Of a DNA stretch of 37,801 bases, positions 1-37,801 are shown in pieces. Location: the IMG/VR virus record IMGVR_UViG_3300048895_000147, positions 1 through 37,801 of that record, one strand, 5' to 3'. Made by a program: the position numbers and the translations under genes. The notes under the pieces were generated by a model. That model had not been told where the DNA came from and did no database searches. It saw only the letters and a program-made list of their open reading frames with translations. Position 1 is the stretch's first letter, and every line of letters starts with the position of its first letter. Source of the stretch: a virus (taxonomy: Duplodnaviria > Caudoviricetes).

Positions 1-127
1 TGATTATTACTAAATCACCCGTGGTTAATCCATGGGGTTGTATAGTTGTTATCTGACCAGGATTTGCATTATTTGCTGCTAAAATATAGCCCGATCGAAC
101 TAGAACATTAAAGGTCCAAGGAGAAGC
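1..127. repeat. Terminal direct repeat, left copy (circular assembly overlap)
   Basis: Bases 1-127 (tgattattactaaatcacc...caaggagaagc) match 37675-37801. 127 nt is a typical assembler k-mer length, and a gene reads through the junction. Confidence 0.97.
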
Positions 128-334
128 TTCAGTCAAAAAGAAATTTACTGAAGAAAAAACTCTTTCTAAACGACCTACAAGTTTAATTCCGTCGCGTTTT
201 TTGACGCGATTTCGGAAAACATAGGCGTTTACTAATTTTGTGAATGCATCATCGGCAACAAGGAATGGCTTTCGATCATTAACCAAGCCACCTGAAGGGT
301 ATCCACCAATGTAAACTTGATTAAAAGAAGACAT
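1..334 (-). CDS. N-terminal part of tail nozzle/stabilisation protein; continues across the circular junction into 35177..37674
   Basis: Hand translation from ATG at 334 (AAGGA upstream): MSSFNQVYIGGYPSGGLVNDRKPFLVADDAFTKLVNAYVFRNRVKKRDG... It is open to base 1 and in frame with the 752-aa ORF, total 943 aa. Confidence 0.88.
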   Translation of the reverse strand, partial: MSSFNQVYIGGYPSGGLVNDRKPFLVADDAFTKLVNAYVFRNRVKKRDGIKLVGRLERVFSSVNFFLTEASPWTFNVLVRSGYILAANNANPGQITTIQPHGLTTGDLVII

Positions 335-343
335 TTATATCCT

Positions 344-952
344 TTAGGCAGGTTTTCCGATGGCAGTCCAATTAAAACCGCTTGAATTATTAGTTGTTAT
401 GTTAAATTTTGTCGCATCAACAACAATGGCTTGGAAATTAGTTCTAACGGTGAATGGCGTTATATTTACTATGTAATTGCTGCTTGAAAACGTCGGCAAA
501 CTTAATGCGGTGAAATCTACAGTTCCCCCTGATACTATTAGAGGAGTGTACCCATAATTCATAATTAGACCTCCCGGTAGGTAAGTCCAACCAGCTACAT
601 TAATAGATAAAGCATCCCCGAACCTACTATAAAACGCATCCAACATAGTAGTTTGTTTGTAAACATTCCCTGCAGCGCTTTCAACTTTCAGTTGTTGAAT
701 TGAGTGTGAATCTGTTCCCGTATATAATTGTGTTGTATTTGCTACAGGTGAGGGGATTGCAGAACCTTGGTCTTGGAAATGAATTACTCTATGATAGCCA
801 GGTGTTCCAGTGCTAGGATTTCCATTATTGTCTACATGGTCTACGGCTAGTGTGTCAAATGTCCCGTCTAGGTTGTTTCTGATTTGAACCCTTGTATTAC
901 CCAGGGATGAACCATCTTGCGGGAAACCTTTAACATATGTTGGAGGGGGCAT
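344..952 (-). CDS. Virion tail protein with C-terminal gp53-like tail-fibre domain
   Basis: GWTYLPGGLIMNYG and terminal FNWTAIGK resemble the LPGGLIIQWG...WxAIG pattern of phage fibre C-termini; lies among tail genes. Confidence 0.65.
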   Translation of the reverse strand: MPPPTYVKGFPQDGSSLGNTRVQIRNNLDGTFDTLAVDHVDNNGNPSTGTPGYHRVIHFQDQGSAIPSPVANTTQLYTGTDSHSIQQLKVESAAGNVYKQTTMLDAFYSRFGDALSINVAGWTYLPGGLIMNYGYTPLIVSGGTVDFTALSLPTFSSSNYIVNITPFTVRTNFQAIVVDATKFNITTNNSSGFNWTAIGKPA

Positions 953-1092
953 TATGGTGCTCCTGCTACGTATTGAACGGGTTGTGCGTCTTGTCTGCGC
1001 TTAAGTGTTTTTTTTGCATGTTGGGATAGTTTTGCTTGGGCTGGCTTCAGGACTTCTTTCAACTTTCGTTCTTTCCCTTTTATTACAACCAT
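952..1092 (-). CDS. Small basic hypothetical protein (46 aa, MVVIKGKERKLKEVLKPAQAKLSQHAKKTLKRRQDAQPVQYVAGAP)
   Basis: Hand translated; GAGGA RBS; TAATG coupling to the next gene. Confidence 0.7.
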   Translation of the reverse strand: MVVIKGKERKLKEVLKPAQAKLSQHAKKTLKRRQDAQPVQYVAGAP

Positions 1093-1098
1093 ATATCC

Positions 1099-1233
1099 TC
1101 ACGCCACGTTGTTAGATGAAATGTAAAGCTCAGCTTTTTCGCGTTTTTTCAACTCTTTAACTGCGCGAGCAGTCATCCCATGTTTTTTGTCTTCTTTCTT
1201 AATTTTCATTGCTTTTTTAATATTAAAAGACAT
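1099..1233 (-). CDS. Small basic hypothetical protein (44 aa, MSFNIKKAMKIKKEDKKHG...)
   Basis: Hand translated; fills the gap in the minus-strand operon. Confidence 0.55.
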   Translation of the reverse strand: MSFNIKKAMKIKKEDKKHGMTARAVKELKKREKAELYISSNNVA

Positions 1234-1247
1234 ACTTAATTCTCTAT

Positions 1248-1574
1248 TTAAAGGTTATCATTTTCGAATCTTTTAAATTTAAAAGATATTATTCCAAATT
1301 CTTTCAATGGAGGGTCTGGATTTGTAATTGTAACTTTGAATGAATCTTCAAACGTTTCTTTAACGGCACTAATTCGATCACTGCAAAGATGTGCCAAAAT
1401 ATCAACCAAAAAATTTATTCCGCAATTGTCCACGAGATATCTTGCATATTTTTTCAAAAAAATAAATTCGTGAGCTTCACTTGAATGGGTTTCTCCTTCT
1501 CTCAGTTTTATTGCTATATACGCATAATCTTTATCTAAAATATGGATTCTGCCATCACAATTTTCTTCGATCAT
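1248..1574 (-). CDS. Hypothetical protein
   Basis: 108-aa ORF co-oriented with the operon; no recognised motif. Confidence 0.6.
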   Translation of the reverse strand: MIEENCDGRIHILDKDYAYIAIKLREGETHSSEAHEFIFLKKYARYLVDNCGINFLVDILAHLCSDRISAVKETFEDSFKVTITNPDPPLKEFGIISFKFKRFENDNL

Positions 1575-1632
1575 TTTTCATCCTGTTGTGTGTCTTCCTA
1601 CAAAATATGCATTAGGCCCAAATTTCACGGAT

Positions 1633-1815
1633 TTATCTGGCGGAGTTACAATTTTCTTCTTTTTTTTCAATTTTTTCATACCAACATTCCCAGTTTCTAA
1701 ACGCTGCAATGCATCGATGGTCTTTTAACACTTCAAGAATCCCATCTAGTTGCTGTGTTATATCGCCTTCAAAATCGAATTTATCATCGCTTGTTTCAAT
1801 TGTAAATATTGTCAT
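1633..1815 (-). CDS. Hypothetical protein
   Basis: 60-aa ORF, TAATG-coupled to the upstream adaptor gene. Confidence 0.65.
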   Translation of the reverse strand: MTIFTIETSDDKFDFEGDITQQLDGILEVLKDHRCIAAFRNWECWYEKIEKKEENCNSAR

Positions 1816-2990
1816 TAAACTGCTCCAAACCCTGAACCAAAACCACTACTAGAATAATTGTAATTGAGTTGGTCGGTATATATTGTGTTAATACGTTGCT
1901 GACCAAGTTGGGCGTATGTTCGTGTCTCTATTATGTCGTATCGCTCTTTTAGCATTTTCTCGATAAACATAACGCCATCGGCGTCTAACCTGTCTTCAAA
2001 GATCTTTTTAGCCGCTCCGACAGCTAACATTTCCCACCACTCGCTAAGCTCTGGATTTCCTGTTTGATCTGAAGCAATCAGAGCTTTTATGGGTTGACGG
2101 TAACATGTTAATTCGACGGTATAGCCAGCATTTGGGGTTGGGGCTAGAGTAAAGCTGTTCTGATAGAACAATATCGCAAGAGGTTGAGCTAAAACTTTTG
2201 GATTGTATGCTATCGTGATGGGCGTTCCCTGTGGAATTACTGCATCGAAAAATACGTCTGTTATCTCACCAGTTTGATAGTTGATTGTTGCAAAGCCTGG
2301 TGCTAGGCTGTTAGACGATGCATATTGTCTCCAATAGGTCCAGCCGTATTGCTGTTTCTGTTCCTCGCCAACAAGAGAACTCGTATCGAATATCTGAATT
2401 AAATTACCGATCCCATCATCCGTTACATTTTGTGTGTTTCCTATGCCATTGATAGAATATGTATTTGCTGATATGAGAAGGTTTTGTTGCCGACCCATAG
2501 GAAAACTAAGATTGGCCCCTTGTTGTAGTCCATTAGTGGTATTATCGATCAAGGCGCCGGGATCGTTGTTTATGCTAGGGATCAAAGGTCGAGCTATCGT
2601 AAAACCGCTATAGGGTCCCGCTGTGCCGTTTCCTACCGCGAACGTGTCCACCTGCTGCCAATTGAAGTTAACGTTATAGAACCCCCTAGGATCTGTAAAA
2701 AACTTGGTTTCTCTCTTATCAACGTAACATGGCTGATCTACTGTGGTATAAAGCTCGCTGTTAAATGGATAGGTGGCCTGGCCGATATTTGTAGTGAATG
2801 TGTAAAAATCCTTTAACTTTAACGACCTGAACTTAGATGGTAGATCATAGGAATAGAACGAGTTCATGTATGTGATGATCTGCGTATCTGTAATCTGAAA
2901 ACTATTGGTAGAACCTGTCAGTCGTCTCGCTTTAGCAACTGCATCCGCTAGTGTGGGGAATGTTGGGAATGTTGGTACGGCTGTAGTCAT
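1815..2990 (-). CDS. Head-tail adaptor / tail tubular protein A-like protein with inserted beta domains
   Basis: N-terminal TLADAVAKARRLTG...YMN and C-terminal LAPTPNAGYTVELTCY...PELSEWWEMLAVGAA fit podovirus adaptor proteins; position between capsid and nozzle. Confidence 0.7.
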   Translation of the reverse strand: MTTAVPTFPTFPTLADAVAKARRLTGSTNSFQITDTQIITYMNSFYSYDLPSKFRSLKLKDFYTFTTNIGQATYPFNSELYTTVDQPCYVDKRETKFFTDPRGFYNVNFNWQQVDTFAVGNGTAGPYSGFTIARPLIPSINNDPGALIDNTTNGLQQGANLSFPMGRQQNLLISANTYSINGIGNTQNVTDDGIGNLIQIFDTSSLVGEEQKQQYGWTYWRQYASSNSLAPGFATINYQTGEITDVFFDAVIPQGTPITIAYNPKVLAQPLAILFYQNSFTLAPTPNAGYTVELTCYRQPIKALIASDQTGNPELSEWWEMLAVGAAKKIFEDRLDADGVMFIEKMLKERYDIIETRTYAQLGQQRINTIYTDQLNYNYSSSGFGSGFGAV

Positions 2991-2993
2991 GGT

Positions 2994-3377
2994 TTAAACC
3001 GATGGTACATTATCAAACGCATCCTCCAGAGTAACAACATTTGTTCCCGGAATTATGCCCGACGCGACAGCTACCGCTATACATGGAAACTGAGGGTCTG
3101 AGAATGATATAAAGGGAAAAAATCCAAGGGTGTCAAGGTCAATTTTTATATTAACATCGTCTATTTCTAAGATCCGTGCTTTTTGGTTATTTATCTGCAC
3201 CATGCCGTTAGAGGGAGGGACTCTAAAACCTATCCACTCCCCCACGAAAAAATTTGTCGTCATCACAAATGTTACTATCGCCTGTTGAGCACGTGAAATG
3301 CTCTCTATGTACTGCAAATTAGGTATGAAATTTGCACCAAAAGGAGGGCCGTAATTTGAATTAAACGCATTTGTCAT
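2994..3377 (-). CDS. Virion protein with FCCH-like beta domain; paralog of the C-terminal half of 3793..4905
   Basis: Start re-called to MTNAF (ATGA overlap with the upstream gene). Shares GMVQINN/GMIQMSN, SGIIP/SGIVP and LEDAFDN/LQDAFDN with the 370-aa protein. Confidence 0.7.
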   Translation of the reverse strand: MTNAFNSNYGPPFGANFIPNLQYIESISRAQQAIVTFVMTTNFFVGEWIGFRVPPSNGMVQINNQKARILEIDDVNIKIDLDTLGFFPFISFSDPQFPCIAVAVASGIIPGTNVVTLEDAFDNVPSV

Positions 3378-3736
3378 AGCACATCCATCGGAGTGAATCG
3401 GCAACGGGAAATAACCTCGAAAGATCTCAGGGGTTTTTGTCCCGAGGGTGTTAACTCCATGCTGTAACGTCTCACCTTTCTTTTTGTGTTATTGATATGC
3501 TTTACAATACCCATAGGAAGTTCGCAGATCTCACCATGCGTCAGTTTGATCATTTGTATCGGCTCGCCTGGATATTTGCGATAGGAGAACTCTAACCATC
3601 CCCCTTGAGCATCTAGAAATTCAAACATACCTTTTTTAAGCCGGTCGTCTTCTTTTCTATTTTTCTTTACCATTTCTTCACGCTCAAGCGCTGGCATCGT
3701 ATTTGTTTTTTTCTTGTGCAGTTCTCTAATTTCCAT
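3374..3736 (-). CDS. Hypothetical head-associated protein
   Basis: 120-aa ORF with AGGGGTG RBS in the structural operon. Confidence 0.75.
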   Translation of the reverse strand: MEIRELHKKKTNTMPALEREEMVKKNRKEDDRLKKGMFEFLDAQGGWLEFSYRKYPGEPIQMIKLTHGEICELPMGIVKHINNTKRKVRRYSMELTPSGQKPLRSFEVISRCRFTPMDVL

Positions 3737-3755
3737 TAATCACCCCTATTTTGTT

Positions 3756-3785
3756 AAAGGGGAGGGACAATTTGTCACCCCCCCT
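3756..3785 (-). terminator. Intrinsic terminator after the capsid/decoration genes
   Basis: Minus strand AGGGGGGGTGACAAATTGTCCCTCCCCTTT: GC-rich hairpin followed by a short T run. Confidence 0.6.
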
Positions 3786-3792
3786 AAATTAT

Positions 3793-4905
3793 CTATGCGT
3801 TAGTTATCGAATTGTTAGGAAAATCCGCCTTAAACGCCATTACAACCATATTTGCACTAGCAGGACCAACAACACTAGTCCCCAAATTCATGACGTATTG
3901 AGCATGATTGTCGAACGCGTCTTGTAAATTGGTTCCTGGTGGCGATGCTGGAATTGTTGCGCTTCCAGTGATAACACCAGTGCTCGTTCCAGTAATTTTA
4001 GGCACAATTCCCGAACCCGCAGGGAAGCAGGTCGGAGGTGAACCCAGCGATTTATTTAAAATAAAATTCGCAGAGGTTGGATATGTGAACGTTGTATAAC
4101 CTGACGTATCATAATCCAAAGTTATAGAAGACTCAGTTGCTGTATTAGTGGTTTCTATTACTCGCGCTGGCCCTGGTTTATTTCCTAAGGCATCATTTTT
4201 AGATTTAGCAGTTAAATTGCTCATCTGAATCATGCCGTAATTCGCAGGAATCTGGAAATCAACAAGTTCTCCAATTGTAAAGTCGTGTTTTCGTGCAAAA
4301 TAGACCTTAGCTTGGGTTGCTTGTGTGATATACATTACCTGTCTTAACTCAGGATACATAAACCCAGGGTATACTTTTTGGTAAAACCCTGTTGTACCAT
4401 TGCCGAAAGTGATTCCTCTTGCTGTTTCTGCCGTTGCAGCATAACCTAAAGTAATGCTAACACCTGCACTAACAGCCGTTACCTCAAACAAGAATCCTGA
4501 AAGCTCCAACGCGCCAGCTATATTAATCAGGCGTACATAGTCTCCTACGTTAATTCCTGTAGTTGTTGCCGTTAGAAGTACAAATGTTGCTCCGTTAATT
4601 GCTGTGGAAGCAACTCTTGTGTATGTTGGGGGGTTTGTTTGATCTATAAAAGTAAATCCACCAGAAGTTCCAACATTAGTGCTTAAAGCACCAGAGGTAA
4701 CAGCTTGATCCATTGAAATAAACGAACCTTGAGACATGGTACTAAACCATTCTGACTCAATTGCTGTTACGGCGGAATCATCACCCCAATTTGTAATATT
4801 TTTTACAAACACCCAATCTGGTCTATCTGTCATTGGTATATTTACGGCAACAGGAGTAGCAGGGTTAGTGTAACTCCACATACCTACAAAACTATATGGT
4901 AACAT
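3793..4905 (-). CDS. Putative capsid decoration / minor capsid protein
   Basis: Directly after the capsid gene, GGAGG RBS, Thr/Gly/Ala-rich beta composition, FCCH-like segment. Confidence 0.65.
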   Translation of the reverse strand: MLPYSFVGMWSYTNPATPVAVNIPMTDRPDWVFVKNITNWGDDSAVTAIESEWFSTMSQGSFISMDQAVTSGALSTNVGTSGGFTFIDQTNPPTYTRVASTAINGATFVLLTATTTGINVGDYVRLINIAGALELSGFLFEVTAVSAGVSITLGYAATAETARGITFGNGTTGFYQKVYPGFMYPELRQVMYITQATQAKVYFARKHDFTIGELVDFQIPANYGMIQMSNLTAKSKNDALGNKPGPARVIETTNTATESSITLDYDTSGYTTFTYPTSANFILNKSLGSPPTCFPAGSGIVPKITGTSTGVITGSATIPASPPGTNLQDAFDNHAQYVMNLGTSVVGPASANMVVMAFKADFPNNSITNA

Positions 4906-4914
4906 GGTAACCTC

Positions 4915-5862
4915 CTATATCCCGGTTGAACGTAAGTTTTGAATCCAAAGGTCATTTGTAATGCATTGGCCTTGATAGAACGAAGCTCCAGCTGTATGAC
5001 GAAGCATACATGGGTCGTTGTTATATCCTGGAGGCAGATAGATGAATCTTGCCTTACCTCCGGCTTGCCACACTACTTTATAAGCTTCTTTTGCAGCTAC
5101 AAAACAGTTTGCAATATCATTACCAAGCATTGATGCGTTTGGTGATACTGAACCCTGTTCAGAGATAAAGAATCTCACGTTGTTAGCGCCACCGAGTTCT
5201 GTAGTTAACGTTTGATCTATGTTCGGATATTGGAACTTCTTGATAAATCCAGTCATTCCATATAGAACAGGGATCATACGTGTAGTGCACATGCACCCGT
5301 AAGCGTCACCAATCGGACTTGTTCCAAATTTAAGATCAGCCTCGACGATATTCGTAATGTACTCACCAGAGTTGTTTTGCAACACGGTAAATACATCGTC
5401 TACATCTGAGATTGTCATCTCTGTAGGAATATCCCCATTGCTTCCGCCGACGGAATTTATTATCGAGGCAGAACTTTCGAGATTATCGCGCTGGAGGGCG
5501 TCCTGTGTTTCTCTTAAACTTTGTCCTAAACGGGCCGCAGCGCTATTGAGAACAGGATCTTCGTTTGTGATGGTGACCTGACGTGTTAACACGATATAGG
5601 TCGCATAAACACGTACACGACAATCCACGTCAACGCGATTAAGCTGTTGTGGTGGTGGGTTAGATTGACTATCATCAAGTGGCACTTCGAACAGATCTAA
5701 TCTGTCGTATCTGCTTTGACGATCGATAAAGCCGTTGTTGTCCGGTAACTCAACTGGAGTCGCAAACAATTGGTGAATCAAGTTGTGTTCTGGAGTAGAC
5801 AATAGCTTTGCGTTATACCTCTGTTGTATCTGTGGAGGTAGTGAAGCAATAGAAACGGTCAT
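4915..5862 (-). CDS. Major capsid protein, N4-gp56-like family
   Basis: 315 aa following the scaffold. LPDNNG...RYDRL, DPVLNSAAARLG and ELGGANNVRF match my recollection of N4-gp56-type capsids. Confidence 0.85.
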   Translation of the reverse strand: MTVSIASLPPQIQQRYNAKLLSTPEHNLIHQLFATPVELPDNNGFIDRQSRYDRLDLFEVPLDDSQSNPPPQQLNRVDVDCRVRVYATYIVLTRQVTITNEDPVLNSAAARLGQSLRETQDALQRDNLESSASIINSVGGSNGDIPTEMTISDVDDVFTVLQNNSGEYITNIVEADLKFGTSPIGDAYGCMCTTRMIPVLYGMTGFIKKFQYPNIDQTLTTELGGANNVRFFISEQGSVSPNASMLGNDIANCFVAAKEAYKVVWQAGGKARFIYLPPGYNNDPCMLRHTAGASFYQGQCITNDLWIQNLRSTGI

Positions 5863-5881
5863 TAGTATTTTCCTTTATGTC

Positions 5882-6637
5882 CTACGACATTTCAGGAACC
5901 CCACTTGCCATTGATGCATAGCCAGTCATTTCTCGATAGAGGTCTTTCTTCATTGCATCCGTCATCTGAAAAGCTTGAGCAATAGGACGCTTGTCAAAGG
6001 CCATGGGGGATTGTACCGCTTTACTGGACTTTTCGATCGCCTTATCAATCTCTTTTTCCCTTCTAGATTCAGGAACTTTTAAAGAAATACCCATCGCTTT
6101 AATGAAATTATAGCTTTGCAATCCGATCTTATACGGGTCTTTTAGTTCCGCAATCGAGTTCGCAAGTTCGGGTTCTTTTTCTTCAAATAAAGATAATGTT
6201 TCAGGGTTGACGATATCGGAAAAATCAGAGTATTTACGATTAAGACGGTCCATGAATTGACTATCGTTTTGCTGTTTGATATGTTTTTCAACTTCTCTCT
6301 TAGCAATAGACTCGGCGTATTGTTGAGCTTTTTTCTCGACAAGCTTTGCGATCTTGCCTTTAGAAATAAATTCATCTTCACCGATAGAATCAAATTCATC
6401 GACTTCTTGTTGTTGAGGCTGTTGGTTGTTCATTTGCGCCTGCAAAATCCTCTCCATCATCTCATCACGCGTTTTTAACTGTCTTTCCAACTCGGCATTT
6501 TTGATGCGCATTTGCTTCCAGTTCCGCTCGTCAGCCTCTTTTTTTGCATTTGCTACATCATTTACTTCAGTGACTTGTGATTCTCCCTGAGTTGCTACCT
6601 CGTGGACTTCGCTATTTAGGTTTGTTTCATCTGTCAT
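5882..6637 (-). CDS. Capsid scaffolding protein
   Basis: Acidic N-terminus, coiled-coil, immediately upstream of the capsid gene. Confidence 0.75.
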   Translation of the reverse strand: MTDETNLNSEVHEVATQGESQVTEVNDVANAKKEADERNWKQMRIKNAELERQLKTRDEMMERILQAQMNNQQPQQQEVDEFDSIGEDEFISKGKIAKLVEKKAQQYAESIAKREVEKHIKQQNDSQFMDRLNRKYSDFSDIVNPETLSLFEEKEPELANSIAELKDPYKIGLQSYNFIKAMGISLKVPESRREKEIDKAIEKSSKAVQSPMAFDKRPIAQAFQMTDAMKKDLYREMTGYASMASGVPEMS

Positions 6638-6723
6638 GAATAAATTGTCCTTTTGTTGATGCGGTCGGCTAGCTCGCTTTACGCCGATGACATAGGGCTA
6701 GTACGTCTAATTTTGCGCCTAAT

Positions 6724-6752
6724 TTGACAATGAAAAAAAATATTGTTATATG
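6724..6752 (+). promoter_or_regulatory. Sigma70-type promoter for the plus-strand zinc-finger gene
   Basis: TTGACA-17 nt-TATATG in an AT-rich gap. Confidence 0.5.
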
Positions 6753-6805
6753 TCTATATAAAAGTAAAATTTTAATTACTTTTTAACGCCAAGAAAGGGG
6801 TTTGT

Positions 6806-7093
6806 ATGATCTGTGAAGAGTGTCTGGTTGATTATTGCAACAAAGATTTTCTCATGAATAGCTGCACATGCTATCACTGCATGTATAAAAACAAATTGAA
6901 AGTGTTAAGTTCTCAAAAGAAAAGCGAGACGCTTGTATGCAAGGCATGCGGACAATACTTTTTTATAGATAAAGGTAAAAAAGTAAGACAACGAAATGTT
7001 TACTGTTCTAAAAAGTGTGCTCAAGATGCTCACAGGGAGCAGGTACAGAATTTTTGGACTAACAAGGTAAAGTTGCAGTTTACGTTTAAATAA
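6806..7093 (+). CDS. Multi-CxxC zinc-finger protein, opposite to the late operon
   Basis: CEEC, CYHC, CKAC and YCSKKC motifs; AAGGGG RBS. Confidence 0.75.
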   Translation: MICEECLVDYCNKDFLMNSCTCYHCMYKNKLKVLSSQKKSETLVCKACGQYFFIDKGKKVRQRNVYCSKKCAQDAHREQVQNFWTNKVKLQFTFK

Positions 7094-7634
7094 CGGCCAT
7101 TTGCAATTCTTTTGGCTTTAATGAGACAAGTTGATCCCCTTGGTAACTAGGGTTTTCTTTCCAGTTTCCCTCGGCATTTTTCATGAATCCGAAATATTCC
7201 AGATGCATATTTTCCCATCGACGCAATAGCTGTAATTGTTCAGGTGGGAATAGTTCAGGGCAGTTGAGCATATTGAGCATATTTGATCGGTGAGGTAACT
7301 CCCAGCAAAAATATATCTCATTAGTATACGGAATCACCCTAAAAACTAATGTGTCGTCTTCTGGATATGGTCTATAGATTGTTTTGATCATCCTTCGTAT
7401 GAAGGCATTCTTCATTTGTAGATCACGTTTCTCATGCACGGTTATGTAGAAAGGCCGTTTTTCAAAATCTTTAGTACCCTGTTCCACTGTTGCATTTAGA
7501 TCTTCTACCAGGCTTTTTCTTAGCTCATAATTCATATCTCCGGTGATGATCTGTTTCTCACCATTGAATTGAGCATCGCGATATATAGCACCTACGGTTT
7601 TTCTAGATGGATCGTATTTACTCTGATGCAGCAT
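7086..7634 (-). CDS. Hypothetical phage protein
   Basis: 182-aa ORF with GAGGG RBS between portal and scaffold. Confidence 0.8.
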   Translation of the reverse strand: MLHQSKYDPSRKTVGAIYRDAQFNGEKQIITGDMNYELRKSLVEDLNATVEQGTKDFEKRPFYITVHEKRDLQMKNAFIRRMIKTIYRPYPEDDTLVFRVIPYTNEIYFCWELPHRSNMLNMLNCPELFPPEQLQLLRRWENMHLEYFGFMKNAEGNWKENPSYQGDQLVSLKPKELQMAVI

Positions 7635-7640
7635 ATTCCC

Positions 7641-7778
7641 TCAACTCATGAATTTTTTATCGATAACTTTTGATTTTACAGATTTTTCAGCACTCTTTTT
7701 ATATGGCATTTGCTGAATAAGAGGAGCCTTAAAACTTGTTTTTAATGCCTGATTCTTGGAAACTGGTTTTTTTTTCAT
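7641..7778 (-). CDS. Small basic hypothetical protein (45 aa, MKKKPVSKNQALKTSFKAP...)
   Basis: Hand translated; ends just before the 182-aa ORF; weak RBS. Confidence 0.45.
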   Translation of the reverse strand: MKKKPVSKNQALKTSFKAPLIQQMPYKKSAEKSVKSKVIDKKFMS

Positions 7779-7781
7779 AAT

Positions 7782-7814
7782 AAAATAGGGATTAGAATAT
7801 CACTTCTAACCCCT
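7782..7814 (-). terminator. Intrinsic terminator-like hairpin
   Basis: Minus strand AGGGGTTAGAAGTGATATTCTAATCCCTATTTT. Confidence 0.55.
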
Positions 7815-7841
7815 TCCCTTTTGTTAACCCATAACAAAAAA

Positions 7842-8015
7842 CTAAACTTTAGGCTCATGGATCGTTAGAGTTCGATAGTCCATTCGTAGTTCGTTATTCC
7901 TAATGTCTCGCATTGTCATTTCAGGTTCACGTTGAAAACCACCATTGTATTGTTCTCTCATACTAATGGGGCCTTTTTGTATCTCTATAAAATGCTTTTG
8001 CTCTTTTTTAGACAT
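7842..8015 (-). CDS. Hypothetical protein (57 aa, MSKKEQKHFIEIQKGP...)
   Basis: Hand translated; TAATG-coupled to the upstream ORF. Confidence 0.65.
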   Translation of the reverse strand: MSKKEQKHFIEIQKGPISMREQYNGGFQREPEMTMRDIRNNELRMDYRTLTIHEPKV

Positions 8016-8287
8016 TATGAATACCTACCTTGATATGCTTGTTTATTTAGGTCCTTGCACATACCGGATTGCATTTTGTCTTGACGCTCAATATATTCTA
8101 ATGTTTTTGAGAATCCACGTTCTGCAAATTCAGATTCAGGCTTCTGGAAATTATCTACTTTTGGTGACATGTCACCTTGATTGTATCCAGCATGGGCTAA
8201 ATTAGACTCATGCCCTTTATTTTTACCTTTTGATTCATGCATTGGGTGCTTACCTTCATGCTTAGGATGTGACTTGTGATGTGCCAT
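8015..8287 (-). CDS. His/Lys-rich small protein
   Basis: MAHHKSHPKHEGKHPMH...; AAGGAG RBS; directly after the portal. Confidence 0.8.
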   Translation of the reverse strand: MAHHKSHPKHEGKHPMHESKGKNKGHESNLAHAGYNQGDMSPKVDNFQKPESEFAERGFSKTLEYIERQDKMQSGMCKDLNKQAYQGRYS

Positions 8288-8325
8288 AATGGTCTCCTTG
8301 TTATGGTCAACTTTAAATTTAATGT

Positions 8326-10341
8326 TTACGCAACATTTTGATTTGGTGCAACAGTTTCTTTGTCTGGATTTGCAGCAGGACTTATTTCGTTCAATATTTG
8401 AACCTGTTGCATGATATGCTCTAGATCCATTCCTTTTAGCTCTTTTAATGCTTTAACTACGTTTAATAGGCTTGCAGTGTCTTCTTGATGGGATTTACGT
8501 ATTTTATCGCTAGCGACTGCGTTATCCATCGTGATTTTAGCCACTCTTTCTTTTGCCAATCCTTCTTGAGAATGTGCGTACGCAACTTTAGTCATATTGT
8601 CCACTTGCATTTGCTGCATCTGCATCTGAGCCATTTTCTCTTGCTGTTCTTGCATTCCTTTCTGCTTAGCCTGTATTTTCTCAATGATACGGTCTTTATT
8701 TTGAATGGTCATAGCCTCTATGATTTCATCTATGGGCATTAGATCCGGTGCGATCTGTTGTAAGTGTAGTAGTTGAGCTAATTCGAGTTGTTGCTGTGAT
8801 TCTGTTAATGGGGCTTGAACGACTTTACAACCATATTTAAAGAAGATCTTGCTGTCAAATTCTGGTGAGGGCTCTTCGCCAATTACTTGTTTGACCTTCC
8901 CATAAGTCCAATTCTTTTGCATGAATTTGATCTCAAGGTCACCGCATAAACGTTGCGCTTCATCCGCTTGGTCAAATAACCGCGTTAGATTGCGTGAGGT
9001 CGCAGCCTGGCGCATCATCGATATAATACCAGCCTTATCGTCTACATCCATCCCCATGGAGGCAGGATCAACTCCGGAGACACGGTAGATGATGTCTTTG
9101 AGCATTTCTTCCATTTGAAGCATGACGGGCGACGGAGGCACGATCGGCATAGGTTGGACGTCATCCATACTCATTTCTGGATCAATGAATAGAGCCCGCC
9201 CATGACCTTGATTAAATGCATCGTCAGGTGTAACTAGAGCACCTTTCTTAACTTTGATTCCCTGTTGTTGTGCGTCCAATATTTCTAAATTTGAGACCTT
9301 TAATCTGTTAAATAAGTATTGTGGATCGCGAAGGTCCCTGCATATACCTCTGAACTTATATGCGTAGTAAGGTGTATCCGCTGTAAAGTATGCTAGAAGT
9401 GGAACTACAGGGTAACAATCTAAACCGTAAGGGTTGGGTTCATCTACAATCACGCGGTCATTTAGGATGATGGATCGTCTAACTGTGGGGATTTGTTTAG
9501 TGATGACTGCGAGTTTCCCTTTGAATGCACTGACAATATCTTTTAATTGTTCTTCTGTTCCTGTAAACTCCTGAGTCTCTTCCGTTTTCTTATCCACCAA
9601 ATACTTGGCTTCACGATTAGTTAAATACCAGTATTCATCAAATGCAATCAGATTAGGAAATTGGATTTGATACACTTCAGGCATGTAAAAGAATTTGTCG
9701 TCTCTATATGTACCCTTGGGCAATCGCAATATATCATCTGCGAATTGTGAGTATAATAACGCCGCTTCTTCTCTATCAAAGAATGTACGCAGCCACCAGA
9801 ACCTTGCATCACTCATATCATGCTTACGGAAATATGGGTCCCAGAGAGCCGCCTTCATATCTACATAGCGCCATCTTGGGTCAGGAGATATGGGATCTTG
9901 CGTATTATCCCCATAAAGATACATAAATCCTAGGCCTTGAACTAATCCTCCAAGTTCAAATGCATCGCTAAAAGTCTGATAAAAACCCTGTTTATGATTG
10001 TGGTATAGGCATTTAGTGAGCTGGTCCGAGGTTTTCTGTGCCCCATTATGGATGGGAACACACGCAGTCGATTTACGCGTCATCCTCTGTTGTCCGGATA
10101 TAGCCTGGACAATAGGATTCATTATGTTAAAATTCCACACTTTTCGCTTATATGTGGCTACACCAGGGAATATCAAACCCCAAATGTCCTGATCACCCAT
10201 ACAAAAGCGTTGGTCGACATCGGCCTGATACCATTGTGTTTGCAGTATGTTTATGCAATCAGAGTAGTTTTTCTCCATCGATTGACGGAGAGAAGTATTT
10301 AACCCATCCTCGGGCCAAAAAATTGGGTCATTGTTACGCAA
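8326..10341 (-). CDS. Portal protein, P22-like
   Basis: 671 aa (TTG start, GAGGT RBS). FNIMNPIVQAISGQQR, GICRDLRDPQYLFN and a Gln-rich C-terminal barrel coiled-coil; follows the terminase. Confidence 0.9.
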   Translation of the reverse strand: MRNNDPIFWPEDGLNTSLRQSMEKNYSDCINILQTQWYQADVDQRFCMGDQDIWGLIFPGVATYKRKVWNFNIMNPIVQAISGQQRMTRKSTACVPIHNGAQKTSDQLTKCLYHNHKQGFYQTFSDAFELGGLVQGLGFMYLYGDNTQDPISPDPRWRYVDMKAALWDPYFRKHDMSDARFWWLRTFFDREEAALLYSQFADDILRLPKGTYRDDKFFYMPEVYQIQFPNLIAFDEYWYLTNREAKYLVDKKTEETQEFTGTEEQLKDIVSAFKGKLAVITKQIPTVRRSIILNDRVIVDEPNPYGLDCYPVVPLLAYFTADTPYYAYKFRGICRDLRDPQYLFNRLKVSNLEILDAQQQGIKVKKGALVTPDDAFNQGHGRALFIDPEMSMDDVQPMPIVPPSPVMLQMEEMLKDIIYRVSGVDPASMGMDVDDKAGIISMMRQAATSRNLTRLFDQADEAQRLCGDLEIKFMQKNWTYGKVKQVIGEEPSPEFDSKIFFKYGCKVVQAPLTESQQQLELAQLLHLQQIAPDLMPIDEIIEAMTIQNKDRIIEKIQAKQKGMQEQQEKMAQMQMQQMQVDNMTKVAYAHSQEGLAKERVAKITMDNAVASDKIRKSHQEDTASLLNVVKALKELKGMDLEHIMQQVQILNEISPAANPDKETVAPNQNVA

Positions 10342-10397
10342 AATAATACCTCACGTTGTGAAGCCCATCTTGCGTAAAAATTTTTGTTTATTTCAAT

Positions 10398-10685
10398 TTA
10401 TTCTTTATCTGTCTTTAGGTTAGGCCTAGTCATTGCGACTATCCCTTTGCATTCATTTATCATTATCCGTAACGCGTTATAGACATTTTGAAGCTTTTCT
10501 TCTTTTTCTTTGATAATTTCTAAATTTTCTTGGTTTTCCCTGATTTTATCGATTAACTCATTAAATCTATTAACGTCTAAAAACCGCAAAATAGTGTTAA
10601 TGGATATTAACTCATCTTCTATGCGGTCTACGATTTGTTTTATTTCCGTGACTTCCTCGCAAAGATTTCTTTCTTCTTCGATCAT
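10398..10685 (-). CDS. Coiled-coil hypothetical protein
   Basis: 95 aa, ATGA-coupled to terL-C. Confidence 0.7.
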   Translation of the reverse strand: MIEEERNLCEEVTEIKQIVDRIEDELISINTILRFLDVNRFNELIDKIRENQENLEIIKEKEEKLQNVYNALRIMINECKGIVAMTRPNLKTDKE

Positions 10686-11512
10686 GAGAAATACCTATTA
10701 ATAGCTTTAAGATCGTTTTCAATGCTTCCACCCTGGGATGCTTCCATACCTTTTAACCCTACTCCTAGCATTCTAAATGCATCGCTTGCGTGGCTATGTT
10801 GATCATGTAACGGTTGATTGTGGTAACATCCTAATTTATCATCCCATAGTTTTCGATAGGCCTCTAGATGCATCAATCCTTTTCGACAATTCTTTTCATC
10901 GAAAACGCAACGACCAAGTATAGAGCGAACAATATTAATACCATCGAATATCCCCTTGCTTTCCCTAGGTAATACCACGAACTTTCCTTGTAAAACCGCT
11001 TTACATAGATCGACCCAGGTCGTCATATTCGCATCATGATTCAACCCATCGTGGGGGAAAATGTGACGCCCGAATTTATATTTCTGATCATTTAGCCAAT
11101 CGCAATAGAATGTAGCGCGTTCCCCATGATTCTCATAGAAGTTTATCAGCTTAACTTGTCCTCCCATACCTAGCTGAAAGCACCATATGCTCGTGTAATC
11201 ATGTACACCAATATCCCACGCAGTATGTACTAGGTTAGAATCATCATAAGGAACGTTACAAATGCAACCTTTTTCACGAAGTTTAGCGATTTGAGCTCCA
11301 TAGTATAATCCTTCATTTGCTGATTCAAACGCTTCATCTGCGTTCGACGGGTATTCTTGCTTCATAGAGTCGCCTAGCATGCGCTGTTTCATCTCGTACC
11401 AGCGCCGTTGCTCTTCGTCAATCTTGCGTTGTCGCTCTGATTCGATACGATTCAGATATGCGTTTGTCTCTTGGCTAACAACAATGTCCATTGTACTCAT
11501 TTCCTTTTTCAT
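10682..11512 (-). CDS. terL: Terminase large subunit, C-terminal part (lid + RNase H-like nuclease); likely start ATG at 11491 or 11500
   Basis: MKQEYPSNADEAF, AWDIGVHDYT, FPHDG and HDQHSHASDAFR nuclease motifs. Confidence 0.9.
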   Translation of the reverse strand: MKKEMSTMDIVVSQETNAYLNRIESERQRKIDEEQRRWYEMKQRMLGDSMKQEYPSNADEAFESANEGLYYGAQIAKLREKGCICNVPYDDSNLVHTAWDIGVHDYTSIWCFQLGMGGQVKLINFYENHGERATFYCDWLNDQKYKFGRHIFPHDGLNHDANMTTWVDLCKAVLQGKFVVLPRESKGIFDGINIVRSILGRCVFDEKNCRKGLMHLEAYRKLWDDKLGCYHNQPLHDQHSHASDAFRMLGVGLKGMEASQGGSIENDLKAINRYFS

Positions 11513-11735
11513 ACTTTTTTTTAAATCTTTCTATGTCATCATCCATAGCACTATTTAGAATGTTTTCCAATTCTTTAGGATCAGATAGTTTTATGGATTC
11601 CCATGTACCTAAACAAAAATCTATGTATTTTTCTTTATCAAAACCTTGTTTTTCCAATGTTAACGCCACTTTCATAGAGGCTATAATTAAAACTCTTACG
11701 TCCATTGGTAATTTATCTAAATTTAACTGATCCAT
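11475..11735 (-). CDS. Hypothetical 86-aa protein inserted between the two terL halves
   Basis: Own RBS (AAGGAAG), different frame from terL, no terminase-like sequence. Confidence 0.7.
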   Translation of the reverse strand: MDQLNLDKLPMDVRVLIIASMKVALTLEKQGFDKEKYIDFCLGTWESIKLSDPKELENILNSAMDDDIERFKKKYEKGNEYNGHCC

Positions 11736-11743
11736 ATCTTCCT

Positions 11744-12436
11744 TTATTTTAACCTATATTCAGGTTCATCCATCCAGCTGAGAAAGTGAAACTTGAAATC
11801 CATTTTGGTTAATTTCCTTCCGCTATCCCGCACCTTACGTGCTTCCGTGCATAATGAATAAAAGTAACCCTGTCTACCCTCTGCGGTGCTTTCTACAACA
11901 ACGACCTGATCCTCAGCTACCGTGTTTAAACTTCCTGTCATTATCTCTTTAGCTGCATCCGGTGACTGACAGCAGATTTTTCCATATTCGCTAACTAACA
12001 ACCTGTTGCACGTGCCAGAGCGAAAACCCGTGCTTACACGATAGTTAGAGCCATTCTCAAACATTAACTCGCCCGCACGATCATTCCTAGCTCTATTTAT
12101 TGCTCTAGTCCATGGTGGCATATTGTCATAAGCAAATTTAACCTTTGATCTAAATATGTTCTCCGCATCTTCTCGACGGTGCGCAATAATCCCAGCCGTC
12201 ATATTCTCTTGCCAAAAGCAATCGTCAAGGAAATCTATTGCCCAAAATGTTGTGCATCCTAATTGCCTAGCCTTTAGTATGATGGTTTTATTCCAACGGT
12301 CATTGTGAAGCTGGTTTTGGACAAAATTTAGAGAGAACGGAACTTTATTTCCTGATTTATCAATGACATAATATAGGTTTTCTAGTCGAGATTTCTTGTC
12401 TAGTAGGGTTTCAATATCCGGTGGCGTTTCCCACAT
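11744..12436 (-). CDS. terL: Terminase large subunit, N-terminal ATPase part
   Basis: LNFVQ adenine-binding motif, ILKARQLGCTT Walker A, LLVSEYG Walker B, ESTAEG coupling motif. Confidence 0.92.
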   Translation of the reverse strand: MWETPPDIETLLDKKSRLENLYYVIDKSGNKVPFSLNFVQNQLHNDRWNKTIILKARQLGCTTFWAIDFLDDCFWQENMTAGIIAHRREDAENIFRSKVKFAYDNMPPWTRAINRARNDRAGELMFENGSNYRVSTGFRSGTCNRLLVSEYGKICCQSPDAAKEIMTGSLNTVAEDQVVVVESTAEGRQGYFYSLCTEARKVRDSGRKLTKMDFKFHFLSWMDEPEYRLK

Positions 12437-12885
12437 TAGATTTCATCTTTTTCTTTCTTTTTTATGAGATTGGAAATTAATTCAGAAGCCGCCTTTGAGG
12501 ATATGGAAGATTCTTCTTTATCAGTATCCTTATAGCCTTCGTGACTACGTGCTAACATAAATCTAGCATGTGCACCATCTGCTTTTTTCCAGAAGGGGTA
12601 TTTATTTAATCGACTTTCTTGTATGGATTTTGCTTGGGAATAGTATTCAGCAAACACAGGGTATCTTTCTTTCAATTTATCAACATGGCGCTTACCAATT
12701 CCTCTGTATATAAAAAAATCCTGAAACCAAACCTCCATCGGATTTTCTATAAACCACATCACCATTTCTTTACCAAGTTTGATCAGTTCCTCTTGAGTAT
12801 AAGCATCTTCGGGTTTTCCTAAATAACCAAGTAACCCCCCCTTTTCACATCCTGCATAGGGTAAATGCCCTTTTGGAGCTGCCAT
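12436..12885 (-). CDS. terS: Terminase small subunit
   Basis: MAAPKGH start, TAATG coupling to terL, size and helical character. Confidence 0.75.
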   Translation of the reverse strand: MAAPKGHLPYAGCEKGGLLGYLGKPEDAYTQEELIKLGKEMVMWFIENPMEVWFQDFFIYRGIGKRHVDKLKERYPVFAEYYSQAKSIQESRLNKYPFWKKADGAHARFMLARSHEGYKDTDKEESSISSKAASELISNLIKKKEKDEI

Positions 12886-12910
12886 AACGTACCTCTTTTG
12901 TTAAAACAAC

Positions 12911-12939
12911 ACAATACATGAGTAACAAAGAAGTTTCAA
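12911..12939 (-). promoter_or_regulatory. Putative promoter of the packaging/late operon
   Basis: Minus strand TTGAAA-17 nt-TATTGT just upstream of terS. Confidence 0.45.
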
Positions 12940-12955
12940 TAATTTGTTTTATGTT

Positions 12956-13066
12956 TTAATGCACCCATGTAATGAACCCCTTGCATATCGTACACCAAAT
13001 GGTACCGTGGGGCCATGCTATGGAATATCTGTTTCCACAGTGACAGAGTATGGTTTGTTCACGCAT
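12956..13066 (-). CDS. Zinc-ribbon microprotein (36 aa, MREQTILCHCGNRYSIAWPHGTIWCTICKGFITWVH)
   Basis: Hand translated; AGGT RBS; CxC...CxxC. Confidence 0.55.
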   Translation of the reverse strand: MREQTILCHCGNRYSIAWPHGTIWCTICKGFITWVH

Positions 13067-13077
13067 AATTTACCTAT

Positions 13078-13113
13078 AAAAATCGCCCGTTTTTGTGCAA
13101 CCAGGCAACGGGC
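13078..13113 (-). terminator. Intrinsic terminator-like hairpin
   Basis: Minus strand GCCCGTT...AACGGGC followed by GATTTTT. Confidence 0.5.
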
Positions 13114-13180
13114 AGCCTATGGGGGAACTCGACATTTACACCACTATCAAAATGTAAACGTATATTGTGCCCAATCATTT

Positions 13181-13393
13181 TTATTTCTTCTCTTTTTTTT
13201 CTTTACATTTCTCTTTAGATCGGTCTCTAGATGCTGCGCTATCGATGATTGGTTTAGGGGTTTTGTGCTTTCTTCCGTTAATATCAACCAATCCGTAATT
13301 ATCAACGATATAGGTATGTGTTGATGGATTGTAGGTTACACATGCATGTAAACTAGAAAATGTTAGAGCGAGTACAAGAATTAATGCTTTCAT
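13181..13393 (-). CDS. Small exported protein with signal peptide (possible lipoprotein) and basic tail
   Basis: MKALILVLALTFSSLHAC; AGGAGG RBS. Confidence 0.7.
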   Translation of the reverse strand: MKALILVLALTFSSLHACVTYNPSTHTYIVDNYGLVDINGRKHKTPKPIIDSAASRDRSKEKCKEKKEKK

Positions 13394-13395
13394 TA

Positions 13396-13548
13396 TTAAA
13401 CCTCCTTAATGATGTTGTCGAGTTCATCGTATATAATTTCAAGAATTTTGTCGCCTGTTCCTGCATAAATACCGATTCGTTTTTTTAGAGATAGCAGTCT
13501 ATCAAAAAATATCCTTAGTTCAGGTGACGCTTTTTCTTCTTCTGTCAT
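13396..13548 (-). CDS. Hypothetical protein (50 aa, MTEEEKASPELRIFFDRL...)
   Basis: Hand translated; fills the operon gap; AAGGA RBS. Confidence 0.65.
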   Translation of the reverse strand: MTEEEKASPELRIFFDRLLSLKKRIGIYAGTGDKILEIIYDELDNIIKEV

Positions 13549-13549
13549 G

Positions 13550-13732
13550 TTAATCCTTTATGGTTTTCCTTATGATCACAAGATTTTCTATGGAATAGTC
13601 GGTTCGATCACCGCTAATATTATGTACGAACTCTCCTTTTTCTAGGGGACGTCCCAAATGTTCTTCCATAACGTGCCTATGAATGCGTTGTTTTATACCG
13701 TTAATGGTTTTATGAGGATATCGTTTTTTCAC
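13550..13732 (-). CDS. Short, degenerate HNH endonuclease-like protein
   Basis: IHRHVMEEHLGRPL...VHNISGDRTDYSIENL resembles HNH_3, with the catalytic His and Asn altered. Confidence 0.7.
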   Translation of the reverse strand: MKKRYPHKTINGIKQRIHRHVMEEHLGRPLEKGEFVHNISGDRTDYSIENLVIIRKTIKD

Positions 13733-14385
13733 AATATAACCCGAATAGGTTCGTTCACATGCTCATAGTTCTCGTTAACAATGCTACAATTGACTGAGAG
13801 CATCATTTTATCGTTGTGTGTCGGGAAAACCTCTTTCTGTCCATATGATTCATGGATGTGACCGAAAACATGTAATCTAGGCCGGCCAACGTATTTTAAC
13901 CATCCGTACAGGCCTTTGCTCCCCACATGACGGTCATCTCTAGTTTCATCCAGTATGCTATATGCTGGCCCGTGAGTAATCAAAATGTCTGTATCACTAG
14001 GGATTTTATCATATGCATCCATGAGTTTATTTTCATTACCTGTGAACGCACTACATTTTGGATTGATTCCAGGAAACCACAAAGACCATGGTGATCCCCA
14101 TATTTTAAGTCCTTCGAATTCTGTTCCTGAGTCGCATAGATATGTGCACTCCATTGGGCCAATTTCTGTGGTCACACCTGATGAAACATTTTTTTCCATG
14201 TAGCCGTCATGATTTCCAGCTATAACAATTTTCATTCTATAGTGTTGTTTTTTTAGCCATGATGAAAATTCTACATGTTGATCATGCGTATCCCTACCGG
14301 TCAAATCACCTGCCACAATCAAAAGATCTCCTCTATCTAGTTTAGGGTAGTAGCCATGTAGGTCGCTGATACAGGTAATTTCCAC
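13729..14385 (-). CDS. Calcineurin-like metallophosphoesterase
   Basis: SDLHG, AGDLT, AGNHD, THGP and FGHIHE motifs. Confidence 0.93.
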   Translation of the reverse strand: MEITCISDLHGYYPKLDRGDLLIVAGDLTGRDTHDQHVEFSSWLKKQHYRMKIVIAGNHDGYMEKNVSSGVTTEIGPMECTYLCDSGTEFEGLKIWGSPWSLWFPGINPKCSAFTGNENKLMDAYDKIPSDTDILITHGPAYSILDETRDDRHVGSKGLYGWLKYVGRPRLHVFGHIHESYGQKEVFPTHNDKMMLSVNCSIVNENYEHVNEPIRVIL

Positions 14386-14954
14386 TACGAAACCTTTTCT
14401 TCTTTCATGTATTTGTAAATGCTCTCTCTAGAAACTCCTAGCTCTTTAGCGATCTGAGTTTTCGTTTTCCTAGTAGTTGCGAGTTGTTCTTTTATCAGTT
14501 GGACCTTTAACGGTGCAAGAGGTTTTCCTCCTTTGAATTTGCCTTCCTTTTGGGCCTTCCTGATGCCTATCATCATCCTCTCTCTTGCTAACGCTGAAAA
14601 GAAATGAATGAACGACTTCATCATATCATAAGCGAGCTTGCTCATGAGGTCATTCTTTTTACCCAGGATGATTCCCTCTCTAACAAAACGTATCTCCACT
14701 CCCTTACCTACAAGGTACTCGACTATATCATCCAAATCGTCACCATTACGGCCTAACCTGTCCATGCATTCAACGAAAACTATATCGTCATCTCGAACAT
14801 ATTCTTTTAACGCCGCGAGTTGGTGCCTGTTTTTTACTGAGAATCCCGTTTCAATCTCAACGAAACATTTATCCAACTCGATTCCGCCTAGCTGGCTGTC
14901 GGGATTCTGCTCGTCTGTGCTGACTCTTTTATAGCCTATGCGTTTACCTGTCAT
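14385..14954 (-). CDS. Small serine recombinase (TnpR-like resolvase/invertase)
   Basis: Start re-called to MTGKRIGYKRVSTDEQ; catalytic RVS, DRLGR, C-terminal HTH (KTQIAKELGVSRESIYKY). Confidence 0.92.
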   Translation of the reverse strand: MTGKRIGYKRVSTDEQNPDSQLGGIELDKCFVEIETGFSVKNRHQLAALKEYVRDDDIVFVECMDRLGRNGDDLDDIVEYLVGKGVEIRFVREGIILGKKNDLMSKLAYDMMKSFIHFFSALARERMMIGIRKAQKEGKFKGGKPLAPLKVQLIKEQLATTRKTKTQIAKELGVSRESIYKYMKEEKVS

Positions 14955-15063
14955 AATAAGTACCATAGAAACCCAATACCTAAAAAACAAAATATATAGT
15001 TACCAGAATATAGTCCGAAAAATATGAATCCATATGCCGCTACTCTATTCAAAAGGTTATCAC

Positions 15064-15246
15064 TCATTTCTTATTTCTCTCTTCTAGAGCACATAGCCGC
15101 CCATGAAAACTCTTCATTTCTACCTGAATAGATTCAACGATCCTACACGTATGAAGAAAATCGGTTCTCGATTGCCTAACCGACCATAGAAAAAGAGCCA
15201 TGTTTCCCGCTAATATTGTTAAAACTTGTGTCCAATCCATGTTCAT
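15064..15246 (-). CDS. Small N-terminal membrane anchor + coiled-coil protein (MDWTQ paralog 2)
   Basis: MDWTQVLTILAGNMALFLW...EMKSFHGRLCALEERNKK. Confidence 0.8.
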   Translation of the reverse strand: MNMDWTQVLTILAGNMALFLWSVRQSRTDFLHTCRIVESIQVEMKSFHGRLCALEERNKK

Positions 15247-15428
15247 GTCCTATTTTTTTCTTCCAGTTCTTTAATTCCATTCTTCATTTCTTCTATTTCA
15301 TTCATTAAATATTTTATTAAAGTGAAAACATTTTTCATGTCATATGTTTTAGCGCTTGTTGTTTCATATTCAGTATGATATCTCAACAGATGTTCTGCCA
15401 TTTCTTTGTTTATTTTAGTCATTTTCAA
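15243..15428 (-). CDS. Small coiled-coil protein
   Basis: 61 aa ending IKELEEKNRT; ATGA-coupled. Confidence 0.65.
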   Translation of the reverse strand: MKMTKINKEMAEHLLRYHTEYETTSAKTYDMKNVFTLIKYLMNEIEEMKNGIKELEEKNRT

Positions 15429-15444
15429 CCTAGGCGTTTACCGG

Positions 15445-15642
15445 TCATTTTTTATTTCTCTGCTCGATAATGCAAAGCCTAGCGTGGAAATCCTTCATCT
15501 CATCATGGATAGCTCGAACTAACTCGCGTGTCGATTCCATTTTAGCATCCATGTGGCGCCAATCGGTTCGCGATTCGGTCCTATTCCAAATGAACAAACC
15601 AAATACCCCGATAAAAAAAATTACAAATTGTGTCCAATCCAT
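15445..15642 (-). CDS. Small N-terminal membrane anchor + coiled-coil protein (MDWTQ paralog 1)
   Basis: MDWTQFVIFFIGVFGLFIW...EMKDFHARLCIIEQRNKK. Confidence 0.8.
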   Translation of the reverse strand: MDWTQFVIFFIGVFGLFIWNRTESRTDWRHMDAKMESTRELVRAIHDEMKDFHARLCIIEQRNKK

Positions 15643-15652
15643 TTTTCACGTC

Positions 15653-15877
15653 CTATTTCTTGTTGTAGTTGTCCAAAACAAATCGATAAAGCGCATCCTT
15701 GCTTCGTCTTTCTTCTCTTAGTTCATCCGCAATCCTATGCACATCTCCCGCAATGGAATCTATTTTCATTTCTAAGCGTTTTTCCATAAGTCCGAAAACC
15801 CAAAAGATAAAACCACAAAGGCCACCTAATACGGCTGATGTTGCTAAAATTCCTTGTATAAATTCATTCACGGGCAA
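15653..15877 (-). CDS. Small N-terminal membrane anchor + coiled-coil protein (likely GTG start at 15871)
   Basis: Hydrophobic ILATSAVLGGLCGFIFWVF then heptads ending ...YNKK. Confidence 0.75.
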   Translation of the reverse strand: MPVNEFIQGILATSAVLGGLCGFIFWVFGLMEKRLEMKIDSIAGDVHRIADELREERRSKDALYRFVLDNYNKK

Positions 15878-15918
15878 TCCTATTCGATCCGATGATTGTT
15901 AAAAGTTGTATCCATGTC

Positions 15919-16095
15919 TCATTCATTTGAATTTCCTGTAATGCGAGTTCTGATTAAATATACCTGTTTTTCATCCATAGATAACGCTTGTGCAATTTCA
16001 GAATCATTTCGCTTCATTTTTTCTCTCATCCATGTGATGCATTTTATCCTAGCTTCCAAAAAAACTCCCCAAGGATGAGGTTCTTCCATTTTCAT
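15919..16095 (-). CDS. Small HTH-like protein (58 aa, MKMEEPHPWGVFLEARIKC...DSEIAQALSMDEKQVYLI...)
   Basis: Hand translated; first ORF after the promoter at 16122-16151; SEIAQALSMDEKQV resembles an HTH. Confidence 0.6.
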   Translation of the reverse strand: MKMEEPHPWGVFLEARIKCITWMREKMKRNDSEIAQALSMDEKQVYLIRTRITGNSNE

Positions 16096-16121
16096 GTTCC
16101 ATGTTCTGAGTTTGTTGGTTA

Positions 16122-16151
16122 ATCATAAGGGATGGTGCTACATTTTGTCAA
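16122..16151 (-). promoter_or_regulatory. Near-consensus sigma70-type promoter
   Basis: Minus strand TTGACA-18 nt-TATGAT. Confidence 0.7.
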
Positions 16152-16228
16152 ATGGAATTATTCGAACCCTGAAAATACATTCAACGATATATTTAAAATT
16201 TGCGTGTTACTTGTCTGAGGAGAGTACC

Positions 16229-16372
16229 CTATTTGGACATTCTATTGCGTTCAATTTCACAAAAACATTCGGAACATAAATAAAATTCTTTAAGATCTTG
16301 ATCACGGAAAATGCAATAATCCCAATATTGGGTAAAATTCACTAAGCAATAGCTACAAAACTTATTTTCCAT
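16229..16372 (-). CDS. Zinc-ribbon microprotein (47 aa)
   Basis: Start re-called to MENKFCSYC (GAGG RBS); CSYC...CSEC. Confidence 0.65.
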   Translation of the reverse strand: MENKFCSYCLVNFTQYWDYCIFRDQDLKEFYLCSECFCEIERNRMSK

Positions 16373-16389
16373 CCTCACCCCTTTTTTTC

Positions 16390-16530
16390 TTAATCCTCTT
16401 CGTCCCATCCGGGAAATTCTCGGTCTGCGCATTCTTCACAACATTGAACTTGCGTTCCATCATCAAGTTCCAAAATAGGGGTAGTCATAAAACTGTGTAA
16501 TTCCTTTTCGCATATATGGCAATTATCCAT
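16390..16530 (-). CDS. Zinc-ribbon microprotein (46 aa, MDNCHICEKE...CCEECADREFPGWDEED)
   Basis: Hand translated; CHIC...CEEC. Confidence 0.65.
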   Translation of the reverse strand: MDNCHICEKELHSFMTTPILELDDGTQVQCCEECADREFPGWDEED

Positions 16531-16532
16531 CC

Positions 16533-16796
16533 TCAACCCTTTTTTTCATCGTTATAGTCTCCATCTGGTGTTAGATCATGCAAAATTTTGTTATACTTAC
16601 CGTTTTCAGGCCGATATGTGATCATCATTTTTTCATCTGTAGGGTCGTCGATCATGATATTTCCGCATTGAGGACACTCGAAAACATTAATGGGTTCACC
16701 CTCTTCATGAATCCAATCGTCCCCTCTAAATAACGATCCATCATAACCGCACGTGTCGGAATGAATGAATCCGCATTCGCACGCAATTTTACCCAT
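16533..16796 (-). CDS. Zinc-ribbon protein
   Basis: CECG...CPQCG. Confidence 0.75.
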   Translation of the reverse strand: MGKIACECGFIHSDTCGYDGSLFRGDDWIHEEGEPINVFECPQCGNIMIDDPTDEKMMITYRPENGKYNKILHDLTPDGDYNDEKKG

Positions 16797-17103
16797 TTGG
16801 AAACTCCGTCGATTTGTTACTTATGGGGAAATCGTGTTTTCCTAATGCAATTTTAGAGTCTTTTGTAGGTTTCAATTCAGGATATTCAACCGTTCCATCG
16901 GTTTTGTCTATTCTATGGTAAACGTCATGGTTTTTCCCATATTTTTCATCTACATGTTTGATCAGTCTCCTAGACTCCTCTAGTAGGCAGTGTATGCAAA
17001 ATTTATCCCCACGCAGCTTGATTCTATCGCATTTTTCGCAGAGTTCGTAATCGCAATCGCACTCTAACGTGTGATTTCCACACATTTCACACTCACTAGA
17101 CAT
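16789..17103 (-). CDS. Cys-rich hypothetical protein
   Basis: CEMCGNHTLECDC, CEKC, CIHC. Confidence 0.75.
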   Translation of the reverse strand: MSSECEMCGNHTLECDCDYELCEKCDRIKLRGDKFCIHCLLEESRRLIKHVDEKYGKNHDVYHRIDKTDGTVEYPELKPTKDSKIALGKHDFPISNKSTEFPNG

Positions 17104-17106
17104 TAC

Positions 17107-17382
17107 TCACCTCATAAAATTACATCTATAATCAAGCACTTGCTCAGCTCCGAATTGACAACCCATAGCTATGGCCATTGCCTCTAACTCTGTATCGGTA
17201 CACCAGGGAAGCAAGGTGCCGTTCCATTTTATAATGTAGTGAATGCCTGCAATTTTCTCATCTCTTTCTATTTCTGAATCCTCAAAATCCTCATCGGAGC
17301 ATCGATAAATTTCCATTAGACGACCATATGGCATAGAGAATTTGAAACCGACCTGCTTTTCGTACTTATACACGTTTTCCAT
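17107..17382 (-). CDS. Hypothetical protein
   Basis: 91-aa ORF in a tightly packed operon. Confidence 0.7.
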   Translation of the reverse strand: MENVYKYEKQVGFKFSMPYGRLMEIYRCSDEDFEDSEIERDEKIAGIHYIIKWNGTLLPWCTDTELEAMAIAMGCQFGAEQVLDYRCNFMR

Positions 17383-17593
17383 CCTCGCCCTGCCAATAAT
17401 CGTACTCCTTTTTAAATCGTTCTACGATTTTACCATCCATAGAAACGATATGTGCCCATTTATCGCAGCCAAATTTCTCGTTTTTGATAGCATCCACACA
17501 CTCATCTAGTGAGTCATAGAATCCAAAAAAATCATCCCAGCCACCATCCGCATAATAGCAATGACCTAAAAATACTAAATATCTATTAAACAT
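17366..17593 (-). CDS. Conserved phage hypothetical protein (YYxxGGWxDF type)
   Basis: RYLVFLGHCYYADGGWDDF motif, which I recall from phage accessory proteins. Confidence 0.7.
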   Translation of the reverse strand: MFNRYLVFLGHCYYADGGWDDFFGFYDSLDECVDAIKNEKFGCDKWAHIVSMDGKIVERFKKEYDYWQGEDGKRV

Positions 17594-17667
17594 GTTTCCT
17601 CTAAATTATCGTTGCATAATACACCAAAATTATCAGCATGATAATGTTAATCGCTAGCAATATGGGT

Positions 17668-18987
17668 TCACTGTATTTTTTCACACGAAAAAACCTCTCC
17701 GTTTCGTAAAATATTAGGTTTTTTCCCTTGTTTTTCCATGAAATTGATATATCGTTGCACGATTACATCGCAATAGACCGTTGATATCTCAATACCTATA
17801 CATTTACGGCCCAATCGTTCTGCTGCAATCAATGTCGTTCCTGATCCTAGGAATGGATCGTATACACAGTCGCCAGGGTCGGTCATGGATTGTATGTATT
17901 CTTCAGGAAATTGAACAGGGAATCGTGCAGGGTGGTCGATAGAATCTCTAGCTAACTGCGGAGGTGATCTGTAGACACTTCCCATTTCTCTATACTCACG
18001 AATTTTTATTTTTTGTTTTTTTAATATAGTTCCATCTTTTTGCCTAACTGCAATATGGTTATTTTTCTTCCCAGAATTTTTATTTTTTATAGTAGCTTTA
18101 ATTTTTTTTGTGTGAGAACCTAAAACAAAAATAAATTCATGGCAAATAGGGAACATAGCGGTTAATTTCCCAACACTTCCAGAAAAACCTTGATCCCATA
18201 CATTCCAGGATAATAATTTTATTCCACATGATTTTGCTGTGTCTATCCAATCATTCCAATATGTAATTATTTCCCCTTCTTTTCTTTTTATTCCTAAATT
18301 AATAACAAAATAATCAATAATATCACAACATAATTCCATACAAGTAGAAAGGTGTTTTGCTGATAGATCATTTTTTGATTTATATTCTCTAATGTCCGAA
18401 TAAGGAGGAGAGGTGAAACAAAGAGAAACTTCCTTGCCATCCAATACCCTACTAACGCAGACAGGATCAGTACTATCACCGCAGATAAGTAAATGCTCGC
18501 CGAGAATATAAAGATCTCCAGGTTTAGTGATCGCGTCCTCTTTTTTTGGTGGCTCTATCTGCTCTTCCGCATCATCTTCTCCTAAAACATCTGTTATATC
18601 CGGTTTGCATTCTCCTAGCAATTGTTCCTCTGTGAATCCATAGTTCAATAGATCGATAGGATCCCATTCGTTAGCGAGGATGTCGAAATCAAAACTCCCC
18701 TGATGCAAATTTAGGCCAATACAAAGCTCATCGACTTGCTCGTCTGATAACTGTTCCTCAGCTACCCAGCATTCTACGAATTTGACCTTTTTCTTTTTGA
18801 GAACTCGTATGCGTTGATGCCCACCGATTATTGTTAAATCTTTATTTACAATCGGCTTGTCTATCAGTCCGAATTTATCAATCAATGCTCCTAGCCTCTC
18901 AAACTGATCTTTTTTGATTTGCCTAGGGTTTTTAGGATGCTCTTTTAAAAGTTTAATTTGAATCTCTTCAAGCTTCCAGTTAATCAT
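17668..18987 (-). CDS. ParB-like N-terminal domain fused to a beta-class amino (likely m4C) DNA methyltransferase
   Basis: Start re-called to MINWKLEE. HPKNPRQ and IIGGHQR (ParB/Srx); FTSPPY catalytic motif before DPFLGSGTT SAM motif. Confidence 0.9.
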   Translation of the reverse strand: MINWKLEEIQIKLLKEHPKNPRQIKKDQFERLGALIDKFGLIDKPIVNKDLTIIGGHQRIRVLKKKKVKFVECWVAEEQLSDEQVDELCIGLNLHQGSFDFDILANEWDPIDLLNYGFTEEQLLGECKPDITDVLGEDDAEEQIEPPKKEDAITKPGDLYILGEHLLICGDSTDPVCVSRVLDGKEVSLCFTSPPYSDIREYKSKNDLSAKHLSTCMELCCDIIDYFVINLGIKRKEGEIITYWNDWIDTAKSCGIKLLSWNVWDQGFSGSVGKLTAMFPICHEFIFVLGSHTKKIKATIKNKNSGKKNNHIAVRQKDGTILKKQKIKIREYREMGSVYRSPPQLARDSIDHPARFPVQFPEEYIQSMTDPGDCVYDPFLGSGTTLIAAERLGRKCIGIEISTVYCDVIVQRYINFMEKQGKKPNILRNGEVFSCEKIQ

Positions 18988-19192
18988 TTTTTTTCCTTTT
19001 TCCCATCCATTTTTCAAGACATGCAAAACCACAAAAAAGACAATGTTTTTCTAGCAAGGGAGAGCTAAAATAATCTAGGACGATATCAGATTCTGGACCA
19101 TAATATCGATCGGTTAATCGCAAACAGTGGTCATATCCACCCCGTGAATATGTTAGATCTGCATTACAAGTGTCACATAACATTTTAATCAT
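18980..19192 (-). CDS. Small zinc-binding protein
   Basis: CDTC...FCGFAC. Confidence 0.7.
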   Translation of the reverse strand: MIKMLCDTCNADLTYSRGGYDHCLRLTDRYYGPESDIVLDYFSSPLLEKHCLFCGFACLEKWMGKRKKND

Positions 19193-19395
19193 TACTCACC
19201 TCGCAACGTACATAACCGAATTCTAAAAATATTTAACTCATAATCTAACCGTTCTTTTGCCCTTTCATAACATCCATAAAAAATATGAATATCGTCAGTT
19301 TCGGCTTCATGATAAAGCTTTTCAAAATCCTCAAAATATGATTTTAAAATTTTCATTTTAAACAAAATGCTTTGAACTTCATCGTTTACATCCAT
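19192..19395 (-). CDS. Hypothetical protein
   Basis: 67 aa, TAATG-coupled. Confidence 0.65.
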   Translation of the reverse strand: MDVNDEVQSILFKMKILKSYFEDFEKLYHEAETDDIHIFYGCYERAKERLDYELNIFRIRLCTLRGE

Positions 19396-19467
19396 ACAAC
19401 CTTAATAAAATAATTTGTTTATTTGTGTTAAATCAGGTTTAATGTATACTTTTTGCCGGAGGCAAAC

Positions 19468-19749
19468 ATGAGCGATGCTATTCAATTAGAATTAAACCTG
19501 CAAGACAAAAGTTTTGAAGAAATGACACTAATCTCTATGCAGAAACAGTTAGATGCACTGTCGGAAAGTATGGGCAAAGTTCGACGGAAATTGTTTGGTG
19601 AGATGGGCGAGATGAAAAAATTGTATGCTGCTCTTTTCGCTGAAAACGAGACTTTAAAATCAAAACTTAACGAATTAACTCAAGAGAAGACGGAATGGGT
19701 TTACCATAATGGTGAATCATTATTTGAGGTTTGTGAGAAAAATGGATGA
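19468..19749 (+). CDS. Coiled-coil protein, opposite to its neighbours
   Basis: Start re-called to MSDAIQLEL (GGAGG RBS); TATACT -10-like box upstream. Confidence 0.75.
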   Translation: MSDAIQLELNLQDKSFEEMTLISMQKQLDALSESMGKVRRKLFGEMGEMKKLYAALFAENETLKSKLNELTQEKTEWVYHNGESLFEVCEKNG

Positions 19750-19764
19750 TCTGAGCCGGTTACA

Positions 19765-20217
19765 TTATGACACCGACTGATTTAGTTGTCTGGGATTTCC
19801 CGTCAACTGTTCGGTATTTCCGAATGGTTCAATCTCGATTCTAATTCCATATGTTTTTCGTCTTTCCTGTGCATATTTCCAATATAATCGAGAATCGTCA
19901 TCAGCGCGGCCTTTTAGTGTTCTAATCTTACCTTTATCAGTAACATATGTTTTTCTTTTCTCTGGTAATATGCACTCGGAAACTTCATCACGGATCCATT
20001 TCATAGATGAGACCATGTTATCACTATCAAGAACACCAGAACTGAGCCGTGTTAGAGTTATTTTGCATGGCAGTGGTATTTCCTTCTTTAACCCATGAAA
20101 TAGAGCCCTGACGAAAAACTGCTGCTGTCTATGCCGTTTGCTAGAAACAGACCAATGCTCAGAGCTATTAGCCTCGCTTACTGTTTTGAGAGGAATCTCC
20201 CAGACAATTTTTTCCAT
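19765..20217 (-). CDS. RusA-like Holliday junction resolvase
   Basis: LDSDNMVSSMKWIRDEV...ADDD acidic/lysine motif; replication-module context. Confidence 0.7.
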   Translation of the reverse strand: MEKIVWEIPLKTVSEANSSEHWSVSSKRHRQQQFFVRALFHGLKKEIPLPCKITLTRLSSGVLDSDNMVSSMKWIRDEVSECILPEKRKTYVTDKGKIRTLKGRADDDSRLYWKYAQERRKTYGIRIEIEPFGNTEQLTGNPRQLNQSVS

Positions 20218-20497
20218 TCAAATACCTGTGTTGGTAATTTTCGTTATAGAGTTCTATCGCATAGCGCATACATTCCGTTTTACATTCAAATACCGGCGAT
20301 ATTTTTTTCTCAATGGAATCAGTGAACGCATTGTGATGGGTGAAAACACCGAATAGATTGAAAACATCGTCACCATCCTCTAACACATACTTTCTCACGA
20401 AAAACTGCGTGTTTCCTATAGTGAATTCCTCTATCACAAGCCACGAGATAAAATCCTCACTGCGCTCAATTTCGGCCGTGTCTTTATACGTTTTCAT
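20168..20497 (-). CDS. Hypothetical protein; tandem paralog of 20484..20768
   Basis: Start re-called to MKTYKD (AAGGA RBS); SPVFECKTECMRYAIELYNE. Confidence 0.7.
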   Translation of the reverse strand: MKTYKDTAEIERSEDFISWLVIEEFTIGNTQFFVRKYVLEDGDDVFNLFGVFTHHNAFTDSIEKKISPVFECKTECMRYAIELYNENYQHRYLNGKNCLGDSSQNSKRG

Positions 20498-20768
20498 TTT
20501 TGATCCTTTCATTGTAGGTGTCGATAGCATATCGCATAGCGTCAGTATACCGGTTAAATACAGGTGATTCGGAATGTGCTGCATGGAAACAGGCAAATGC
20601 AACATAGCTATCATCCTCGTCTACAATCAGGTAGTGATGCATGAGAAAATCTATTTTTCCAATAGTCAAAATTTCCATAAACGACGGTGCAGGAACGTAA
20701 TGAGGACTTCTTTTAAGCTCGCCTATCGTTTCAAACTTTTTTCGTGTCATTCCAGCCTCATTAAGCAA
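20484..20768 (-). CDS. Hypothetical protein; tandem paralog of 20168..20497
   Basis: SPVFNRYTDAMRYAIDTYNE. Confidence 0.7.
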   Translation of the reverse strand: MLNEAGMTRKKFETIGELKRSPHYVPAPSFMEILTIGKIDFLMHHYLIVDEDDSYVAFACFHAAHSESPVFNRYTDAMRYAIDTYNERIKNENV

Positions 20769-21729
20769 TTTGAGTAATGTCTATCTGAAACTTTTCAAGC
20801 AATTCATTTAGTCGGGTAGTGCTAAAATATCTATCGAATTTTACACCATCATTGAGGTTTCCTCGATTAAATCCTATACCGTGAGAATTTAAAAAGCATT
20901 CAGCTTTGTTGTAAAAATTACCATTTGTGAAAATTTGCTTCAGATTCTCATATACTGATTCTCTCTTCTTATTGAATTCCTCACCAGAAAGGCTGTTCTT
21001 GCAAGCATATTTGATTGAGGCGGCTAAACATTTAGTGGGGGGGTTTTTTGCGTGGGTTGCCCATGCTATTGCTTTTTTAACTATTTCCTCTGAATAACGC
21101 CTAGTGATCTCGATTTTATCATTCATTGGAATATCAATCGAGTTAAGGCATTCCCAGATTTTCGGTTCAGGTTTTTTCATTTTTCTTTTTTCAGAAAAAA
21201 CAGCAGCAATCGGCGAAGCCGCGTGTTGTTGATTATTATATATTTCTTTTTCTTCTTTGTGTTCTTGTTTGTGTAAACCTGGTTTACACCCCCTGTTAAC
21301 GGAGTTTACACCCCCCTGTAAATCTGGTTTACACCCCCCATTAAAATTTGAATTTGCTTTCTTGGGATATTTCTTTACCATTTCTTCCATATTTTCTGCC
21401 CAAATATCAGTGATTTGAACCAAGTCGGGCATGCATCCGCCTGATTCATGCCGTCTTTTCATTATTCTTATAAGACCTAATTCGGCCAATTGTTCTTTCA
21501 GTTTCATTACAGTGGGAAGGGAACACCCAATTTCATCGGAAAGGGTTTTATTTGACTTAAAGCAGGACCCTTTGTCTCCTGCTGTCATTTTGAGAACGCA
21601 ATATGCTTTAAATAACATGGGCTCTAATTTCATGAGAAATAATATGTTCGGAATTTCTGTACGATAGTGATGCAAAGATCCGAGATCGTGAATTTCATTT
21701 TCTTGTGTGTAAGGTATTTGAGAAGACAT
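20761..21729 (-). CDS. Replication initiator (lambda O-like, N-terminal winged HTH)
   Basis: CFKSNKTLSDEIGCSLPTVMKLKEQLAELGLI HTH; internal iteron repeats; downstream of the cro-like gene. Confidence 0.8.
   Translation of the reverse strand: MSSQIPYTQENEIHDLGSLHHYRTEIPNILFLMKLEPMLFKAYCVLKMTAGDKGSCFKSNKTLSDEIGCSLPTVMKLKEQLAELGLIRIMKRRHESGGCMPDLVQITDIWAENMEEMVKKYPKKANSNFNGGCKPDLQGGVNSVNRGCKPGLHKQEHKEEKEIYNNQQHAASPIAAVFSEKRKMKKPEPKIWECLNSIDIPMNDKIEITRRYSEEIVKKAIAWATHAKNPPTKCLAASIKYACKNSLSGEEFNKKRESVYENLKQIFTNGNFYNKAECFLNSHGIGFNRGNLNDGVKFDRYFSTTRLNELLEKFQIDITQIA
21272..21339. repeat. Three 22-23 bp iterons (probable replication origin)
   Basis: TGTAAACCTGGTTTACACCCCC / TGTTAACGGAGTTTACACCCCCC / TGTAAATCTGGTTTACACCCCCC, next to an AT-rich tract. 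Confidence 0.85.
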
Positions 21730-22081
21730 AAAATATTTCCTTGTTACAAAAGTTTAATTTAATAACAAAGGCAAGAAAAAGTGCTTTGAGATATTTAATC
21801 AGAATGATAAGATGACGGGCGTTGAAACCAATGTTCTAGTGAGAATTGCACCTCTCACTCTGATTAAGTCTTTCATGGCTTTACTTTTTGCTACCTTGTT
21901 GGGCGTTATGTGTGAAAGCATAGCGCCCTAACATTTTAGGGGCTATGTGTTTGAAAACATGGTCGTAATTATCGCCTATCTTTCATTAAAATCAAGCGAC
22001 ATCTGAAAAATCGTTGAATTCTCTATGAATTTCCGTGTAAAAGTTGTACATAGAAATACATGGTTATACAGGAGGTTTCAC

Positions 22082-22234
22082 ATGAATCTGCATGAAAATG
22101 AGGGACCACGCGTCCTCTATCCGTATCCAAAATCATGTTACGCACCTCATCAAAAACCGCCGAAAACGCCGCTAGTTGTCGTTGTGATTATTTTCGCGCT
22201 TGTTTTCTTGGCTCTTTTTTGCCTTTGTCTGTAA
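22082..22234 (+). CDS. Small protein with C-terminal transmembrane helix (50 aa)
   Basis: AGGAGG RBS before ATG 22082; LVVVVIIFALVFLALFCLCL; overlaps the cro 3' end convergently. Confidence 0.55.
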   Translation: MNLHENEGPRVLYPYPKSCYAPHQKPPKTPLVVVVIIFALVFLALFCLCL

Positions 22235-22408
22235 TTTTATAACTCCATCAGTTGCGTTCAAAATTTCTTTAGCCAGTCTTCTACCAGGTAGCATTTTTCC
22301 AGATGATATCTGAGACATATACGACCTGTTGCAATCAATTTTATTGCAAAACTCTGTCATTGTCATTCCAACGTTAGCCAAATAAGCTTTTAAATTAATA
22401 TTATGCAT
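22172..22408 (-). CDS. Cro-like XRE HTH transcriptional regulator
   Basis: Start re-called to MHNINLKAYL (GAGG RBS); MTMTEFCNKIDCNRSYMSQISSG...PGRRLA...ATDG. Confidence 0.85.
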   Translation of the reverse strand: MHNINLKAYLANVGMTMTEFCNKIDCNRSYMSQISSGKMLPGRRLAKEILNATDGVIKLQTKAKKSQENKRENNHNDN

Positions 22409-22437
22409 TTTCAAACCTCTTTTCATTTTTCTCACAC

Positions 22438-22466
22438 ATTGTAGTTAAAATGCGAATATTTTGCAA
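22438..22466 (-). promoter_or_regulatory. Leftward promoter for the cro/replication operon
   Basis: Minus strand TTGCAA-17 nt-TACAAT. Confidence 0.65.
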
Positions 22467-22501
22467 TCCACAAAAAAAAGCAACGTGTGTTACTTTTTCT
22501 G

Positions 22502-22530
22502 TTGTGTGATATTCGAACATGTGTTATATT
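22502..22530 (+). promoter_or_regulatory. Rightward early promoter
   Basis: TTGTGT-17 nt-TATATT with an extended -10 TG; divergent from the cro promoter. Confidence 0.5.
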
Positions 22531-22647
22531 TACGATCATGAAAGCAAAGTTGCTAAGTCTCGCCAGGTGACCTGTTAAATCAGGCTGGTTAGTAGCAGGT
22601 GACGGAGCGATAAACAACAAGACAAACACAAAACAATAGGTGACAAA

Positions 22648-22860
22648 ATGGAAAATTTGAAATTAGAAGTTAACACCGCTAGAGGATGGAAACCATCATA
22701 TGGTAGAGATGAATACTATATCGAGCAATGCATGGAATTTACGGGACTGGCTAGAGAAATTGTTGTAGAAACTTTGAATTCAGGTAAAGAAATTGCGTTT
22801 AGATTTGGGTTAGAACATTACCCAGAGTGGATCCCAATGATTAGAAAAGAGGTGGTTTAA
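22648..22860 (+). CDS. Early hypothetical protein
   Basis: 70 aa, AGGTG RBS. Confidence 0.7.
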   Translation: MENLKLEVNTARGWKPSYGRDEYYIEQCMEFTGLAREIVVETLNSGKEIAFRFGLEHYPEWIPMIRKEVV

Positions 22861-23015
22861 TGTTAAACATCTACATAAGACCTGATTACACAATAGCCGA
22901 AATGTATCGTGTTATGGTGTATTCGGAGTTTCAAGGCTATTGGTCTACCAGTGAACTACTCAACAAGGAACAAGCACAGGAAAAAGTTAGATTTTACAGA
23001 GGATTGATAAAATGA
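22860..23015 (+). CDS. Early hypothetical protein (51 aa, MLNIYIRPDYTIAEMYRV...)
   Basis: Hand translated; TAATG coupling; GAGGTGG RBS. Confidence 0.65.
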   Translation: MLNIYIRPDYTIAEMYRVMVYSEFQGYWSTSELLNKEQAQEKVRFYRGLIK

Positions 23016-23167
23016 AAACAGAATGCTAGGAGTGTAAAAAACCAACAAAAAATGTTTATGGTGTTTTGAATGTTATAAATGGAAATCATCACTGGGTGTC
23101 TATTTGTAAAGAATGTCACCATAAAAGAAACATAATAAAATATAAAAATTTAGAGGTAGTAAAATGA
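23012..23167 (+). pseudogene. Zinc-ribbon gene with in-frame TAG at codon 6 (MKTEC*ECKKP...ICKECHHK...)
   Basis: ATGA overlaps at both ends, GAGGA RBS, TAG at 23027-23029 inside the first CxxC. Confidence 0.65.
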
Positions 23168-23376
23168 ATGAGGAAAATGCAGAACTTTTTATAGAGGTGC
23201 TTAGACGAGTTCAAAGAACTTTACGCAGGAACCATAAAGAAAACGATAGGCTTCTAAATTTAGAGGGGTGCTCACAAATTGATCGAGCACATTACATAGG
23301 TTTAAAAAAGGGTTTGCAATTAGGAATGAACTCAATTCAATTCGAAATAGACGGCATACTGGAGGAAGACAAATGA
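23164..23376 (+). CDS. Early hypothetical protein
   Basis: 70 aa, GAGGT RBS. Confidence 0.7.
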   Translation: MNEENAELFIEVLRRVQRTLRRNHKENDRLLNLEGCSQIDRAHYIGLKKGLQLGMNSIQFEIDGILEEDK

Positions 23377-23489
23377 ATATTATAGACGATGAAGATTACG
23401 AGTACGAAGAACAAGAAGTCGTACACCAAGAACCAAGCTGCCCCCGTTGCGTCGGGGGCTGTGGTTATTGCTTAATGTTAGAGAGATAA
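23373..23489 (+). CDS. Acidic Cys-rich microprotein (38 aa, MNIIDDEDYEYEEQEVVHQEPSCPRCVGGCGYCLMLER)
   Basis: Hand translated; GGAGG RBS; ATGA coupling. Confidence 0.65.
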   Translation: MNIIDDEDYEYEEQEVVHQEPSCPRCVGGCGYCLMLER

Positions 23490-23496
23490 ATAAATA

Positions 23497-23524
23497 TCAC
23501 CCTGAGTCGTAAAATTCAGGGTGA
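23497..23524 (+). terminator. Stem-loop between early genes and bet
   Basis: TCACCCTGA-10 nt-TCAGGGTGA perfect 9-bp stem; no T tail on the + strand. Confidence 0.4.
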
Positions 23525-23557
23525 CAGTAAAATAAACATTTTACAAAATGAGGAAAT

Positions 23558-24556
23558 ATGTCAGCGTACAATCAAGTTTGTCAACCAAGGCAACCAGATG
23601 GCAGCACCAGCAATATCAACCGTAGTAATAGCCGCAGTAGCAGCGCCAACAATTCTACTGCTGCCGCTGGTTTATATCAACCTATTTCTAATGCAGGAGT
23701 AACGAAAATGAATAAAATAGCACACATAAATCATTCTCAGGATGTATCACAAGGACATTTTAACTCAAAGCAGCTGGACATATTAAAAAACTCCATTTGC
23801 AAGGGAGTTAGCAATGAGGAATTTGAGGTTTTTTTAATGGCCTGTGTCAAAACTCAACTCGACCCATTCATGAGACAGATATACGCAGTTAAGAGAAAGG
23901 CTAAAAAGCCGGATGGTACATGGGGTGAGACTATGACCATCCAAACAGGGATTGATGGTTACAGGCTCATAGCTGAACGTACAGAGCGTTACGCACCAGG
24001 ACCCGAACCAACATACTGCTATGATAGTAACGGAGGTTTACAGTCAGCTACGGCGTTTATCAAAAAACAGACAAAGGATGGTACTTGGCACTCAGTTAGT
24101 GCGAGTGCTTATATTGATGAATATTGCCAAACTTTCACAGACAGGGCCACAGGAGAGAAGAAAGCAACCGGCATGTGGGGTAACATGCCTAGGACTATGT
24201 TAGCTAAATGCGCAGAAGCACAAGCTCTAAGGAAGGCGTTTCCAGCAGAGATGTCTGGTGTCTACACAAAAGAAGAAATGGCGCAGGCTGATCCAATAGA
24301 TGTAACACCTAAAATAACATTAGAGCAGGCGTCAGATTTAGAAATGATTCTAGACGAGTGCGATCCGGCATACAAAAAATGGGTGTTTGAGCATCTAAAA
24401 AAATCCTACAACACTGAAAATCTATGCGACCTACCAGCTGAGATATTTACACGTATGAAAACTGCTGCCGTTAAAAATATGGAGCAACAACATGCAAAAC
24501 AAAAAGCCGAATATGAAGCACAGGCACCCGAAGTTTTAGCAGTAGAGGCTCAGTAA
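23558..24556 (+). CDS. bet: Single-strand annealing recombinase, Bet/RecT family (alternative start 23708)
   Basis: LDPFMRQIYAVKR, QTGIDGYRLIAERT, MPRTMLAKCAEAQALRKAFP...GVYTKEEM. Confidence 0.93.
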   Translation: MSAYNQVCQPRQPDGSTSNINRSNSRSSSANNSTAAAGLYQPISNAGVTKMNKIAHINHSQDVSQGHFNSKQLDILKNSICKGVSNEEFEVFLMACVKTQLDPFMRQIYAVKRKAKKPDGTWGETMTIQTGIDGYRLIAERTERYAPGPEPTYCYDSNGGLQSATAFIKKQTKDGTWHSVSASAYIDEYCQTFTDRATGEKKATGMWGNMPRTMLAKCAEAQALRKAFPAEMSGVYTKEEMAQADPIDVTPKITLEQASDLEMILDECDPAYKKWVFEHLKKSYNTENLCDLPAEIFTRMKTAAVKNMEQQHAKQKAEYEAQAPEVLAVEAQ

Positions 24557-24732
24557 TGACAGCTCAAGATTTGATTAGAAAAGCTAAACAAGACGCCTCA
24601 GAATGGTGTGAAATGACTAATAACCCTGATGCGATAGTTTCAGGGATTTTAGCAAACAAAATAATCAGACTACAGGACCACATAGAATACTTAGAGAGGA
24701 GGTTGCAACATGGCAGTTACTGCAAGAAATGA
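24556..24732 (+). CDS. Hypothetical protein (58 aa, MTAQDLIRKAKQDASEW...)
   Basis: Hand translated; TAATG-coupled to bet. Confidence 0.7.
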   Translation: MTAQDLIRKAKQDASEWCEMTNNPDAIVSGILANKIIRLQDHIEYLERRLQHGSYCKK

Positions 24733-25039
24733 TTTTGAGAACGTTTATATAGATGAAAACGGATGGATACCAGTAAGTGATATGCTTCCTGAGGAAGGAC
24801 AGGAATGTTTTGTTTGGTTTTCAAACGAAGGAATCTCTCCTAAACGGTCGTGGTGTTATACAAAATTCTATGACGATCGTTTTTGTGATGTCGATTGTGT
24901 AACTCATTGGAGACCTGTATTTAAAGAACCTAAAAAAGAAATTGTAGACGTTGATATTAGGGAAATAATTAGGATCTGTGATGAGAATATTGCCACAATA
25001 GTTATCGCATTAGAGAGGTTGAAATCATGTCAGCATTAA
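24710..25039 (+). CDS. DUF551-like phage protein
   Basis: WIPVSDMLPEEG...VTHWRP signature. Confidence 0.8.
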   Translation: MAVTARNDFENVYIDENGWIPVSDMLPEEGQECFVWFSNEGISPKRSWCYTKFYDDRFCDVDCVTHWRPVFKEPKKEIVDVDIREIIRICDENIATIVIALERLKSCQH

Positions 25040-25899
25040 CAAACGTTGAAGTTTTACGAGATCTAGAACAGGGGACGGCAGAGTGGTTGTCCCTTCGTAC
25101 CACTAAAATAACTAGTACCGATGCTGCTGTGATCGTTGGAGCATCACACTGGAAAACACGAATTCAACTTTACAACGAGAAAATATCCGACACACCTATT
25201 ACAACATTCGTTAACGATCGAATGAAACGAGGAACCGATCTAGAGCCTATAGCTAGGCAGTTGTTTTGCATACAGAACGGCGTAGAGGTTTACCCTAGAG
25301 TGGTAACACGTGAATGGGCAATGGCCTCACTAGATGGCATGAGCGACGACGGGAAACATATCGTTGAAATCAAATGCCCTGGCGAGAAAGATCACGCGTG
25401 TGCCCTGGCTGGTCGAGTCCCAGATCACTATTACCCTCAACTCCAACACCAACTCTATGTAACGGGTCTACAGTCTATTTTTTACTATAGTTTCGACGGC
25501 ACAGACGGAGTCACAATTGTAGTAAAACGTGATGATGCGTATATTGAAAAAATGGTGGAACAAGAGAAAATATTTTACGACTGTTTAATCAATAAAACAC
25601 CTCCTGAGCCATCTGAAAACGATTATGTAGAAAGAGAGGACGAGTTATGGTCACAATGCGCCCAGCAATGGAAATACACAAACGAACAAATAAAATCTTT
25701 AGAGAAAGAGGAAGAACACCTCAGAAAACAACTAATATTTTTAAGTGGCGCGTCCAACGTGAGGGGTGGTGGACTGTCCCTATGCAGAGTAATAAGGAGT
25801 GGCCACATTGACTATAGTAAAATACCGGAATTGAGAGGTGTAGATTTGGATAAATACAGAAAACCATCTATAGACACATGGCGTATAACCACGCACTAA
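25027..25899 (+). CDS. YqaJ-like (lambda exo family) exonuclease
   Basis: EQGTAEWLSLR, RGTDLEP, ASLDG, VEIKCP, YYPQLQHQL. Confidence 0.93.
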   Translation: MSALTNVEVLRDLEQGTAEWLSLRTTKITSTDAAVIVGASHWKTRIQLYNEKISDTPITTFVNDRMKRGTDLEPIARQLFCIQNGVEVYPRVVTREWAMASLDGMSDDGKHIVEIKCPGEKDHACALAGRVPDHYYPQLQHQLYVTGLQSIFYYSFDGTDGVTIVVKRDDAYIEKMVEQEKIFYDCLINKTPPEPSENDYVEREDELWSQCAQQWKYTNEQIKSLEKEEEHLRKQLIFLSGASNVRGGGLSLCRVIRSGHIDYSKIPELRGVDLDKYRKPSIDTWRITTH

Positions 25900-25901
25900 A
25901 T

Positions 25902-25938
25902 AAAAAGGGTGATGCCGTGACCTGCATCACCCGCCTTT
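25902..25938 (+). terminator. Probably bidirectional intrinsic terminator at the convergence of early and late arms
   Basis: AAAAA GGGTGATGC-8 nt-GCATCACCC GCCTTT. Confidence 0.65.
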
Positions 25939-26085
25939 ACCAAAGGATCATATGCAAATTAAATCTATAATTTAATGAGATTTATGTCATTTCTAATTTG
26001 TAAAAAATTAGTATTTTCCCATAAATCACTGTGTTTCAATCATGTCGGTATGTAACGCGATGTAATGTGAAGCCGCTTTACAAAG

Positions 26086-26156
26086 TTTGAGCTGAGGTAA
26101 TCGAACCCTCTATTTCTCATCTAGTGAGCGCATCAAACCTGATCTGCCTAGCCCAA
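26086..26156 (-). ncRNA. tRNA-like element / pseudo-tRNA with shortened anticodon arm
   Basis: Minus strand TTGGGCT AG GCAGATCAGGTTTGATGC G CTCACTAGATGAG AAATA GAGGGTTCGATTACCTC AGCTCAA A: 7-bp acceptor stem, GG-containing D loop, GGTTCGA T loop. Confidence 0.6.
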
Positions 26157-26161
26157 CAAAA

Positions 26162-26296
26162 TTATTTCTTTTCTTTCTGAGTGTTAGTGTCATCTTGTTT
26201 TGTTCTAACTTCCGACACCTTCCCTAACCAAGGAAAACGCAGCTCTATCTCTTCAATAGGTGTTTTTGGAGGTACGTAAACTAATTTTTCTTCCAC
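26162..26296 (-). CDS. Hypothetical protein (44 aa, GTG start, MEEKLVYVPPKTPIEEIELRFPW...)
   Basis: Hand translated; GGTG RBS-like sequence. Confidence 0.45.
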   Translation of the reverse strand: MEEKLVYVPPKTPIEEIELRFPWLGKVSEVRTKQDDTNTQKEKK

Positions 26297-26322
26297 TATT
26301 CACCATCTACAATGTTGTGTTA

Positions 26323-26350
26323 ATCATTTTCCCGACGTCGGGAAAATGAT
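26323..26350. repeat. Perfect 28-bp palindrome
   Basis: ATCATTTTCCCGACGTCGGGAAAATGAT is its own reverse complement. Confidence 0.95.
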
Positions 26351-26395
26351 CTCTATTGATATAAGAAGCATATCGAGCATGTGCACGTATTGGTC

Positions 26396-26578
26396 CTAGT
26401 ACTCGTGTGCGTGCTTTGCTCTCTTTTTGAGGTCCTTAGCTGCTGACATTGCTTCTTTTTTCTCTACCATTTCGTGCTTCTTTTTCATTTTGGTAGGAGC
26501 ATGTTTCTCTTCTTTAGCATAATGCTTAGCATCTTTTTTTAGCGCAGAAGCTGCTTTTTCCATGATTTTTTTATGCAT
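26396..26578 (-). CDS. Small Lys/His/Ala-rich basic protein
   Basis: 60 aa, very basic. Confidence 0.75.
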   Translation of the reverse strand: MHKKIMEKAASALKKDAKHYAKEEKHAPTKMKKKHEMVEKKEAMSAAKDLKKRAKHAHEY

Positions 26579-26580
26579 TG

Positions 26581-26778
26581 TTATTTAACCTTTACAATTT
26601 TTGGAATTCCTTTATATCCTTTCATTGGTTTTCCAGAAGCTTTAGAATAGGCAGCTTTTTTCATATAATTTTCGGCTGATTTTGCTTTTTTCGCTTCTGT
26701 TTTTGTCATAGGGGTTTCTCCACGCACACCATGAACTACAATATGACCAGCTTTATGTTTTTCTTTTTTTTCTTTCAT
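26581..26778 (-). CDS. Small Lys-rich basic protein
   Basis: Start re-called to MKEKKEKHK, directly after the upstream stop. Confidence 0.7.
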   Translation of the reverse strand: MKEKKEKHKAGHIVVHGVRGETPMTKTEAKKAKSAENYMKKAAYSKASGKPMKGYKGIPKIVKVK

Positions 26779-26779
26779 G

Positions 26780-26932
26780 TTACTTCCCTTTCTTTTTTGG
26801 AATGTGTGCCCCTGACTCACGTGCCATATTCAAAGATGCCGCGATTGCTTGGGATTTTTTATATCCACTTTTTTCCATCTCGCCTATATTTTTCCCGATT
26901 GTTTTCTTGCTAGTCCCTTTTGAAAGTGGCAT
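26780..26932 (-). CDS. Small basic phage protein (50 aa, MPLSKGTSKKTIGKNIGEMEKSGYKKSQAIAASLNMARESG...)
   Basis: Hand translated; AGGAG RBS; resembles a widespread phage MPLKKG...QAIAAAL family. Confidence 0.75.
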   Translation of the reverse strand: MPLSKGTSKKTIGKNIGEMEKSGYKKSQAIAASLNMARESGAHIPKKKGK

Positions 26933-26940
26933 AAAATCTC

Positions 26941-27153
26941 CTATAAAACCGCTGCTGGTATGGTTAGTGTTGGTGTAACTGATGTGCTAGGGTCGTTTGT
27001 AGCCGTCTCATCTACCACGTCGCTGGCTGTTCCGCGTGTCTGCACCTGTGTAACTGAATATGTGCACGATGTGACGTAGCATAACGCTAAAATGATAGCC
27101 ACAGAGAACGCCAATGTAAAATAAATTGCTTTTAGTTCCATATATCCTCTCAC
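26941..27153 (-). CDS. Small putative lipoprotein (possible spanin-like lysis component)
   Basis: Hydrophobic signal ending VTS-C, Thr/Pro-rich mature part, after the tail genes; likely start MELKA. Confidence 0.6.
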   Translation of the reverse strand: MRGYMELKAIYFTLAFSVAIILALCYVTSCTYSVTQVQTRGTASDVVDETATNDPSTSVTPTLTIPAAVL

Positions 27154-27157
27154 TAAA

Positions 27158-28927
27158 TTATGCGATTAAATAGCCGCCAAAGATTGAGCTTGCACCTGAA
27201 GAAATATTTACATCTCCAGAGCTTCCTGAAAAAGTGACCTGGCATACTGCCGTATCATTAACATTCATCGGAGCAACACAATGAGCAACCAAAGCCATTT
27301 GGCCAGCTACAACAATTGCAAGGGGATTTACTAAATTGCAAACATAAGAAACGCCACCGGCAACTATGTCTAAATAAGCGACATTTTGAGCAACAACATT
27401 GTTAAATTGAATTGCTGCACAAAAATAATACACTCCAGTTACAGGGGCAGTGAAAACACCATTAGAGGTATTGTAATACGAACCCCTATTCACTAATACT
27501 GTATCAAATGGAATTGTATATATTGTTCCATCTCCCGTAACGCTGTTAAATCCGGATGCTGCATATGCTGAAAATGCCGGTTGTGCTGAATTTGTAAAAC
27601 GTCCAGTGCTGTCAATGTTTGTGGTTGAATTATCAAATAGGGCCGTTCCGCCTGTGCCATCCCAAGTCGATATTGCTCTATCTGTTGAGCTTCCTGGACC
27701 TGTAACGCCTCCACCACCACCAGAAGAAACGCCAACAGCTCCCGTCACAGAGTCTCTGACCATTGTCTGAGGAGAAGTAACAGTTGACGGAGTTAAGATA
27801 TTCAACGAGCCAACTTGTGTTATCAGAGGCACTTGAGTGGCTTGCATAACACTTGTAGCGCCTGAGAATGTTAGCGGACCATATGTAACAGTTCCCGCTC
27901 CTGTTATTACAAAATTCTGGCTGCTTTCCAACCTGCAATTTGTTATAGTTAAAGTCGTTGTCACTTCTATACAGGCCGCTGCCCCGCTATTAAATGTGCT
28001 GTTGTCTACAAAGCTGTTTCCTGAACCACTTATAGTGATCCATATTGCATCATAAGCATTCTCTGACCCAAAATTAGAGTTTTCAACAATTATTCCCCCT
28101 GTGCCCTGTGTAATAAATTTGATCCCGAGATAGCAATTTATGATTCTGGCTGTGGAATCTAATATTGTGTTGGCTACAGGTGAATTAACAAAATCAATGA
28201 ACACAGAGTTTTTCAGCCAAACAACGCCAGCTGTTGAACGAAACAAAGAACGATTTAAAGCGAAACTTCCTGAACAGTTTTCGATATAAAAGTTTCCGGC
28301 TGCTGAGACTAGAATGCTGTTCGCGTTTGTAGCGTTGAAATAACAGTTTTGGCATGTTACGTTGCCTGCTGCGGATAGCAAAAACGAGTTGTCGGCATTT
28401 GTGTTGAACTGTATTCCGAAAAATTGAACATTAACCGCGCTAGAAACAGTGATTTTACCAGTGATTTGCACGTTTGGATTTGCAGTTCTAAATGAGGTGT
28501 CATATGAGTAAAATATGAGATTTTTCGTAACCGTTATATTCTCTGTATAAGTGCCTCGCATGATGAAAATTGTATCGCCGGATGATGCTGCGGCTACTGC
28601 ACTGGCAATGGTAGAGTAATTTGCACCAGTTCCTACTATTCCAGATGCGCTAACAATGAATGCCGAGGTATGTAGATCTCCCGCTGTAGTTCCTATTAAA
28701 ACCCATCCAGTTGTACCCGTTCCTGTTTGTTTTAAATAGATATTACCGGAAACAGGATCGTGAGAAATAGAAGAGGGATTAGCCGAAACAACTCCCTCGG
28801 GATTACCCGTATGGTTTATGTTAGAAACATCCGAAGCTGTTTTCTGCATAATCTGTATGGCCTGAGCCGTAGTTGGCTCTAAACGCTCACCTACTGCATA
28901 GACCACTTCATTATCAAAACCCGACAT
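27158..28927 (-). CDS. Tail spike / receptor-binding protein: beta-helix domain plus C-terminal C1q-like domain
   Basis: YSTIASAVAAASSGDTIFIMRGTYTENI beta-helix cap and Asn/Cys ladders; PAFSAY...IPFDTVLVNRGSYYNTSNGVFTAPVTGVYYF C1q pattern. Confidence 0.8.
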   Translation of the reverse strand: MSGFDNEVVYAVGERLEPTTAQAIQIMQKTASDVSNINHTGNPEGVVSANPSSISHDPVSGNIYLKQTGTGTTGWVLIGTTAGDLHTSAFIVSASGIVGTGANYSTIASAVAAASSGDTIFIMRGTYTENITVTKNLIFYSYDTSFRTANPNVQITGKITVSSAVNVQFFGIQFNTNADNSFLLSAAGNVTCQNCYFNATNANSILVSAAGNFYIENCSGSFALNRSLFRSTAGVVWLKNSVFIDFVNSPVANTILDSTARIINCYLGIKFITQGTGGIIVENSNFGSENAYDAIWITISGSGNSFVDNSTFNSGAAACIEVTTTLTITNCRLESSQNFVITGAGTVTYGPLTFSGATSVMQATQVPLITQVGSLNILTPSTVTSPQTMVRDSVTGAVGVSSGGGGGVTGPGSSTDRAISTWDGTGGTALFDNSTTNIDSTGRFTNSAQPAFSAYAASGFNSVTGDGTIYTIPFDTVLVNRGSYYNTSNGVFTAPVTGVYYFCAAIQFNNVVAQNVAYLDIVAGGVSYVCNLVNPLAIVVAGQMALVAHCVAPMNVNDTAVCQVTFSGSSGDVNISSGASSIFGGYLIA

Positions 28928-29466
28928 TATACCACCACATACGTTCCAACAGCTTTATAAATAATTGTCGTGCCCGCAACACCTGTTGCATCCACGTGAA
29001 TATCTGTACCACTAATCGCAATGGCCAGGGAAGCCAAAATATTATCCTCGTCTGAATCATCAAATGGAGTATCAATTATTGAAACAACACCCGCAATCCG
29101 TTTTACTGTTGCAAATATTTTATAACCATAGGTGTCACCCGATGTCGTATCGCGACCAATGACATCAAATGTGAATCTGTAGGATTGATTGTTTGTTAAC
29201 GCAAAATCGATCAATGTTACCGTAGATCCATTTGTGCTCGTTCCTGATCCTGTCAAACGGTTTGTCAACTCAACAGTTAGAGTGTTTGAACCAGAGCTAC
29301 CGTCTGTTTGGATGCCGTGTACATTATCTGTTGAAACGCTACCGCCTAAAACATTTAATACATTACCCGCAGGAATAGCAGGAGAGTTTATATCAGTTGG
29401 AAAACTGGTGGGAACATCGGGGGGCAAAACACTACCGGTGAAGCTATTTATTCCAGCCTGTGACAT
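28927..29466 (-). CDS. Tail/virion structural protein
   Basis: Thr/Gly/Ser-rich, coupled within the fibre cluster. Confidence 0.65.
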   Translation of the reverse strand: MSQAGINSFTGSVLPPDVPTSFPTDINSPAIPAGNVLNVLGGSVSTDNVHGIQTDGSSGSNTLTVELTNRLTGSGTSTNGSTVTLIDFALTNNQSYRFTFDVIGRDTTSGDTYGYKIFATVKRIAGVVSIIDTPFDDSDEDNILASLAIAISGTDIHVDATGVAGTTIIYKAVGTYVVV

Positions 29467-29469
29467 TAA

Positions 29470-29814
29470 CTACCTCAGATTTGTTTCAATATATTGTACG
29501 ACTAGATAAACTAATCCCGTTCCGGCTGCTGCATCGGTTGTTAGCACGTAATATTGCCTACCCTCGTCGCAAAAAATATGATTTACATGTGTTTTGTTTG
29601 CTGTGACATCATATAGCCAAAAACCATTAGCGGGACATACGTCAACTGCATTAACCCCATCGATAGAAACTAATAAGTTTTTATTGCTGAGGTTAACCAT
29701 TTTCACAAGCGAAGCCGGGTGCGCTAGAGGAGTTCCAAGCGCTAAATATGTTCCGGCTGATGCTGTATTAGCAGAGCGTATGGTTTCATATAGAAGTCTT
29801 TGTGTGAATGACAT
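29470..29814 (-). CDS. Small virion protein
   Basis: 114-aa beta-rich ORF in the fibre cluster. Confidence 0.65.
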   Translation of the reverse strand: MSFTQRLLYETIRSANTASAGTYLALGTPLAHPASLVKMVNLSNKNLLVSIDGVNAVDVCPANGFWLYDVTANKTHVNHIFCDEGRQYYVLTTDAAAGTGLVYLVVQYIETNLR

Positions 29815-29825
29815 TACTACCTCTA

Positions 29826-30860
29826 TTAGTTGATAATCAAATAATCAAATGTGCTTGTCTCTGTACCTGCATCTGAAGTTAGTGTGGCTGAGCCAGGCGC
29901 TTGTGCAGTGATAGAAACATTACCCATTGCAGTGCCTAAAGTTCTTCGAGAATAGATAATCTTACTCTGTGCCGTGATAGCTGAGCTTGTGATTGTCACA
30001 GCCCCGGTAATCATAGCCGCAGTAGTACCAACAGAGTCGGTCGTAGGTGCCGCAGCCGCTATAACAAGTTTATTTCCCGGTCCAGAAAGAACTAAGTTTC
30101 CGTTTGTCGCTGTTATATTTCCTAATGTCGCCGTTATTGTTGTGGCTGCTGTAACACTACCTGAGAAAGAAGGGGAACCGCTATACGCAGGAATAACACC
30201 AACACCACCACTCATTAGAGCTTGACCTGTTGCAACGTCAGCTATCTCGCCGATAGTATTTGTTGCTGTAGCTGCAATCAATGCTCCTGCTGTAGAAGTG
30301 TTTGGATATGTATCAGTAGATGCTACCCAATTAGTTCCGTTAGAACGAAGAATTGTTCCTGTGGCACCGACTGTACCCGGGAAAGTTGCTGTCGTCCAGG
30401 TCGGGTCGGCTGAGGCGCCCCCAGACGTTAACAATTGCCCTGCTAATCCTGCTGATGTGGCGACTATTGAAGATGCCCCCTCTCCAATTAAAACTCCATG
30501 CGCGGTATATGTAGCAGGAGTATATGGGCCTATAAGAGAGACTGTTACTGTGCTTCCTGATGCCGTGGTAGCTACCTGTGCTGTAGTTCCAGCAATTTTG
30601 ATATTACCCGCTGTTGGTGTAGCTGTTCCTGAATCACCTGATAATGTATCTAAAGCACCGGTTGCCATGTCTAAAAGTTCCCATATACCAGCACCAGCAT
30701 ATATATAGAATGTATATGCCCCTACAGAACCTGTATAGACAATTTGACCTATTTCGAAATTTGTATCTGATGTTCCTGGAGAATTTCCAAATAATAAAGG
30801 AGGTGGCAGTGTATTAATAAGGGCCTGACCTAGTCCATAACATTGATTCATTTTTGACAT
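29826..30860 (-). CDS. Tail fibre protein
   Basis: Very Thr/Ala/Gly-rich with repeated GQLLTSGG/GTILRSNG/GQALMSGG units. Confidence 0.75.
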   Translation of the reverse strand: MSKMNQCYGLGQALINTLPPPLLFGNSPGTSDTNFEIGQIVYTGSVGAYTFYIYAGAGIWELLDMATGALDTLSGDSGTATPTAGNIKIAGTTAQVATTASGSTVTVSLIGPYTPATYTAHGVLIGEGASSIVATSAGLAGQLLTSGGASADPTWTTATFPGTVGATGTILRSNGTNWVASTDTYPNTSTAGALIAATATNTIGEIADVATGQALMSGGVGVIPAYSGSPSFSGSVTAATTITATLGNITATNGNLVLSGPGNKLVIAAAAPTTDSVGTTAAMITGAVTITSSAITAQSKIIYSRRTLGTAMGNVSITAQAPGSATLTSDAGTETSTFDYLIIN

Positions 30861-30993
30861 AATCTACTCCGTATTTATGTGTAAACTACACAGTCAGGAA
30901 AAGATTTCTGCAATGTCAAATAAAAAAATGAGTGTTGGGATTTATTTTTTGGCGTGTTTTTTCTCATCCATTTTAGAGAGAAGATATAGGATT

Positions 30994-32487
30994 TTAACTA
31001 GCTCTTGGCTTTTTGGCTTTTTTCTTTGGGTTGGTTTCACGTTCTTTTCTCTTTTGTTCTGCATATCGTTTTTTCAATGCCTCTTTTGCTGGCTCTAATG
31101 CATCATAGATTGTCTCAAATCTGTTTTTATATTCATTTCCTTTTCCACCGCGTTCAGATTGAAGCTTTTTAATAAGTTGATACATGGCAGCACCGATAGG
31201 CGATTCTGTCCCAGATTCCCATCTTCCGATAAAATTTTCTCCTGTTGATTTTCTTTGTGTTAGCAGATTAGTGAGCGCTTCAACGTCTTCTGGAGAAATA
31301 TCATCGTAAACATAGAATTTATCGCTTCCGTGTGGTTTATAAACAAGTTCATTGTTTTTAGGATCATATCCCGCGGATTCAACATTTCTTGAGATTTGTT
31401 TTCCTGTATGTTTCTCGATTCCTTTTTTAAGATCCTCATATAAATCTGCTAGGTCTTCTTCTGATATTTCTGACTGTATAACTTTATCTAATTTATGCTG
31501 TTTTAGTTTTCCGTCTTCTTCAATTAGCGCGTTATCTCCACTGATCTCTTTAATTTTTCCTCGACCGGATGGCGTGATTACAGTTTCTTCAACGTCTTCT
31601 CTTGGCACGATCGCAGCCTTTTCTTTTTGCGGGGATTCGATTTGTTTTTGTGTTAGGGGTTGTTCTTGTATAGGTTTTAACGCTATCCCAGGTGAAGTTG
31701 GTAATGGTGAAGGAGACGAAGGGTTGTTGGGTTTAGGTTGTGGATTAGGTGCGTTTTGCGGGTTTTGATCTAGATAATCTTTAAGAAAGTCTTCAATAGG
31801 TTTCCCGGTTTCTTTCTCAATCTTATTTACACTACCTAGATTAAATTTTCTAAGCCAGGCACCCACTTTTTCAGGATCATTTTTGTTAGCATTTAATAAA
31901 TTGTTTATGTTGTTAGTTGCGTTATGCTTATCAAGTATTTCCTTAGCATTTATTGTTTTAGGCTGTTGTGCTACAATAGGCGCTTGTGAAATAGGGGGTT
32001 GTTGTGGAGAAGACGAAACAGGAGGCTGCTCAGAAATTGGAGGGGTTTGGCCAATTTGTGCTGTTTGTGTTGATTGCGTTGGTGGCAATTGTGGGGTTGT
32101 TGGCTGCGGGGCTTGTTGTATATGACCTGTACCGGGAGCATTGGGCGTGCCGCGAGTGGATTGCCCAGGCAGACGCTGAGATATTGCTCCGACGGCAGCA
32201 CGACCAATAGTTGCAGCACCTAAAGCACCTGCCGCCATAGTTAAACCATTTTTAAATAGATCTGCATCTGTGCGCCTATTTCTAGCTCTAATTTCAGGAT
32301 TAGACATTCCTTTTGTATCTGATTCCGACGACGTTTTAGTTAAGAAACCTAAAATCTGTTTTACAGTATATCCAGCGCTTTTAGCTTTAAATATTGTTCC
32401 TCCAATTTGAGGTAAAGCTTTTGAAAGATAGTCCAAGATTTTATCTGGATCATATCCGCTTTTCATTGCCTGTAAAATAGGATTCAT
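30994..32487 (-). CDS. Putative ejection/internal virion protein with Pro/Gln linkers and a KTSC-like domain
   Basis: Start re-called to MNPILQAMK (ATGA overlap); SRNVESAGYDPKNNELVYKPHGSDKFYVYDDISPEDVEAL resembles KTSC. Confidence 0.65.
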   Translation of the reverse strand: MNPILQAMKSGYDPDKILDYLSKALPQIGGTIFKAKSAGYTVKQILGFLTKTSSESDTKGMSNPEIRARNRRTDADLFKNGLTMAAGALGAATIGRAAVGAISQRLPGQSTRGTPNAPGTGHIQQAPQPTTPQLPPTQSTQTAQIGQTPPISEQPPVSSSPQQPPISQAPIVAQQPKTINAKEILDKHNATNNINNLLNANKNDPEKVGAWLRKFNLGSVNKIEKETGKPIEDFLKDYLDQNPQNAPNPQPKPNNPSSPSPLPTSPGIALKPIQEQPLTQKQIESPQKEKAAIVPREDVEETVITPSGRGKIKEISGDNALIEEDGKLKQHKLDKVIQSEISEEDLADLYEDLKKGIEKHTGKQISRNVESAGYDPKNNELVYKPHGSDKFYVYDDISPEDVEALTNLLTQRKSTGENFIGRWESGTESPIGAAMYQLIKKLQSERGGKGNEYKNRFETIYDALEPAKEALKKRYAEQKRKERETNPKKKAKKPRAS

Positions 32488-34067
32488 TTGTTTCCTCTCA
32501 GATTTTGAACAAGACGACTCCAATCTCTAAAAAGGTCTGGTAATGATTCTATAGGGGGATTAGTGGAAATGTTTGCTAATTCTGTGCTTTGATTCGGATT
32601 TAATTTTAACCCCATGCGCTTTGCTTGTTCGAAAGCTGGCCCTATTTGTCTCCAATCGTAATCCTTTTCAGACCAAAGTTTATGTCTAAGAACTTCCAGA
32701 GATGTATCGTCTTTCACATTATTAAGCAAAAAATCAGATAATTTATTTTGCATGTTTTGCATGGTTTCAGGTGAACTTTTCTTTATTTTTTCGTAATTTT
32801 CACCTGTTGGTTCTTTTTCTTCTAATGAAAATATATCAAAAGTCGAAGGTTTAACTTTCTGTGCTTTAAATAAACCGTTTGGAAGTTTATCTAAATTCTG
32901 AATCAATTGTTTTGATGGTGGGTGAATTTGCCCCTCAACTTCTACAGGAGATAAATATTGTTCTGTTAAATACGATCTTAATTCCGGTTCTCTTCCTTTT
33001 GCGATTAGATCCTGAGATAACGGGATGATTCGTTCTAAAGCTTCATTCCGATCTCTTCCTAATAATCCTGATCCTAAACCTGGAATAAAAACATCGGCCA
33101 TTTTAGAAAAATCATCTTTTACGGGAGCCCATGCTCTTTTTGCATTTTCAAGCCATTCGTTAACATTTTCAGACGGAATGTTTTGCGCTTCCGCAACTTT
33201 CATGAAGGGGGCCATTTCTTCGTCAGTAATTTTCCCTTTCGTTTGAGCTGTATTCTCTAAAAGTTGTCTGTGTTCTGTTGCTAAATTTCGTTCTTTTTCT
33301 TTCTGAGCTAAGATTGTTTCGTAGGCGTCTGGATTACCAGACATATAAGCTTCTTCTTTAGCATCGGATTTCATTTGATCGGGTGTAGGTATGTTATAAG
33401 CGGAATATCTCGGAGGCTGATTTTGTTGTTGAGTCGCGTTTTGGTTAGTAACTTGTTGTATCTGTGGTGGTTGTCCTGGAGGCTGTTGTTGATTTTGTGC
33501 GGCAGGAATTCCTTGCATTTGATTTTGTGGACCTGATCCAAAAGGTGAATAAGGTGACGGTTTATTTCCCTGTGGTGGTTGTCCTGGAGGCTGTTGTTTG
33601 TTTTGGGGCCCGTAACGTCTTGTAGCTGCCGCTTGATTTAACATAGTGGGTAAAACCGCTTGAGCCAGTCTGTCACCTCCCGGAATTCCTGCAAATGCTT
33701 TTGCTGCACCTAAAGCAATTTCAGAGGGGCTTGCTCCTGACTTAACTAAGTCATCAACACCCTTCAATGCATTTTGAAGCAACCCTCTCGTGTTTTCTTG
33801 CTCCATGTATTGCATACGTTGATTTAATCGTTTTTCTGCTGATGGTCCATATGGAGAGGCTGCCTGTTGCAATTTTGCGAACTTTTCAGACAAAGGAAGG
33901 TCTTTGTTTGCTGGGTCCTGTGCTACCGCATCTAAGGCTTTATTTGAAAAATATGCGTTTAATCCCCCTCCGATTCCTTCACCTAGTGCTGAACCGACAC
34001 CCGCCCACTGGGCCGCCCTTGGATCTTCTCTACCTTGAAAAAACTGAACCATATAAACCTCAAGCAA
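32484..34067 (-). CDS. Putative DNA ejection protein (likely start MVQFFQ)
   Basis: Gly/Ala amphipathic N-terminus GVGSALGEGIGGGL, Gln/Pro-rich; canonical position after the nozzle. Confidence 0.65.
   Translation of the reverse strand: MLEVYMVQFFQGREDPRAAQWAGVGSALGEGIGGGLNAYFSNKALDAVAQDPANKDLPLSEKFAKLQQAASPYGPSAEKRLNQRMQYMEQENTRGLLQNALKGVDDLVKSGASPSEIALGAAKAFAGIPGGDRLAQAVLPTMLNQAAATRRYGPQNKQQPPGQPPQGNKPSPYSPFGSGPQNQMQGIPAAQNQQQPPGQPPQIQQVTNQNATQQQNQPPRYSAYNIPTPDQMKSDAKEEAYMSGNPDAYETILAQKEKERNLATEHRQLLENTAQTKGKITDEEMAPFMKVAEAQNIPSENVNEWLENAKRAWAPVKDDFSKMADVFIPGLGSGLLGRDRNEALERIIPLSQDLIAKGREPELRSYLTEQYLSPVEVEGQIHPPSKQLIQNLDKLPNGLFKAQKVKPSTFDIFSLEEKEPTGENYEKIKKSSPETMQNMQNKLSDFLLNNVKDDTSLEVLRHKLWSEKDYDWRQIGPAFEQAKRMGLKLNPNQSTELANISTNPPIESLPDLFRDWSRLVQNLRGNK
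33462..33598. repeat. 29-nt direct repeat pair encoding QQPPGQPPQ
   Basis: CTGTGGTGGTTGTCCTGGAGGCTGTTGTT at 33462-33490 and 33570-33598. Confidence 0.85.
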
Positions 34068-34075
34068 TAATTAAA

Positions 34076-34636
34076 TTATGCCATTCCAGCGCCTGCCCTA
34101 ATAGCCCCTTGCATCATAGGGGCAAAATTACCCTGCATACCGGATTTTTCGTGATATGCAAAAGGTTGATACCCTTGAGCTAACTGTGCCTGCTGATTGA
34201 AATTGTTAGAAAGTTGACCTGCACCTTGCATCTGCAATTGAGAGAATAATTGCGCTAGTTGTGCTTGTAAATTAGAAGATCCCTGTGCCGCTGCACCACC
34301 TAATGCTTGACCGAAACCTGTAGACGATAACGCCCCTGAACTATTCCCATAACCTGCGAACCTTTCAGCTATACGCGGCATTAGATCTTGCTGAAATTGT
34401 TGTTGGAATTGCTGATTAAAGGGTTCAGAAAAGTTTTGAAATGCATCCTGACCAAAAAGACCAGATAAATAGTCCTGAGATTGACCATATCCACCGCCCC
34501 CCTGCATCTGTTGCATCAATTGACTAATTAAGTCATTATTCAAACGGCCTTGTTGCGGGGTTCCTGTAGGAAGTTTTTCTATGCTCGGAGCTTTTCCAAA
34601 CAGCCATTCATTCAGTGTAGGCATATTCACCTGCAT
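34076..34636 (-). CDS. Putative small ejection (pilot) protein
   Basis: Gln/Gly-rich 186 aa, first of three ejection-type genes. Confidence 0.65.
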   Translation of the reverse strand: MQVNMPTLNEWLFGKAPSIEKLPTGTPQQGRLNNDLISQLMQQMQGGGGYGQSQDYLSGLFGQDAFQNFSEPFNQQFQQQFQQDLMPRIAERFAGYGNSSGALSSTGFGQALGGAAAQGSSNLQAQLAQLFSQLQMQGAGQLSNNFNQQAQLAQGYQPFAYHEKSGMQGNFAPMMQGAIRAGAGMA

Positions 34637-34638
34637 GT

Positions 34639-35175
34639 TTAATTTTTTAGATATTCAAGAACCCAATAAAACTGCACCAAAGCATTTCCTGTATTGTTGA
34701 TAATAGTAAAAGTATTTGTCGAGCCCATAAATGTTACGATGATATTAGGATCGCTAGGGAAATACGAAACGCCTGTGGTATCTAAAGCCCCCCCGAAACC
34801 ACGAGTCGGATACAAATAACCAACTATGGGTTGTGGTTGAGTTCTAGGAGCTGTTATTGTTAACTGCAATGTCGTTGTTCCAGCGGGAATTGTTGGCGTA
34901 CCATTAATCAATAGATTTAACGCAACCATATCAACGGTTAGGCGGTACCCGTTTCTATTGTTAGAAATTACCAATGGAGTAGAGTTGTTAAACCAGAGTT
35001 GGAAATCTCCCGTTTCTTGAAGAGGATATAGAGCCTGTTCTTTTGAGTTTACTGCATTCGCTATTCGACGAAGATAAAGAATTAGTGTTGAATGAAAATC
35101 TTTTTCGTCCGGGTTTACATCTAGAGAAACAGGAACTTGGTTTGATAATGTAGGTTGGTCAGTAGTGAAACTCAT
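34639..35175 (-). CDS. Tail-associated hypothetical protein
   Basis: 178 aa between the nozzle and ejection genes. Confidence 0.7.
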   Translation of the reverse strand: MSFTTDQPTLSNQVPVSLDVNPDEKDFHSTLILYLRRIANAVNSKEQALYPLQETGDFQLWFNNSTPLVISNNRNGYRLTVDMVALNLLINGTPTIPAGTTTLQLTITAPRTQPQPIVGYLYPTRGFGGALDTTGVSYFPSDPNIIVTFMGSTNTFTIINNTGNALVQFYWVLEYLKN

Positions 35176-35176
35176 A

Positions 35177-37801
35177 TTATGGCCCCGTTAAACGCCCCCC
35201 GGGCTTAAAAAAGAAATTCATTCCATATAGTTCAAAGCCAGTCTGGTGCGTAGATAATTGATTCATTAGGATATTGTCATAGGTCACAGATAAACGCAGA
35301 TATTGACCGAAAGAAGTGGCGTAGAATCGATACCAGCGATAATCAGAGTATTGGGAACCGCTAATAATGAGCGGGTTGTTTTTTAAATTCCACGTTCCAC
35401 CCCTGATATATGGGGTGAATCCTGTGGCGTCAATCTCGTTCAGTCTGAATGTATTTGCATCAATTACAGTAATCGTATAGGTCAGGTTATTTAATTGTGT
35501 TGTTCCTGAAATATTGGAAATCAAAATTTGAGATCCTGTGGGCAATGAATAATTTTTGCTAGTAATCACGCATGGATTCGTCAAAGAAACGCCCGAAATA
35601 ATTCCCGCAGCTGCAGAGTTTAACAGATCTTGATTACTTAAAAACATGTTCGATTGTACCGTTGGTCCAACATACGTATTTGTGAATAATTTTATGTTAA
35701 ACCCTGTTACACCGTCCTCACGTGAGGTTTCAAACAAGAAATCAACGTAGGACATTTTGAATTGCAACCCTTTATTTTGATATGGGTTGAAATCCTTTGT
35801 GGTTATATCTATGACTGGAAGTAAAGATAAAACACCACCACCTATATATGTGGGTGGAGTGGGGACGTCGGGAACGTCCGAATATACCTCAGAAACTGCG
35901 TTCCATGAGGAAAGAGATAAGGTGTTGTCGTTTATCACTTTTACTTGATAAATCCTATTATTCAATCCCGGATCTGTACCAACCCATTGCATATTTACGA
36001 TGTAAATTACCTCTAAGTCGCGCAAATTATGGTTGTTTACCGTGATTTGAATAGGGGTGAGTGTTAAATCCACTCCTGTGATGGAGAGACTAGGATCGAA
36101 ATCTAGGATAGAAGGGTAAACAGAGTTTAAAGCAGGGTTTCCGGCATATTCATATACATGTATAAACCCTTGTTGATTCCCTGAGACAACAAAATTAGTT
36201 TCATTTTGTGAGTCCAGCGAATCCCATGAAATATCAGAATCCCAATTCGCTGTAAAACTATTCCAATTAACCCCGGTTGAGAATTGAGCAGGTCCAAAAC
36301 AGGTAATGCTATCTCTAAATAATGCCCAAGTGCCGTTTCTGTAGTTGTATAGTAGGACTGTATCAGGAAAAATTTGATCTGATGGCATGTTTTGATGAGG
36401 AGAAATTGTCGATGAATCAATGTAATTCCAATAGACTAACTCTTTTTGGAAATCACGTATGCCATGCACGAAATTTTGGTTGTTAGTGCCTGCAATTGGG
36501 CTACCTATTTGCATGCTAAATGCCGTGTCAGGAATATTTTCATCAATACGATCTAATCCCCCGGCAGAAGCGCTTACAACGCCCCTGTTGGTTACTGAAA
36601 GCACACCCTTATCAAAAACAACGGTTGAAAATGTAGAATTGCATCCAAAATCTGAGGAGATGCGCTCCCAAATAAACGGCGTTCCATATTCTCCGATATA
36701 TCGTAATTGCCATGTTGAATACTCAAACTCTACAATTAGCGTGTTTCTAAAAAAAGCAGCGCTCACAATGCTTTCGTTTGTGGGGGCATCAATAGCACCT
36801 CCAACACCAAACACGTCACTAGCCCAAGATCCTGGCACATATGGTCCTACAGAACCATTTTGTGTCGGGTCCCCTACCTGACTAAATCGGCATCTAGCGT
36901 AGTAGTTTTGAGCATTTGAAACCGCAGTCCCTTCCCATGTATTTAATGCTAACAGTCTTCCATAGTAAGGAATTAGGATTAACGCTTGAAATAGTTTAAC
37001 GGGGCCTACTTCGGTCAATATAGGTTGTAGATCGTTCCAAACACCGTTAAAATAATATCGTATTGGATCGTAAGGGGTTGCTAATCCTGTAGTGATATTA
37101 TTATTTGTGACAAAAAATGTTTTTTGACTGGAAGTTTGGTTTTGGAAGTTTGTTCCCCAGAAGAAATCGGTAAAATTCCCCGTCCATGTGGTACCAGGCG
37201 CTAATTCCTGAAATGATCCCGATGTGAACTGATAAGCATATGTGGTGTCAAAATAGATCGTGTTGTCTATGCCTTCTATAGCAATATCCTGCTTAATTAT
37301 TCCCATGACAGGTAACGAAGGATAATAACCGAATGAAAGAACTGTGGCTGCGCCACCTGCTCCAGTGTTAGTGAGAGTTACTGATCCGGTCAAATAATTG
37401 ATTGTTCCCACAACTGTAAACGGGGTAACACTCAATATAATCAGACCTTGACCATTGTCAACATAAGTGTTTCCACCAAATGTTATGGAAAAAGATCCGG
37501 GGGCTATTTCCGCACCGGGTTGTAATGTTCCCCAGGGTCTATTAGATATGAAAAAACCACCCGAAACATATGCACCAAAACCCGCTGCATCAACACCTAC
37601 GGTAAATGTATTTGTTCCCGTAGATGTGATCGTGAAAGTAGTATTGTTATATCCTGTTGCTCCGATAACACCGGTGATTATTACTAAATCACCCGTGGTT
37701 AATCCATGGGGTTGTATAGTTGTTATCTGACCAGGATTTGCATTATTTGCTGCTAAAATATAGCCCGATCGAACTAGAACATTAAAGGTCCAAGGAGAAG
37801 C
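35177..37801 (-). CDS. Tail nozzle/stabilisation protein (P22 gp10/T7 gp12-like), main part; true start at base 334 across the junction
   Basis: Frame is open from 37801 to 35177. IPYYGRLLAL...RCRFSQVGDP beta-propeller-type motif; three FCCH-like inserts. Confidence 0.8.
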   Translation of the reverse strand, partial: ASPWTFNVLVRSGYILAANNANPGQITTIQPHGLTTGDLVIITGVIGATGYNNTTFTITSTGTNTFTVGVDAAGFGAYVSGGFFISNRPWGTLQPGAEIAPGSFSITFGGNTYVDNGQGLIILSVTPFTVVGTINYLTGSVTLTNTGAGGAATVLSFGYYPSLPVMGIIKQDIAIEGIDNTIYFDTTYAYQFTSGSFQELAPGTTWTGNFTDFFWGTNFQNQTSSQKTFFVTNNNITTGLATPYDPIRYYFNGVWNDLQPILTEVGPVKLFQALILIPYYGRLLALNTWEGTAVSNAQNYYARCRFSQVGDPTQNGSVGPYVPGSWASDVFGVGGAIDAPTNESIVSAAFFRNTLIVEFEYSTWQLRYIGEYGTPFIWERISSDFGCNSTFSTVVFDKGVLSVTNRGVVSASAGGLDRIDENIPDTAFSMQIGSPIAGTNNQNFVHGIRDFQKELVYWNYIDSSTISPHQNMPSDQIFPDTVLLYNYRNGTWALFRDSITCFGPAQFSTGVNWNSFTANWDSDISWDSLDSQNETNFVVSGNQQGFIHVYEYAGNPALNSVYPSILDFDPSLSITGVDLTLTPIQITVNNHNLRDLEVIYIVNMQWVGTDPGLNNRIYQVKVINDNTLSLSSWNAVSEVYSDVPDVPTPPTYIGGGVLSLLPVIDITTKDFNPYQNKGLQFKMSYVDFLFETSREDGVTGFNIKLFTNTYVGPTVQSNMFLSNQDLLNSAAAGIISGVSLTNPCVITSKNYSLPTGSQILISNISGTTQLNNLTYTITVIDANTFRLNEIDATGFTPYIRGGTWNLKNNPLIISGSQYSDYRWYRFYATSFGQYLRLSVTYDNILMNQLSTHQTGFELYGMNFFFKPGGRLTGP
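37675..37801. repeat. Terminal direct repeat, right copy
   Basis: Identical to bases 1-127. Confidence 0.97.

Follow-up and report, generated by a model that had tools for sequence, protein, structure and literature searches.

A phage terminase large subunit gene in two pieces, probably left by a homing endonuclease cassette

The breaking of an essential phage gene by a homing endonuclease, with the pieces kept working, is already known from phage genes other than the one considered here. Among them is nrdA of phage Aeh1 with its inserted mobE, on whose 'genes in pieces' a 2007 PNAS paper by Friedrich et al. also reportedly exists. In the arrangement nrdA-a/mobE/nrdA-b, the gene of this essential enzyme is cut by a free-standing HNH endonuclease gene, and the two polypeptides form the active enzyme with neither RNA nor protein splicing, the tails derived from the insertion being essential for activity (Crona et al., 2010, PMC3045599). 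In T4-like phages, the HNH element MobA has entered the large topoisomerase II gene (gp39/gp60) repeatedly and independently at one site. According to the preprint, the C-terminal extension of the upstream half and the N-terminal extension of the downstream half lie in frames other than that of the MobA ORF, with overlaps of 1-20 and 8-32 nt, and the split persists after the endonuclease has been pseudogenised, lost or replaced (Manning & Atkins, bioRxiv 10.1101/2022.08.31.505936). Genes of the terminase large subunit (TerL) carry HNH-containing group I introns in Pectobacterium phage CB7 (PMC7344957) and Campylobacter phage IBB_35 (PMC3322345), and the CB7 paper reports, by RT-PCR, that the interruption is spliced from the mRNA. 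In 'fractured genes', split inteins and a homing endonuclease are found between the halves of a gene (Dassa et al., 2009, PMC2677866). Searches of open-access main texts turned up no account of a TerL made as two chains without splicing.

The DNA analysed here, called the window, is the 37,801-nt genome of a soil phage, in which TerL is encoded on the minus strand in two pieces. The N-half (12436..11744, 230 aa) ends in ...SWMDEPEYRLK followed by TAA (11746-11744), and the C-half (11491..10682, 269 aa) is separated from it by an AT-rich insert of 252 nt (11492..11743, minus strand), measured from the N-half stop to the conserved C-half start. ORF86 (11735..11475, minus strand, 86 aa) lies in a frame different from that of the halves; its ATG is preceded at a spacing of 2 nt by its own Shine-Dalgarno-like AGGAAG (11743-11738), and its final 17 nt overlap the C-half start out of frame. 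Directly 5' of the N-half, on the same strand, is an ORF of 149 aa (12436..12885), whose stop overlaps the N-half start (TAATG). By its position, which in Phage PS-1 is that of an annotated small terminase (TerS), it is a candidate TerS; it has no Pfam, PHROG or NCBIfam match.

The C-half frame opens at ATG 11512 and closes at 10682, and it is ATG 11491 (MDIVVSQETNAYL) that relatives conserve as the start: the in-frame ATGs 11512 and 11500 are not conserved among relatives, and the database homologues P0124 and P0125 begin at MD. Upstream of ATG 11491 are AAGGAA (11506-11501) and GAG (11498-11496), with a long spacing of 10 nt from AAGGAA, or one of 4 nt from GAG; a purine-rich Shine-Dalgarno-like motif lies 2-11 nt upstream of each C-half start that was inspected. 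No minus-strand promoter or terminator match was found within the insert. The coordinates that an earlier note on this DNA gave for both halves are all correct, as are the different frame and separate ribosome-binding site it assigned to the 86-aa ORF and the AAGGA/GAG it placed before ATG 11491.

Both halves are recognized as TerL by PHROG profiles, the N-half through phrog_2, terminase large subunit (E 1.2e-15), and phrog_26724 (E 8e-55), the C-half through phrog_2472 (E 1.7e-54), and tblastn against annotated TerLs gives identities of 44-51% and 37-42%, respectively. Neither half has a Pfam or NCBIfam match, and the ~230-aa and ~270-aa proteins are called 'hypothetical' wherever a source names them, so that completeness and TerL-taxonomy tools may overlook TerL in this group of soil phages or give it the wrong size. 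The N-half keeps the invariant residues K55, R57, E150, E182 and T184, and the C-half P48, E53, D93, G95, Q106, P146 and D148; together they retain 17/17 columns that are invariant in 82 intact TerLs. The kept residues would include those of Walker A, Walker B and the C-motif. The genome, which is complete (37.8 kb, with terminal repeats), contains a single match for the TerL N-half.

The two-domain fold was assessed on the intact relative L004, which is 84-85% identical, in place of the chains of the window itself. An AF2 model of the L004 TerL (pLDDT 92.6) aligns over residues 1-287 with the ATPase domain of T4 gp17 (2o0h; Z 21.4, rmsd 2.8 A), over residues 12-289 with that of P74-26, and over residues 289-480 with the nuclease domains of SPP1, P22 and G20c; a PDB sequence search with the same protein returned 0 matches. 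The model thus predicts an ASCE ATPase with a lid, followed by an RNase-H-like nuclease. With the RecA core at residues ~13-222, the cut falls inside the ATPase domain, between RecA core and lid, and the flexible linker from ATPase to nuclease follows ~60 residues downstream of it; the RecA-like ATPase core is thus in the N-half and the lid subdomain with the nuclease in the C-half. The division into an ATPase half and a lid/nuclease half had been read correctly from the letters before these comparisons.

Aligned to intact homologues, as the earlier note had proposed, the halves place the break at one precise codon, after YRL. PS-1 encodes its TerL as a single CDS, where N-half residue 229 adjoins C-half residue 5, as had been anticipated; the close relatives L004 and L006, which are intact, have ...YRL[D/N]SPEI[IV]VSKETN through the break, PHROG profiles 2472 and 38407 extend across the junction, and the split forms all break after YR[LI]. 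The content of the break differs between relatives, which was another point the earlier note had wanted checked, and comprises HNH ORFs, a zinc-ribbon ORF, a U-box ORF or nothing. The insert measures 0 nt in L002, 252 nt in the window, 450 nt in L001/L011 and 1347 nt in L003/L012. L002 reads TTAAAATAATGGAC, a 2-nt junction in which stop and start overlap as TAATG. The L001/L011 insert holds an HNH-endonuclease-like ORF matching phrog_374 (E 4e-23), which in L001 is an HNH-related zinc-ribbon ORF, and the cargo of L003 is a U-box ORF. Between the halves of L017 lies a 222-aa HNH_3 ORF (E 2e-11) that overlaps the N-half stop as ATGA and has the C-half ATG 23 nt inside it; in L031, the C-half ATG is 20 nt inside a 208-aa HNH_3 ORF (E 8e-9). 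The cassette supplies both the stop and the start, overlapping out of frame, in L017, and the start in L031. In L013 and L030, only the final endonuclease codons are left, ...WAKEFLEEYGYSVKKK and ...KEHGYDVSRA, and these junctions are probably deletion scars. One endonuclease type is thereby found in different TerL clades, as a scar in L013 and as a full ORF in L017, an indirect hint of homing; the L017 endonuclease has no close relative in viral_contigs.

In the TerL tree, the split state requires at least three changes, and the window falls in a monophyletic clade (89/81) whose sister is the intact L004/L006. In a database of 5.8 billion proteins, 69/120 N-half-sized proteins among the matches listed end 0-22 aa past YR[LI], with about 40 different tails, and 39/73 C-half-sized ones among the matches listed begin at the site, with short and diverse leaders. 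Many of these leaders (MDIxSxxND, MSFPEHN, MTFPEPN) match the 3' ends of the L017 and L031 endonucleases. By these comparisons, at least three TerL lineages carry the identical break, and dozens of database clusters have it too. Other loci gave other patterns: in six loci of genome_contigs that were flagged 'split', the breaks are overlapping or distant and unlike the clean one at the site, L035 (the same locus as L110) is read through, and L058 has an in-frame TGA ~10 codons upstream. L021 and L025, whose sequences end before the site, were left out of the classification.

The insert of the window is foreign in composition, with a GC content of 0.286 against 0.41-0.42 in the halves, in the lowest 1% of the genome's 252-nt windows. 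ORF86 encodes an acidic protein (pI 4.9) that is predicted to be helical. Three homologues (95, 80 and 73% identity) are each 86 aa long and share the terminal ...YNGHCC, the part that overlaps the C-half start. Pfam, NCBIfam and PHROG (best E 0.016) assign ORF86 to no family; searches gave no paralogue of it, whether in the window itself or among the retrieved loci, and no locus in viral_contigs. Its AF2 model from 4 sequences (pLDDT 57.6) has three helices and is too weak for a fold search, and the Atlas holds no feature match for it, the Atlas model having a pLDDT of 0.57. Compared by hhalign, ORF86 shows no kinship with the HNH endonucleases (probability 0.2%); the likeness of its C-terminus, ..EYNGH, to the ..EYGY of the endonucleases is visual and has no support from hhalign. 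ORF86 is most likely a passenger gene and not a component of the enzyme.

These observations are probably best explained by a two-chain TerL that a free-standing homing endonuclease cassette left behind, with ORF86 now in the vacated slot. A free-standing HNH cassette would have made the break, its 5' end giving the N-half its stop and its 3' coding end giving the C-half a ribosome site and an ATG, as in L017 and L031. Later the endonuclease would have been lost, leaving the scars of L013 and L030 and the empty TAATG junction of L002, and the slot would have been refilled by ORF86 in the window, by the HNH-related ORF in L001 and by the U-box ORF in L003. The three ORFs of the window are expected to share a transcript with the TerS-like ORF upstream and the portal operon downstream, and to be translated each from its own Shine-Dalgarno motif and ATG, and the two TerL products are predicted to join non-covalently into one working terminase. 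A homing endonuclease between the halves is present in L017 and L031, partly so in L001, and absent from the window, where ORF86 has no endonuclease domain, and for this reason the window is taken for a descendant state and not for a current carrier. The natural two-chain TerL that the earlier note had favoured is supported by the purifying selection on the halves, their invariant residues and the series of breaks at the same codon.

Set beside the known systems, the window resembles Aeh1 nrdA/mobE in being an essential phage gene in two pieces with no splicing signal. It differs in that the target is TerL, cut in its ATPase domain, that an unrelated 86-aa ORF takes the place of an endonuclease, and that function as two chains is a prediction. 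The residues added at the break are one after YRL (K) and two before IVVSQETN (MD), unlike the essential tails of Aeh1, so that assembly would rest on the native core-lid interface alone. Recurrence at one site is shared with MobA and topoisomerase, as would be the persistence of the split after loss or replacement of the endonuclease, and the overlaps are comparable, measuring 4 nt at the upstream end of L017 and, at the downstream end, 23 nt in L017 and 20 nt in L031; the host gene is a different one, its extensions are far shorter, a translational bypass cassette is lacking, and cargo other than an endonuclease has refilled the slot. As in CB7 and IBB_35, an HNH endonuclease ORF interrupts TerL in L017 and L031, but, unlike in CB7, no ribozyme model matches here, the L017 endonuclease ORF fills the insert and overlaps both halves, and the 2-nt junction of L002 leaves nothing to splice. 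Fractured genes likewise consist of two gene pieces with an endonuclease gene between them, but here flanking intein fragments are missing and the broken ends of the halves depart from the intact sequence by no more than 1-2 residues.

New for terminases would be a cut between RecA core and lid that is widespread and stable. The relatives preserve all stages, namely intact gene, endonuclease present, scar, empty junction and refilled slot, which would make this TerL a clean natural example, with many members, of a homing endonuclease cassette breaking an essential phage gene whose pieces go on working. In P74-26 TerL, the lid reportedly moves with the ATP cycle. If core and lid are indeed separate chains, their covalent link would be dispensable, and a ready-made two-piece system would be available for mechanistic experiments on the terminase.

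Alternatively, point changes could have created a stop and an adjacent start in a tolerant loop, and the slot could have captured endonucleases and other cargo only later. The minimal TAATG junction of L002, which has no foreign DNA, would fit such an origin, as would the tendency of phage intergenic sites to gather small genes, the gap between TerL and portal being variable as well. The window clade contains no intact endonuclease, and its link to homing comes from the HNH-related ORF of L001 and from two other lineages. This origin is nevertheless unlikely, since the same codon was broken at least three times independently, an intact HNH ORF supplies stop overlap and start in two lineages whose sisters are scarred, and many database C-half leaders match the 3' ends of both endonucleases. 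Moreover, the last 120 nt before the break in L013 are 68-75% identical to L017, against 38-67% to its tree neighbours L014 and L005, as measured by ungapped sliding identity on the N side (the C side of L030/L031 was excluded for indels), and this excess beside the break is suggestive of co-conversion.

The origin by an endonuclease cassette would make the two-chain state a scar, which may have been neutral. That the state is instead selected, with ORF86 acting on the packaging motor rather than travelling as a passenger, is quite improbable; if it were so, the split could blunt host immune sensors of the Avs type that bind the intact TerL fold, or it could allow the levels of the two chains to be set independently.

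It is extremely improbable that the halves are rejoined, whether through a ribosomal bypass from one TTA AAA to the other, through splicing of the RNA or through a programmed excision of the insert from the DNA, which the earlier note had listed as its further options. The shared frame from which these options started is real in the window (12436-11491 = 945 = 3x315, with 13 in-frame stops between the halves), and so are the TTAAAA at 11752-11747 and its in-frame recurrence 228 nt downstream (11524-11519), but neither holds as a signal. The frames of the halves differ in L002, L013 and L030, L002 has nothing to skip, and the 4/6 distinct split arrangements first found with in-frame halves have a p of about 0.10 under chance. 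The window contains TTAAAA 65 times, where 77 +/- 8 copies would be expected, which puts its recurrence at chance level, and the RNA of the insert folds no better than shuffled sequences (z = -0.01); with a gap of 228 nt instead of ~50 nt, these features do not fit a bypass of the T4 gene 60 type. The absence of intron and intein motifs had also been noted from the letters and was confirmed: Rfam gives no intron in the window, where its two matches are snoRNA-type chance hits (E 1.3 and 8.8), and no match at E <= 1 in L001-L003, L013, L017, L030 and L031; no ribozyme core was found; and neither half has a Hint or intein domain in Pfam. No RNA run was found to contain the sequence, and the deletion joint is missing from the contigs of 4 runs, although contigs show presence and not absence. 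ORF86, kept as an 86-aa protein in 4 genomes, indicates that the insert is coding sequence and not a spacer.

Decay into a pseudogene, or an artefact of assembly, is scarcely credible as an explanation, since nothing beyond the interruption itself speaks for it and the halves, which retain every invariant residue, form the sole TerL of a complete genome and recur as a split architecture in many independent contigs. Neither of the two outcomes that the earlier note had named as damaging to its reading, decay of one half with dN/dS near 1 and misassembly, was encountered. Among split genomes, dN/dS is 0.015-0.06 for both halves, with synonymous sites saturated, which points to strong purifying selection on each, and the intact pair L004-L006 is at the same level (0.023-0.024). 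The ...YNGHCC shared by the three ORF86 homologues also speaks against misassembly. From run X1, which may be the source sample, a 37.7-kb contig at a depth of ~40 covers the region with 0 differences, and a 175-nt contig from the independent run X4 lies inside the insert at 100% identity.

On the minus strand of the window, a complete viral genome of 37,801 bp with direct terminal repeats, the terminase large subunit (TerL) is encoded by two ORFs. The N-half (12436-11744), with the ATPase core, has 230 aa and ends ...SWMDEPEYRLK-TAA; the C-half, with the lid and nuclease, is open from 11512, has its conserved start at ATG 11491 (MDIVVSQETNAYL...) and ends at 10682. Between them lies ORF86 (11735-11475, minus strand, 86 aa, AGGAAG just 5'), in a frame different from theirs. 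The halves share a frame, as the earlier note had it, with 13 stop codons intervening, and the insert, 252 nt from the TAA to ATG 11491, has a GC content of 0.286 vs. 0.41-0.42 in the flanks, within the lowest 1% of the genome. Misassembly, which that note had considered, does not account for the arrangement: the assembly is sound, because sequencing run X1, possibly the source, gives one 37.7-kb contig (depth ~40) with 0 differences to the window, and the independent run X4 gives a 175-nt contig from within the insert. No promoter- or terminator-like site was found on the minus strand within the insert. The ORFs of the region would fit one tightly coupled operon, since neighbours overlap 5' of the N-half (TAATG) and 3' of the C-half (ATGA).

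Pfam and NCBIfam searches gave no name for either half. In PHROGs, the N-half matches phrog_2 "terminase large subunit" (E 1.2e-15) and the C-half phrog_2472 (E 1.7e-54), and in tblastn they are 44-51% and 37-42% identical to annotated TerLs, respectively. On phrog_2472 and phrog_38407, the C-terminal end of the N-half and the N-terminal end of the C-half align to adjacent profile positions. That the two segments adjoin in intact terminases is borne out by Pseudomonas phage PS-1, where both matches abut within a single 1485-nt TerL CDS, and by the intact close relatives L004 and L006, which read ...YRL[D/N]SPEI[IV]VSKETN. All 17 columns invariant in 82 intact TerLs are kept in the window's two chains; no further TerL N-half match was found in the genome. 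Decay of one half is contradicted by dN/dS values among split genomes of 0.026-0.048 for the N-half and 0.015-0.053 for the C-half (pairwise Nei-Gojobori, where dS, at least 1.3 or saturated, was estimable); split vs. intact relatives reach up to 0.061, and the intact pair L004-L006 gives 0.023 and 0.024. Both halves appear to be functional genes, and their TerL likeness, conserved columns and low dN/dS support the two-chain TerL favoured at the outset, whose chains presumably assemble physically. N-half residues 9-193 also match phrog_26724 (192 positions), and residues 184-228 the first ~54 positions of phrog_2472 (324 positions). From these alignments, some GenBank phages seem to have a related TerL annotated in two parts, with the break ~40 residues upstream of the present one; another kind of split, an intron or an artefact of annotation could each explain this.

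N-half scans of viral and metagenome contigs gave 23 loci, 21 of them classifiable; with PS-1 and the window, 15 of 23 rows are intact and eight are split at the same codon, after YR[LI]. These eight represent six distinct arrangements (L011 resembles L001, and L012 resembles L003). Within the window clade, all N-halves end AG[GA]TTAAAA-T[AG]A and all C-halves start ATGGACAT[TA]GT. Not counting the stop codon, the halves have 0 nt between them in L002 (a TAATG stop/start overlap, with the halves in different frames) and are separated by 252 nt in the window, where ORF86 lies, by 450 nt in L001/L011 and by 1347 nt in L003/L012. In L001, the zinc-ribbon repeats of the passenger match phrog_374 "HNH endonuclease" (E 4e-23), with no Pfam HNH domain found in this ORF. 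The L003 passenger (1105-1992, also in L012; 296 aa) contains a U-box/RING-like domain (PF04564, E 3.8e-7, 30.6 bits, above cut-off) plus a glycine-zipper-like stretch; a 118-aa ORF without family assignment comes after it. Phages do not usually carry a U-box domain.

Endonuclease genes occupy the same break in other relatives. In L017 (N-half 67% identical), the N-half ends YRLE-TGA, the TGA overlaps the ATG of a 222-aa endonuclease ORF (HNH_3, E 2.1e-11), and the C-half start (MDIPSTNDSLIVSKETN) sits 23 nt within the 3' end of that ORF. L013 has only a 35-codon remnant, and the end of this remnant, ...IKWAKEFLEEYGYSVKKK, corresponds to the C-terminal sequence of the L017 enzyme (...INWAKEFLEEYGYTINK); the halves of L013 are still split. 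A profile scan of viral contigs (80 loci, 76 intact) added a second endonuclease/scar pair: L031, with a 208-aa HNH_3 ORF 47% identical to the L017 enzyme, and L030, with a scar of the L031 type (...KEHGYDVSRA). A maximum-likelihood tree built from 22 TerL rows requires three or more changes to account for the split state: the window clade forms a monophyletic group (89/81) with intact L004/L006 as its sister, L017 is on a separate branch, and L013 is nested among intact L005 and L014 (99/98). The last 120 nt 5' of the L013 break are 68-75% identical to L017 vs. 38-67% to L014 and L005, no more than a hint of co-conversion.

ORF86 is acidic (pI 4.9) and is predicted, with low confidence, to form three helices (pLDDT 57.6). 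Three further contigs carry homologues of 95, 80 and 73% identity, each with 86 aa and ending ...YNGHCC, the stretch overlapping the C-half start. It has no family, Atlas neighbour or paralogue that could be found, and no detectable relation to the L017/L031-type endonucleases. We read it as most likely cargo in the slot, a role with the terminase being less probable.

Rejoining of the halves by splicing, an intein or ribosomal bypass is excluded as far as sequence allows. Bypass had been proposed from the common frame and the matched TTA AAA codons; however, the halves are in different frames in L002, L013 and L030, L002 leaves no gap to bypass, and TTAAAA is not enriched (65 in the window vs. 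77 +/- 8 expected), which also argues against excision at this hexamer. Shuffled versions of the insert RNA fold just as well as the insert itself (z = -0.01). The reported lack of group I intron and intein motifs held: Rfam detected no intron in the window or seven relatives, and neither an intein domain nor extra residues flanking the break were found.

In an AF2 model of the intact L004 TerL (pLDDT 92.6), YRL (residues 227-229) is part of a coil spanning 224-237; the last core strand (215-219) precedes this coil and a helical block (238-305) follows it, and the nuclease begins near residue 319. The cut is thus predicted to separate the RecA-like core from the lid within the ATPase domain, rather than to fall in the ATPase-nuclease linker, because by structural alignment isolated TerL ATPase crystal structures cover residues 1-289 (T4 gp17 2o0h, Z 21.4, rmsd 2.8 A; P74-26 4zni, Z 20.4) and DEAD-box RecA domains only ~13-222. 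Isolated nuclease domains cover residues 289-480.

In a collection of 5.8 billion proteins, 157 of 126-403 aa match the N-half at E <= 1e-20. Among the 120 listed, 69 end 0-22 residues past YR[LI] with about 40 different tails, 28 extend beyond the site and 23 end before it, mostly on short contigs. Of 79 C-half-sized hits listed, 73 were new and analysed: 39 begin at the site, where their leaders are short and varied (MD, MDIxSxxND, MSFPEHN, MTFPEPN and others), 21 are continuous across it and 13 begin after it. In prokaryote genome contigs, a scan of 80 loci of more distant relatives (45-62% identity) gave 73 intact genes; six others were flagged as split, with overlapping or distant breaks, and the scan showed no clean break at the site, so the split seems to belong to the subfamily of the window itself, environmental phages of roughly 35-40 kb.

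The split TerL is real and explained. Its anatomy matches the free-standing-endonuclease "genes in pieces" of Aeh1 nrdA/mobE (PMC3045599) and the MobA element of T4-like topoisomerase genes, which is described as showing repeated insertion at one site, an HNH ORF flanked out of frame by extensions of both gene halves, and subsequent loss or replacement of the endonuclease (bioRxiv 10.1101/2022.08.31.505936). By this analogy, TerL would be a further example of a type already known from other phage genes. In contrast to this non-spliced case, interruptions of TerL by HNH ORFs have been reported as a splicing intron in CB7 (PMC7344957) and as introns and inteins in IBB_35 (PMC3322345). No description of a widespread, non-spliced two-chain TerL was found in the open-access literature searched, and the case is of moderate interest for the position at which the enzyme is cut and the commonness and stability of the cut.

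Other interruptions were seen among the protein hits. P0167 (443 aa, a C-half hit) begins at the split site (MVMISKNND|IVVSKETN) and contains a mini-intein at about residues 245-408 (Intein_splicing E 3e-8, PT-HINT, Hint_2), so that one TerL is both cassette-split and intein-invaded. TerL representatives of 780-1138 aa (P0206, P0209, P0214, P0234, P0251, P0255, P0302, P0314, P0331, P0334, P0340) align with the intact query in two or three segments, with interruptions near query residues ~128-149 and ~281-293 that are likely inteins or other in-frame insertions, at TerL positions different from the split site. In L058 (2290-2330), a relative at a greater distance, the TerL frame is continuous except for an in-frame TGA (..FFP*WKHPEYML..) about 10 codons 5' of the split site; sequencing error, a pseudogene or recoding could account for it.

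A weak lead to the host range of the wider family comes from TerL relatives of ~47-55% identity (L112, L115, L119-L121, L124, L126-L129, L134, L137, L146, L155): the MAGs that contain them bear the labels Chlamydiae, Parachlamydiales or Chlamydiales, and some of the contigs measure 2-3.3 Mb, suggesting prophages. The nearest relatives (59-62%) are contigs of ~40 kb whose bins are unrelated MAGs. In the window, a 95-aa, AT-rich (GC ~0.28), coiled-coil-like ORF (10398-10685, minus), with an ATGA overlap with the C-half, sits between the latter and a P22-like portal gene (8326-10341; PF16510, E 5e-49). What fills this gap differs between relatives, with an ORF of 149 aa in L001, 107 aa in L002 and 116 aa in L003 and none of at least 50 aa in L004; the gap is a second variable cargo slot. 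A 60-aa ORF (13553-13732, minus) directly 3' of a metallophosphatase gene (13732-14385, PF00149, E 3.6e-13) matches HNH_3 (Pfam, E 3.1e-9), and is a second, miniature HNH endonuclease(-like) gene of this genome.
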